DNA of 63,795 nt, the filler included, from Licmophora abbreviata (taxonomy: Eukaryota): the NCBI GenBank assembly GCA_900291995.1. It is 20 parts of 20 records of this genome, joined end to end, with 100 filler letters (N's around TTAATTAATTAA, not from the genome) between each part and the next. Parts side by side here need not be neighbours in the genome. Positions count along the whole stretch, not along the records: positions 25,672 to 42,969 come from OLMU01005672.1; 19 more parts are not named here. One strand, 5' to 3'. Below are positions 1 through 63,795 of the stretch, in pieces (the first letter of the stretch is position 1; each line of letters begins with the position of its first letter). The translations under genes were made by a program, and so were the position numbers. The notes under the pieces were generated by a model. That model worked only from the letters and a program-made list of their open reading frames with translations. It was not told where the DNA came from and did no database searches.

Positions 1-857
1 ACCGCCTTTCCGGGGATCACGTTGCGCGAGTTGGGAAAGACGTCGATGTGACCTGCGGCGCCGACCGCATGGGGCGCATGGCTCAGCGCGATCTCTTCAA
101 CCTTTTCCAGCACACGTGCCATGCCAAGACCGGCATTGCGGCGCATCGGCATTGGTGTCGATCCGGTATGCGCATCCTTGCCGGTGATCGTGACCTGCGT
201 CCAGCTCAGGCCCTGCCCATGGGTGACCACGCCGATATCCTTGCCTTGCGCTTCGAGGATCGGTCCCTGCTCGATATGCAGCTCGAAAAACGCATGCATC
301 TTGCGTGCGCCCACCGGTTCGTCGCCGCGCCAGCCGATGCGGTCCAATTCGTCGCCGAAGCGCTTGCCTTCGGCATCGCGGCGGTCTTCGGCCCAGTCCT
401 GCTCATGCACGCCTGCGAACACCCCCGAGGCCAGCATGGCCGGGGCAAATCGCGTGCCTTCCTCGTTGGTCCAGTTGGTCACCACGATGGGGTGTTTTGT
501 CCGGATACCCAGATCGTTCAGGGTCCGAACCACCTCCAACCCTCCCAGCACGCCCAGCACGCCGTCATATTTTCCGCCCGTCGGCTGGGTGTCGAGATGG
601 CTGCCCACATAGACCGGCAGCGCCTCGGGGTCGGTGCCCTCGCGCCGCGCGAACATGTTGCCTAGGCTGTCCAGTCCCATGGTACAGCCTGCGGCCTCGC
701 ACCAGCTCTGGAACAGCGCGCGGCCCTCGGCATCGGCATCGGTCAGGGTCTGACGGTTGTTTCCTCCCGCCACCCCTGGACCGATGCGCGCCATCTCCAT
801 CAGGCTGTCCCAGAGCCGGTCGCCATTGATCCTGAGATTCTCGCCGGGTGCGGCCAT
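1..857 (-). CDS. pydC: Zn-dependent M20 amidohydrolase (beta-ureidopropionase / N-carbamoyl-beta-alanine hydrolase); 3' end runs off the window
   Basis: Absent from the ORF track. Manual translation from ATG 857 gives MAAPGENLRINGDRLWDSLMEMARIG...VGSHLDTQPTGGKYDGVLGVLGGLE, with the M20 SHLD and GKYDG motifs. GGGAGA SD upstream; lies next to RutR and preAT. Confidence 0.9.
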   Translation of the reverse strand, partial: MAAPGENLRINGDRLWDSLMEMARIGPGVAGGNNRQTLTDADAEGRALFQSWCEAAGCTMGLDSLGNMFARREGTDPEALPVYVGSHLDTQPTGGKYDGVLGVLGGLEVVRTLNDLGIRTKHPIVVTNWTNEEGTRFAPAMLASGVFAGVHEQDWAEDRRDAEGKRFGDELDRIGWRGDEPVGARKMHAFFELHIEQGPILEAQGKDIGVVTHGQGLSWTQVTITGKDAHTGSTPMPMRRNAGLGMARVLEKVEEIALSHAPHAVGAAGHIDVFPNSRNVIPGKA

Positions 858-923
858 GATGCATGTCTCCCTGTGTCATCCTGGATACGGGCCTTGTTGC
901 AGGCCTCTTGCCAAGGGTCTTAT

Positions 924-941
924 CCTGACCATATGGTCAGG
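924..941. promoter_or_regulatory. RutR-type operator (perfect palindrome)
   Basis: CCTGACCATATGGTCAGG resembles the RutR consensus TTGACCAnnTGGTCAA. It lies in the divergent pydC/rutR intergenic region. Confidence 0.75.
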
Positions 942-957
942 TTGATCGCATCACACG

Positions 958-973
958 TTGACCAACCGGTCAA
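958..973. promoter_or_regulatory. second RutR-type operator
   Basis: TTGACCAACCGGTCAA, one mismatch to TTGACCAnnTGGTCAA, just upstream of the first RutR gene. Confidence 0.75.
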
Positions 974-996
974 GAAATTTCTGGAACCCGCCCGGC

Positions 997-1638
997 ATGA
1001 CCCCGTCCGCCCGACCCTCCAGCAAGAAAGACATCCGCCGCGAGAATGAAAAGCTTATTCTTGAGGCAGCGGAAAAAGTCTTTGCAGAGGCGGGGTTTGG
1101 CGGTGCTACAATGCAGCTGATCGCTGATATGGCCGGTCTGCCCAAGGCGAATCTGCATTATTATTTCCCAACCAAGGAATCGCTGTACCGGCGTGTTGTG
1201 CAGAATATTTTCCATGATTGGCTCAAGGCCGCGGATGTCTTCGATGCCGCTCCTGGCCCGGTCGAGGGCTTGGGCGCCTATATCGACGCCAAGATGGAAA
1301 TCAGCCGCCGGCATCCTGCCGGGTCCAAGGTCTGGGCCTCCGAGGTGATGCACCGCGCGCCGGTCATTCAGGACTATCTCGAGACAACGCTTGTTGAATG
1401 GACCGATGGGCGCATCGCGGTGATCCGACGCTGGATCGACGAGGGCAAGATGGACCCGATCGATCCGCGCCATCTTTTGTACATGCTTTGGGCGACCACC
1501 CAGCATTATGCCGATTTCGGCCACCAGATCGAAACCCTGAATGGCGGGCAGCCTCTGTCCGATCGTCAGTGGGAGGCGGCAAAACAATCCGTCAAGACGG
1601 TAATCCTGAAGGGAATTGGCGCGCTCCCCGAAGGCTGA
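997..1638 (+). CDS. rutR: TetR-family regulator, RutR/PydR type (paralog 1)
   Basis: N-terminal TetR HTH (ILEAAEKVFAEAGFGGATMQLIA...LHYYF) and RutR C-terminal signature LWATTQHYADF. Start placed at ATG 997. Confidence 0.85.
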   Translation: MTPSARPSSKKDIRRENEKLILEAAEKVFAEAGFGGATMQLIADMAGLPKANLHYYFPTKESLYRRVVQNIFHDWLKAADVFDAAPGPVEGLGAYIDAKMEISRRHPAGSKVWASEVMHRAPVIQDYLETTLVEWTDGRIAVIRRWIDEGKMDPIDPRHLLYMLWATTQHYADFGHQIETLNGGQPLSDRQWEAAKQSVKTVILKGIGALPEG

Positions 1639-1713
1639 TCGGGGCATGACGGGCCTTTCGTCTTTGCTGGAAATGCCGCAAGCTGCGTGGGGGTGACAGG
1701 GGCAGGGGACCGC

Positions 1714-2331
1714 ATGACCGATATGAACGCTGCGAAAAAGCCGACGCGCATCCAATTACGCAACCGCAAACGTATTCTCGATGCGGCGCTGGATGTGTTC
1801 TCGCAGCATGGCTATCGCGGTGCGACGCTGGATCAGATCGCCGCCGAGGCGGGGCTGTCCAAGCCCAACATCCTCTATTATTTCGAGGGCAAGGAAGACA
1901 TCCACGTCACGCTGCTCAACAAGCTGATGGACGCCTGGCTGGACCCGCTGCGCCATATCGACCCGCACGGCGAGCCGCTCGAGGAAATTCTGCGCTATGT
2001 TCACCGCAAGCTTGAGATGAGCCGCGAATTTCCCCGTGAAAGCAGGCTCTTCGCCAATGAGGTGCTGCAAGGCGCGCCGCGCATGGGCCCGCATCTGGAA
2101 ACCGGTCTCAAAGAGCTGGTGGACGACAGTGCGCGTGTGATCGAAGACTGGATCGCACAAGGCCGGCTGGCGTCGGTCGATCCGCGTCATCTGATCTTTT
2201 CGATCTGGGCCACGACCCAGCATTATGCGGATTTCGACGCGCAGGTGCAGGTGCTGATGGAAGGCCGGGATGTGCACAAGGGGGCATCCGAGTTTCTCGA
2301 TACGCTGTATCGAAGGATGCTTGCGCCTTAA
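1714..2331 (+). CDS. rutR: TetR-family regulator, RutR/PydR type (paralog 2)
   Basis: TRIQ...ILDAALDVFSQHGYRGATLDQIA HTH and IWATTQHYADF signature. Start is ATG 1714 or 1723. Confidence 0.85.
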   Translation: MTDMNAAKKPTRIQLRNRKRILDAALDVFSQHGYRGATLDQIAAEAGLSKPNILYYFEGKEDIHVTLLNKLMDAWLDPLRHIDPHGEPLEEILRYVHRKLEMSREFPRESRLFANEVLQGAPRMGPHLETGLKELVDDSARVIEDWIAQGRLASVDPRHLIFSIWATTQHYADFDAQVQVLMEGRDVHKGASEFLDTLYRRMLAP

Positions 2332-2343
2332 GCGGTTTTTAAC
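2328..2343 (+). promoter_or_regulatory. full CtrA-binding motif
   Basis: TTAA-GCGGTTT-TTAAC equals TTAA-N7-TTAAC; 22 nt before ATG 2366. Confidence 0.6.
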
Positions 2344-2365
2344 CGTTGTCGATCAAGCTTGCCCG

Positions 2366-2596
2366 ATGCAGATCGTGACCCGCCATACCAATCCCGATAT
2401 CTGGATCGAGCAGATGTTTTCTGCGCAGGCGGCCCGTAAGGGCGGCGTTGTGCGCCGGTCTTTGGCCTGGGTCGATCGTGAGGTCGGACGCGACCGTTTC
2501 ATGCAGGAGGTGCGCCGCCGCGGCTTTCACCTGATTGAAACTGCGGATCAGTTCCTTGTGGTCTGTCACAATGGACCGATCCGCATCCTGTTTTGA
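2366..2596 (+). CDS. small (76 aa) Rhodobacteraceae protein of unknown function
   Basis: MQIVTRHTNPDIWIEQMFSAQAARKGGVVRRS...RGFHLIETADQFLVVCHNGPIRILF. From memory, this resembles a small-protein family often mislabelled phosphoribosylanthranilate isomerase. Confidence 0.7.
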   Translation: MQIVTRHTNPDIWIEQMFSAQAARKGGVVRRSLAWVDREVGRDRFMQEVRRRGFHLIETADQFLVVCHNGPIRILF

Positions 2597-2659
2597 TACA
2601 GAATCAAAAGGGAGAAAATTCACAGAATTTTCTCCCTTGATGATTTTTCGCGAAAAATC
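2591..2659. terminator. AT-rich triple inverted repeat between convergent genes (bidirectional terminator or REP-like element)
   Basis: TTTTGAT-N5-ATCAAAA (2591-2609); AAGGGAGAAAATTC-ACA-GAATTTTCTCCCTT (2608-2638); GATTTTTCGCGAAAAATC (2642-2659). Confidence 0.6.
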
Positions 2660-3997
2660 TCACTCGGCGGCGCATTTCATCGGGTTGTTGGGATGCGTCG
2701 TCCAGTTTGCATGGCTGTCCGACACGGTCAGCCCGGTGCGTGGATCGACTTCGCCCGCCGCCAGCCGCTCCATCGTGATGCAGCCATCCACCGGACAGAC
2801 ATTCACACACAGATTGCACGCCACGCATTCGGCGTCGATCACTTCGAACACCCGATCTTCCGACATCGAAATCGCCTGATGGCTGGTATCCTCGCAAGCC
2901 GCATAGCAGCGCCCGCATTTGATGCAGGCCTCCTGATCGATCCGTGCCTTGGTGACATAGTTCAGGTTCAGATCCTGCCAGTTGACCACATTCGNNNNNN
3001 NNNNNNNNNNNNNNNNNNNNNNNNNNNNNNNNNNNNNNTTAATTAATTAANNNNNNNNNNNNNNNNNNNNNNNNNNNNNNNNNNNNNNNNNNNNCGAGAT
3101 CATCTCCTGAACGATCTTGAACCCATAGGTCATCGCCGCCGTGCAGACCTGCACATTGCCCGCGCCAAGCGCCATGAACTCGGCCGCGTCGCGCCAGGTG
3201 GTGACCCCGCCGATCCCTGAAATGGGCAGGCCCCGCAGGCCCGGATCGCGGGCGATCTCGGCCACCATGTTGAGCGCGATCGGCTTGACTGCCGGGCCGC
3301 AATACCCGCCATGCGCGCCTTGCCCGTCGATCATCGGCTCTGGCGAGAACAGATCCAGATCGACCGAGGTGATCGAATTGATCGTGTTGATGAGGCTCAC
3401 CGCATCCGCGCCGCCATCCTTGGCGGCCTGTGCGGGTTTGCGGATATCGGCGATATTCGGCGTCAGTTTCACAATCACCGGCAGGTCCGAGTGTTTCTTG
3501 CACCATTCGGTCACCTGCTGGACATATTCCGGAACCTGCCCCACGGCGCTGCCCATGCCGCGCTCACTCATCCCGTGTGGACAGCCGAAATTCAGCTCGA
3601 CCCCGTCGCACCCGGTTTCGATCACCCGCTCCAGGATCGCTTTCCAGCTGTCCTCGTTCACCGGCACCATCAGGCTCGCGATCAACGCGCGGTCCGGATA
3701 GTCTCGTTTCACGCGGGTCATCTCATCCAGATTGGTCTGGAGGGGTCGGTCGGTGATCAACTCGATATTGTTGAGCCCCAGAAGCCGCCGGTCCGCGCCC
3801 CAGATCGCTCCATAGCGCGGCCCGTTCACATTGACGACGGGCGGGCCGTCTTCGCCCAGTGTTTTCCACACCACGCCGCCCCATCCCGCCTCGAAGGCGC
3901 GGCGCACGTTGTATTCCTTGTCCGTGGGCGGCGCCGAGGCCAGCCAGAACGGGTTGGGTGACTTGATGCCGACAAAGGTCGTTTCGAGATTGGCCAT
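2660..3997 (-). CDS. preA: NAD-dependent dihydropyrimidine dehydrogenase subunit PreA (split by spacer 2995-3094)
   Basis: NPFWLASAPPT, ELNFGCPHG, VKLTPN and GGYCGPAVKPIAL motifs. The C-terminal 2x[4Fe-4S] motifs CIKCGRC and CVACNLC lie on the other side of the gap. Confidence 0.95.
2995..3094. other. artificial contig spacer N44-TTAATTAATTAA-N44 (first of 19)
   Basis: Identical 100-bp spacers with all-frame stops start at 2995, 6092, 9246, 10393, 12959, 15364, 16478, 18780, 20952, 25572, 42970, 45013, 46911, 48773, 56291, 58651, 59941, 61094 and 62476. Confidence 0.99.
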
Positions 3998-4027
3998 CTT
4001 GCTGATCTCCCTGTGATCCGGTGCGTT

Positions 4028-5350
4028 TCAGCCCATCAGGCTGGCGTGAATGTCTTCTGCGGCGTCGCGGCCCTGAGCCACCGCCGTCACGGTCAGGTCG
4101 TCGCCGCCCGCAGCACAGTCGCCCCCGGCCCAGACCCCGTCCAGACTGGTTCGGCCCGCGCCGCTGACCTTGATCTTGCGACCCTCGAGGTCCGGCAGAT
4201 CGCCGCCCTCCAGCGTCTGGCCGATTGCCTTGAACACCTGATCGGCGGCCAGACGGAACGTCTGGCCCGTCGGTGTCAGATCGTTGTCGGTATATTCGAA
4301 CTCGATCTCGCGGACGGCACCATTGCCATGGATCGCCACGGGCTGCGCATTGGTGATGATCCGCACCCCTTTCGAGGCCGCCAGATCCTGCTCATAGGGG
4401 CTGGCGTTCATCCGGTCGCGACCCCGGCGATAGACGAGGCTCACATTCAGCGCGCCCAGCAGTTTCGCCTGCACGGCGGCATCCACCGCCGTCATGCCCC
4501 CGCCGATCACCACCACGTCGCGGCCCACCGGCAAGCCGGCCAGATCGCTGGTCTGCCGCAACTCTGCGATGAAATCCACCGCGTTGGCGATGCCGCCCTT
4601 GTCTTCGGCCTCCAGCCCAAGCGCATTCACGCCGCCCAGACCGATGCCCAGAAACACAGCGTCATGCGCGCCCTTGATCTCGGACAGCGTCATGTCGCGC
4701 CCCAGCCGTTTGCCGGTTTCGACCGTGATGCCGCCGATCTTGAGCAGCCAATCGACCTCACGCTCGGCAAAACCTTCCACTGTCTTGTAGGCGGCGATGC
4801 CGTATTCGTTCAGCCCGCCGGCCTTGTCGCGCCCGTCATACATGGTCACGTCGTGGCCCTTCATCGCCAGCCGATGCGCGCAGGCCAGCCCTGCCGGCCC
4901 GGCGCCCACCACTGCGATCCGCTTGCCCGTGGGGGCGGCGCGGCTAAACGGATGTGTCCCGGCCTCCATCAGCGTATCGGTCGCATAGCGCTGCAATTGC
5001 CCGATCAGCACCGGCTTGCCCTCGGCCGCCTCGCGAACGCAGGCCTGTTCGCACAGCGTTTCGGTCGGACAGACGCGCGCGCACATGCCGCCGAGGATAT
5101 TCTGGCTCAGGATCGTTTCGGCTGCCGCCTCAGGCGTGCCCGTGGCGATCTGCCGGATGAACAGCGGGATGTCGATCTCGGTGGGGCAGGCGGCGATGCA
5201 GGGCGCATCATGGCAGAAATAGCAGCGATCCGCAGCGACCAGTGCCTCATGTCCGTCCAGCCTTGGATGCAGATCCGAAAAATTCTCGGCATAGGCCTTG
5301 GGGTCCAGCCGTCCGGCGACGATGCCGGGGGTCAGCGAAGTGTCACTCAA
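4028..5350 (-). CDS. preT: dihydropyrimidine dehydrogenase subunit PreT (GltD-like flavoprotein)
   Basis: RCYFCHDAPCIAACP Fe-S motif, VVGAGPAG and VIGGGMTA Rossmann motifs, AGGDC. Likely TTG start at 5350 after GGAGG. Confidence 0.92.
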   Translation of the reverse strand: MSDTSLTPGIVAGRLDPKAYAENFSDLHPRLDGHEALVAADRCYFCHDAPCIAACPTEIDIPLFIRQIATGTPEAAAETILSQNILGGMCARVCPTETLCEQACVREAAEGKPVLIGQLQRYATDTLMEAGTHPFSRAAPTGKRIAVVGAGPAGLACAHRLAMKGHDVTMYDGRDKAGGLNEYGIAAYKTVEGFAEREVDWLLKIGGITVETGKRLGRDMTLSEIKGAHDAVFLGIGLGGVNALGLEAEDKGGIANAVDFIAELRQTSDLAGLPVGRDVVVIGGGMTAVDAAVQAKLLGALNVSLVYRRGRDRMNASPYEQDLAASKGVRIITNAQPVAIHGNGAVREIEFEYTDNDLTPTGQTFRLAADQVFKAIGQTLEGGDLPDLEGRKIKVSGAGRTSLDGVWAGGDCAAGGDDLTVTAVAQGRDAAEDIHASLMG

Positions 5351-5406
5351 GGGAACCTCCACAAGTTGGTGTGTGTATTTCCCCTCAGTATTCCACGATT
5401 TCTTTT

Positions 5407-5422
5407 TTTATCAAACGGTAAA
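5407..5422. promoter_or_regulatory. probable RutR-type operator upstream of preTA
   Basis: TTTATCAAACGGTAAA, a degenerate 16-bp RutR-like palindrome in an AT-rich promoter. Confidence 0.55.
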
Positions 5423-5522
5423 AATATAGCGAAAAAGGTATTGGAATCCCAATGGCTTGGCTTGCCAATTGGCGTTGGTGTGCACAGGATGGGCTTGCGT
5501 TGGGCTTCGGCCCCAGACCGGA

Positions 5523-6352
5523 TCAGCGCGATTTTTCGTGGTCGAACCGCTGGCGCGCGATGGCCTCGTTGCGCTCGGCCTTCTGCTGATCGGCCAGCGC
5601 CTTTTCGACATAGTTCATATGCGCGATCACCGCGTCTCGGGCGCCTGAGGCGTCGCGGGCCTGCAATGCGCTGTTGATCTGGCGGTGCTGATCCAGCAGC
5701 GCGCCGCGCGTGGTGCGCTGCTTGAACATGACCTGACGGTTATAGAACACGCCCTCCTGCAACAGCTGATACATCGAGCGCATCATATGCAGCATGACCA
5801 CGTTGTGACTGGCCTCGATGATGCCCATGTGAAATTCGGCATCCAGACGGGCTTCGTCCTTGGGGTTGGGCTTGTCATGCGCCATTTCCATCTTTTCGAA
5901 CACTGTCTGGATGACCTTCAGATCGGTATCCGATGCCAGCCGTGCGGCCCGTTCCGCCGCCAGCCCCTCCATGTCGCGGCGAAAGGCGATGTAATCGAAC
6001 ACCGCCTCGTCATGACCCGCGAAGAGGCGAATCAGCGCCGGGGAAAACGCACTGCCCAGAACATCGGCCACGAAAATGCCCGCACCGGCGCNNNNNNNNN
6101 NNNNNNNNNNNNNNNNNNNNNNNNNNNNNNNNNNNTTAATTAATTAANNNNNNNNNNNNNNNNNNNNNNNNNNNNNNNNNNNNNNNNNNNNGCCTCGCGC
6201 AGCGACGGGCGCGAGACGCCAAGCCGCTCGGCCAGCTCGCGTTCGGATGGCAGGCGCTCGCCGGGGCGCAGGATGCCGCGAAGAATCAGCTTTTCGATCT
6301 GGCGCGTGACCGCGGTCGACAGTTTTTCGGGCGTGACTCTTTCGAATGGCAT
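5523..6352 (-). CDS. GntR/FadR-family regulator (GlcC/PdhR-like), split by spacer 6092-6191
   Basis: wHTH GILRPGERLPSERELAERLGVSRPSLRE plus FCD domain (DAEFHMGIIEASHN...QHRQI...AHM). Confidence 0.9.
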
Positions 6353-6371
6353 GGGGCTGTCCTGAACCAAC

Positions 6372-6390
6372 TGGTCAGATCATATGACCG
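6372..6390. promoter_or_regulatory. putative FadR-family autoregulatory operator
   Basis: TGGTCA-GATCATA-TGACCG inverted repeat about 20 nt upstream of the regulator start. Confidence 0.5.
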
Positions 6391-6419
6391 GATCATTCAT
6401 GCGGCAAGCGTCGCGGTGG

Positions 6420-6788
6420 TCAGGTTTTCGACAACCGCCAGCGCCCGATCTGTTCGGGCAGAAACGCCTCGACCGCCGCGGTCGCGATGACCAGGGTCTC
6501 GCCGGTTTCGGGGTTGGTCACGTTCTGCCCGCCCTTGACCGCGCGCACCTCGGCCCTGCCGCGTGGCAGCCCCTGAGCCAGCGCCGTTGTGTCCAGCCGA
6601 TCGGGGTTCTGCACGCCCACGGTGACCTGCACCCGCATCTGGCCATGCTCAAGCCCCGTCGTCTCGAAGATCGGCAGGGTGGAATGGCGGATCGCGTCCT
6701 CGATGGCCCGTGCTGCGGCCTTCTGATAGTCCATGCCGTGCAGATCGTTGCCCATGCCCATCTCGATGATCACACGCCGCTCAGTCAT
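6420..6788 (-). CDS. Lin0512-family protein
   Basis: IIEMGMGNDLHGMDYQKAAARAIEDAIRHS signature. Confidence 0.85.
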   Translation of the reverse strand: MTERRVIIEMGMGNDLHGMDYQKAAARAIEDAIRHSTLPIFETTGLEHGQMRVQVTVGVQNPDRLDTTALAQGLPRGRAEVRAVKGGQNVTNPETGETLVIATAAVEAFLPEQIGRWRLSKT

Positions 6789-7137
6789 CTGCCCGCTCCA
6801 TGTCGAAACTCACCGAGATCGCGGCATTGGCGATGACCGTGGGGTTGCCGTCGCCATCGGGGCGCGGGATATCCAGCCCGCCATGGGCGGCCCTGACGCT
6901 GATTTGCCCATAGGGAAAGACTTTGGCCACCGCCGCGCAATCGACGGCGTCGGGGTCTTGCACTGCGATGTCCACGTCGATCATCATCGCCGATTTGTCG
7001 AAGCCATACAGCTCGGCCATGTTGATCGAGTTGTGCCACAGCGCATCCTGCACGGCGCGCGTCGCGGCCTGCGTGTAATCGCGCCGGCGCAGGGACGTGC
7101 CCATGCCGAATTCTGTCAATACGCGGTGCTTGGTCAT
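6781..7137 (-). CDS. Lin0512-family protein (second paralog)
   Basis: LTEFGMGTSLRRRDYTQAATRAVQDALWHNS...FPYG...GGL. Overlaps the next gene by 8 nt. Confidence 0.85.
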   Translation of the reverse strand: MTKHRVLTEFGMGTSLRRRDYTQAATRAVQDALWHNSINMAELYGFDKSAMMIDVDIAVQDPDAVDCAAVAKVFPYGQISVRAAHGGLDIPRPDGDGNPTVIANAAISVSFDMERADD

Positions 7138-7189
7138 GTCACCCCCCTTGGCGGTTGCCCTGCCTGATTGCCCGTTTCACCGGCCCTCG

Positions 7190-7849
7190 TCAATGCGAGG
7201 CAAACAGCGCCACAGCCCCCACCACGATCAGGCTCAGCGCCCAGACAACATCCAGATTGAACCAGCTTTTCTTCAAAAAGGCCAAGCCCAGCCAATAATA
7301 GACGCCAACCGCGATCAGCCCCCCTGATGCCGCCATCGCCAGCGTATGCGCCAGCGCCACAAGCCCCGCGCGCAGCGCGTCGCTGCCCATCAGCCGGGCG
7401 GCGGCGACATGTCCGGCATCTTGGGCCGCCGCATCGCACAGGCCCAGATAGATCGGCACTAGCATCAGCCCCGCGCCATGCGCCATCGCCGCCAGGAACG
7501 ACCACAGCATCAGCCGCGAGGGCGGGACGCGTGCCAGAAACCTCGGATGCCTCCTGTTGATCAGCAGATAGACCCCCAGCCCGATCACCAGCACCGCCGC
7601 GCCGATGCGCAATACGCGCTGCCACTCAACCAGCGTCACCATCACCGAGAATGGAAACAGCACCATCGCCATCGCCAGAAGGTGCCCCGCCGCCAGTGCC
7701 AGCAGCGCCTTGTAAAGCGCCCCCGCCCCGCGCTCCATCAGAGCGGCGGACACCGCCAGCGGCCAGCCCATGCCGGGATTGATGCCGTGATATACCCCCG
7801 AGGCGACAACGGCCCACCAAAGGGCCGTTGCCGTGCTTGCGTCCTCCAC
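7190..7849 (-). CDS. multi-pass membrane protein accompanying SBP56, with His motifs
   Basis: About 6 hydrophobic segments; GVYHGINPGMGW, AGH, AHGAGLML, AHTLAM. Starts 3 nt after the SBP56 stop. Confidence 0.8.
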   Translation of the reverse strand: MEDASTATALWWAVVASGVYHGINPGMGWPLAVSAALMERGAGALYKALLALAAGHLLAMAMVLFPFSVMVTLVEWQRVLRIGAAVLVIGLGVYLLINRRHPRFLARVPPSRLMLWSFLAAMAHGAGLMLVPIYLGLCDAAAQDAGHVAAARLMGSDALRAGLVALAHTLAMAASGGLIAVGVYYWLGLAFLKKSWFNLDVVWALSLIVVGAVALFASH

Positions 7850-7852
7850 GCC

Positions 7853-9245
7853 TCAGACGGACGGGTAGCAGAAGCTGTCGGTCGAACAGTCCCCGCCTTC
7901 AAGCCGGATCTGATGCGCGCGGTAGCCTTCCGGGAACTCCACCCAGAAATCCTTGTCCAGCGTCAGCCCCCCATCGGCGCCCACATCGGCCTTGACCATC
8001 GCCGCCCCGCGCTCTCCGGGATAGAACTGATCGTCCCATGTCGAATAAAGCGAATTGGTCCAATAGACCCGCTTGCCGTCGCGGCTGATCTCGACCATCT
8101 GCGGCCCATAGCCGAACGCCTTGCCGTTGGGATGCTTGGTGCCCTTCACGATCCCGCCAAGCTCCACCTTGCCGGCCAGCTTGGGCGCCATTGGATCGCT
8201 GACATCGTATTGATGCATCTCGCCTGTGCCCCAGCAGGCCACATACAGGAACCGGTCATCAAGGCTCAGGTCGATATCGGTGACCAGCGGCGGCACCGCC
8301 TCAAACCCCTTCAGCAAGTCCGGCAGATCGTCGGCGGCGGCCGGCTGCGGCGGGATGGTCACGGTTTTCTTGGCCTCGAAACTGCCATCCTCCTTGCGCC
8401 ACCATGTCCAGATCGACCCTTCGAGATTGGTGGTATCCACCACCACGCCACAGAACCCGTATTCCTTGGCCGGGTCATGCGCCGGGCGGATTTCCAGCGC
8501 CATCTGGTGATTTTCGCCCAGATCGATGGTCTGCACGTTCTTGCGCGCCCGCAGGTCCCAGAAATGGATGCTGTGCCCGTATTTGTTGGACAGAAGATCC
8601 TCGGGCACGATGCCGTTCTCGTATTGCGGCGGAAGGCCCCATTCGGAGCTGACCATGTAATTGCGCGGCAGGTTCCACCAGAAATCATACTGCTTGTCCT
8701 GCGCGCCCCGGTCCATCTCGTAGCGGCCGAGGATCTCGAAGGTTTCGCAATCCATGATGAAGATGCCCGGCGGGCCATCGGTGCCGTCCGGGCCACCGCC
8801 GCCAAGGGTGCTGACATAGATGCCCTCGGGACCGCAATGGATGGTGTGGGGGCGCGAATAGCCGGTCTTGGCAAAGACCTCTTCGGGTTCGATGATCTTG
8901 TGGATCTTGGCCTTGAGCGGCTCTTTCACATCGATGATGTAGATCCGGCTCGACCGGATGCCGGGAATGATCAGGTAACGCCGTTCCAGAAAGGCATGGC
9001 CACTCAGCGGCGACAACGACGAAGAACAGGCGTTCCATCCGAAATGGTGAAACTCGTCGCCCGTATTGGGCATGATGACCTGATGCACGATCTGGCCATA
9101 GGTCTTGGATTTTGGGTCCACATCGACAACCGCCAAGCCATCGGGCCGGCTTCCGTCAGGGCTTAGCATCAGGGTGAAGGCCAGCGTTTCGGCGGGGGCC
9201 TCCATGGCCAGTTTCGGTGTGGCGTGAAATGTCGGATCCGGGCGT
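7853..9245 (-). CDS. selenium-binding protein SBP56 / methanethiol oxidase-like (start codon lies in the spacer)
   Basis: DEFHHFGWNACSS, RPHTIHC, YDFWW, GPQMVEISRDGKRVY, SLYSTWDDQFYP, GGDCSTD. The frame is open to the gap (RPDPTFHATPKLAM), and SD GGGAGG sits just beyond the spacer at about 9354-9359. Confidence 0.9.
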
Positions 9246-9507
9246 NNNNNNNNNNNNNNNNNNNNNNNNNNNNNNNNNNNNNNNNNNNNTTAATTAATTA
9301 ANNNNNNNNNNNNNNNNNNNNNNNNNNNNNNNNNNNNNNNNNNNNCGTTGTTTCCTCCCTCTGATGACGCGTGTCGGCGCTGTGCCAACGACGCGTCCAA
9401 GGGAAATCCTGCCACGGATTTTCGAATCCACCAACGACTTCCGGACCGTCGCCCTGTGCGGCGCCGGAAAACTGGCTTCATTTGCCTGAAGTTTCAGGAA
9501 TTTTTTC

Positions 9508-10116
9508 TTAGAATTCGACGCCGATCTGGGCCTTTATTCCGGATCGGAACGGGTGCTTGATCAGCTCCATTTCCGTCACCAGGTCCGCGATCTCGATCAG
9601 GTCGTCCTTGGCGTTGCGGCCCGTCAGCACGACATGCGTCATATGCGGCTTTTCCTCGGCCAGAAACTGCACCACCTCGTTGATATCCAGATAATCATAG
9701 CGCAGCGCGATGTTGATCTCGTCCAGCAGCACCATCTTGTGGCTCTCGTCGCGGATCAGCTCCTTGGCCTTTTCCCATGCCGCCTGCGCCATTTCGATGT
9801 CGCGGTCGCGGTCCTGCGTCTCCCAGGTGAAGCCCTCGCCCATGGTGTGAAACGCGCAGATATCGCCGAATTTCGACAGGATCAGGTCGCGCTCGCCGGT
9901 GCTCATGCCGCCCTTGATGAACTGCACGACTGCGCATTTCATGTCATGCGCGATGCAGCGGAAGATCATCCCGAACGCAGCCGAGGATTTGCCCTTTCCC
10001 TTGCCGGTATGGACGATGATCAGGCCCTTTTCGTCTGTCTTGGTGGCCATGATCTTGTCGCGGGCGGCTTTCTTCTTGGCCATCTTGGCGGCGTGGCGGT
10101 CGCTGTCATCGGTCAT
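9508..10116 (-). CDS. cobO: cob(I)yrinic acid a,c-diamide adenosyltransferase
   Basis: HTGKGKGKSSAAFG, QFIKG, GEGFTWETQ, LDEIN, LTGR, KHPF...GVEF. Confidence 0.95.
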   Translation of the reverse strand: MTDDSDRHAAKMAKKKAARDKIMATKTDEKGLIIVHTGKGKGKSSAAFGMIFRCIAHDMKCAVVQFIKGGMSTGERDLILSKFGDICAFHTMGEGFTWETQDRDRDIEMAQAAWEKAKELIRDESHKMVLLDEINIALRYDYLDINEVVQFLAEEKPHMTHVVLTGRNAKDDLIEIADLVTEMELIKHPFRSGIKAQIGVEF

Positions 10117-10131
10117 CTGGCGCGCGTCTCC

Positions 10132-10639
10132 CTATTGGAACAGGCCCAAGACATACGGCGCAATGAGGGCGGTAAGCAAGGCATTCAGCCCCATTCCGAT
10201 CCCCGCAAAGGCGCCCGCCGTCTCATTGACCTGAAACGCGCGCGCCGTGCCGATGCCATGCGCCGCCGTGCCCACCGCAAAGCCGCGTGCGCGCCAGTCG
10301 GTGATGCGCAGCGCATTCATCAGCGGCGTGACCACCACCGCCCCGATGATCCCGGTCAGGATCACCAGTGCTGCGGTCAATGTCGGCAACCCNNNNNNNN
10401 NNNNNNNNNNNNNNNNNNNNNNNNNNNNNNNNNNNNTTAATTAATTAANNNNNNNNNNNNNNNNNNNNNNNNNNNNNNNNNNNNNNNNNNNNCATCGCCA
10501 CCAGCACCGGATTGACCACCGGATTTTGCCCTCTGGCCCGATAGGCGGCATCCCCCAGCAGATAGGCCACCAGCGTCGCCGTCAGCCACAAAAGCGGTCC
10601 CTCTCGCAGATAAGACCAGATCTCGGGGAACTCGGTCAT
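10132..10639 (-). CDS. lrgB: LrgB-family membrane protein (split by spacer 10393-10492)
   Basis: NPVLVA at the N-terminus; ARGFAVGTAAHGIGTARAF...AGIGMGLN at the C-terminus. Confidence 0.9.
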
Positions 10640-10998
10640 GCGCCGTCCTTTCCGCCATCGCCAGTCAGCCGTGCCAGCCCCACGAAGGTCAGCGCACCGG
10701 CGGCCAGCGCCAGCACCGTGCTGCCCACCAGCGCCGCCAGCAGGGCAGGGCCGGACTGTCCAAGCGCCTCGGCATGGCTGATGACGCCGACACCTGCCGG
10801 CACGAACAGCAAGGACAGATGCTTCAGGATGCCTTGCGATGTCGGCAGGACCCGCTCGGCCAGCTTGGGCCGGATCAGGAACCCCGCCAGCAGAAGCGCC
10901 ATGCCGATCACCGGCCCCGGCACCGGCAGGGCAAGCGCGCGGGCCAGCACCTCACCGGTCAGCTGAAACCCCAGTATTATCGCGATATTCAGGATCAT
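10636..10998 (-). CDS. cidA: CidA/LrgA-family holin-like protein
   Basis: FQLTGE...LPVPGPVIGM...LSLLFVPAGVGV. ATGA overlap with lrgB. Confidence 0.9.
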   Translation of the reverse strand: MILNIAIILGFQLTGEVLARALALPVPGPVIGMALLLAGFLIRPKLAERVLPTSQGILKHLSLLFVPAGVGVISHAEALGQSGPALLAALVGSTVLALAAGALTFVGLARLTGDGGKDGA

Positions 10999-11088
10999 GC
11001 GCGCCTCTTCCTTGTCTTGGCTGCAGCCAGCATAGCCTGAACCGCCTCCCTTGCAGTGCCGCTTGTCAATCGGCCCTTCGTCAAGCCC

Positions 11089-11104
11089 TTAACCCTTTCT
11101 TAAC
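11089..11104 (+). promoter_or_regulatory. full CtrA-binding motif
   Basis: TTAA-CCCTTTC-TTAAC; 23 nt before ATG 11128. Confidence 0.6.
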
Positions 11105-11127
11105 CCGATTTGCATCAGGCTGCGGCC

Positions 11128-11523
11128 ATGTATCTGATCCGCGTCATCGCCGTCCCGTGCCTGTTGGCCCTTGCCGCGTGCAATACGCCCGGCCCCGCCT
11201 TTCGCGGGATCGATCCGGTGCGTGTCACCGTGGCGCAAAGCACCTTCGATGTGCGTGTCGATGGGCTGCGGGCTCAGGCGATTCGCCTCAACATGGAATG
11301 GGCGCCGCGCCGCGATGCGGTGGCGCCGCGTGCAGTTGCCGCCATCGAACAGGTCAGTGGCTGCAGCGTCAGCCGTCTTGACGGCGATCAGGCGGTGACC
11401 GTCGCGCGGCTGGATTGCGGCGGCGGCGCCCCTCCTGCCGTGCCGGACCCGACCAGCCTCGATTGCGATGTCGTCTTCGTCGGTGGCACCGAGGCCGATC
11501 TGATCTGCGACCCGATCCGCTGA
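11128..11523 (+). CDS. hypothetical lipoprotein
   Basis: Signal peptide with lipobox LAAC (MYLIRVIAVPCLLALAAC), plus paired Cys residues downstream. Confidence 0.7.
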   Translation: MYLIRVIAVPCLLALAACNTPGPAFRGIDPVRVTVAQSTFDVRVDGLRAQAIRLNMEWAPRRDAVAPRAVAAIEQVSGCSVSRLDGDQAVTVARLDCGGGAPPAVPDPTSLDCDVVFVGGTEADLICDPIR

Positions 11524-11551
11524 TCGCCTGCGGGTCCCGCGACACCGTCCG

Positions 11552-14500
11552 TCAGGACGCAGGAGCACCACCGCCCCGCACCGCCTCGATCCGCGCCCGC
11601 GCCGAGTTCGAGCGCGGCATCCAAAGCCCGCGCTCGATGGCTTCCGCCAGCCGTTCCGCGATCTCCCGCAAGGCGGGCGCATTGTGCTCGGCGATGAAAT
11701 CGCGCGTGTCCTCATCCTCGACAAAGGCCGCCTCGACCAGATCGAAATGATGGCTGCGCACCGCCCCTGTGGTGGCCGCGAAGGCAAAAAGATAATCCAC
11801 CGTCGCCGCGATCTCGAACGCGCCCTTGTAGCCGTGCCGCTTCACGCCCTCGATCCATTTCGGATTGACCACGCGCGATCGCACCACGCGCCCGATCTCG
11901 TCCTCCAGCGTGCGGATCACCGGGCGTTCGGGCCGTGAATGGTCGTTGTGATAGATCGGCCTGTCCTGCCCCTGCAGCGTGCTGACGGCGGCCGCCGCCC
12001 CGCCCTCGAACTGGTAGTAATCGTCGCTGTCCAGCAGGTCATGCTCTCGGTTGTCCTGATTCTGCACGATCGCCTCGGTCTGCCGCAGTCGCGCCTCGAA
12101 CCCTTCCCGGTCGGGGCGGCCCTCTTCAGCAGCGCCATACGCATAGCTGCCCCAGGTCAGATAAGCCTCCGCCAGATCGGCCTTGTCCGCCCAGAGCCGC
12201 TCGTCGATCAAGGCCTGCAGCCCCGCGCCATAGGCGCCGGGCTTGGCGCCATAGACCCGCGCGGTCATGCCCTCGCTGCGCGCGCGGACGGCGGCGGGGT
12301 TCAGATCGTCGGGTTCGTCCATCTCCATGACGGCGCGCGCGGCGCTGTCGAACAGCGCGATCAACTGCGGAAAGGCGTCCCGGAAAAACCCCGAGATGCG
12401 CAGCGTCACATCCACCCTTGGCCGTCCCAGCACGCCTTGCGGCAACACCTCGAAGCCGGTGACGCGGCGATTGGCGCTGTCCCATCGGGGTTTCACGCCC
12501 ATCAGCGCCATGGCCTGCGCGATATCGTCGCCGCCGGTCCGCATGTTTGCCGTGCCCCAGGCGGTCAGCAGCATCGTGCGCGGCCAGTCCCCATGTGTCT
12601 GAAGGTGCTTTTCAATCAGCAGGTTGGCCGATTTCCACCCCAAGGCCCAAGCCGTCGGCGTCGGCACCGCGCGGCTGTCCACGCTGTAGAAATTCCGACC
12701 CGTGGGCAGGGTATCGAGCCGGCCGCGCGTCGGCGCACCCGATGGGCCGGGCGCCACGAAGCGCCCCGCCAGCGCGGTCAGCAGCCCGCGCCCCTCCTCC
12801 GGCCCGCAGGCGCGTAGGGCAGGGCGCACATGCGTCTCCACATGCGCCATCACCGCGCCGCTTTGCGGCCCTTGCGGGCACGCCTCGCCCTCCAGCAGCC
12901 GTGCCGCCAGCGCCTCAAGCCGCTCCACCGTATCACCCGCGCTGCGCCATGCACCCTCNNNNNNNNNNNNNNNNNNNNNNNNNNNNNNNNNNNNNNNNNN
13001 NNTTAATTAATTAANNNNNNNNNNNNNNNNNNNNNNNNNNNNNNNNNNNNNNNNNNNNCTCCGCCAGCGCCCGGATGATCGAGGCATGCCCCCCTTGCCT
13101 TGACCACGCGGCACCCGCAGCAGGGCAATCGTCAGATCGCGCTCCAGCCGCCCCTCGGGCGACTGGCCGAACACATGCAGCCCGTCGCGGATCTGCGCCT
13201 CTTTCAACTCGCACAGATAGGCGTCCAGCCGCGCCAGATCGCCGTCCTCATCCTCGCCGGTCAGGCCCACATCCTTGTCCAGCCCGGTGGTTGCGCTCAG
13301 GCTCAGGATCTCGCGCCGCAGATGGGCGATGCGGCGCGGATCGACGCCCGCCGCCTCGTAATATTCATCGACCAGTGCCTCCAGATCGCGCAGCGGCCCA
13401 TAGGTTTCCGCGCGGGTCAGCGGCGGGGTCAGGTGATCCACGATCACCGCCTGTGCGCGCCGCTTGGCCTGTGTGCCTTCGCCGGGATCGTTGACGATGA
13501 ACGGATAGACATGCGGCATTGGCCCCAGCACCGCCTCGGGCCAGCACTCCGCCGACAGCGCCACGGCCTTGCCCGGCAGCCATTCCAGATTGCCATGCTT
13601 GCCCATATGCACGATCGCCTGCGCCCCGAACTGGTGCCGCAGCCAGATATAGAACGCCAGATAGTTATGCGGCGGCACCAGATCAGGGGAATGATAGGTG
13701 TCGGTCGGATCGATATTGTAGCCGCGCGCCGGTTGCACGCCCACCACGACATTGCCGAATTCCAGCACCGACAGCGCGAAATGCCCGCAATCCACCTCTC
13801 CGGGGATGTAAAACGGATCGGCCTCGGGCGCGCCCCAGCGGGTTTCCATCGCCTCGCGAAAGGCCCATGGCAGCTGGCCATAGGCAATCTGGTACTCGGC
13901 CATCGACAGGCGCACACCGCCCCGGCGCTCGGCCCGGTCGGTCAGCCAGTTGGTCGGCCCCGCCATCACCGCGCGCATCAGCGCGTCGCTGTCCTCGGGG
14001 GCATTCGTCACCCGGTATCCGGCCTCGTCCAGAAGACGCAGCACATGCACCGTGCCCGCAGGTGTATCAAGCCCCACGCCATTGGCCAGCCGCCCGTCCT
14101 TGTTGGGATAGTTCGCCAGCACCAGCGCCACCTTGCGCTGCCCCTCGGGTGTTGCGCGCAAACTGGCCCAGTTGCGCGCCAGCTCGGCCACGAACTCCAC
14201 CCGGTCGCCCTGCGCGCGATACGTGGCGATCGGGCATTCCGTTGCCTCATCGAAGAACGCCTCGCCCTTGAAGCTGACCGCCCGGCTCAGGATCCGACCA
14301 TCCACTTCCGGCAAGGCCACGTTCATCGCGATGTCGCGCGCCGACAGCCCGCTCAAGCCCTCGGCCCATGCCTCTTCGCTCGATCCCGCCAGCACCACCT
14401 GAAACACCGGCGCCGCCTGTGCCGCGGTCATCGTCAGCGGGTTTGCCGGGCCTGTGTCGCCCTCATGCGGCGATCCCACCGCGAACGAGGTGCAGTTCAG

Positions 14501-15283
14501 AATCACCGATGGCGGCGCTTGGGTGAACAGATGCTCCAGCGTCGCCACCGATACCGGATCCTTGAGCGAGGCCACGAACACCGGCAGCGGGTTCAGCCCC
14601 GCGCGCAACAACGATTTCACCAGCCGGTTGATCGGATTGAGCCCCGCGCCCTGCACCAGCGCCCGGTAAAACACCAGCGGCACCACCGGCGCGCCTGTAC
14701 GCCAATTGGCCTGCGCCGCCGTCAGATCGGCGACACCCGCACCGGGCCAATACACGCCGGCCCTGAGCAGAGGCCGCGCCGCCTCGGGCTTGGGTCCGTC
14801 CTCCAGCATGGCCTTTGCATAGCTCAGGAAATTGGCCGCGTTCTCCGGCCCGCCTTCCACCAGATAGCCCCAGAGCGCATCGTAATCTTCATCCTCGACC
14901 GTCGACAGGTCGCGCAGCTCGGCATCGGGCTTGTCATCGCCGGGCAACAGCGCCAGAGGCACCCCCGCCTCGGCGCAGCGCGCGGCATATTGCTCGGCGC
15001 CGTATTTCCAGTAGCCCACGCCGCCCAGCACCCGCGCGATCACCAGACGCGAGCGTGTGGCGCAGTGATCCAGATGCAGATCGACCGACATCGGATGTTG
15101 CAGATGCGTGAGGTTGGCCAGCCGCAGACCGGGGGGTGCGGCCATCTCGGCGCGCGCCGTGCTGAGTGCCGCCAATTCGGTATCGGCGGCCGAGATGAAA
15201 ATCACATCCGCCGGGCTTTGGCCCAGATCGACCGGTTCCTTGCCATCGTCGATCGAGCCGGGTGTGGCAGCGAGCAGATGCAT
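11552..15283 (-). CDS. cobN: cobaltochelatase subunit CobN (split by spacer 12959-13058; 1-nt frameshift at about 13090)
   Basis: MHLLAATPG, LPEVDGRI, HMGKHGNLEWLPGK, NDPGEGTQAKRR, LPTGRNFY, NPKWIEG. Confidence 0.95.
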
Positions 15284-15463
15284 CTGTCTTGGGCCTTTCT
15301 GTTGCGGCGGTTGCTCCGCCTGTCCTCGGGCGTGCTGGCCGGGACCCGATCAGCACGCGGTCANNNNNNNNNNNNNNNNNNNNNNNNNNNNNNNNNNNNN
15401 NNNNNNNTTAATTAATTAANNNNNNNNNNNNNNNNNNNNNNNNNNNNNNNNNNNNNNNNNNNN

Positions 15464-16477
15464 CGCGGCGTGAGGTCTCTTTGACAATGCGAAAGGAACG
15501 ACCCATAACGGAGACGTTGGTGCCACCATCGACACAGATATGTCCAGTCGCAGTGGACGCTAGCGCGTAGCTCTGCACGGAGAGTGCATCTTTAACAACG
15601 GGCGAAAGGCGATGCATAGGTCGCCCGGCGCACAATCATATGCGCGTGGTTCACGTGGGTTCCGGTAATGAGCCGTGCCGCGCGAGCCACGTTGCCAGGG
15701 TTGGCTTGCGCGGTTCCAGCGCTAGTTCCGCTGGCAGCAACTTCTGCCCACCGCACAGTCGTAGTGGGGTTCGCACTCCCCGCAGACGCGGAAGTGTCAC
15801 CGCCGCTCTGCACAGAGGGACAGAGGAGACGGGGATGTACATCACACCTTGATGGACGAGACTTTTCCCGTCGTATTGCATCGGGAGGCTCGTGTCAGAC
15901 TTCTCGGGCTTAGATTCCTTGTCAGACTTGCCGCCCTTCTTCTTATTCTGCCAGCGGTCGCGAGTAAACGCCTTGCGTTCCGTGGGAGACATCTTTGCCC
16001 ACTTCTCTGGTGGGATGGGCAGGTTGCTCTTGGCCTTCTGCCACCCGCCCGAGCTTGGACGAGAATCACCTTTGCCGACCTGTCGACGATCCGAGGAATC
16101 ACCACTCTTCATGTGACCTTTCTCAAACTGAGTCTTGGCTTCTGTACGAAACGAACGAATGAGCGACTGGAGTTCTCTAGTTCTTTAGACGGATCGCTCA
16201 TCATCTTGACCCACACCTTGAGGGATGGGTGCGTGATTTTCGCAATGAAGAAGCGGCAGATGAGTGCAGCAGGGAATGGAGTTCCATTCTCCTTGAGACA
16301 GTTGACACACTTGAGGAATGTCGCCGCAAAGCGGCCGTACGTCATGTTGCACTTAGCTCCAAACTCAAGACGAGCAAGGAGTCCAATGGCATTCGTAGCC
16401 AGGTCCGTGACGATGTCGTCGTCGACGAAAGCAGCAATCAACTGACGGAAATTCTCGACGCCAGTGAGGTCTTTGTC
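15464..16477 (-). mobile_element. degenerate Ty1/Copia (diatom CoDi-like) gag-protease fragment
   Basis: Gag-like IPPEKWAKMSPTERK plus a basic stretch, then an aspartic-protease-like ICVDGGTNVSVMG motif. Three apparent frameshifts (about 16170, 15820, 15610). Confidence 0.6.
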
Positions 16478-16577
16478 NNNNNNNNNNNNNNNNNNNNNNN
16501 NNNNNNNNNNNNNNNNNNNNNTTAATTAATTAANNNNNNNNNNNNNNNNNNNNNNNNNNNNNNNNNNNNNNNNNNNN

Positions 16578-16760
16578 ACCGGATGACTCATTCGACTCGG
16601 AGACAAGCTCGGAATGGGAATCAGGCGTCAAACAAGTCTCAACAGCGTAGGTTCACGTTAATAAACCAGGTTGTAAGAAGATTATGAGAGTTCGCCTTTT
16701 TCTGTCTCTCTAAGTCGTGTGGCTCACAGCCGCCCAATTGTACGGCGGTTTGACGTTTCA
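16578..16760. mobile_element. possible LTR terminus abutting the CRE reverse transcriptase
   Basis: Non-coding stretch with AATAAA, a T-rich tract and hairpin AGCCGCC/GGCGGTT, ending in TTTCA where RT-like sequence resumes. Confidence 0.35.
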
Positions 16761-19014
16761 CATACGCATTGTCCACGCCGCTCACACCTTTGTTTCCCGT
16801 ACCCTCGCCCAGGACGATACTTCCGGCCCATCCAACCAAGTTCTTTTGGCTCTTGACATTCGCAATATGTTCAATGCTTGTTCTCGTGCTTCTTGCCGGG
16901 ACATGCTCCGCCTTCATTTTCCTTTCATGCTTCCTTTCTTCGACCTCATCTATGCGGATGATAACACCTGCTGGTATCGCGACGATTCCAATGCATGGGC
17001 CAGCTTTGCTCAACCCGAGGGCTTTGCTCAAGGCGACCCCCTTGCACCATTCTACGCATCCTTGGTACTCTTTGCGGTCTTACAACCTTTGCATGCAGAA
17101 CTTCGGGAGCGTGCTCAGCTCCGTTCCTCTACTATTACCACTCGCTCCTCTACCCTGACATCTGATGCACCCTCAGCCTCCTTACAATATCTGGACGACA
17201 CTATGGCTCTTCTTTGCACAATCGATCTTCCTTTTTTCCTCCGCCGCTTTACGGAACTTGCGGCGTCCCATGGGATACGCCTCAATCTTATGAAAACAAA
17301 GTTCCTCACCAGCATTACCGGTATCTCACCCACCAACCATATGCTTTGTCCCGTGGATACTTCCGCTGCCATTGCTGCTGCTACAGCTCTTCTATCGCCA
17401 TCTGCGGAAGTCACGAACGGCCTCCGTCTACTAGGTCACCCGGTAGGAAGCCAAGCTTTCGCCAATCATTTTCTTCAGGCAAAGGCAGACGACCTATTAC
17501 ACTATGTCAACACCCTTCTGCGAATACTCCCAGATCTTCAAACTCAAGCTACCGTATACAGACTGTGTCTACAAACCAAAATTTCACACCTTTTAGCTAC
17601 GGACGTTTACTACAACTTTCTCCTACCTTCCTCCCCCTCCGCCCCAACTTTGTTTGCCTGGCAGTCTCCCTTTGTCGCACGGGCAGAAGCGATCTTGCAT
17701 TCCTTCCTTGCCCGGATCGCTGACACCCCAGAATCCCTTCCGGACCATGCTCGCCATCTTGCGGTTCTTCCGCCCAATCTCGGTGGACTTGGCTTTCGTG
17801 CCCCTCCCATCACCGCTGCCCCCGCCTTTGTCATCACTGTCACCCGATCCATTCGCATTGTCACCAATGGGATCTTCATCCCAAATGCGGCGCCGGCGCA
17901 TCTGCCTGCCTCCATCCGAGCTCTCTTTGCGGACTGGAGGACACCGTCTACCCGGCTCCTTCGACTTCATCACCATCTTGGTACTGCGCTAGCTCGCTTC
18001 CACATCCGTCCACCTCGACGCGGTCCAGATCCCTCGCTCAATGACCCTTCCTATCATTTGCACCGGCTTGTGCTTCACCTGAATTTGCCTGGCCTACAAC
18101 GCGATGTCTGTCGTAAACACTTCAAACAGACTCGGTACGCTCCGCTTCACAGCCAACCTGCCCTGTCGGCCAACGCGACGGCTACCACCACTCCCTGGGT
18201 AAGCCTGGCGCTCACCCAAACATCCCGTCGTGTTGTTGCTAATCGTCTGGCCAACACAACCTTTCGCATTGCAGTCCAACGCAAATTGCGTCTTCTGTGC
18301 CTTCCGGCGGCACTACGCGACCGCCTTTGCACTTGCGGCACCCGCTTGGACCCACTTGGGGACCACCTCTTCCAGTGTCGCCACTCCAGTAAATCTCCCT
18401 TGCACCACACTCTCCGTGACACCCTTACTCTCCTGTGTTGCAAACTCTGTCCAGTCGCTGGTTACACTTCTTCTCATCACTGTGTGGTATCCGAGCCCAC
18501 TCACCTCATCCCCGATTCCAACTCGCGACCGGCTGATGTGGGTATTACGCTATCTCCCACATACCTTCTGGCCGCTTCTCTCACCCCTTCCAGGTACATT
18601 GCCATTGATGTCACCATCCCACCGCCCCCAACTCCGTCCTTGCTTTCTGCCCCAACACCCAGAGCGGTTTCCGCTACTACTAGGCATGAGCAAGCGGCGA
18701 AGAGGAAGTTCGAGGGCAGGGCCAACAATCCTAACAGTCACCTCGAAATTGCCGCTCTCACTGCAAGCCGCATCCAGCTNNNNNNNNNNNNNNNNNNNNN
18801 NNNNNNNNNNNNNNNNNNNNNNNTTAATTAATTAANNNNNNNNNNNNNNNNNNNNNNNNNNNNNNNNNNNNNNNNNNNNCCCTCTCGCCTTGCTTCTCCG
18901 TCTACTGCCATTGCCCCGCCTTTCTATGCTCCTCCGTCACGACCCCCTGTGGTTGATCCGTGTTGTGCGATTCCTCGCGGCTCGCCTCGCATCATCCCTG
19001 CTGGTCGGGCGTAA
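16761..19014 (+). mobile_element. non-LTR retrotransposon, CRE-like clade (RT + CCHC + restriction-like endonuclease), 5'-truncated
   Basis: LDIRNMFN, GFAQGDPL, YLDD, GIRLNLMKT, LGHPVG, GGLG, CTC...DHLFQC...H, RPAD...IDVT. A Pro-rich C/T-rich continuation after spacer 18780-18879 ends at TAA 19014 (that join is tentative). Confidence 0.85.
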
Positions 19015-19196
19015 GATCTTCCTCACGCATCACGTAGCTCATAACCTATCTATTATTTTCAAATCCTCGTCTCATCATGCTCCAACAGCAAGCTGATGAA
19101 TGAAGAATGAATTGAGTTCTACACCGGAAGGCACAGGTGTCCTTCCAGCCTGTACGACACATACCAAAGGTTTGCACTGGTCTATATAACACAGTC

Positions 19197-20192
19197 ATGC
19201 CGAAGCTTTGTCGCAATTTCTTGCTTCTTGTTGCCGTCGCAGCACTGGCAATAGCGAACTTATGGTACTTAGTTCGGACCAAAAAGGGTACCGGGGCACC
19301 GACGACGACGAGTACTGCCATCGCAGGTCTCACGGATCATACACTTGATGCGAATCGAAGCAGTTTCCATCAGGGAACCTCCTTCTCGCTCGAAGAGAAT
19401 CTGCCAACATCGTGGATCAGCGCCCTTCAGGTACCAGCATCGATTCTCTCCACGAAAAATATGAGCCTCATTCCTATAGACGATGTACCGGTTTCGCTGG
19501 TAGCTATCGTTACCATGATGCGATCGTCCTCCACCTATCTCGCATACTACATCCTGAGAAGAATGACTTGTCACCTTACGCTGGATGAACTATTGCCTAA
19601 CGGCAATGAGGACTCTCGAGCCGCCTGGCAGCTGGATGGAGCCTTGTTGAAACTAGATCCTAAACCTTGGAAGAACTCCCCCGCGCAGCTGGCAAAGTTC
19701 GTCCTCCGAGTTTCCAAACGAAGGTGTCGGGAATACTTTATACAGCATCCGGAGCTGCAGCGTGTCTGTTCCAATCACTGTTGGGTCAACTGGAAGCAAT
19801 TTCCACACCATCTCATGGAGAAAAACAGCACCACAATCGGCGACCTTCCTGGACAAATGTGGAAGAAACTTCAGCCCTATGACCTGAGCGTGATTGTTTT
19901 GGAGCGACCCATTCAAGATCGCTGGCGTTCCTCCTACTATGCGGAAAAAACAGGAGACTGGGGTGCTATGGGCGATCGAGAACACAAGGAACGAGTGGCT
20001 GCCATAGAAGTTCCGAAAATCCGGCCTATGTTTCGACGCAAACATGTGGAGTGGTACTCATATGTGCGAAGCTTCCTCCGCGCCAACGACGGTTTTCGCT
20101 GGAAGGATGTTTCTTTCGATCAGATCACTCAAAATGGTGAGAACTGGACACGACGAGCGCTCGTTGAACTCATTTCTTCGCCTCGCCACTAG
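19197..20192 (+). CDS. type II membrane protein, sulfotransferase-like
   Basis: N-terminal TM anchor; TMMRSSSTYL resembles the 5'-PSB loop and LERPIQDRWRS resembles the 3'-PB motif. TATATAA just upstream. Confidence 0.55.
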   Translation: MPKLCRNFLLLVAVAALAIANLWYLVRTKKGTGAPTTTSTAIAGLTDHTLDANRSSFHQGTSFSLEENLPTSWISALQVPASILSTKNMSLIPIDDVPVSLVAIVTMMRSSSTYLAYYILRRMTCHLTLDELLPNGNEDSRAAWQLDGALLKLDPKPWKNSPAQLAKFVLRVSKRRCREYFIQHPELQRVCSNHCWVNWKQFPHHLMEKNSTTIGDLPGQMWKKLQPYDLSVIVLERPIQDRWRSSYYAEKTGDWGAMGDREHKERVAAIEVPKIRPMFRRKHVEWYSYVRSFLRANDGFRWKDVSFDQITQNGENWTRRALVELISSPRH

Positions 20193-21293
20193 TAGCGACC
20201 GATGAACATAGCCTGCATCGCGTCGTTGCGTATGTATAAGACGGCGAGGTGAGCACGATACTACCACGAACTCCAAGAATCTCTCTTTGTTTTCAATCTC
20301 AACCGGTTCATTGATGGCGGTCTTCATACAACACCATCGAGGCTCACCTCACGCCTCATGTTTGGATCACGAGTCGCGCGTCAACAAGCTCATTGGCCCA
20401 ACTCTAGATCAGGTGTACTTCTGCTCTTTAGATGTAGAGCGATAAGATTGTGCCGAATAAACCAATTGGAAATGTAATGTAGGACGGAAGGTACCCTGCA
20501 CCTGATTTTCGTTGGTCCCGGCACGCAATACGAAGTCCGATGTGCCTTCACACATCACCATCGATGAGACACAGAGCGAGCAGCAGCAAAGGAGCGCCAG
20601 CTCGCTTGGGCCTTGGAATCTGTCCAGTAGACGTGTACAATGAGAGCAAACAACAAGAGTCCAAAGAGGGCCGTGTTCCGAGGAGGAAGTGCAGATGATG
20701 ACGACGTTTCCGTGCTGTTTGTTGTCATGGTAAGATAGTAGCTGTGATGTAGTATGAAGGAGGTATGAGCCTATTAGAGACCATAAAGAGTGTCTTTCTC
20801 CTCTCGTGCTGACCTTCTTATCCCACAAGAAGCAGCTGCTAACATGCACAGGAGCCCATGAAGAAGCTTTAGTATATATATCAATTTGCCTCTCGTTCTC
20901 GGTGCCCGACGTATAAAAAAGAAATGACCGCTTGGATGAATGTCTCCTGATNNNNNNNNNNNNNNNNNNNNNNNNNNNNNNNNNNNNNNNNNNNNTTAAT
21001 TAATTAANNNNNNNNNNNNNNNNNNNNNNNNNNNNNNNNNNNNNNNNNNNNCTGGAGACTGGGAAGGGTGACGTAGACAAGCGAACACCAACGGCTTCTC
21101 TCCGTCAACTACCTATCCAACCCCGAAGCTTGAAGTTCTTAGAGTGATCGTTTCATCGAAGAAGAGAGCCGTTCAAATCCCGCCGAGTCAACGAATTCTA
21201 GCGACCGAAAGATGAACTCTGCTCTCTGCTCATTCTTTGACGAACGATGACGAGAAAGTGATCTAGATAGTTAAAGCTTTCAATGCCTCGACC

Positions 21294-23480
21294 ATGAACG
21301 GTCAAGACCAACCAGCACCTCCTGCTGGGCCACCCGCCGCTCCCGCACTGCAGCAGCCGCCGGTCCCGCCCGCGCAGAACGTGCCCCCAGCTCAACTCCC
21401 GCCCAACGCTGTACCACCTGCCCAGGTCCCACAGCTGATCGCGGGAGCCGGACCCGCCCCCATGGGGGGCCTCACTAACTACCGAGACTTCTACGATGCA
21501 GCCCAGAACGACCCCTTCGGGGGTCAATACGAGCAAATTATGCAGACATTCCAAGTCGACGTGGTGAACGCAGCCGCACCTCAGCCTGCTGCCCTGGCGA
21601 ACCAGGTTTACACGTCGGCAGCAGCAAACGTGCCCATGGCGTTCCTCCTCCTCTGTCGCGATCCTCTAGCTGACCCAGCTCAGGATCCCGGAAAGGTGAT
21701 CCTCTTTCACCGACAGCACCGTTTCCCAGCTCGACTCGGACTTCCTGCTACTGAGTGGGACGACCAAGGTTTCGCTACCAAGGGAAACGTAGTCCATCAC
21801 CAAGCGGTGACGATTCACTGGCCCAAGACTACTTCCACCAAGCAGGAGCTTTAGTCCGCGTGCCGACCCTTGAGCAGGTGATCCAGCAGATGGCTGCACA
21901 CCCAATGCCCATGCTCCTAGGACCATTCGGAAACAACGATGCGGGAACCGAAGTTGTCAGGACGAGACGCTCGATGTACGTTCCGCCGCGTTACGTGAGT
22001 CTGTTCCTCGACGAAGACCTGACGCCTGCGGAGGCTTTCACTCGTCTCGTCGGAGCTGTAACAGCTGATGGAACTCGGAATGCCTGCGCTCCCCTGATTA
22101 CGTGGCTACGCGTCGCCCTTACGCGCAATGCCGCCGATGCCGCGTCGATTCTCGAGGTACCGCCGCCGACAGTTCCGCTGGCCGATCAAGTCCTCCTCCA
22201 GCACCGATGGGAGCTCCTCCACCGGGACCTCCCGGGCCTGGCCCTAGCCTCCCAGCCACCTCAAGGTATGAACGAGGTTGCCGGGCAGATCGGACACCTG
22301 GTCACAGCCATGACGAAAGGACAGGATGACGCGCGCTTGGCGCGCCTTCAGACTCAGACTAAGACCCCCGATCAGTTCTACGGACCCCGCCTCCAGAGCA
22401 TTCTGCGACTTTGCCAGGTGGCGTCCAGCGAGCATCTGCCGCCCCTCTATGACGCGATCGCCAACTCTCCCAAGAACCAAGAGCGAGTTGTGATCCAACA
22501 GTACATGGACGAGTCGGCCGACCTACTGAACGTGGGTCACAAAGTGATCGTGACACCCAGTATGGCGAAGAAGGTAGCCAGTGCATCGTGGGCCATGGAC
22601 GACGACAATGTCCTCGACACCGGCCTCCATCATTTCCACTTTACCTACCGTACTCCCCGAGCCCAAGAGGTCCTCCGTCATCTCGTAGAGACCCACTCCA
22701 TGGTGTCCGAGCACGATGCCAACCCGTCTCTGCAGGACGCCCAAGCTCTCCTCGCGGCGGACAAAACTGATTTACCCGTGACGTGGTCCCAGGTTCGGTA
22801 CACCCTCCAGAACATGATGGTGGCGTCCTCGACAGCTTTTGGCGTGGCTCACAGCCACACCCAAGCGATGACCCGACTCCTGGCAACTTACAGTGCGAAC
22901 GAACACGTGGTGGAGACGATGACGATGCCCCCGGGAGTCCCGACCACCCATGCCCCTGCCTACTTCATCCGTTGGATGCAGCTACGCTTCAGTGTGTGGG
23001 TCGACGAGCAGCTCCGCTCCCCGGCCATCGTTCCGGTACCCGCGTACGGCGACATCTTCCGGAAGATTCGTTTCAACGAGTACTGGATCCCGACGTTCCC
23101 TCCAGGCTTCATCCCCGTACCAGACACTCCCGCCCAGACTCCTGCCGTTCCGCCGCCATCGTCCGGCGCGCCTGCCACCCAAGGCGGCCCGGGCACCGCA
23201 GACGCCGATACGAACCGCCGAGTGAACAACCTGAGTTGGAAGAGTATGTTCCAACCTTAGCTACAAGTCGATTGCCATCAAGGTCCGAGACCTCAGGCAG
23301 CGGCTTTCAGCAGAGAGCGTCACGATCCCAAAGCGCGCTGATGGTCAAACCCGTTGCTTGGCTTGGCACGTGAAAGGAATGTGCAACGAAAACTGCGGAA
23401 ACAACTCTGATCACATCGTCGGCAGCGACGAAGACGACGAGGCTCTCCTTACTTGGTGTCAGCAGCACTGGCACGAATAG
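21294..23480 (+). pseudogene. gag-like ORF1, interrupted twice
   Basis: Pro/Gln-rich N-terminus. -1 indel at about 21822 (GGCCCAAG). 4-nt insertion at 23258-23261. C-terminal CLAWHVKGMCNENCGKHSDH finger, ending at TAG 23478-23480. Confidence 0.7.
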
Positions 23481-25571
23481 GTGGTAGGCAAGGACTCGGG
23501 CCGGATGGGCCCCAGTCTAGAGCCATCGCCACCAGCCACTGCCTACACCAAGAAGCGAGCAACTTTGCAGGACTCGCGGACCTCTCAGACGAAGAGAGCG
23601 AAGCCGTCCTTTCCTATTCAGGATACCTCGGAGACACTTGGTGAGTTAGTGAAGCGTGACGTAACTCTATTTAGAACCCACGGTTTGCCTACACTGATCC
23701 GCCTCCGTCGTGGCCGCGGTGACTTCACCAATCTCCAAAACATCAAAACCCACCCCGCGCACCGCCTCCTCCGCCAGTATAGCCGACGAGGTGCGCCGGT
23801 GGTATACTCCACCCCTCCATGGTCCCACTCCCGCGTACGCGCCGCAGTCGACCGAGGGCCTCATCAATCCTCGTACGAACACCTTCCGTTCCTACATGAG
23901 GAGATGATCGACTTCATCAAGAAGGGCTTCTGGCTACTCCTCCCATACAGCCTGGCCCGTACGATTCAAAGTCTCCGCATCGCGCCCTTTGGCGTCGTGC
24001 CCCAGCATGGAAGACGACCTTGCGTAATTTGCGACTTCAGCTTCCATGGCCAAAATGAGGAAACTCTACCCATAGCTCCGATGGAGGCCATGCAGTTTGG
24101 CCGAGCATTGGAGAGGTACCTTCGACACATCGTATTAGCTGACCCCCGCTTCGGCCCGGTCAAGATGCTCAAGGTTGACCTCTCGGACGGATTCTATCGT
24201 GTCTGGGTTCGGCTGGAAGATGTGCCGAAGCTTGCCATGATCTATCCGGCCGACGACAGAGAGGATCCTCTCATAGCTTTCCCGTTGGCACTACCTATGG
24301 GCTGGAAGAACTCCCCACCCATCTTCTCCGCAGTCACGGAGACAATAGCCGATGTTGCGAATCAACGACTCCTGAAGAATCGCCCAGCTTTCCCACATCG
24401 CCTCGACAGTGTCGCCGATACCCAGCCAGAAACGGACGTGGACTCTGCGATCTTGCAACAAGCCAACTACTCCCAAACTTCCACCGCCGCGCCGCTCAAC
24501 CGAGATCCTGCGCTCCTGGTTCGCAATGCCCGACGTGCTGCGTATTTCGACATCTTTGTAGACGACTTTTTGGGTTTGGCGCAAGGAAACGAGCAGCGTC
24601 TACAGTATGTCCGACGAACCTTGTTACATGCAATCGACGACGTCCTCCGCCCTCTCGACTCATCCGACAACGAACACCGGAAAGAACCTGCATCAATTAA
24701 GAAGTTGTCCAAGGGTGACGGCTCCTGGCAGACGGTGAAGGAGATCCTTGGTTGGATCATCGACACACAGTCCATGACGTTGTCACTGACTCAACGACGA
24801 GCCAACCGATTATCCGAATTACTTGACAGCATTCCCCCGACTCAGCGGCGCCTATCTGTAAATACCTGGCACAAGCTCCTCGGCGAATTGCGTTCCATGT
24901 CTATCGCGCTCCCGGGATCCCGAGGATTATTCAGTCTCCTTCAAGAAGCGTTCAGAACAGAAGACAACCGAAAACGAATCAAGCTGAGCGCCGACGTCCA
25001 CCACATTCTCCAAGATTTTCGATGGCTCCAAAATCAGCTCACAGACCGACCTACCCGACTGTATGAACTCGTTCCCTTGCCTCCCACTATCGTCGGAGCT
25101 CACGACGCCGCCGGTCATGGAGCAGGAGGAGTATGGCTACCAACCGAACACGCCGTTCCCAGAGCTGCTCCCCTTTTCGGACACGATGCACGACGACAGG
25201 CCACACCCATTGTCTGGCGACTTCCCTTTTCGAAGAAAGTTCAGTCCTCACTCGTCTCCTTCCAGAACCCGAACGGAACGATCACGAATTCTGACCTCGA
25301 ACTACTGGGCGGGATTATGCACCAGGAAGCAGCCGCCCACTGTTTCGACGTGCGCGAACGCACCATCCTCAGCAAAACGGACAACCTTGCTACAATGTAT
25401 TGGACACGAAAAGGGTCAGCTACTACCACTTCTGCACCCTCACGACTCCTTCGTATACTGTCGTACCATCAACGATACCATCGATACCTACCCCGGCATG
25501 ATTACATCCCGGGCCCCTCGAACCAAATGAGCGACGATGCATCGCGGCTCCAACATTTATCTAACCGCGAT
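23481..25571 (+). CDS. reverse transcriptase-RNase H (ORF2), 3'-partial
   Basis: Open frame of about 697 codons with the RT and RNase H motifs listed above; in frame with the ORF1 stop. Confidence 0.85.
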
Positions 25572-25913
25572 NNNNNNNNNNNNNNNNNNNNNNNNNNNNN
25601 NNNNNNNNNNNNNNNTTAATTAATTAANNNNNNNNNNNNNNNNNNNNNNNNNNNNNNNNNNNNNNNNNNNNTCGCAAGCCTCAAAAAGAAAAAAATCCAG
25701 AATGGCGCCACGTTGACTCACTCACTCAACTCAACTCAACTCTCAACTCATCCTCGCGTCGTCCACAACGCTGCTGTTGCTGTCGCACGCCCTCTTTCGC
25801 AGTCTTGCCCTCTCGGGGCCTTCCTTCTTGGTCTCGCCCGCCTGATTAAAACTCTCTCCGGCTTTTCAAATCCGAATTTTTGACTCCAAATTGAGAAAAA
25901 TACAGAATAAAAA

Positions 25914-27935
25914 ATGACGACGACGAGCACAATATCACGTTTGTTCTTTTTCTGCAGTCTTGTGGGACTTTGGGGCAGCCTGACATGGACGCAATCTCAT
26001 GGGTTTTCATATAGCAACAGTAACAAGAATCCTGTGAGAAGGACGACCACTCGTCGATCGAGTCATCGACTGAAGAACTACAATTCCGGAGGACGGCACC
26101 GTCGCGGTCTCTGGCTCTCTGGTAGCAGTGATACTAGCAACGGCAGCGATAGCAGTCCAGAACAACCACCCCCCGACTCATCATCACCGCCCTCCACTCA
26201 TAGTAAAAAACGGCAAGACACTGACGATCTGTCGCAGGAAGGACGCCGAGAGTCTACTACTTTCGAACCAACAGCATCGGCATTCGATGCCTCGGCCACG
26301 CGTGCTACTACCGGTACTAGTGCAGGCATCCCGTCCTACAAGTCTATTCTGCTCTTTACGTCTACCACCATTCTCATTTGGCTGTCGGAACCACTCTTGA
26401 GCTTGGTCGACACCACGGTCGTGGGCATGACATCTACAACATCGGTGGCACCGCTCGCTGCCCTCGGACCTGCTACCATGCTCATTGATTCCTGTGTATA
26501 TCTGTGTTACTTTCTAAGTATCTCCACAACGAATAGTATTGCCAAACACTTGGCAAACAACAACCCGCGTGCTCTGCAACGAACAACGTCCCATGTACTG
26601 GGAGTGGCTACGGTATTGGGAATCATCATGATGGGCATTGTTTATGGCATGGGCCGGCCGCTCTTGACGTGGATGGCGGGAGGTCCAGCACAAGCCTCAT
26701 CCTTGGTACCACTGGCACTGCAGTATTGTCGAATTCGATGCATCGTGGCGCCTCTTGCTATTCTGGGCATGACGGCTCAAAGTATTTGCTTGGCCTGTCT
26801 GGACACGGTCACTCCTGCCAAGGCGGTGGTGGTTGCATCCGTCTTGAACATTGTGGGCGACATCTTGTTGGCCAAGCCATTGGGGATTGCGGGTGCGGCC
26901 ATTGCCACGGCTGTCGCGTCATCCGCCAGTGCGTTGATTCTATTGCAACAGGTGCGAATCAAAACAAAGGCATGGGCGAAAGAAGATTTGTTTCGGTCGA
27001 CAGGTATGAACGGCAGCAAGATGCAGCTCAACAATATCACAAGAGTGATTGATGGGGCGCCAGTAATATTAAATCAAACAGGTGGAGTGGAAACAAGGCC
27101 AGCTTTGTCGTCATTGGAACGCGTAAACGGGAATGATATGACGACGACAACACCAACAAAGACATGCACGGCGAAGGGAGGGTCACTTCAACATCTGCAC
27201 AACGACGAAGAGGAGCAGATTCCCTTTATGAGTTTTCCCGACAAGTCCTCCTTCACCAAGCTCTGTCGTCTGGCCGGTCCTATCTTCTTTGTGCTGTTGG
27301 GCAAGGTGATTTGTTATTCGGCCATGACGTTGCGTGCGACCGACTTTGGGATGGTGCCACTGGCATGTCACAACATCATGATGCGCATCTTCTTTTTCTA
27401 CGCCACATTTGGAGATTCGCTGAGTCAAGCAGCTCAGTCCTATTTGCCTCCAGTGCTGGTAAGAAAGGGCGCGTCCAGAACGAAGTCCGTCAAAACACTA
27501 TTAGGACGTCTCAGCAAAATGGCCGCAGCAATTGGATTTCTGAACCTGACCATGTCCAAGTGGATTTTGCACACGTGCGGGCGATTCTTTTCGTCGAATC
27601 CAGAAATTCTGTCCATGATGCAGCAGCACTCAACAGTCATGAGTCTGGCCTTATTGTTGCATCCATTCATTATGACCTTTGAGGGTGCTATGATTGCAAC
27701 GCAGGATCTGCTCTACATGGTGGCCAACTATGCATTGACTATGGGACTCTTGTTTGGGCAACTCAAGTTTGCTACAACGACATTCGGCGGAGTGTGGGTA
27801 GCACTCTTTGTCTTTCAAGCACTGCGACTGGTACAATTCAGTACGAGGGTGTGGAAGAAGACTGTGCGGAATGGTGAGGGCGACAATGCTGATAGCATTG
27901 CAGATGCATCCTTGCCCGCCCCTGCGGCAGCATGA
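25914..27935 (+). CDS. MATE efflux transporter (DTX46/EDS5-like), probably plastid-targeted
   Basis: WLSEPLLSLVDTTVVG, LAALGPAT, LNIVGD...GIAGAAIAT, GDSLSQAAQSYLP. Signal peptide followed by HG-FS and a Ser/Arg-rich transit-like region. Confidence 0.85.
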   Translation: MTTTSTISRLFFFCSLVGLWGSLTWTQSHGFSYSNSNKNPVRRTTTRRSSHRLKNYNSGGRHRRGLWLSGSSDTSNGSDSSPEQPPPDSSSPPSTHSKKRQDTDDLSQEGRRESTTFEPTASAFDASATRATTGTSAGIPSYKSILLFTSTTILIWLSEPLLSLVDTTVVGMTSTTSVAPLAALGPATMLIDSCVYLCYFLSISTTNSIAKHLANNNPRALQRTTSHVLGVATVLGIIMMGIVYGMGRPLLTWMAGGPAQASSLVPLALQYCRIRCIVAPLAILGMTAQSICLACLDTVTPAKAVVVASVLNIVGDILLAKPLGIAGAAIATAVASSASALILLQQVRIKTKAWAKEDLFRSTGMNGSKMQLNNITRVIDGAPVILNQTGGVETRPALSSLERVNGNDMTTTTPTKTCTAKGGSLQHLHNDEEEQIPFMSFPDKSSFTKLCRLAGPIFFVLLGKVICYSAMTLRATDFGMVPLACHNIMMRIFFFYATFGDSLSQAAQSYLPPVLVRKGASRTKSVKTLLGRLSKMAAAIGFLNLTMSKWILHTCGRFFSSNPEILSMMQQHSTVMSLALLLHPFIMTFEGAMIATQDLLYMVANYALTMGLLFGQLKFATTTFGGVWVALFVFQALRLVQFSTRVWKKTVRNGEGDNADSIADASLPAPAAA

Positions 27936-28131
27936 TTGCAACAACACAAGAGGAAAACCAATAGCGAAAAAATGGAACGTTTTCGGTACAGCTACTTATA
28001 TACTATAATATGAGACATTGTCGTCGTCATGTCCCGCCTGTGTTCACCACTACCATTGTCCCTTGCTTTAAACTGAGTGTCTCGTCGCAAATGATTCGAG
28101 AGCTGCTATTAACTCACAATCATTCATTCTA

Positions 28132-29089
28132 TTAGGGCCACTTTGTCAATTCGATAACCTTCAACAGGATTGGAACACCGGTTGTGACTTGCCAGGCAAA
28201 GAGAGCAATGCCACCGATATTGGCCCCAATGTGAATGGTCCGAGCCGTGTCGTTGCCCTTGATCATTGCTGGGACGGTCGAAACTGCGAGCGCCCACAAG
28301 ACGACCAAGCCAGCGCCGGCGTACAAGTGAGGTCCGGGAAAGAGTTTTCCGGCACGAGCGTAGGTATTGAGCGGGCCCTGTGTAGTACAGAGAGAGAGGG
28401 ATACCGGGAGTGAGAGTGGTACCACGTTGAAGCATGACTAGATGAGTCCCCAATACTATCCTACTAGCCTACTACAACCCCCTCGTGCGTACCTCAATCG
28501 CAAAGGCCGTTCCCACAAAGGCCAAGAGCGCTCCCTGCGAAAAGTGTTTGTCCCGAGGACTCTTGGAGACGAGATCCTTGCGCTCCTTGGTGAGACTGGC
28601 AATCTCCGCTTCCGTCCCGAGAGCCGCCTGTAGTTGCGCGATACTTCCGCCGCTTTCGTTCTTCTTGGCCGCGTCCAGAGCCTCCTGGACCGTCTTGAAT
28701 TCACCAAGATCCGGTAGAGTCTTCTTGAGAACACTAATGTCGTCCCCAATAGTTCGCTGTCGACGCCACTGGAAGCCAAGGACAGCGGTGTAGACACTGA
28801 ATGCGAGGAGTCCAAACATGGTGAGGGGGTGCAAGAGAGAGCCAATTCGGCCCTCGAAAAGACCCCAGTCTGGACTGCCGTTTGCAGTCAGGATGGTCGA
28901 CGACTGCGTCCCGATGGCGGTCGCGACAGAACTGGCCGTTTCGGCAAGAGACGCAGGATCCATCAAGTGAAGTTTGGTACTCGTACTGGTAGCAGCGCCC
29001 CCCGAGAGCGGCGGATGAACCGGAGCAAAGGCCGAAACCGACGAGCCCAGCGTCGAAGCGGAGAGAAGAAACAGAACTGACACGCGCAT
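28132..29089 (-). CDS. DUF4079-family plastid membrane protein, 2 exons (intron 28378-28492)
   Basis: VSA-FAP presequence; LLHP...GFQWRRQR. A GT-AG intron joins AFAIE to GPLNTYARAGKLFPGPHLYAGAG. Confidence 0.85.
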
Positions 29090-29703
29090 GCTTCAAGAGA
29101 GTCAAGTACAGTACAAGATAGAGTGAAAGACTGCGAAGAGCAACGAAGATTGGAGCTGAGGCACAGCTGTAGACTATCAATGCGAAGCTGTTTTTACCTG
29201 GTGGTGCGCGGCAAAAAACGTCAGTCAGCTCCCACAACTGAGTCACTGTTTTCTACGTGGGAGTCAGTACTGAATCTACGTTAGGACGTTTGGACCCGGA
29301 TTTGTGTGCTCCTTGAGCATATCATACCTGGTACCGGCATCACACAGTATGAAACAGTATGCGTCTACTGTTTGCTGCTTTTCTTCTTGTAAGCTTACTT
29401 GACCGATTGACTGCTCTGGCGCATAGGCTGACGGTATGATACCGAACATAGAACACACGTCTACGGTATCTTTCCAATTTTTTAGCTAGCTACGTATAGC
29501 TCTTCGTACAAGGTAGGTAGAGACACGATTGCCACTCTAGCTGCGGCTCAATACGATACTGTTTGCATTCTTCCTCTAGTCGAAAGAAACACGCGCGATG
29601 AGCTCGATCATTGCACGCGGTACCAATCCTTCTCGGATTCAGAGCGTTGAAACTTAGAATATAGTATAAACATACACTCTCGCCTGATGCCTCTACCATC
29701 ACA

Positions 29704-30567
29704 CTACGGCGTCATCATGTGTATTGTCCCAATCATGTATCCGGCGTACGCCCCCAACAAGTGCCACAGACCATGATTGACAATGTACGGCCACCCTCGT
29801 TCCCATACCCAACTCAGACACAAGCACACAACACTCAGTACCATGGCCACAAGTGCCTCCATGGGAAACAGGGACGGATTGGTCGTGAGTACATACGTCA
29901 GGGCTGTCAACAGAGTACACGCGGCCACAATGTAGTCCAACATGAGTGCGACTCGAACTGGTGCTTGGTCGGGACCGAGATTCAACTGTCCAAAGTGATA
30001 GGCAAAGGACGCGACACTCGCAAGCTCTGTAAGTGTTCCGAGCAGCACGTCTCCGTGCAATTGCAGTAGTACGCCAACAATGGTATAGGCCACGTTGGTG
30101 GCTAAAAAAGCGAGACCCAGCGGTGTCTTGTCCGTTTCAGGAGTCAAGTCAGCGTATGTGAGCGCCCATCCGTCTGTGGCGTCGTCCAGTACGACTGCTA
30201 TTGGCGTAAGCATGCTACTTAGATTGCTGGGAATGCCACTCATCAAGCTGCTGCTGTCGCGAGAGCTCGTCGAGCCATCCTTCGACGGAACCGCCGAGTT
30301 TGGTGAGGATGTTTCACCTTCTGTCTCCTCAATATCCTGAAAAAATCGGAGCTGGAGCTTCATGGATTGAGAAGGAGCGTCTTCAACGGCTCTCTGGCGG
30401 GGAGAGCGAAACAATACAGTCTTCCTCGTGGCAATCGTAGCGACGACGGGCCTGCCACGAAAAGGAGGCGCAAAGGCGAGGCCCCTGTCACTCCCCATTG
30501 TCCATAGCAGGCACAGTAGCAGTCTGCTGGTCACAGGCATCATATTTCTGCTTAGTTCCATCGTCAT
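29704..30567 (-). CDS. plastid-targeted membrane protein with CREST-superfamily-like motifs
   Basis: GLA-FAP presequence; TM region with SFAYH, LDY and HGLWH. Confidence 0.6.
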   Translation of the reverse strand: MTMELSRNMMPVTSRLLLCLLWTMGSDRGLAFAPPFRGRPVVATIATRKTVLFRSPRQRAVEDAPSQSMKLQLRFFQDIEETEGETSSPNSAVPSKDGSTSSRDSSSLMSGIPSNLSSMLTPIAVVLDDATDGWALTYADLTPETDKTPLGLAFLATNVAYTIVGVLLQLHGDVLLGTLTELASVASFAYHFGQLNLGPDQAPVRVALMLDYIVAACTLLTALTYVLTTNPSLFPMEALVAMVLSVVCLCLSWVWERGWPYIVNHGLWHLLGAYAGYMIGTIHMMTP

Positions 30568-30820
30568 GATTCGAAGCAAACGACAACAACGGGCAAAACT
30601 AAGACAAGGTCGTCGTGATGAATGGGAATGGATGAGTTTGAGATTTTGTTCTTTGAAAAAGGGAAAAAAGTGCGCTACACAAACATGACGTCGACGGAAT
30701 TCGGAATTCATGTCTTTTCTAGAATAGTGTGTGTCATGGAACGGACTATCATCCCCGTAAAGTAGACTATGTGAAGATGGTAAAAGGTAGACCTATGATA
30801 GCTTCGAAAAGGTACTGAAC

Positions 30821-32545
30821 CTAGACCGTTGTATTGTTCATGTTCGTATCCTTGACAAACTCTTCAACGCACTCAAAGTCCAGGAGCACCTGCTCCCGAT
30901 ACGCAAATGCCAGTTCCACTAGCGTATCGACCCAAACCTTGAGCATCTTCTCATCCTTTTTGAAGATGCTCTGAATCACATGCTTGAAATCTCCCGGCGC
31001 CTTGGCAACAGTCCCACGCACATGCGACGTGGCCGTCGCGACCGCAACTTGCTCCATGAAGTCGATGAAATCATCAGGATCAGTCAAGTCATCCAAATCC
31101 GGAGAATCCTTCCAGGGCGAGCGTTGTCGTATCGAAAAGGGCTGCAGCGTGCCCTGACTAGCATCGGGTAGCATTATCCATCCGGTATACGGGTCCGTGT
31201 AGGATGTCAGGCGTCGCTGTGCTTCCACGACACGAGCTGCGTCGTTGGCAAACAAAACTTGATACCAGGCTGTCTCGTCCAGACTCAAGACGCTTGTGAC
31301 AGCCCCAGGCGGTTGATACTTGACATCGAGAATTATTGATCCATGTTCGCGACTGCCCTTGTCTAGTAATCTATCTTTTCCCTTGAGCAAGACAAAGTAC
31401 CGATCGACTCCAAACGAGCCAATTCCTGATCCTACTCGCTCTGCAACATCCAAAACACTGAAAAAGTCTGGATCCCACGTGCCATGAACGTTCCACCCGA
31501 TCTTCATCAAGGTGGCACCATAGTGCGTGGAAGTAAAGGCATTTCGAATCGCGCGGTCCGTCTCGGCAGACACAGCTGCTAGATTGGTCTTATCATGCGG
31601 CATATTGACAGGTCCCTTGCGAAATTGACGAGAGCTTGTCGTGCGATTGACAAGTGTAAACTTTTCAAGCTGCTTCGGTATGCTCTCGTCGTTCTGGACG
31701 TCGCGAAGATACTTGTCCAGCATCCCATAGGCTGTTTTCGGAGTCAACTCGAACAAAAGGGCCTTTTCATTGTCAACATAGTTCAAAACAGCTTTAATGT
31801 ACGACTCTGCAAATGCCTTCAAGGCTTTTTTGGTCTGTTTGTGACTCAACTCGTTGGTGACGGCATGATTGCATACACTAACTGCAATTCGAAGTATGTC
31901 TACTTGGAAATCATAAATAGCAGCCTCATCAAAGTCATTGACCCCAAAGACGATATCGTCATGTCGATTTCTCCACGCACCAAAGTTGGAGAGATGCTGA
32001 TCTCCCGTGACCCACGTGTAGGTCGACAGGGGATCGAGCGCATGCTTGTTGTCGTTCTGCTGAAACAATAATTGCTGCAGCGGCGCTCCCCACTTGTTCA
32101 CTGCATAATCTTGCCAAAAGATGAGTGCCGTGGCACGATAAAAGACGTTGGGATCGGTGGATTGTGCCTCGTAGCGTAGTTTCAGTTCCTGGGGAGTCGC
32201 GTCCGTGTTGCGCTCCTGGAATCTTGCCAGGAGCCAGTCGCAGCGCTTCTGTACAGCGGGGGCAGAGGAGAAGAACTTCTCTTTGCCAAGCAAGGGGAGA
32301 GAGGAGGAATCCATCAATACTGTTCTTTTATGAGCCTTGTTGCGACGAAGCGGCCATGCCCCCAAAAGCAGAAGCGAAGCGCAGGCGAACGGCATGATCC
32401 ATCGCCGACGACGCCAGAAAGCTCCATCAGTGCCAACGAGGCGACAGTATTGTCGTTCGTCCGTTGCTTGAAGATGAAACTGCTGCTGCTGAAAATCTCC
32501 GCTCCTCACGAAAAGCAGAGACGTGGCTTCATTCATCAGCGGCAT
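30821..32545 (-). CDS. DUF2252-family (kinase-like fold) protein with N-terminal membrane anchor
   Basis: FYRAT, GDQHLSNFG, VNDFDEA, GSGIGSFG, LDVK, RQRSPWK; intronless. Confidence 0.8.
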   Translation of the reverse strand: MPLMNEATSLLFVRSGDFQQQQFHLQATDERQYCRLVGTDGAFWRRRRWIMPFACASLLLLGAWPLRRNKAHKRTVLMDSSSLPLLGKEKFFSSAPAVQKRCDWLLARFQERNTDATPQELKLRYEAQSTDPNVFYRATALIFWQDYAVNKWGAPLQQLLFQQNDNKHALDPLSTYTWVTGDQHLSNFGAWRNRHDDIVFGVNDFDEAAIYDFQVDILRIAVSVCNHAVTNELSHKQTKKALKAFAESYIKAVLNYVDNEKALLFELTPKTAYGMLDKYLRDVQNDESIPKQLEKFTLVNRTTSSRQFRKGPVNMPHDKTNLAAVSAETDRAIRNAFTSTHYGATLMKIGWNVHGTWDPDFFSVLDVAERVGSGIGSFGVDRYFVLLKGKDRLLDKGSREHGSIILDVKYQPPGAVTSVLSLDETAWYQVLFANDAARVVEAQRRLTSYTDPYTGWIMLPDASQGTLQPFSIRQRSPWKDSPDLDDLTDPDDFIDFMEQVAVATATSHVRGTVAKAPGDFKHVIQSIFKKDEKMLKVWVDTLVELAFAYREQVLLDFECVEEFVKDTNMNNTTV

Positions 32546-32831
32546 GTCGACCGGCTTTCAATCGCAGACTACTTGGAACGTTTGCTTGCTGATGTCCTTT
32601 GGTTTAATGTTTGTGCTCAACCCGCAATCCGCGTCACTTGAAAGATTAGAGATTAGTTTAGAATAGGGTTATGAGCTAAAAGATCTCGCTCACCTCTTTG
32701 GCGTCTTGGCGCACCTCTCGGAGTTCGTGTATGATGTCATACCACTTATGCGAGGTACGTGGGCGTCTCAAATTTGGGGTGAAAATTGAAAATTGAAAGA
32801 TTCTTCATTTGATCCATTTTGGACGACGACG

Positions 32832-33758
32832 ATGATGAACCTGATGATACGCCGACGACGGCGACTGAGCCGTTCTCCTTGCCATGGCTTCTTTGGCGAC
32901 TCGCGTCGGCTGCGACATTCATGCGCGACACTGCTACTAATACTTGTGGCCATCCTAGATTTCGTTCAGGCCTTTTCGTGTCTTCGTTCGCGTCGCCTTT
33001 CGGCCAACCTGCTGCTGTGCAAGGCAGCAGCCACTCCTCCTGCTGACACTACGAGCGATGATCCATCCTCCCAACCTTACCCTCAGCTGAACATTGCCTT
33101 TGTCACTGGAAATGCCATGAAGGCACGTGAACTGAATATGATTTTGAACCAGAACGGAGCCACACAAGGCCCGACGAGCGAGACATCTCTTGTCAATTTG
33201 CGCATCCTCACGGTCGATCTTCCTGAAATCCAAGAAGTCAATACAGAGGCCATTGCAAAAGAGAAAGCCATGCTCGGTGCACAACTCGCCGGTGGACCGT
33301 GTGTCGTGGAGGACACCTCACTCAAGTTTCATGCTCTGGGGGGCATGCCAGGTCCTTACATCAAGTGGTTTCAAGACAAACTGGGGTCCGAAGGACTCTA
33401 CAAAATTCTACACGCCTACGAGGACAAGTCTGCCACGGCCGTATGTACTCTTGCCTTTTGCCCTTATCCCCATGCTGATCCAGTACTGTTTACGGGAAAA
33501 ACTCGAGGCACCATTGTCGCACCGCAGGCGGGACGTGGCTTTGGATGGGACGGTATCTTCGTCCCAGAGGACCACGAAGAACCTTTTAGTTGCATGACGA
33601 CTGCGGAAAAGAATGCTCTGTCGCATCGTGGCAAGGCAGTTCGACTGTGGGCTGACTGGTTGGGAAAGAATCAACAGGAACTATGGGAGCGACAGGAAGG
33701 ACGACCGGCGATTGGACACAAGGGATTGGACTTTAAAAGTACGAGTGCGGAGCAATAG
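32832..33758 (+). CDS. ITPA: inosine triphosphate pyrophosphatase (Ham1 family) with N-terminal targeting extension
   Basis: FVTGNAMK, DLPEIQ, VEDTSL, GMPGPYIKWF, FGWD, KNALSHR. Hydrophobic stretch followed by VQA-FS. Confidence 0.9.
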   Translation: MMNLMIRRRRRLSRSPCHGFFGDSRRLRHSCATLLLILVAILDFVQAFSCLRSRRLSANLLLCKAAATPPADTTSDDPSSQPYPQLNIAFVTGNAMKARELNMILNQNGATQGPTSETSLVNLRILTVDLPEIQEVNTEAIAKEKAMLGAQLAGGPCVVEDTSLKFHALGGMPGPYIKWFQDKLGSEGLYKILHAYEDKSATAVCTLAFCPYPHADPVLFTGKTRGTIVAPQAGRGFGWDGIFVPEDHEEPFSCMTTAEKNALSHRGKAVRLWADWLGKNQQELWERQEGRPAIGHKGLDFKSTSAEQ

Positions 33759-34052
33759 ATAGTGGGTATAAGCGTATGAAGGTCTCCACTCTAGCGCAAC
33801 ACTACCACTTGCCCTTGACGGTCTCCAGTCTATCGGGCGAACTTGACTACCAGCTTCTCCTTCAAGGCTCGACTTTTGTCGTGGCAGCTCTAGCCTGTCA
33901 TACGGAAACAGCAGAGCTCGTATGATACCAGAACGTGCAACGCGATGAGAACCCGCGGACAATCCGAAGGGCCCAAAACCGAATTTCAAGAAATTGCACA
34001 TATCTTTGGTGTCATCTCTCCACCGAACGATGTAAGCGCACAGTCCTCGACC

Positions 34053-35690
34053 ATGACACTTCGAAATCACATTTTCAGGCTTCTCCTCTCTCTCTTGTTA
34101 TGTTGCACGGGGACGAAGGCCTTGTCGTCAAGAGAAAGACGACCAGCCAAGCGCGTTGCAGTTATTGGCACCGGAATCGGTGGCTTGTCGGTCGCTCACG
34201 CTCTCACAAATTCTCCCTTGCTGGAAGAAGAGTACGGCTCTTTCAAGTTCGAGGTGTCCATGTTTGAAGCTCGAAAGAAGCTCGATACCAAAGCCGGTGC
34301 TGGAGTCCAGCTTAATGGAGGCTTGGCGGCGCTTGGGAAGATCAATGGCAAGGTCCAGCGCGCGGTGCTGGATGCTGGACTCCCTGTTTCTCAGATCAAG
34401 AGTCGGAGCAAGCCCTGGTCCGACTCGAAACCGTTCGAGGAGTTGTTGCAACTGGACCTTGGGGACATCGTAAACAACGCTGGTGGAGAAGTTTCTCAAA
34501 ACTTGATCCAAGATGGAGAGCTTCTCTGGACTGCCATTATGCGAAGTTCCTTGCAGGAGACGCTTTGGAAGACACTTCCATCTACCACCCGGCGCACTGT
34601 CCAGTTCAACAAGGCTTTGATAGATATAGTGCCACAAGCGGATGGGAGCATATTGTGTGAATTTTCGGATGGAGCGACGGCAGGTCCGTTCGATATTGTC
34701 GTGGGAGCGGATGGGGTCAAGAGTGTATGCAAGGAGTATATTGAAACGGGCAGAATCTCCGCAGACGCGAATGAGGAAACCAAGTCCGCTGCTTTGTACT
34801 CTGGAATACGAATAAGATATGCAGTAGACGATGAATGGACGCCGCTAGACAAGGAGGAGTCAAAGTCAGCGTCTCTAGTACAGTACTTTGGGGATGGAGC
34901 CAACGCGTTGGACGGAACCTACGGAAATGGAGCAGGTCGACCCAGGTCCAAAATCGCTTTCTTCTCGTTTCTTGACAAAGATTACACTGGTCCTTTTCGC
35001 AGGAAAGAAGCTGTTGAATCCGCCAAAGTTGCCGACGAAAACGTGGATTGGCGAGAAGGAGAAAGGCGCAATCGCGAAGCTTCCAGAACGGCCATGATAA
35101 ACGATGTGCAAGAATACAACATACCATCGATGGACATTGACCCAATCGTGAACGCTGCAGATAGATTTTTTGAAGTTGGCATTTACTTTCACAATCCCTT
35201 TAGTCTGGCTGGATGGAGTAAGAAGGTTTCTGGGAAAAATGGCGGGGTGGTTACGCTTTGTGGCGACGCCGCGGTATGTCTTTGGACGGATTGACATGGA
35301 TGTTGTCATTGCAACTGCTGACACAAACTCACACATATATACATGCACTCCTCATTGCAAAAGCATACGATTCCTCCTTTCTTGGGTCAGGGATCCAACC
35401 AAGCCATTCAAGACGCTTACTGCTTGGCCACCAAACTGTACGAATACAACGCCAATATTGCGCAAGGTGTTGATGGCCCGGGTCTGGATAAACTTCTCAA
35501 GGACTACGAAGGAACCAGATGGCTCCATACGTTTGTTATCTTGTTGAATACGTGCTTTCTTGGATACCTCGAGACTGGAGGTGAAAATGGTGTTTACGCC
35601 AAATTTCGGGACTTGTTCTTCAAGACCACGGGACTGATTGGCGTTGCGCAGCGGGTATTGCTCAGCGCGGCCGTTCCCAAGGTGGAGTAG
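34053..35690 (+). CDS. FAD-dependent monooxygenase (zeaxanthin epoxidase/salicylate hydroxylase-like), intron 35274-35363
   Basis: VIGTGIGGL and VVGADG motifs. Splicing restores GDAA|HTIPPFLGQGSNQAIQDA. Signal peptide present. Confidence 0.88.
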
Positions 35691-36050
35691 CTATACTTGT
35701 CTAGCAACCTACAGAACGATTTGCCTGGTACTGACATGGGCCTAGGCGATCACTGAGCTCTAGCTAGAGAACAGCTAGGCTACCGTATTCGTACTGTAAG
35801 CTAATAGCTAGACTACATGTCGTACTTGTACCTGGTAACATGAGCAAGGCTTGTCGACGGTCTGTCTGTCACCATTTGAAAGACGGATCCGAATAAATTG
35901 AAAATGGCCTGTTTTCTGTTCTCTGTTTTTCCGACGATGATGATGCCTGTCACGACAAATCCAAAATACGAACCCGATGAATCTTCGTCTCCCACACTTC
36001 GTCTCTTTTACTATAGCTCTACCATACAGCTTCTTGAACAGTCTGTTAGC

Positions 36051-39000
36051 ATGCGAAGCTGCAGAATCGCGATCCTAGTACTTCTGACAGCTGTCTATGC
36101 CGGTGAGGCCTTCCAATTCCCGACACATCAACGAACTGATGTCTTCGTGTCGTTGCCAACAAGAAAGACCCAACTTGGTGTGGGGAAAGCCATGTACTTT
36201 GCGGACATTGCCCCCTCGGACGAGGAGGCTTCCTCAGGAATACTGGCTGGAAAGTCCCCCAAAGTCGTTAGACTCCGCAAGAAACTGCAGGAGGTCTGGA
36301 ACAGTCCCGAAACCTGGCCTGTGGTGCTTGTCGGACCAAGCGGTTCAGGAAAGAAAGATCTTGCCGAAGAAATATTGAATCGTCTGCCCTCCTCGCAAAC
36401 AGAAAACATCCACAGGTTCGCAATGGATGATGCAGTCAATTATGTCGACACGATGCTTGGGACAGAATCCCAACCTGGACTACTCGATCTCATGTGCGAC
36501 CAAACGAACACCACGTTGGTCCTTACGAGCTTTCAGTCCCGCACTGTCGCAAGCGCCGACGAGTTTGGGCGCCGCCAGGAACTGTACCAGACTATGGTAG
36601 GCATTGTCAAGGATCGAGCCTTTTACAGCCGACACGAGGGCAAAACGAAGTTTTTCGCTCCACGCTTCATCGCGACCTGCAGGGACCCTCCGGACCTTCT
36701 AGACGACATCTCCGAGCTGTTCCTCGTCAAGGTTCCGGCATTGGGTTCTCGCACACAGGACATGGAAGCCATTGCCGTATCCAAAATCAAGCTATTTGAG
36801 AAAAGTCACGGCCTTCAAGACGTGAGACTAAGTTCTCAGGCCACCCATCGGCTCTTGGATCATCGTTGGGAAGTTATGGCAAACGAATTGGACAAAGAGC
36901 TCGACCAAGCACTCGACTTGCTAGCCATCGAAAGGCAACGAGATCCGGGAGCACCGAACATTCTACAATCAAAACACATGCTGGTGAACTCTTTCAATGA
37001 AGCAATGCGTCACCGATTGCTCTATGAGTTTCCAGTTCTACGAAAAGTCATCCGATCGCCGTGGGTCTTTGATCACACGCTCCGCTACATTGTTACGCCC
37101 GCCTTTGTGCTGACGCTCGCTGCCCTGTTCCTCGGTCCCCAAACACGCGATCACAACACAGCGCTAACCTACTTCTGGGCCGGATGGTGGCCCGCCGTCA
37201 TGTTGAGCTACCCATTTCTTGGAAGGATCTGGTGTGCAATTTGTCCCTTCATGGCGGTAGGCAACTTGGCTCAAGAAGCTGTGACTGGACTCGGTGTCGA
37301 ACTGAAGAAATGGCCGAAATGGGTGAAGACAGTGGGCTCGCCATTTGCATTCGGTCTCTTTTGTGCCATATTGATGTGGGAAGAGCTATGGAATCTGCCG
37401 CAGAATGCTACTCTTTCGGCGTATCTATTGTTGTTGATTACAGCGGGAGCCGTGCTCGGTTCCGTACAGTTCGAAAAGCGAATGTGGTGTCGTTACCTCT
37501 GCCCGATTGGAGCTATGTGTCGCGTTTTCGGGACAATATCGCTACTCGAGGTCCGATCGTGGAAGGCCAACTGTGAAGGTTGTACCGATGCGCAATGTCG
37601 CAATGGGAACTCCCCAGCAGTGAGTCCGTCTGATACCTTTGCGATCAAGGGTTGTACGATGGATCTCAAGAACAATCAGCTGCGTGATATGGGAGATGTA
37701 AGAGACGACTCTCTGTGCACCACAATACGTTTTGAAACAATGAAATCTTGCCTCTTATTGCTCACTGAATGCTGCTGTTTCCACAGTGTACTATGTGCAT
37801 GTCTTGCGTCAAGAGCTGCGAGCAAGAAGTACCCGAGCTAAACTCAAGGCCGATAGGGCTCGACTATGGACTGCCGTGGCTCTTGCCCCCCGCACTACAG
37901 AGTCCTGAAAATATGTCTCTGTCACAAGTCGAGACCAACTTTTGGCTGGGGGCCCTCGTGACGACGTTGCAAGGATCCATTTTCGTTCATTATATGCCCA
38001 CACTGCTGTCAGACATTGGCATGAATCCCGTGATTGCCGCTGCCACTCCGGGCCTGAATCTGCCGTTTGTGGCTCATTCTGCCGTAACGGCCGTTCTCTT
38101 GGCTCTCCCCGGTCTGACGAGTTTGGCCGCAGACAAGGCCTCAGTTCCGCTAGAGTTCACGATCACCTCGTTGCGCGCAAAATTGGAACGGATGACGGAT
38201 GCGACTGATCAAATTGTAGTCATGGAGATTTACGACTCCATTATGAACTCAGATAGGTCTCTGCGGGAGACATTGAAGGAATTTGACCCGGATGGTGATG
38301 GTATGATCTCGCGTTGGGAATGCAAGCAGGCGTTGACACGCTTGAAGATTCCGGAGAGCCAGTGCGAGACGCTCACGGGTCTGATGAAGCGACGTTTCGG
38401 TGATGTCGAATCGGTGTCGGTTGAGTCCTGGCTGGACTACTTGCAGGAGCTTTATGTTACGGCGCGTCAGTCTGAGCAGTCTCGTCTGCAAAATATGAGC
38501 AATGAGCTACAATCCAAAAAGACGTTTGTCGAAATTTTCAACGACCTAGACAAGGACAAGGACGGTTTCATATCGGAAGATGAGTTCACTTCCATGCTAA
38601 GCAATCTGAAGACGCCATTGACAACCCAGGAAAAGCACGAACTGTTCGGCAGCGCCGATCGCCAAGGAGACGGGAGTTTGAATCTCTTCGAGTTTATGAG
38701 CACAATGCGGAAGATCGTTCGCGTTGGCATTCAAGAGATAGGATACGGCTACCTCCCGCTCGCGTGGGCATCTCTCACGGCATACTGGGTGGGTCTTGGT
38801 ATGAAAGAGCTCGGGCTATCGCTCGCTCGACTTCCAGACACCTTGTTCATGGACCCTTCCATAAACCTTCCCCACATTGCCGCCAGTACCGATGTCGTAC
38901 ATGCTGTACAAGCTGTTCTGCTCATTGGGGCCCTTCCAATCTCGATCGGTCTAACGCAAAAGCTCTGCGACGACAACAAAATAGGCCGTGTTCGATTCGG

Positions 39001-39073
39001 TCTGCATGCTCTGATTCAAGTGGCCTTTGCCGCAGAGACGTTACACTTGATGCTTTCTTCAGCCCAGGCGTAG
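36051..39073 (+). CDS. plastid-targeted AAA+ (sigma54-activator-like) / membrane 4Fe-4S polyferredoxin / EF-hand protein, intron 37698-37786
   Basis: GEA-FQ presequence; GPSGSGKK; VPALGSRTQDM; GRIWCAICPF; WCRYLCPIG; spliced DCTMCMSCVKSC; EF loops DPDGDGMISRWE, DKDKDGFISEDE, DRQGDGSLNLFE. Confidence 0.8.
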
Positions 39074-39348
39074 AGAAGAAAACAAGCCGTTGTTTTTGAT
39101 GAAGGGGGACCGGATACCCCGTAAGCACACAAGGTCACAACACGCTGAACTGACTTTGAATAATTGCTTGACGTACGCGACTTGAACGTGGCGTTGGGCT
39201 GGGACAGTACCGGAATTGTGTCCCCACAAGACTACGACGAATCCTCACGTTGCATGACGATCTCCCACAAGGTCGACGCAATTCTTACACTCTTTATCAT
39301 TTTCGATGACGATGCGTGCGAATAATCACAGTACTAGCACTATCTACA

Positions 39349-41124
39349 TTACTTGCTTGTAACAGCAAAGCTATGACAACACTCATTCGCTAGACGAACT
39401 GCTGTCGCTCTCCCAAATTCTTCCCATCCCTCGTCATCGTCGTTGGTGCGTGCGTGACATTGCTGCAGTCGGATACAAGTAGTCGGGCATTGTTCCCAAA
39501 TGGCACCCACCAGTGCTGCGACGAGTGGAGGGCACACGGCATTACCCAACATGCGATACTGTTGCTTGAGTCGAGTCGATGGTAGTGTTGCAAAAGCAGA
39601 AGTTGCTGCTGCTGGTTGTACCGGTACGACGTCCGGCAATCGAAACGAAGCAGGAAAACCCATGAGTCGTGCACATTCGCGGGGACTCAACCGCCGTGGA
39701 TTGCTGCTGTTGTTCGAGGTGCATATCATCGAGGAGGCAGATTGTGGCACCAATTGGGAATTTCCCTTGCCGACCGTGACGCCATAGTGCGAGTCGAGAG
39801 TACTGCAAACGACATTGGGCCAGGCGAGATGCGCAGGTTTCCATCGTCGTCGAGAGAGAAGCTGGTCCATTTGACTATCTGTCAGCGTCAACAAACTGAG
39901 TAAACGTGCGGATGCATGACCAATGCCACCCTGGTGATAGTTGATGACATCGCATGCGCGCAGTTGTAAATCGGGAATGTAGGGAAACTGAAAAAGTGCA
40001 GAGGCATCATCATCCTCCTCCTTGCACGCAGCAACAGCGGGGTGATCTCGTCGTTTCCGTTGAAAGCCCACAAAGAGCAATCGCTTGCGTGACTGAGCCG
40101 TGAGACATCTGGCATTGCAAACCTCATACGAAACATTGTACCCGGCATGCGACAAGTCGGACAGTATTGTTTGCATCGCTCGCCCATTGTCGGTGTGCAA
40201 GAGTCCCGGAACATTTTCCAATAGAAAGGCATGCGGCTGACGCAGCTTCAACACACGAACAATTTGTCGATAGAGAAGTCCTCGATCCTCCTCGAGTCCC
40301 TCCTGAGCCCCCAGGGACGAAAATGGCTGACACGGAAAACCGGCCACCAGCAAATCGTGTGTAGGAATGTCGTCGTCTGGTACAGCACAAATGTCGCCAT
40401 GCAGAAGCGGACTATTGCCACTGCTACTTGAAGAAGAAACATTCGTTGCGCTCATGTTGGACTCATAGATACGACGACAATCAGCATCGATTTCGGAAGC
40501 AAAGACACAGCGCCCTCCGAGCGCTTCGAGGGCGATACCAAAGCCTCCGATGCCAGCAAAGAGTTCTGCAAACGTAAACGACGAGGAGGCGTTACTGATT
40601 GCCTCACCGTTGTTTTCATGCTGCCTTCTTCGTCTTCTTTTGCGGCGTTCTGGATGAATCGTGGCGTCTGGCGTCTCGTCTCGTGGAATATTGGCGGCCG
40701 GTGTTGCGGGCTTGAAAATGACCGACACGTCCTCTCGGTTCAGGAGCTCCTGTAGTTCCGAATCCGGCGGCGGGAGTCGTTGGGATACCGCCGATGATAT
40801 GGCTGATGCGACTCCCGGAACACCGTTGCTACTGCGGGAACTCTCTCTTTTCGTTTCATCATCATCTTCCTGACTCATCAGTTCTGCCTCTTCTTCTACA
40901 GCACTGCAAATCTGGCTAATTTCGCTACACTCGCCGCTGCTCAGTAGCAGCGGAATGGCCATGCGTCCATCCTCGTCGTGTCGATGCGTACGAGAGCCAT
41001 ACCGTCCTTCTAAATGCCAGGGACGAGCTACCCAGTGATTCTGGCGCAGTATAGCATAGGCAGACTTTGTCTGACGAGGGGGAACCAGACAAACGAGCTC
41101 CATGTTGCTGTCTGTACACACCAT
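39349..41124 (-). CDS. C5-cytosine DNA methyltransferase (bacterial-like/DNMT6-type)
   Basis: Motif I FAELFAGIGGF, IV AGFPCQPFS, VI LLENV, VIII QSRKR, IX RECARLMGFP, X LGNAV; intronless. Confidence 0.9.
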   Translation of the reverse strand: MVCTDSNMELVCLVPPRQTKSAYAILRQNHWVARPWHLEGRYGSRTHRHDEDGRMAIPLLLSSGECSEISQICSAVEEEAELMSQEDDDETKRESSRSSNGVPGVASAISSAVSQRLPPPDSELQELLNREDVSVIFKPATPAANIPRDETPDATIHPERRKRRRRRQHENNGEAISNASSSFTFAELFAGIGGFGIALEALGGRCVFASEIDADCRRIYESNMSATNVSSSSSSGNSPLLHGDICAVPDDDIPTHDLLVAGFPCQPFSSLGAQEGLEEDRGLLYRQIVRVLKLRQPHAFLLENVPGLLHTDNGRAMQTILSDLSHAGYNVSYEVCNARCLTAQSRKRLLFVGFQRKRRDHPAVAACKEEDDDASALFQFPYIPDLQLRACDVINYHQGGIGHASARLLSLLTLTDSQMDQLLSRRRWKPAHLAWPNVVCSTLDSHYGVTVGKGNSQLVPQSASSMICTSNNSSNPRRLSPRECARLMGFPASFRLPDVVPVQPAAATSAFATLPSTRLKQQYRMLGNAVCPPLVAALVGAIWEQCPTTCIRLQQCHARTNDDDEGWEEFGRATAVRLANECCHSFAVTSK

Positions 41125-41398
41125 GGTGAAACTTGAAACTTGAAATTGATTTTGAGAATTGAGAATTGGGATGATGGTTTAGTCCAAGTAGTCATACAAC
41201 CTGCAGCGGGTTCAGTGCGAAGGCAACGCGAGGATGTGCATGGCGAGGAACGCCAAAAGGAAAGTTCCAATCTGAAAGACACTGGAGGCAGGACGGTCGG
41301 ATCGACACTCGAATCCATTCGTTTCCATGGTTTTACAGTACACACGGCAGGATGCGAAAGCAACAAGATGCTGCCAGTTAACTCTAGAGCTTTCAAGG

Positions 41399-43747
41399 CT
41401 AGTAGCTGTCTAGAGAGCTTCTGTTAGAAGGTTCAGCAGTGACATGGTCAACCAGAATTTTGAGAAACCTCTCGTCTCCTAGAATTTCCCGGTGATCCGC
41501 ATGTGGCAGCTCATGCACCTGCACATTACACTCCTCGCTCTGCCACTTTCGACATTGCTGAAGGCTGAAGTATGGCACTGTACCGTCACCGGAACGTAGA
41601 ACAGGTTCGTCTTTCTCGTGCACAAGTTGTGGTGATTGATCCGTCTCCAAGATGGAACCATCCTTCATTTGAAAATTGGTGTGGCGCCGGTCGAGCCGAG
41701 CATCAATGTCCATCTCGTGCAAACATTTCTTCTTGTTCTTCTCTTGGACAATCGTTCGTCTACGGTACACGGCAGCAACCTCGGTAGGCAAGTCAATTCC
41801 ATAGACCGCTTTGACCTGTTTGACAGGCGGATCTCCTTCCGAACTCAGCGTCTGGGGACCAAGCGGGTCATTTTCGTAATAATTGTTCATGAGATCACGC
41901 GACCGACTGATCCACTCACTACGAAACAGCTGAACGCCACTCACAGCTTCGTATTGGACAGCTTCGCCTCCATGCCTGTTGCGAATATCCAGAGTGGGGG
42001 CATCTTCGGAAGGCGATCCAACACGAATGTCCGTAATCGCGTCCGTGTCGACATCGTGCGCAGGCGGCTTCCATTCCAGTCGTACCTTGACTGGAATGGA
42101 ACTCGTCTCTCCCATTACAATATCTATTTTCGGCTTTCCTGCCTTGTAGTCTCTCCCAAGCTTTCGGATATCTCCAAAGCGAAGCTGCAAGGAGCACTCC
42201 GCGGGATCATTCGCTGACAGCTCGATATCTAATAGAGATTTTTCTTCACTGTCGGCAAGTAGGGCTGCTGAGCCCAGGGCTGTGGTTACGACTTGCCCAG
42301 CTGCCACCGCAGCACCCTGTACCGCACCACTGACTGTAGGGCGGCTATTCAAAAATCCAATCCTTCTCCAATATTCTACCGGGCAAAGAAGGTCCACAGC
42401 CGACTTGATTCGGTTTGAGATCCACGTGCACAGATTAGACCGACAGTAAGAGTTTCTCACCCGGAAGCCGGGCTCGTACAGACTGATACGTAGGGTCTTC
42501 CGGATTGCCGTCTCCAGCTCAGCCGGAGTTGCAAACGTAAATGTCTCCGAGAAGCTCACCAGGAACTGGTCTTCTCCGGCAAGACTATTCTTTTCGTCTG
42601 TTGGCACATGAAATCTCGAATGCAAAATCTCATCACCATACTTGACCGCCAGTTTCAGTCGCGTTGGCTTGTTACGTCGATGGCTGCCCAAGACTTGCAG
42701 CCCACAGTCAAAGGGCAAAACGGTCACATGCAAGACTCCCTCTCTTCGTAGATACGCAATAGGCCCCAATCCATTCGGCAACATGCGAGGATACATCCAA
42801 GGAAGGCTCCCCCACGTTCTCGCCAGAATCAAAGCTTCCTCTTCGCTCAAGAATGCCTCCAGCCCCATTCGATCTCCAATAACGGTACCTCGCACTGACT
42901 TTGGCGCTCCGACATGCGGTGCTCCCACGACAAAGTATGTGTGCACATGCTGGTCCAACCACGCTTGTCNNNNNNNNNNNNNNNNNNNNNNNNNNNNNNN
43001 NNNNNNNNNNNNNTTAATTAATTAANNNNNNNNNNNNNNNNNNNNNNNNNNNNNNNNNNNNNNNNNNNNGTTCTGTCATTGTCTTGATACATGCGTTCTA
43101 CCTGTTGTATGGTCTTGGTAAAGTATTGATCTCGAGTTTCCAGCACACAGGGCGGTACTCTCCAATCGTAGGGTGCCGCATCCAAATCGTATCCCTCCAC
43201 GTACCCCACTTGCCGCAATGCTGCAATCACATTACTGAAGACCCACGAGGCATTCTTGGCAATCCCATGTTCGACCAAATAATCCACCGCCTGAATTCCT
43301 TTCGTCGGTCGAATTTGTATATCTGGCGGATCACTGACTAAATCCACCTCGCTCAAAATCAAGCTGCAGCCACTTGCTCTTGCACTGATACTCGTCCATA
43401 TACTCTTGATGCAGCTCTTCGTTGTAGTTTTCGCCCAGCTCGTACTTTTCTTCGTTGGCCTTGAGGGCACCGCCAAAGTACAATTTCCCAAATCCGGCGC
43501 TCGAAATGTTGAGCCAAATGCGACGTGCACGAGAAGAAGACGACGACGACGTAGAGGTATTGTAGACGGGAGACTGTTTGACTTCGAGTGCGGAGGACAT
43601 GAATCCGGGAAAAATGAGGACAGGAAGTCGTAGGCGAGTGCTGTGTTGCTTATTTTGGTGTGAATGTTTGGTAGCTGCACCGTTGTTTCGGGGAACAGTG
43701 CCATTGCTGGCAGGCTTCTGCGGTTTCTTTCCGAAAAACGCATTCAT
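41399..43747 (-). CDS. LCAT/PDAT-family acyltransferase (split by spacer 42970-43069; frameshift at about 43363)
   Basis: VLIFPGFMSSAL, PYDWR, GAPHVGAPK, GDGTVP, ADHREIL. The catalytic Ser motif is expected within the gap. Confidence 0.8.
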
Positions 43748-44524
43748 CGTCGCTTCCTACACCAGAGGGTTCTATAGCTCATTGTCGTTTCCCCTCCCTC
43801 TCTTTAAAATAAATCAAGTGCTACAGACCCATGGTGCTGTGGTTTATTTACCATGTACCGGTATCGTACGATGAGCCCATCGTCATCAGATTGCGACATT
43901 TTTTTGCAACGGTCCACCGAAAAAATCCAAACACGAGCTTTTGGGAGCATATGGCCGAAGAAGGACCTCGTAGACCTTCGATGTGCCACGTACCATGACG
44001 TCTCGTCTTCCCATTCGTGCGTTTGTTCACAGCGGTCTGACGTTGGTTTTCAAAGAGACAAGTTCGTTACTCTGCCATCGGCAGAGCTACGAACAAACGA
44101 ATCTATGCAGACTCTGACTGGATTGGCGATTGAGCTTGAACGATCTTTGCTTGACCGTTTGTAGTCTAACGACCGATTGTGTTTGGCTAACCTACAGCAG
44201 CCGTCACTGGCTCTAGAGCTAGAGAGAAAACGTGCCAAGTATGATACGAGTACCGGCAGCGCTGTAGGCCTACATCATAGTACCTTATCTCAGGAGTGCC
44301 TTCTCTTCAGAGCTATTCTATGAGTCTATGTCCATAATCAAGTACAGTAGAGCGCGTTTGTTGTGTTGCCGGGTGGTTATGTATATGTATCTTAGTTCAA
44401 TATTTTTTTAGTCAAATTGTTTGTTTCCCTGTTTCGCTCACGTACGTTTCCTCCCGCAACACATGTGGAGTTTCAATCTAGTTATCCAAATTGCGGCAGA
44501 AGTCCTTGCCACTCGCCCCGGTGC

Positions 44525-45633
44525 TTAATAGGGATTGATACCACCAGTTCCTCCGCTGTAGGACCCGCCACTTGCGTAGTAGCCTCGGCCGTCGTTGCCG
44601 TATTGGCCGCCGCTGTTGGGATCTACCATGTAGGGCTCGACGGTGGCGGTGAGGGGGAACTCGACCGTGGCCGTGTTGACGATTCGGACCACGTTTCCGG
44701 TGTCGGGTGTCTCGATGACGGCGAAGAAAGGACGGTCAAGTCCGTCCTCAGTGTAGAGCTCGATCACCTGCTTGATGTTGTTGGGACCTTGCAGGAGCTC
44801 GATACGCGCATTGAGTGGTCGGCCATCAGTCTTGAGCGCGATCTGGACGCTAGCGACGGCGGGGTTGAAGGGGTATGTGTGGACGGCACCACCCTGAACA
44901 ATTCTTGGCTTTCCCTCGTTCGACAATCTGCTAATGACGGCGCCAAGTCCCATGGGTCCTCCCATGTCTGCCTCGCACGCGGCGGCCAGGGGGAACTCGA
45001 GCTGTCCAGTGTNNNNNNNNNNNNNNNNNNNNNNNNNNNNNNNNNNNNNNNNNNNNTTAATTAATTAANNNNNNNNNNNNNNNNNNNNNNNNNNNNNNNN
45101 NNNNNNNNNNNNGGGGGAACGTCGAGCTGTCCAGTGTTGCGGATGGCGATGGAGTTGGATCCTCGCGGGGTCTCAATGACACAGTTGAACGGGCGCGTGC
45201 TTCCGTCCTCGATGTAGACACCCATCTTCTGCGGAGTGTTGTCGGGGCCCTGCCACAGCTCGACATTGGCATTGAGGGGACGGCCCTCGGTCTTGAGAAG
45301 CACCTGCACTCGCTCCACAGAAGGGTGGGCGAAGGACCATGTCTGGAGGGAGCTTCCCTGGACGATGGTGGGCGTGGACTGGTCCCACATGTCGTTGACG
45401 TCGGGGCCACTGGCACGGGGGGTTCGGACGGCCGCCTGCGAGCTCTGAAGGGGACCGGCGCTGGTGCTATCGCCGACTTCAGAGTCCATGTTGGTGAGGT
45501 ACGAGGAAGCTCCGGTGGCGAAGCGGGCGGTGGCCGTTCGCTGTGCGTTGAAGCTGGGCGTCTGGTTGGGAGCCCAGGCGCTTGTGGTGCTGCACAAGGC
45601 AGAGAGGGCGGCGATGGAGACGAAGAGCTTCAT
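44525..45633 (-). CDS. PyShell-like diatom pyrenoid shell protein (split by spacer 45013-45112)
   Basis: TSA-WAP plastid presequence; two internal repeats VQG...VQV.LKT.GRPLNA..EL.QGP.N....Y.EDG..RPF...IETP matching, from memory, the PyShell CR1/CR2 pattern. Confidence 0.75.
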
Positions 45634-46511
45634 GGTTGATGGATTCTTCTTTGGGTACAAGTAGTTCTTGAAGTGAGATTAATGAACGTCAGGCAACAGC
45701 TGTTTTGCGTTGTCTTCAACGAAATTGTGAGAAACTCTTGGATTGCCTCAACCTGAGAACCACGTAATATACCTCAGCGCTCTCTATTTGTTCCCTCGTG
45801 CGTCACGCTTTCTTACTACTAGATTGCCTTACAAAGTGACGTCATTTCGGTCAAAACCCACTCTTTCGAACGACAAACGCTGGAATTTGAACACGTCAGT
45901 CACATTCTCGTGCGTCATCGAATTGTCAACAGCTGATACGGCCAATCAAAAGACACCATTCTGCCACGTTCTCGGTGCGTGAGTGTCGCAGCGAACACCG
46001 TATTTCTGTCTGTTGATTCTTTCTGCGATGTGTCAACGGAAGTGGTGGATGGTTCCCGACCGCTCCGTGTGGTGTCTTCAGCTGTTCCCATTCTTGCAAA
46101 GGTCGCAGTCGAGTCACAGTTGAGTCGCAGTCGACTGCAATGACTGTGACCGAGCGACGGCACTGAGCCATCCAACCGACCACCAGTATCCTATATACTC
46201 GAGTAGTCAATACAGTATGTACAGCTACCACCATAGTACATCGGATTGAATGCTTGCTTCTAAGTTTGGCGGATTGTGAAACTGCGATCGTCCGTAGATC
46301 TGCCGCAGATGTACACTACGTTCAAGCGTTCGTAACCTGCATCCCATTGGCAGCCCCTTCCAGACAGCACTGGAATGGAATGGTGCGATATCTCTCGTCA
46401 ACCCCAATGTCATAGCTCTAGAGTCCGTCTCGAACCGGCAGCATAGATTCCAATAGTAATTCACCTTCACTTGCTTCTGCTCCTGTTTCAAGCTACTCTT
46501 ATGTACTAGGT

Positions 46512-46779
46512 CTACGTCATTGTCCCCGACTTGGACGGATCATCCATGGGGGCCGCCACGTCTTGCTCCAAATCCAACGAATGCATCGACGTCTCAAACT
46601 GCGCAGACGCCGGGGCTGCAATATCCTTGTTGCGACTGCGAAGTGGAACGGGCTTGGGCGTACAGCATACAAGGAGACCGGAGAAGAAATACAGTATCAG
46701 TGCACAAATGCTAAAAGCGCTCCCGTCGGCAATACTGCAAGGCTTTTGATGGCGAATCTCATTGAGAATGTCACCGTCG
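46512..46779 (-). CDS. probable terminal exon of a membrane protein
   Basis: Polypyrimidine tract + CAG acceptor at 46780, then CSIADGSAFSICALILYFFSGLLVCCTPKP (TM helix). Confidence 0.45.
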
Positions 46780-47413
46780 CTGTGTTGATGAGACAGGGAA
46801 AAGAAAACAAATGGCGAGTACCAGCGAATGAGAGTCATCTTGGTTCAATAAGACAATTGAAAAGAGGCGGCGGCTGTGGAATATTCAAAATCATTCGCAT
46901 AGCATAGCATNNNNNNNNNNNNNNNNNNNNNNNNNNNNNNNNNNNNNNNNNNNNTTAATTAATTAANNNNNNNNNNNNNNNNNNNNNNNNNNNNNNNNNN
47001 NNNNNNNNNNTAGTACTTAAAATTTCTGGGTCTCCCAGAACTTCTTCCATCCCAAATGTTCCTGATCCTTTGAACAGTTTCCCAGTAGCCTCCGTCGACA
47101 CAGTGGCCGCCTGCGCCGCCACGATTGTCGTTCGTTTGGCACCCGATTGAAGCTGTACTACCAGAACCATCAGACGTCATAGACGTATTTGATACGATTT
47201 GACTCAACCGACTGCACCCCTTGCTTCAACTTCCGGGTGTGTCTGACTGGAAGTGTCGGGGTAAATCTCTACTCGTACGTAGGAACCAGTATGATATATG
47301 GTACGGGGTACTATATACGTGGAATCCTCTCAGCCACTCAACGCCATCCTGAGGGTGACGCACGCGTCAAGCTTTCTCACTTCACAGAACAAATCCCCAA
47401 TCAAGATTTGACC

Positions 47414-47896
47414 ATGATGTCGTCCTGCAATACGTCGACCATGTTGACTCTGTTGGCAGTCTTGAGTGTAGCACAGCATGCAAGTGCCTTTTCGATTGTC
47501 CCGGTGACGTCGCGGAACGTCTTTGCTTCCACAGGCCCCCTCTTTTCGTACTATCCAGAGGAAGGAGAACAGCAACCGGTCTGGGATCAGGAATCGATCA
47601 ACCAAGAGATGGGTTCTATGCAATCCAGGTATCCCACGAGTGAGGCGGACTACTTGGCGGCGGCGCGGCAGCGTGCTGCCGAAGGTCGTGCCTCGATGGA
47701 CTCGCAGAGTACTGACGACGATTGGCAGCGAATGGCTTGGGAGAAGAAACAAGAACTTGGCGAGCTCGATGACTGGGAAGAATCTGTAAAGGAAGCAGGC
47801 AACGAAGATAGCCAGATTCTCCTGTTCCCCGAGATGATGCAAGGCGAAGGCGAAGGAGGCCCGGAGGAGGGAGGTGACCCCCAGTTGATATTGTAA
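47414..47896 (+). CDS. small acidic plastid-targeted hypothetical protein
   Basis: Signal peptide LTLLAVLSVAQHASA-FS, then an acidic mature region. Confidence 0.7.
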   Translation: MMSSCNTSTMLTLLAVLSVAQHASAFSIVPVTSRNVFASTGPLFSYYPEEGEQQPVWDQESINQEMGSMQSRYPTSEADYLAAARQRAAEGRASMDSQSTDDDWQRMAWEKKQELGELDDWEESVKEAGNEDSQILLFPEMMQGEGEGGPEEGGDPQLIL

Positions 47897-48927
47897 TGCT
47901 TCTTGGAAGCGCTGATGATATGTATGTACGTCATAGAAGACGCCCCCGAAATGAGCGCCACACTGCACCGTGTGCTGACAGCATCGAATCAGCTAGCCGC
48001 AGCGAGGGAATCGACAAATGCACGATTTTTATATAGCTACACGGTTGCCCTTGTCTACTACGTTGCGACGTCCATTTCTCGTTTGTTCTGTACAGTGCGT
48101 GGCACACACGTGCATACTCCACGGCGTTGTCATGTCACCGGGTATCATACCGCGACAATATGCGATGTGTGATCTTTTCCTACAGTTAGATCTACCTGGT
48201 ACCAGCTAGGCACTCTGACACAAGACACGAGGAGCATCTCAGAGGCAAATGAGGCTGACAGCACAAGTGGCTCCACAGCTTGCTTGCTTGTGGAGAGCCC
48301 GAGTGTCGAAGTCGGAGTGCTACATATCGCAAAGGAAGTCATTCTGCACATACTTCTGGCGCCGACGAGTAGATGATCCCTATTGCAAATTTACTCACAG
48401 CGCGCCCATCAATATGGTAGACTTTGTCGAAGAAGCAACGGAAGCCGCTGTACTGTGGTCGAGACATTAGGGATTTACTACCGTAGCTGACTTTTGCAGG
48501 CCAGATCCCTATAAAGCGAGGACACGATGGTAGTCGCATCGAAGATACCGGTAGACCCTCTGATAGCGTCGTATTGAGCCAACGGACCACTGCCATTGCT
48601 GCAAAAGTATCTACTCCAGTTTCGAATGCTACCGTAACGTAGGCTTGGAAAAAGCATGAAGCGATCCACTCGACTGATCCACGCTACATGTACTGAAGGA
48701 TTGTTTGTGAGTTTCATTACAATTTATGGATGTCAGCTACTTCGCCGCGCGGTTGGTACTTCTCAAAAGCTANNNNNNNNNNNNNNNNNNNNNNNNNNNN
48801 NNNNNNNNNNNNNNNNTTAATTAATTAANNNNNNNNNNNNNNNNNNNNNNNNNNNNNNNNNNNNNNNNNNNNACACAAAATAACATAAATTGCTCATTAG
48901 CAACCAAGCAAAGAAGCGTATCTCACC

Positions 48928-50044
48928 ATGGTTCGAAAGACTCTAGTGGAAGCCCTCTTCCTCTTCTGGACTATCCACGACGCTGAGGCTGCCTTGAGGG
49001 GCAAGAGCCGTAAGCTGAATGGCCGACGCTTGAACGAGATATCTCACAACGTGACCACCACCGCCGAGATTCTTTTACCCTACAATCCATCATTCAGTTG
49101 CCCCGATACCGAGCTAAGCCAGTCTCTTGACGCCTGCTTTGATGCTGGAGCTGACAAACTACCCTACATCATTGCCTCCATGCCAGGTATCAGCTTCACA
49201 GATGGGTTTGTTGAAACCGAGTTGGACGAAGGTGCCATGGACCCTCCCTCCGACGGCTTCAATCGAAGGAGCTACAGAGGACGCGGGTACAGCAATGTTC
49301 GACTCTCAAAGCAACGATGACAATGACAGTGGTGGCTTTGTGATTCCCGGTGGTCCTGCTGATGGGGCATTAGACTTTGGAGTACCATCGGACGAGTTGG
49401 GCGAAAAACTGAAGGAAATGGAAGTCCAGCACGCCGAAGAAATCGCCGAAATCACGGGCAAAGAACATGATCTCATCTCCCTTCATTTGGAAGAGTACGC
49501 AACCTTCAAGGAAGAATGGACAGTATCGAGAGACCTTCTCATTCAGAAGTGGTATGATATGACGAACGCCCATAGTCTAGAACGAAAAGAGCTGTGGGAC
49601 GAGTTTGGACGTGTGGAGTGGGAAGAGCTGCAACATATGCGGGACCAACTGATCGAGCATCAGATGGCAGACAATGACGTCTGGATGGTGGAGCGCGACG
49701 AACTTATCAAGAAGTATCTGGACGACTACCAGCTCATGTATACACGCCAGCAGACGCAGCTTGGGGCGCTAGAAGAGACGCTGAAGTTCTACCTCGCCCG
49801 TCATGATAATGAGCTGGAAGAGTTGAAGAAACAATACGCCAACGATACGGCGACGCCAGGAGAGACTGATGAGCTTTCCTTCCTCATGGGACAGCTCGAG
49901 GATGATGACTTTAAAGCTGTCATGGATCGATACGAACTTGAACTTCAGAGCCTGTGCTCGGACGAGCTCCAGACCCTGGTGTGTTACAGCGGATACGAAG
50001 CTCCAACCGTCTTGATTGAGTTCGAGTGGGAGCAGAACCCATAG
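48928..50044 (+). CDS. secreted acidic coiled-coil protein (1-nt frameshift at about 49243)
   Basis: Signal peptide plus LRG..RKL..RRL motif in ORF 48928. The coiled-coil ORF ending at 50044 joins it if one C is removed from GACCCTCCC. Confidence 0.55.
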
Positions 50045-50368
50045 ACAAGCTCACATTGTGGGATGTGCTATTGATGCGTAATGTAACATGACTTTCTACT
50101 TAGCGATCGGGGCAATAGTATTAATTTCTTACAAGAAGCATTAGAAATTCTGTCCTTCCGATGACACCTTCAACCTTTCATAGACAAACATCGTGTCGAG
50201 GTCGCCCACGGACATTCCCCGAAAACTACATTGACGTTTAATAGACGAGCTGAAATGCTTAGACCTTACCACAAGCATCCATACTTTGTCTAACTTCATT
50301 GCGCTAGATTTTGGAACTGCAGATCTGTGCAGCGCATACCTGGTACTCTGGGTGAGACAAGCTTCTTG

Positions 50369-53300
50369 TCAAATTATCTTCTCTTTTTCCAGACCCCTCC
50401 GTGATTTGTGAAGACTACCTAGCAAAGACTGGATCTGCTCGTAATCTCTATCTTTCGTAGCTCCCTTGGTAGCACGTATCCGCTCTGACTCCTCCAAGAA
50501 GCACCGGGCCTGATCCATGTTCCCATTCCGGAATTCGACCGCTCCGATGCGCATCAAGACGTCGGCGACCCTGAGATGGTTTCTGCCATAAACTGAGATC
50601 AGAATCACTCGAGCTGCACCCAAAAGTTATATCTTCAGATCAACTTTTCGAGATTACCACATCAATATGCAAATATAGTTTAGTTTCTGAACGTACCTTC
50701 CTTGTAGGCGTCCAACGATGCCTTCACCTCTCCTCGCTCACTTAGAACATTAGCCATGCAGACGATAGCGTCAGCTACCTTTTCGTGGTCGTCACCAAGT
50801 TCTGTCTTACGCAGTTGCAAACATGAGTCATAGTGCTTGACTGCCGCGTCAAGATCCCCCTTTTGTCTGTGGACATTACCGAGGTTCAGCAGTGTATCCG
50901 ACAGCTTAACGTTGTCGCCGCGTGACCTGCGTATAGCCGCAGCGTCACAAAGAAGCCTCGTAGCGGCATCGAGCTCATGTACCTCGACCTTCATCGAGCC
51001 CATCGCGTTCAGCGTGTCGGCTGCCTCGACGGATTTCCCCCCATAGCAGATCGTCTGGATATCCAGGCACTCTTCAAAAAGAGCGAGCGCCTCTTCTATA
51101 TCTCCCAAGTGATAGGCTGTGCGTCCCAAGCTGTAAAGCAAGGAGGCAAGAGCCTCCTGATCGGCCTCACTCGTTTCACGGTGCAACTTCACGGCTGCCT
51201 GATAGTCTCCAAAGGCATTCGAATAATCTCCCATAGAATATCTTACGTCACCCAGATCTTGCAGCAACAGCGCGGAGGATTCGCTTGTCGTCTCATAGGC
51301 GTGCAGGCGAATTTGTATCGCCGCTTCAAAAGACCCGATCGCTCTTCTCTTCTTTCCGAGAGCTCTGTAGAGAATTGCCATCATCCGGTGTGTGTCCGCT
51401 AGTGCAAGACTCTTCGGTACGCTTTTCTGTTGAATTGTCAGTAATTTCTTGAAGTACTTAAGACTCTCTCTATTCTTCCCACACCTTTCGTATAGCTCGG
51501 CTATGCACGAAAGGGTTTGTGTAACGTGGAGAGAAGCAGTTCCTCCCCTGTGCTGCACCTGCAGGCTCTGCTGAAAGATAGCAAGTGCCATTTCGGTTTC
51601 TCCTCTCTCCGCATATACCGTGCCACTTAGAAGGAGAATGTCTGCAAGTCGCTTGTAGTCATTGGAAACTCTCGTTTTGACTATGTCCAAAGCTTGTTCG
51701 AAGCATTTAAGGGCTTCATCGTACTCTCCGCGCAAAGTAGATAGTACTCCTCTACGAACGAGAGAATCAGCTTCTCTCTCAGGCACGCTTTGTGAATACT
51801 GGTGAAGCTTGCTGAGTCGCAACGATTCCTCATAGTAAAAAGAATCGCCGAGACACCTGCCAATATCTTCATATGCTGAAGCGAGCTCCAGGTGCTCGTC
51901 ATGGAAGAACTCCGATTTCAAGCGAAGAGCATCTTGAAAGGCTTTCAGCGCAGCAGCTTGTTCGCCCCGAGCATGATGAATTTTTCCAATGGCAATATGA
52001 ATCTCGCCCATATCCACGTTATCCACCGCAGCACTTTGTACAACGTCCAGTGCCCAGGTGTAACCATCCATCGAATCCGTCAAGTTCCCTTGTATGAAGT
52101 CTAGATCAGCAAACTTCTGTATGGTCTTTGCGTACAAAGAATGTCGATCGCCATGAACAGCGTGGCGAATCTGGAGGCACTCATCCAAGCACGTTCCCGC
52201 CCTGTCAAATCGACCCAACTCTGCTTCACCGATGGCTATCGCGTAGAGAAGGGCGGCAATCGTTTCTGTTGAGCCGAACACAGCGAGGAGTATCTCCCTT
52301 CCAATGTTCCAGTGGGTGATAGCGGCTTCCCAACATCGCTTTCCCGCGAGTGAGTAGCCCAGGTAGATATACGAGCGTCCGGCTTCAACCTTCAACCCAT
52401 GTCCCCCTCGAGCGTCGAGACCGGCATGATCAGGAGCGAGATAGAGCCCGACTGTACGATAACACTGCTTCATCATCTTTCGTGGTTTCAAGACCCAACT
52501 ATCCTCGTCGTCTTCCATCACGAGTTCGCAAAGCCTTTCACAGTCCGCCGTGTAGCGACGGGTAGCACCTTCCCGTCCTAGCATGAGTATTCGCCCCTTT
52601 GCAAAGTGCTCGTCACACAAGAGAGCGGCTGCATCCTTCAGCATGCCGCCGCACATCAGGTGTTCAACAATATATTCAGAAGCATATGCACGAATAGGTT
52701 CGAATGACTCTTCACCCCACACAATCTTCTTTTCCAATAAAGAACTCGCAAAGACTTCATTCCAGAAGCGATGTGGATCTTCCGCCAGCGATTCAAACTG
52801 CTGCAAGTCATTCAGCAAGTAGTCGCCGTATTCTGCATGGATAAAGTGCCCAATAGCAACCTTCAAAGCACTGCTAATCCCAGATCCAGCGACCGTTCGG
52901 TCGGATTCGTCGTCGCTTTCACCACCGACAGTCAGCATCTTGAACATTCCCAGTGCTGCAAGGGCTTCGGGAATCAGTATCGCCGCGTCATAGACGTGCT
53001 TCTGCAACATCCCCTCCTTTCGAAATGGGGAAGACCACTCGTCCCGAGCAAGAAGTGTCTCGAACAAAATGGTCGCAGCACATAGCGGGACACTGCGTTC
53101 TTCCAAAACCACTAGACCACTATCATCGGTACCAAAAACAACCAGAAAGGCGACGAAGCATGACTTGAGCACTCTTGTTGGTTCCATGTCGACAAGCGGC
53201 GACAAGCTAGCATCCAAAATATCAAAAATCATCGATATTGGCTCCCCTTCGGAGTCTCTATTTCTCTCAATAGAATTTTCGATGCTTCTGTGAATTTCTT

Positions 53301-56235
53301 CCACGCTACTAATCACCCCAGATGTGGCATGCTTGAGACGAAGCCATCGACCAACAGACTTGATGGCCAGGGGATGACCAGCGCATTCGCGCACAATGCT
53401 TCGCACTTCTCTTGCACTGCCAATCACGTGATTCGCTGGCAAGCCAGCCTCCGTCAGTAGCAGCTGCACAGCCTCCCTCTCATGAAGCAAGTCAACCTCC
53501 ACAGTGTCCGAAGCAGACACCAAGTGTCTATATCGAGTTGTGACGAGAAGGAGAATACTTCCTACCGAGATCTCTTTCAAAGTTCTCTCGTTCGCCGGAT
53601 TCAAATGGATACTCGCAGGGGGCAACGAGTGAAATTGAAACCATAGCAAGTCTGAGGAGAAATGTACATCATCCAATATGAGCAGTACTCTTCGTTTCTG
53701 TAGCAGCTCCGAGACGATGTCGCGAGCGTACGCCATGAATCCTTCCTCGCGTCGTTTTCTCTCGAACGGGGATTCTAAAGGGACAGGAATGAGTTCTGGA
53801 AATCGATGCTCTCTGTCATGAAACGGCAGCTGTGACAGAAGCTCCCGCAAGCAAGCGATGTATCGTTCATAGTCTAGTTCACGACTACCGACATGTATCC
53901 ACGCGATGCCATCTCGAAAGAATCTCCGAGTATCGTCATGACACGCCACCATGGCGACAAGCGTTGTTTTGCCAACACCGACCATTCCAATGGACTCAGG
54001 GTCGTTCATGTCCTCCGGAGCAGAAGAAACAACAACTGTTCTGACGTCTTCCCTCGGTACTGACCTTCGAACAGACGATCTGAGTCTGCTATGTGACAAA
54101 ATTGAGTCTTCCATGGCATGAGGCGGGATGATCCGCCGAAGGACACTGGCGAGTATCATGGGTCGAGGCAAGGGGTCGGCTCGAATGTCATCTAATGCTT
54201 GCAGTGCGGCCCTTGGGACCGGTGAAACCCTTTCTTCTTGACTTCCCACGCTACTCCTCCCATTCAATATTTCAGCCTTATAGGACACCTCGCAAATCTC
54301 GCCTAGTACTCGAGCATTGGGGCAGCACTGGTCTGTACCGAGTAATACCTCATAGCAGACTCGTCGAAACAATCCGCGGTCAGTTGTGGTTTTTAGCGTC
54401 TGGAGTTCTTCCAAATGACTGGTACCAATCCAGGCCCGTTCCATGGACACAGATACACGATATTCGGGCGGTGGTGCCTCATCATGTAAGCTCACAATCT
54501 CCTCGGTCGTACTTTCCAATAGTTCCAACAGTGTAGAATATACTGTTTCTTCTTTGACATTCCACTCTTGTCGTCGACTCACACGATACGTCATGTCACA
54601 GAGCAATCGCACATTTTTCTCAGCTCTCGCCAAAAGCACGTTGGCATCGTCGTCAGGCTCATGAATTTCGACAAAGTACTGCAGGATAGGCTGGAGGGAA
54701 GAGAAGACGCGGTCAAGAGCCGGAGTATGTATTAGGATGGCACTGAAGGCTTGCTTAGCCTGCGTCGCAGCCACCAATTCGGAACTGTATTTGTCCTTCT
54801 TTTCCCTTGTCATCGACTTGCGTTGTTGAAAAACAGCAATTAGCTCCAACTCATCCGACAGTTTCACTAGGGCCCCCAACAAAGACTCCAGACCATGCAG
54901 TAGTAATAGATCGTATTGGGGGACGTCTCCGTCTGATTTCGACGATAGTGTACTACTTGCATCGATCGTCGCAGGCTGCCCATCTAAAGCTATGTCACGA
55001 AGATCAACATCCATGGCGATCAACTCACGCACGGATCTGAAGCTTCGGTTCTTCTGCAGGCCGTCCATGATCCGCTCGAGTGCCGCCAATTGCTGTTTGC
55101 TACTCTGCTGCGAACCGATGCTGCCATCTTTTCTCCTTCTCGGAGTGAGAGGCGGCAGAGACTGAGATAACATCTGGTGACTCTTCGTTCCTCTTTCCGC
55201 TCTTCTCGTGGGCTGCGCTGGCACCGAGGCGGACAAGGCTGCTCTTGCGTTGCCTGGGACGCGGCGAGCATCACGCAGCGGCAGACCCGGGGCTACGCCG
55301 CTAGGTATGGAGGACGACGGCCCCATTTCCTTCTCCGATTGGACAGTCAAGTCGCGACCCGGTACTGTCTCACCTAGAATTCTCGTTTTCCGAACGTTCC
55401 TTTCGAAATCTGTCTCTTGTAGAAATAATGGTGGAGGAGAGTCAGCCGCTGGATTGTCATCGCGGCCTTCCAATCCAAAATGGTCCACCTCGTGCCCATC
55501 TCGCCGCTTCACGTGAATCTCCATACTATTGGAAGGGTCCTTCGTTACCGTTTCAGTGATTAATGGTGAAGCCGAGCGGGAAGATTGCGCGCCCGAGAGG
55601 GGTCTGGTCGTCGTGTCATGTCGAGGCGACGAAGAGCCGCTGCTGCTGCTGCTACTACTACGAGTGGTTGTATTCTCGTCACTGGTCGAAGACGACCAAC
55701 TACCACTGCTACTGCTGCTTCGACTGCCCAACGACGAACCACTTGCGGCACTGGAGTCTCGTGTTTTATAAACCGACAGAGAGTTCGCCTCGACTTCATG
55801 CGTTTCACCTGGGTTCATTTCAGTCTCCCTCTTTATCGCTGATAGTCCGTCACTATGGAGTGATGTCGTACCCGAGGAAGAGTCGGAAGCAGTGTCGCTA
55901 CCCGAATCTGAGGAATCTGAGCCATTGGCGCCACCGTCACCCTGCTTGACTTTCTGGTTGACGACGAACTTCTCATTTTCATCGAATTCGTTCGTTCCCT
56001 CATGGTAGTCCTGCATGAGCTCCTCACGACTGTCGGTTTCAAATCCGTCCTGATGAACCGGTACCCTCTTGGTGTTGTTGTTGTTGTGGTACAGGTGCGA
56101 CGAGCTGCTAGTACTCCCCGAATTGTCGGAAGACGACGACGAAGAAGAGTCTGAGGATGAATAGGACCCCGATGAGGACGAGCCCAACGAGCTGCTGCTG
56201 CTGCTCGCGGTCGAGTATTCCTCGGTCTGGTCCAT
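50369..56235 (-). CDS. NB-ARC (STAND) NTPase with C-terminal TPR array, intron 50614-50696
   Basis: Walker A GMVGVGKTTL, Walker B LLILDDV, VTTR sensor, GHPLAI, more than 10 TPR-like repeats. Splicing continues the TPR in frame. Confidence 0.88.
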
Positions 56236-56850
56236 TGGTTGCCGCTCCGACGTCGTGTTCTCGCCTTTCTTCTCCTTCTTTGCAGACTCTNNNNNNNNNN
56301 NNNNNNNNNNNNNNNNNNNNNNNNNNNNNNNNNNTTAATTAATTAANNNNNNNNNNNNNNNNNNNNNNNNNNNNNNNNNNNNNNNNNNNNCCCCAGCGTC
56401 GCTCGCATCGCCATGTGTTCGTGTGTGTTTTGTTCCCGCCAAACCGATTGTCGTGAATGAGACGCAAGCCACTTCTCCGCGTGACTAGCTTGTTCTTCAT
56501 TTATATACATGAAATATATCAAGATCCGAGGCGCTGGAGAGTGCAATGTTCAGTTCAAGGTGCGCCTTCACGTCCGTCCTTCACTCCGTCGCCAGAACTG
56601 TGAGAGGGCGAAGACAGCTCCACAAGCTACTAGGAAGGTACTGGTAGATCTACCATCGACGACGACGACGGCCTTTACTTGCTTGTAACTTCCTATGAAG
56701 TTCCAGTTATAGTCTTGAATTTTAAGATCTCGAACCATGCGTTCGCCCGTGGGAATCGTGGGTCACTCGGCGTGTCGCACAAGAAGAAGCCTACCACCGG
56801 TGCGAGGCGTCCTTCGGCACCAAGCATCGTACGGCGCCATCCACGCACCC

Positions 56851-58167
56851 ATGACGACGACGACGAGGAAGCTATCGACAGTCTGCAACACTACTGTTGT
56901 TTTAGGTGCTCCCTGGAGAAGCCTTTCTCTCTTCAAGACGTCCTCGTCGATTCAAACTCGTTGCAAAGCGTCAGTATCTTTTCATTGCTATTTTCAAGGA
57001 CCCTTTCCTCTTGCGAAACGTTTCTTGCTCACACACAACAGAAAACAGAGTACTAGAAGAAGTGACTCGTCATCATCACCATCACGCTGGAGAATCCTTG
57101 CACGCGTCCTCCGATACGCTCGGATCCCTTTTCTTGTACTCTCCGTCTATCAGCTTGGCTACCAACAGGGTATCATTGCCTATGCCCATGATCCTGAACA
57201 AATAAGTCAAGTCTTGTTGCAGGAAGTCGTGGCGGGAGTGGGATGTGCCGACGTCGAAAATGACATTCAGCGTGTACGAGATGGACAAGAGGGGGAATCT
57301 ACTGCTGCTGCCAGTACGAGTGGCTGGTTTGCCAGTATAGCATCATCAGAAGCATCCTCCTCCTCCTCGGCAGACGCACGCCGTGTAGCGAGAATCGGTC
57401 GTTCCGTTCTCGCAAGGGCCAAAGACTATGTCCAACAGGAACGTCAACAGGCTGCCGAGACGTTGCGATCGAAACTTCCGGATGATCTCACTTCCGGCGA
57501 GTACTACGAACTGCTTCTCGAAGACGAAGACTTTGTCAAGTGGAATGATGCTTACAAGAGATTACTAGGAGACTGGACCTATTTGACAGTCAAGACGGAA
57601 CTGCCCAACGCTTTTGTGACAGAAATCTTGCCACGGCACGTGTTTATCACGTCCTCCATGCTGCAAACGATCATTCACAATGATGACGAACTGGCTCTCG
57701 TACTGGCACACGAGCTGTCCCATTTCATACTGGGACATATCACTGAAGCGAATCAATTGCAAACGCTACTCAGGACGGTGGAGATTCTATTGCTATCCAT
57801 GGATCCTACGGAAGGTTTGTTAAGCATTGGAGTAGTATCACTACTCGCAACAATGAGAACAGCGTTGACGGCCGCACACTCTCGTGACAATGAACATCAA
57901 GCGGATACTCTGGGCTTGGTATTGTGCGCCCGCGCCTGCTTTGATACCACCAAGGCGGCGCGTGTGTTTCAGAGAATGCACGATGCCAATGTTGGGCCCT
58001 CCCGCCGCTTGTTGTCGTTTGCAGACTCGCATCCGCCATCGCAAGAACGATTTGAGAAACTTTTGGAAGCGAGTGAGTCTGAAAATGCAGGAAAGTACTC
58101 ACGTAGCTACTGTGGGACAGTGAAGGATCGTGTACGGGGATTGTTGGGACAGCAGCAGCAGCAGTAA
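56851..58167 (+). CDS. M48 metallopeptidase (Oma1-like)
   Basis: LPNAFV, LAHELSH, SRDNEHQAD, SHP. The basic Ser/Thr-rich N-terminus suggests mitochondrial targeting. Confidence 0.85.
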   Translation: MTTTTRKLSTVCNTTVVLGAPWRSLSLFKTSSSIQTRCKASVSFHCYFQGPFPLAKRFLLTHNRKQSTRRSDSSSSPSRWRILARVLRYARIPFLVLSVYQLGYQQGIIAYAHDPEQISQVLLQEVVAGVGCADVENDIQRVRDGQEGESTAAASTSGWFASIASSEASSSSSADARRVARIGRSVLARAKDYVQQERQQAAETLRSKLPDDLTSGEYYELLLEDEDFVKWNDAYKRLLGDWTYLTVKTELPNAFVTEILPRHVFITSSMLQTIIHNDDELALVLAHELSHFILGHITEANQLQTLLRTVEILLLSMDPTEGLLSIGVVSLLATMRTALTAAHSRDNEHQADTLGLVLCARACFDTTKAARVFQRMHDANVGPSRRLLSFADSHPPSQERFEKLLEASESENAGKYSRSYCGTVKDRVRGLLGQQQQQ

Positions 58168-58462
58168 AAAGTACGAATTACTTGTTCGTTCTATTGGGGT
58201 TGTAGAATGACTACAATGTCGCTCTCTGCGGTCACCCTGCCGATAATTGTCCCATGCCGCGGTGTGGTTCAGACACGATGCATCTACTATCCATTGATTG
58301 ACTTTACTGTCCCTATCTACCACCACATGTTCGCAGCGAGGACAGTAGACACAGTTTCTTGATGTGCTAGAAACGTTTGTGGATTTGGTGGGAGCAGTCG
58401 ACTTCAAGAGTCCTACAGCCATAACTTACTTGAAAAGCAAGTAGCCCATGACTTGCATGTAC

Positions 58463-58650
58463 TGGTTTGTGGACGTATACGCCATCCCAGAATTCGACAG
58501 CTACTACTACCGTCTCTACTCTAGAGAGAGAGAGAGAGACAGATACTCGTAGCTATCAGTAGTACGTAGGAAAGCTAGCTACTGTATGTAATGGTTTGTG
58601 GACGTACAGTAGATGCCATGCCCGTATTCGACCGCTACTTCCGTCTCTAC
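58463..58650. repeat. diverged direct repeat of about 58 bp (period about 129 bp) flanking a (GA)n tract
   Basis: TGGTTTGTGGACGTA...GCCAT...ATTCGAC.GCTACT...CCGTCTCTAC at 58463-58519 and 58592-58650. Confidence 0.7.
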
Positions 58651-58927
58651 NNNNNNNNNNNNNNNNNNNNNNNNNNNNNNNNNNNNNNNNNNNNTTAATT
58701 AATTAANNNNNNNNNNNNNNNNNNNNNNNNNNNNNNNNNNNNNNNNNNNNTAAAGATCGTGTCATAGGATGCGTCCCTTTAACCAGCACATGACACTAAA
58801 ACAAACTCGCTCCACCATTCTACTCATTTCTATTCTTCCAGCACTGTCTACCTTTCTCTACAGGCCTCTCGATTCCGCATCTCCTCCATCAATCTGCCTG
58901 TTGTAGTTACCACCTCCTAAGCACCAG

Positions 58928-59848
58928 CTACACGCAGGCGTTATCAACACAGGTTTCCAACCCTTTGAATATCCGGCATTGGAAGTTTAATGTACAACCG
59001 ACGCATTCGTCGACTACGCAAGCAAGTCCCAAGTCAGCATCACGACAATGTCTGTTGGTTGTGCAGCCAACACGCTCCATTACGCACTCGTTGGCTACGC
59101 AAGCAACGCCCGCGCCATTGTTTATGCACTGGGAGTCTGTTGAACAACCCACGCACTCGTTGGATACGCAAGCGAGACCATTCCCACTGTTCTTGCACTG
59201 AGAGTTTTTTGTGCAACCGACGCATTCGTCGAGTAGGCAAGCAAGTCCCAAGTCAGCATCACGACAATGTCTGTTGGTTGTGCAGCCAACACGCTCCATC
59301 ACGCACTCGTTGGCTACGCAAGCAACGCCCGCGCCATTGTTTATGCACTGGGAGTCCGTTGAGCAACCCACGCACTCGTTGGATACGCAAGCGAGACCAT
59401 TCCCACTGTTCTTGCACTGATAGTTGTTTGTGCAGCCGACGCATTCGTTGGATAAGCAAGCAAATCCCAGGTCAGAATCACGGCAATTCTTGTTGGTTGA
59501 GCAGCCAGTACCCTCTATGACACACTCGTTGGATACGCATGCCACGCCGGCATTGTTGCTAGTGCATTGTGCGTCGGTTGAGCAACCCACACACTCGTTG
59601 GACACGCAAGCAAACCCCTTTCCATACATGGTGCATTGCGAGTTGCTTCTGCAGCCGACGCACATATTTCCAAACGAGCTGCATCCACTGCCCATGTCCA
59701 TGCAGGGCAAACATGCGAGCATATCATTGCTGGTCTGGGAGCGACATTGTCCATTGGAAAGACAGGGCACACACGAACCTGCATCACATGCATAGCCACT
59801 TTCGCTATTGATACAGTCCGCGTTGCGAGTGCACGCTTGCCGTGCAGA
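58928..59848 (-). CDS. Cys-rich tandem-repeat extracellular domain (terminal exon)
   Basis: Acceptor AG at 59849-59850; repeated C-x5-C-x5-G-x-A-C-x3-EC-VG units. Confidence 0.75.
   Translation of the reverse strand, partial: SARQACTRNADCINSESGYACDAGSCVPCLSNGQCRSQTSNDMLACLPCMDMGSGCSSFGNMCVGCRSNSQCTMYGKGFACVSNECVGCSTDAQCTSNNAGVACVSNECVIEGTGCSTNKNCRDSDLGFACLSNECVGCTNNYQCKNSGNGLACVSNECVGCSTDSQCINNGAGVACVANECVMERVGCTTNRHCRDADLGLACLLDECVGCTKNSQCKNSGNGLACVSNECVGCSTDSQCINNGAGVACVANECVMERVGCTTNRHCRDADLGLACVVDECVGCTLNFQCRIFKGLETCVDNACV
58994..59650. repeat. about 3 tandem copies of a 219-bp coding unit
   Basis: Near-identical copies start at 58994 and 59213; a more diverged copy starts at 59432. Confidence 0.8.
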
Positions 59849-60040
59849 CTGTTTTCAAGGGAAGGCAAAGAATTGCGAGTGTGAGTATGCATTGTGTTGC
59901 TTCGCGGTGACTATGCCGCTTGAAAAGGCAGGAGCTTCTCNNNNNNNNNNNNNNNNNNNNNNNNNNNNNNNNNNNNNNNNNNNNTTAATTAATTAANNNN
60001 NNNNNNNNNNNNNNNNNNNNNNNNNNNNNNNNNNNNNNNN

Positions 60041-60942
60041 TATACGTATACGGACCCTGAGTTCATGCCACTGTGATCGTTCCCGTTTGCACCGACGACG
60101 ATTGTATCTCCAGAGGTTGACACGGAAACCCCAAAGAAATCATCTGTATCGCCGTCAGAGGGAAGGAGCTTCTGTGTCTGAGACCACACGTCGTTCGACC
60201 TCTCGAATACGTAGGCGGAGCCAGCGCCATTGTCTAGCCAAGCGCCGACGACAATTGTATCGTCAGAGATCGACACCGAGACTCCAAAGAAATCTTCTGC
60301 ATCCGCGTCGGAGGCAAGAAGCTTCTGTGTCATAGCCCACACCTCATTTGACTTGTCGAAGACATAGGCGGCCCCTGAGTCGATGCCGCCGCCGTCGTTT
60401 GCAAGTGCACCGACGACAATCGTACTGCCAGAGATCGATACAGCAGACCCGAAGTTGTCAAAAGCAGCGCCGTCAGGCGAAAGAAGCTTCTGCGTCTGAG
60501 CCCACCTTCCACTTGATTTCTCAAAGACGTATGCTGAGCCTGACGCACGGCCAGAAGTGTCGTCTCCGTTCGCCCCAACGACAATGGCAGTGCCAGAGAT
60601 CGACACGGAAACTCCGAACTGAGCATCTTCGGCGCCATCGGAGGGGAGAAGCCGCTGGGTCTGAGTCCAGATCCCATCGGACTTCTCGTAGACATAGGCT
60701 GCTCCCGCGTTTTTATCGCCATTGACGCTGTTGAGATAGGCGCCGACGACCGCAATATCGCCAGAAATCGACACTGTAAACCCGAACTTGTCGCCGTCAG
60801 CGCCATCGGAAGCGGCAAGCTCCGACGGGACAATAGCTCCGACAATCAAACTTCCAAGGAGCAGCAGCGGAAAGAGGAGTTGTACAAGCGACGTTATCAC
60901 TCCCGTTTTTGAATGCACTGTACTAGCGACGAAGAAGTGCAT
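60041..60942 (-). CDS. secreted FG-GAP repeat (integrin-alpha-like beta-propeller) protein, 3'-partial
   Basis: Hydrophobic signal, then at least 6 repeats of D.FG.SVSISG.TIVVGA...GSAYVF...W.QTQKL. Confidence 0.88.
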
Positions 60943-61839
60943 GGCTGCTACCGAGGAAGTCTGCCGATATGGTGCAGGGAAAGATCGACACTTCTGTAAA
61001 CTACGATGAGAAGTATCGACACCAGGCACCTGATAGTAACGAGCACCGATATATGTGGGGTTTTGTGAGGGCTTCTCTCTTTTTGTAAGTGTANNNNNNN
61101 NNNNNNNNNNNNNNNNNNNNNNNNNNNNNNNNNNNNNTTAATTAATTAANNNNNNNNNNNNNNNNNNNNNNNNNNNNNNNNNNNNNNNNNNNNAGGTACT
61201 CCGAGCAACTAGGAGTTGTATGATAGTAGTCCGTCCTACACACACACACACACACAAAACGGGTGCACTGCAAAACAGCGTCAGAGAGGTTGTGCCGAGT
61301 GGAGCTATCGCCAGCTAAAGTAGTAATGTATGCGGAAGGAGCTGCTGCGAAAGTTCAATTTCATCCTCATTATGGAGTGAGCCTTTCGGCTTCATCGCGT
61401 TTGCCTCGATGAAGACTGCATCTGCAAGAAAAGTCATAGATACACGAGGTCTTTCGGATCTGAGAACGATCGAGCTCGAAGCTTTTCTAAGCCTCGCGAA
61501 AGAGGTCGCGCCGCTCGTCTGCGCGTCGTCTTGAGTCTTGAACTCCTTGGTCTGTGACGTGTGACGTGACCGATGATTGATGCCGGCTGAGGTCTATGAC
61601 CTTCTGTTATTCCGCCATGACCGTGTTCGCGAGCAAGAGGAAGCTCACAACATACCGGAGTGGACAGTAATCTGGTAATACTGGCTCCCTCTGTTCACTC
61701 TTTGGCCGTTCCCGTCGTCTTCGAGGATCCTGACAGTCAGTTCTTTGCTGAGAGATAGGCCTACCGGTACCCGGTACTTGGTACATACCTGCTGGCTGCT
61801 GAAGTGCTACAGGCTACAGGAACGTCATCATTCATTATC

Positions 61840-62475
61840 ATGTCCACTTTTTCTGGGTCTCCACTATCTTTTCTTCTGATTGCACTTTTTGCCTCTTGCT
61901 TGCTTCGGTATTTCGCGTATGTGAAACTAATGGGAGAACAAGAGAAGAACGGCTTGCGCGACACGGATTGGAACAGCGCGGTGACTCCATGGGAACAGTG
62001 TATGCATGAACTAGACCCGACGTTTGACTCTGATGAAAACCTACAATTCTTGCAAAATATGGGTCGTCCAGGGAATAGAAACAAAACCATGTCCCTGCAC
62101 GACGCCTTGGTATCGAATGCGACGATCTACTTCTTGCATCAACGAAAAGCAGGGGGTACAACCTTACGATCCCTGTTGTTTGAAGCATATAAGAACATTG
62201 TTGGTGCACAGGAAGCAGCGGCACGTTCCTTCGTTCCATGCTTCAGTCCCAGCGATTGCGTACTTTTTGAACTCCCCCTCTACGAAGCCAACTATTTGGG
62301 AAGCATCAAGCTCGTGGGCGCTCACATGAGTTATCACGTGCCGTTTGCGCGGGCTCCGTACGAGTCGCAGGTTCTGATTACCAACTTTCGCGAGCCAATC
62401 TCTCGCATCAAGAGTTGTATGCTGTATAGATATCCAGAGAAGGCTCATTCTGTGTTTAGATCTCCGAATTTTACC
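61840..62475 (+). CDS. type II membrane carbohydrate sulfotransferase-like protein, 3'-partial
   Basis: TM anchor, YFLHQRKAGGTTL (5'-PSB) and FREPISRIKS (3'-PB). Confidence 0.75.
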
Positions 62476-62575
62476 NNNNNNNNNNNNNNNNNNNNNNNNN
62501 NNNNNNNNNNNNNNNNNNNTTAATTAATTAANNNNNNNNNNNNNNNNNNNNNNNNNNNNNNNNNNNNNNNNNNNN

Positions 62576-63795
62576 GGAGTGGGCTTGGCAGGCACAGGTG
62601 TAGGCTTGGCAGGAGCGGTGGCACTAGGAGCCGGACTTGCGCTGGGAGCCGGACTTGCGCTCGGGGCTGGACTGGCACTTGGGGCTGGCGTGGCCGGCAC
62701 AGGGTTCGGTGTTGGCTTGGCAACGCTAGGCGCTGGACTGGCGCTGGGAGCAGGACTGGCACTGGGAGCCGGACTCGCGCTCGGAGCTGGCGTGACCGGT
62801 CCAGGATTCGACGTGGGCTCAAGACCAACTGTCGTAGGTTTGTCAACGATTGGTGTAGGCTTGGTGACGCTAGGTGCAGGACTGGCACTGGGAGCGGGAC
62901 TCGCGCTCGGGGCAGGGCTTGCACTTGGGGCAGGAGTGGAAGGTTCTCCTCCATCGCAGTCTCCAGGACAGAAACAGATGTATCGAACTCCACAAGAGTT
63001 GCCCACAACGAGACCGACACTGTTCACGTTGTCCATACCGTCAAATGTCTCGTCTTGAATGGAGTTGTCACCGAGACCTCGGATACCCTCGACCTCGACA
63101 CCATCTTCCTTCGTAATGATGAAGAAGTCGTTGCTTCCCTTCTCGATGTCGAGTAGCCCAATGCTCAACAGCTTCTCAGCCGGACAAGAAAACATGAAGG
63201 TCAAGCTACCACCATAAGCATTGTCGTCGGGCTCATCTTTGTCGGACTCCTGAATGATGAGGACATTTCCTTCGCCGTTCGGGTTACAGTTCTCGCCTTC
63301 CATGCCCTGGGCGCCTCCATATCCAACTCCTGGTCCTGGAACCGGACACATCTTGTTTGGACTGCCAAGGTCGGCGTCCTCAGTGCCATAGAGAGTGGTA
63401 TCGAAGATGCGGGCCTTTCCGCCGGGCGTAAACCCGCCATCCGACGAGCTTGCCATGACAGACATCTTGTACTTGCTAGACCACTCTTCCATACCGACGT
63501 AGTCACCATGCTTGAGAGGTTTGTCAGAATCCGTCATGGAGAAGTCGATGCAGACCTGCTGCCCTGTAGAGCACGAGCCTGGAGGGGACGTAGCCAGGAA
63601 GGGAGCCGGTGTGGCTGCGACGGGCGCAGGCGTAGCAGGGACGGGAGCCGGTGTGGCTTTGACTGGCGCTGGTGTCGCGGGAATCGGAGCTGGCGTGGCG
63701 GGAACCGGACTAGGCGTAGGTGACACTGGAGGCGAAGTCGGGTCGAGAGGAGTAGCCTCGCTTGGAGCCGGACTGGCACTGGGCGCAGGACTAGC
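62576..63795 (-). CDS. Pro/Ala/Ser/Thr-rich extracellular protein with an internal globular domain, partial at both ends
   Basis: (PVPATPA)n and (PSASPA)n repeats flank a Cys/Gly/Asp-rich domain DLGSPN...GNVLIIQE...PDDN..GG. Confidence 0.75.

Follow-up and report, generated by a model that had tools for sequence, protein, structure and literature searches.

What does a two-exon gene of Licmophora abbreviata (assembly GCA_900291995.1) encode, and could its product bring Ca2+ to electron flow in the diatom plastid? The window, i.e. the whole stretch of DNA analysed (63,795 nucleotides, filler included), is made up of 20 pieces with N spacers between them. The piece that hosts the gene (25672-42969, 17.3 kb, 51% GC) likewise carries genes for DUF2252, Ham1, a C5 DNA methylase and an LCAT-family protein, which are eukaryotic and unrelated. 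The two exons give a spliced product of 977 aa with one stop, and the elements referred to below are the following.

36051..37697, plus strand: exon 1, aa 1-549
37698..37786, plus strand: 89-nt GT-AG intron, phase 0, between Asp549 and Cys550 (splice model, site comparison with relatives)
37787..39073, plus strand: exon 2, aa 550-977 plus stop
36051..36110, plus strand: signal peptide, aa 1-20, Phe at +1 on the 36111 side of the boundary (motif by eye)
36111..36230, plus strand: region resembling a transit peptide, about aa 21-60, without sequence conservation and with a basic first stretch
36231..37010, plus strand: AAA+ domain of sigma54-activator fold, probable pseudo-ATPase, aa 61-320 (Pfam, NCBIfam, AF2 model, Foldseek, alignment)
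36333-36356, plus strand: P-loop, kept, within the AAA+ domain
37071..37505, plus strand: transmembrane helices (TM) 1-4, NapH/FtrD-type membrane domain (Pfam, NCBIfam, model, alignment, hhalign)
37233-37247, plus strand: first Cys-Pro motif, CxxCP, within the TM1-4 region
37488-37505, plus strand: second Cys-Pro motif, CxxxCP, within the TM1-4 region
37572..37819, plus strand: ferredoxin-like domain, split by the intron, with Cys508/511/516/535 and CxxCxxCxxxC (550-560) (alignment)
37940..38143, plus strand: TM5-6 with His617 and His646 (model, alignment)
38153..38728, plus strand: insert specific to diatoms, about 190 aa long and carrying four EF-hand motifs, predicted stromal (Pfam, alignment, pattern scan)
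38285-38320, plus strand: EF1, canonical (17/17 diatom sequences)
within 38153..38728, plus strand: EF2, degenerate (diatom loop alignment)
38549-38584, plus strand: EF3, canonical (14/17 diatom sequences)
38657-38692, plus strand: EF4, degenerate (canonical in 0/16)
38729..39070, plus strand: TM7-9, the cyanobacterial membrane domain resumed after the insert (collinearity, models)

A single spliced protein of about 977 aa had been proposed in the first-pass annotation, and the comparison of the exon junction in 53 proteins and six loci bears this out. Among the 53 diatom-type proteins with the motif that precedes the junction, 26 continue straight into CxxCxxCxxxC, 26 break at the exact junction codon with Val (GTN) next, and one does neither; cluster members are included, so that these counts are not independent. 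Three of six metagenomic loci possess a 78-nt GT-AG intron at the site of the 89-nt intron, the other three are intronless, and the junction-continuous member P0149 is an MMETSP transcript labelled complete. A single RNA run (X1, share 0.05) covers 5 of 30 bins, leaves the junction uncovered and is too sparse to inform. The reading as two genes is ruled out by the continuous relatives together with the intron at the matching site in others, and at the level of sequence comparison we regard the gene as real and its one spliced two-exon protein as confirmed. Its closest named homologues are both from diatoms (Amphora, 68% identity; Seminavis, 57%), and in the tree it nests among pennate sequences with moderate support. 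Only an upstream FAD-protein gene recurs in the synteny of six diatom loci, in two of the six and in opposite orientation.

The hydrophobic signal peptide ends at Ala20 and is followed by Phe and a basic stretch. Signal peptide and Phe at +1 are found in most of 32 N-termini, including Hanusia (own script, by eye), a pattern which upholds the bipartite plastid presequence that had been suggested. The protein is thus predicted to be nucleus-encoded and imported into the plastid as a membrane protein, most likely of the thylakoid.

By sequence the Licmophora protein belongs to a set of orthologues, spread across the diatoms, of a cyanobacterial cNMP-AAA-Fe/S membrane family; descent from this family had been implied in the first-pass annotation. 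It consists of a degenerate AAA domain fused to a membrane polyferredoxin, is collinear with the cyanobacterial family to the C-terminus, and shares 33-35% identity with cyanobacterial members over about 89% of exon 1. Trees were computed from core columns only (LG+G4, no mixture model), the outgroup-rooted one with 35 of 64 rows. With non-cyanobacterial bacteria as outgroup, algae and the main cyanobacterial clade are split from the rest at 99/99, a split set against paralogue 2 and the outgroup, with the order inside the clade unresolved. FesM of Synechococcus 7002, the subject of a 2005 study by Xu et al., is said to combine cAMP-binding, NtrC-like ATPase and membrane Fe-S domains, and by this domain architecture the cyanobacterial family is probably FesM. 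The Licmophora protein is orthologous to the main cyanobacterial clade and probably to FesM, the latter link resting on the domain architecture; a second clade of paralogues exists in cyanobacteria, and FesM may belong to either of the two. Synechocystis slr1529 is presumably a member of the same family. The label "nitrogen assimilation regulatory protein", common to slr1529 and the family, is the sole pointer to this membership. The function of the cyanobacterial proteins had been called unclear at first, a statement that does not hold if they are FesM, the loss of which affects cyclic electron transfer around PSI and growth on glycerol according to the accessible part of PMC9003380; the paper of Xu et al. 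2005 is cited in an excerpt of PMC9324425. For slr1529, excerpts of the sources give a transcript that falls in the early phase of iron deprivation (log2 of -0.74, then -1.17, in columns one and two; PMC3516471) and is lower in high copper (PMC4182526), and a metabolic shift in the knockout (PMC5318462); a supplement row shows no difference in autotrophic growth for the knockout (p 0.74).

The AAA+ domain invites a reading in which the protein activates plastid transcription in the way of sigma54 enhancer-binding proteins; only fold and annotation speak for it. Profile searches for AAA and Fer4 domains were divided: Fer4_5 matches above threshold (Pfam, E 2.7e-9), Sigma54_activ matches are sub-threshold only (E 0.006-0.02), and the AAA fold was found structurally. 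The AF2 model of P0164, an orthologue with 65-68% identity to the two exons (mean pLDDT 80.9), matches sigma54-activator AAA+ structures (Foldseek E 6.6e-8), with NtrX, FleQ and DmpR as the top matches and a best structural match of Z 16.5 and rmsd 3.7 with 229 aligned. In an alignment with eight true activators (four of 56 chosen rows dropped, the Walker A pattern not being found), GAFTGA, the Walker B Asp-Glu, the sensor I Thr-Asn and the Arg-finger segment occur in all eight controls and in none of the 35 cyanobacterial and algal rows (10 cyanobacterial, 5 green, 6 cryptophyte-clade and 14 diatom rows, GAFTGA being absent from all 14 of the latter). The degenerate AAA domain without GAFTGA that had been noticed is therefore real, and the loss of the catalytic and sigma54-contact motifs implies that the protein is not a transcription activator. 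No HTH_8 or other C-terminal HTH DNA-binding domain was matched by Pfam in the Licmophora protein, which is moreover membrane-bound. We consider this reading extremely improbable, and contradicted by the motif count. The sigma54 activators (NtrC/NtrX/FleQ) share the AAA+ fold and lid with the Licmophora protein, but have GAFTGA, the Walker B acids, sensor I, Arg finger and HTH that it lacks. The P-loop GxxGxGK is kept in 14/14 diatom and 2/10 cyanobacterial rows. The sequences suggest a pseudo-ATPase that was probably dead since before the plastid, and that in diatoms may still bind nucleotide.

The membrane domain is marked by conserved putative cluster ligands. Twelve Cys are invariant across 58 sequences of five groups (13 diatom, 3 cryptophyte-clade, 16 other algal, 13 cyanobacterial and 13 other bacterial) bar one gap in one gene model. 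The CxxxCP motifs noted at first are present in the second instance, the first being CxxCP; the CxxCxxCxxxC cluster is likewise present, but the equally invariant Cys508, 511, 516 and 535 had been missed. The eight ferredoxin-type Cys probably hold two [4Fe-4S] clusters, and the two membrane-edge Cys-Pro motifs together with them suggest two such clusters plus a further site. NCBIfam NapH matches (E 2.4e-7 for exon 1, 9.8e-13 for P0164) stay below the cut-offs of TIGR02163 / PRK09477 (30-48 bits against 213-234). NapH/MauN, NosR and CcoG/FixG have the same unit, in which four TM helices bearing Cys-Pro motifs precede a ferredoxin domain, whereas the Licmophora protein scores far below the family cut-offs and adds five TM helices, the AAA domain and the EF-hands. 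Helix lengths in the models suggest approximately nine TM helices. Among solved structures the cyanobacterial membrane domain has no Foldseek match at E<=0.001 and its best structural score (Z 8.2) is to unrelated helical bundles, which is not evidence of a new fold; ESM Atlas returned only cyanobacterial clusters of the same AAA-polyferredoxin family (0.84-0.86), and homodimer prediction for the membrane domain scored 0.01, which speaks neither for nor against a dimer. Stand-alone homologues of the membrane domain of about 450 aa occur in 18 plasmid records (in two of these the match is a complete paralogue from cyanobacteria), and the existence of homologues without AAA indicates that the membrane domain has a function of its own. 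Oxygenic phototrophs conserve His617, His646, Glu445 and Glu890, which are mostly missing from other bacteria; we place these four residues tentatively on the non-stromal side.

In this membrane domain the diatoms carry their EF-hands (Pfam E 6.7e-17). The insert lies between TM6 and TM7, where about 200 aa are found in 12 of 13 diatoms, the 13th sequence being incomplete. Its four EF-hands form two helix-loop-helix pairs, in each of which a canonical 12-residue loop is combined with a degenerate one. The first-pass annotation had counted three canonical loops inserted between TM segments; the TM6-TM7 insertion stands, but only EF1 (17/17) and EF3 (14/17) are canonical, and EF4 is so in 0/16. 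EF1 keeps every scored position in all 17 pennate and centric sequences, among which are three near-duplicate pairs, and a Ca2+ input to the diatom protein, as had been supposed, is likely from this conservation. At the insert site the cyanobacterial loop is 15-36 aa long with a net charge of +1 to +4 in 13/13 sequences. This basic loop, by the positive-inside rule, together with TM parity points to a stromal location of the insert, on the same side as the clusters; AAA domain, Fe-S clusters and EF insert are thus all predicted to face the stroma.

The first-pass annotation had further proposed that the alga exchanged the cNMP input for a Ca2+ input, and this one-swap model fails on three observations. 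The cNMP site was already degenerate in cyanobacteria, where the phosphate-binding Gly of FGE is missing in 62/62 full-length main-clade rows and present in 28/28 of a comparison set of 27 other bacteria and one paralogue-2 protein (the Arg column is poorly aligned and was left out of the count). Hanusia and Guillardia, of the clade sister to the diatoms, have neither cNMP nor EF-hands, so that in the simplest order of events cNMP was lost before diatoms gained EF-hands. Lastly, the diatom EF-hands sit in a C-terminal membrane loop and not at the cNMP position. No N-terminal cNMP domain was found in the Licmophora protein by Pfam or alignment, and cryptophytes, several of the green algae and some of the short members from cyanobacteria lack it as well. 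A scan of all retrieved proteins with the EF-loop pattern located loops behind the Fe-S domain in 27 proteins of the diatom type and ahead of the AAA domain in 11 others, the position being unassigned in eight without anchor motif; in named cyanobacterial or green algal members among the retrieved proteins it found none. The loops before the AAA domain, at the position of the cyanobacterial cNMP domain, are found in the sister of Hanusia/Guillardia (P0076, P0179 and others); most score under the Pfam thresholds, and the C-terminal insert is missing from P0076. Diatoms and the cryptophyte clade are joined at 100/100, both on long branches, and this is backed by the intron site common to both (the break lies at this position in three of seven proteins of the cryptophyte clade). 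A tree constrained to unite the two EF-bearing groups is rejected (p-AU 0.016; the grouping was named post hoc and no mixture model was used), and BLAST finds loop-level similarity only between the two modules (E 0.005). A common origin of the modules was set aside, and the simplest reading of the sequences is that EF-hands were gained twice, separately. Around the AAA domain regulatory domains have come and gone repeatedly, namely cNMP, GAF and FHA in bacteria and EF-hands, twice, in algae.

The family was found in 87 genomes among the 301 sampled from the cyanobacterial phylum and hence is not a universal core part. It occurs in the green algae Monoraphidium, Picocystis, Trebouxia, Ostreococcus, Edaphochlamys and Micractinium, in Symbiodinium, Chromera, Guillardia and Hanusia, and in pennate and centric diatoms; the names of Phaeodactylum tricornutum, Thalassiosira pseudonana or red algae are not among the matches listed, most of which are unnamed (30 clusters opened). 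A conserved cyanobacterial operon was not found, the commonest neighbour family occurring at 13 of 80 loci, own shadow ORFs aside.

The reading that we favour, with a confidence that falls a little short of even, is that of a membrane Fe-S electron conduit in plastid electron flow, gated by stromal Ca2+. Electrons from a reductant in the stroma (ferredoxin or NAD(P)H-linked) would enter the clusters and move on through the two membrane-edge Cys motifs to an acceptor in the membrane or on the lumen side (the plastoquinone pool or a partner complex), and the conduit would thereby support cyclic or chlororespiratory electron flow. The pseudo-ATPase may serve as scaffold or nucleotide-binding module, and Ca2+ on EF1 and EF3 would move TM6/TM7, so that activity could be tuned when high light or oxidative stress raises stromal Ca2+. 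The 12 invariant Cys, the NapH matches, the tree splits (99/99 and 100/100), the charge of the cyanobacterial loop at the insert site, the canonical EF1 (17/17) and the phenotype of FesM loss are in its favour, while the naming as FesM by domain architecture, the second paralogue clade of cyanobacteria and the restricted occurrence in the 87 genomes stand against it, as does the low constitutive cyclic flow in most diatoms (PMC11314055, the accessible part of which leaves FesM unmentioned). The cyclic-flow phenotype could also be indirect, e.g. via metal supply. In a rather doubtful alternative the protein is an FtrD-like metal partner of the plastid whose clusters would move electrons to or from a metal site on the lumen side or in the envelope, Fe, Cu or Mn being reduced or oxidised for import or cofactor assembly, with electron-flow effects secondary and Ca2+ tuning the activity. 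FtrD is the membrane polyferredoxin of an iron import operon (excerpt of PMC7415376), the last gene of ftrA-(B)-ftrC (PMC7415376 and PMC11966278, both in excerpt). The N-terminal half of the membrane domain aligns with the fourth gene of such operons (hhalign probability 99.1, E 1.5e-18, 199 columns), which gives some support to the iron idea of the first-pass annotation, and 5 of 13 inspected plasmid matches (of 18) end ftrA-(B)-ftrC iron-uptake operons; the four His and Glu residues presumed non-stromal would likewise fit. However, the C-terminal half matches weakly (probability 35-45), the FtrD-like rows lack the first set of ferredoxin Cys, the remaining 8 of 13 plasmid matches are in unrelated contexts, no ftrA/B/C homologue lies within 5 kb of 80 cyanobacterial loci, and slr1529, a presumed member, is down early in iron deprivation, unlike an uptake gene (PMC3516471, in part). 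FtrA, FtrB and FtrC were not found among the scanned neighbours in the window either. FtrD has in common with the Licmophora protein the membrane domain of about 450 aa, two Cys-Pro motifs and a CxxC cluster motif, but stands alone in an operon with FtrA/B/C and has fewer Cys, no AAA and no EF-hands. The Licmophora protein is neither NapH, nor FtrD proper, nor a sigma54 activator.

It is also possible, though unlikely in our view, that the protein is a sensor or scaffold for redox state and Ca2+ in the manner of NosR/RdxB, in which the clusters report and the pseudo-ATPase relays to partners with no net flux. This would be in line with an AAA fold kept in all lineages despite the lost catalytic motifs, with the P-loop of the 14 diatoms, with the turnover of input domains, including the two gains of EF-hands, and with the normal autotrophic growth of the knockout of slr1529, a presumed family member, and its metabolic shift (PMC5318462, in part). 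It is at odds with the lack of a DNA-binding or kinase output domain, with stand-alone membrane-domain homologues and with the variable gene neighbourhood in cyanobacteria; the sensor of the first-pass annotation is accordingly not supported, the conserved core resembling a membrane electron carrier. Even a passive insert in an ordinary FesM orthologue, structural or occupied by Mg2+ and without Ca2+ regulation, might be considered. Two of four loops are degenerate, and the site tolerates insertions, as seen from the non-EF inserts of 85-88 aa in Hanusia and Guillardia and of 21-96 aa in green algae. The conservation of all scored positions of EF1 and the second clade with N-terminal EF loops (11 proteins) argue against it, and we regard it as improbable. 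For the favoured Ca2+-gated conduit there is precedent in diatoms, where KEA3 and DSP1 carry EF-hands, KEA3 depends on its EF-hand to be active, and high light elicits a rise of Ca2+ in the stroma (PMC11663583 and bioRxiv 2021.09.06.459119, both in excerpt). Both are plastid photosynthesis regulators as well, but unrelated proteins, and their likeness to the Licmophora protein is confined to the added Ca2+ input.

Compared with the cyanobacterial FesM-like family, with which it shares the degenerate AAA, the collinear membrane polyferredoxin to the C-terminus, the 12 Cys and two His, the Licmophora protein lacks cNMP, has gained a bipartite presequence, the EF insert of about 190 aa and an intron, and has a further eroded AAA domain with the P-loop GxxGxGK. 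The cyanobacterial AAA-polyferredoxin family is known; no description of an algal FesM or of its fusion with EF-hands was found in the literature searched, which was mostly without subscription papers. Stromal Ca2+ in diatom chloroplasts rises in oxidative stress as well as in high light, and few Ca2+-binding effectors are named there, KEA3 and DSP1 among them (accessible part of PMC11663583). The combination of Fe-S clusters, membrane domain and conserved predicted Ca2+ site in one chain offers a testable link between Ca2+ and electron flow. A wider and doubtful, though conceivable, reading is that FesM inherited by algae forms an overlooked route from stromal reductant to plastoquinone apart from PGR5/PGRL1, which came under Ca2+ control twice in two lineages with red-derived plastids, in diatoms by the C-terminal loop insert and in the cryptophyte-related clade by N-terminal EF-hands at the former cNMP position. 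In that case the protein would act as a direct effector of stromal Ca2+ signals on cyclic electron flow in diatoms. Database labels for these proteins (nitrogen regulator, calmodulin, transcriptional regulator) are misleading.

EF-hand loops also occur in a second group of algal homologues (proteins P0076, P0145, P0179, P0224, P0352, P0370-P0373, P0391 and P0392), where they lie immediately N-terminal to the AAA domain, that is, at the cNMP position. This clade is the sister of Hanusia and Guillardia, and its pre-AAA EF-hands apparently represent a Ca2+ gain within the polyferredoxin family separate from that of the diatoms. cNMP-AAA-polyferredoxin proteins are likewise present in non-cyanobacterial bacteria, including one member of the Nitrospirota (P0013-P0016, P0215, P0225-P0320); their cNMP motif looks intact, and some carry extra GAF, FHA or AIM24 domains.

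Further homologues comprise a second cyanobacterial paralogue of about 900 aa, found on plasmids, and, in Deinococcus and haloarchaea, stand-alone proteins homologous to the complete membrane domain:

L091:4663-8300, plasmid, second paralogue
L092:4645-8336, plasmid, second paralogue
L087:5965-7323, stand-alone membrane domain
L088:5986-7308, stand-alone membrane domain
L093:5863-7221, stand-alone membrane domain
L099:4857-6200, stand-alone membrane domain

On both plasmids a cysteine synthase follows directly downstream of the paralogue, the vicinity of which includes DsrE, rhodanese and katG in L091 and petC, psbA and an FAD oxidoreductase in L092; these surroundings look like a sulfide or low-oxygen island. 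The four stand-alone homologues are located outside ftr operons, and the haloarchaeal ones shown have fewer cysteines.

Within the membrane domain, alignment conservation highlights two histidines:

37988-37990, plus strand, His617 codon
38075-38077, plus strand, His646 codon

Together with Glu445 and Glu890 they are kept in oxygenic phototrophs but mostly not in other bacteria, and the four residues possibly form a lumen-side site for a metal, a heme or a pigment.

The intron at the junction in the related loci L081, L082 and L086 is 78 nt long. As this length is divisible by 3, unspliced sequence reads through in frame in tblastn. The 1335-aa Discostella model (P0004) seemingly fuses two tandem gene copies, each without its Fe-S part, and probably reflects a tandem duplication with a faulty gene model.

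The neighbouring genes in the window are:

30821-32557, minus strand, DUF2252 gene
32790-33758, plus strand, Ham1-family protein with presequence-like N-terminus
33894-35690, plus strand, probable FAD-dependent oxidoreductase, one intron
39349-41178, minus strand, C5 DNA methyltransferase
41399-42969, minus strand, LCAT-family fragment

The oxidoreductase label derives from a Rossmann motif, and the product had no Pfam match at 0.001. The window (1-63795) consists of 20 pieces separated by 44N-TTAATTAATTAA-44N spacers; its early pieces may stem from other organisms, because their GC content is 56-68%, compared with about 51% in the piece carrying the gene under study.
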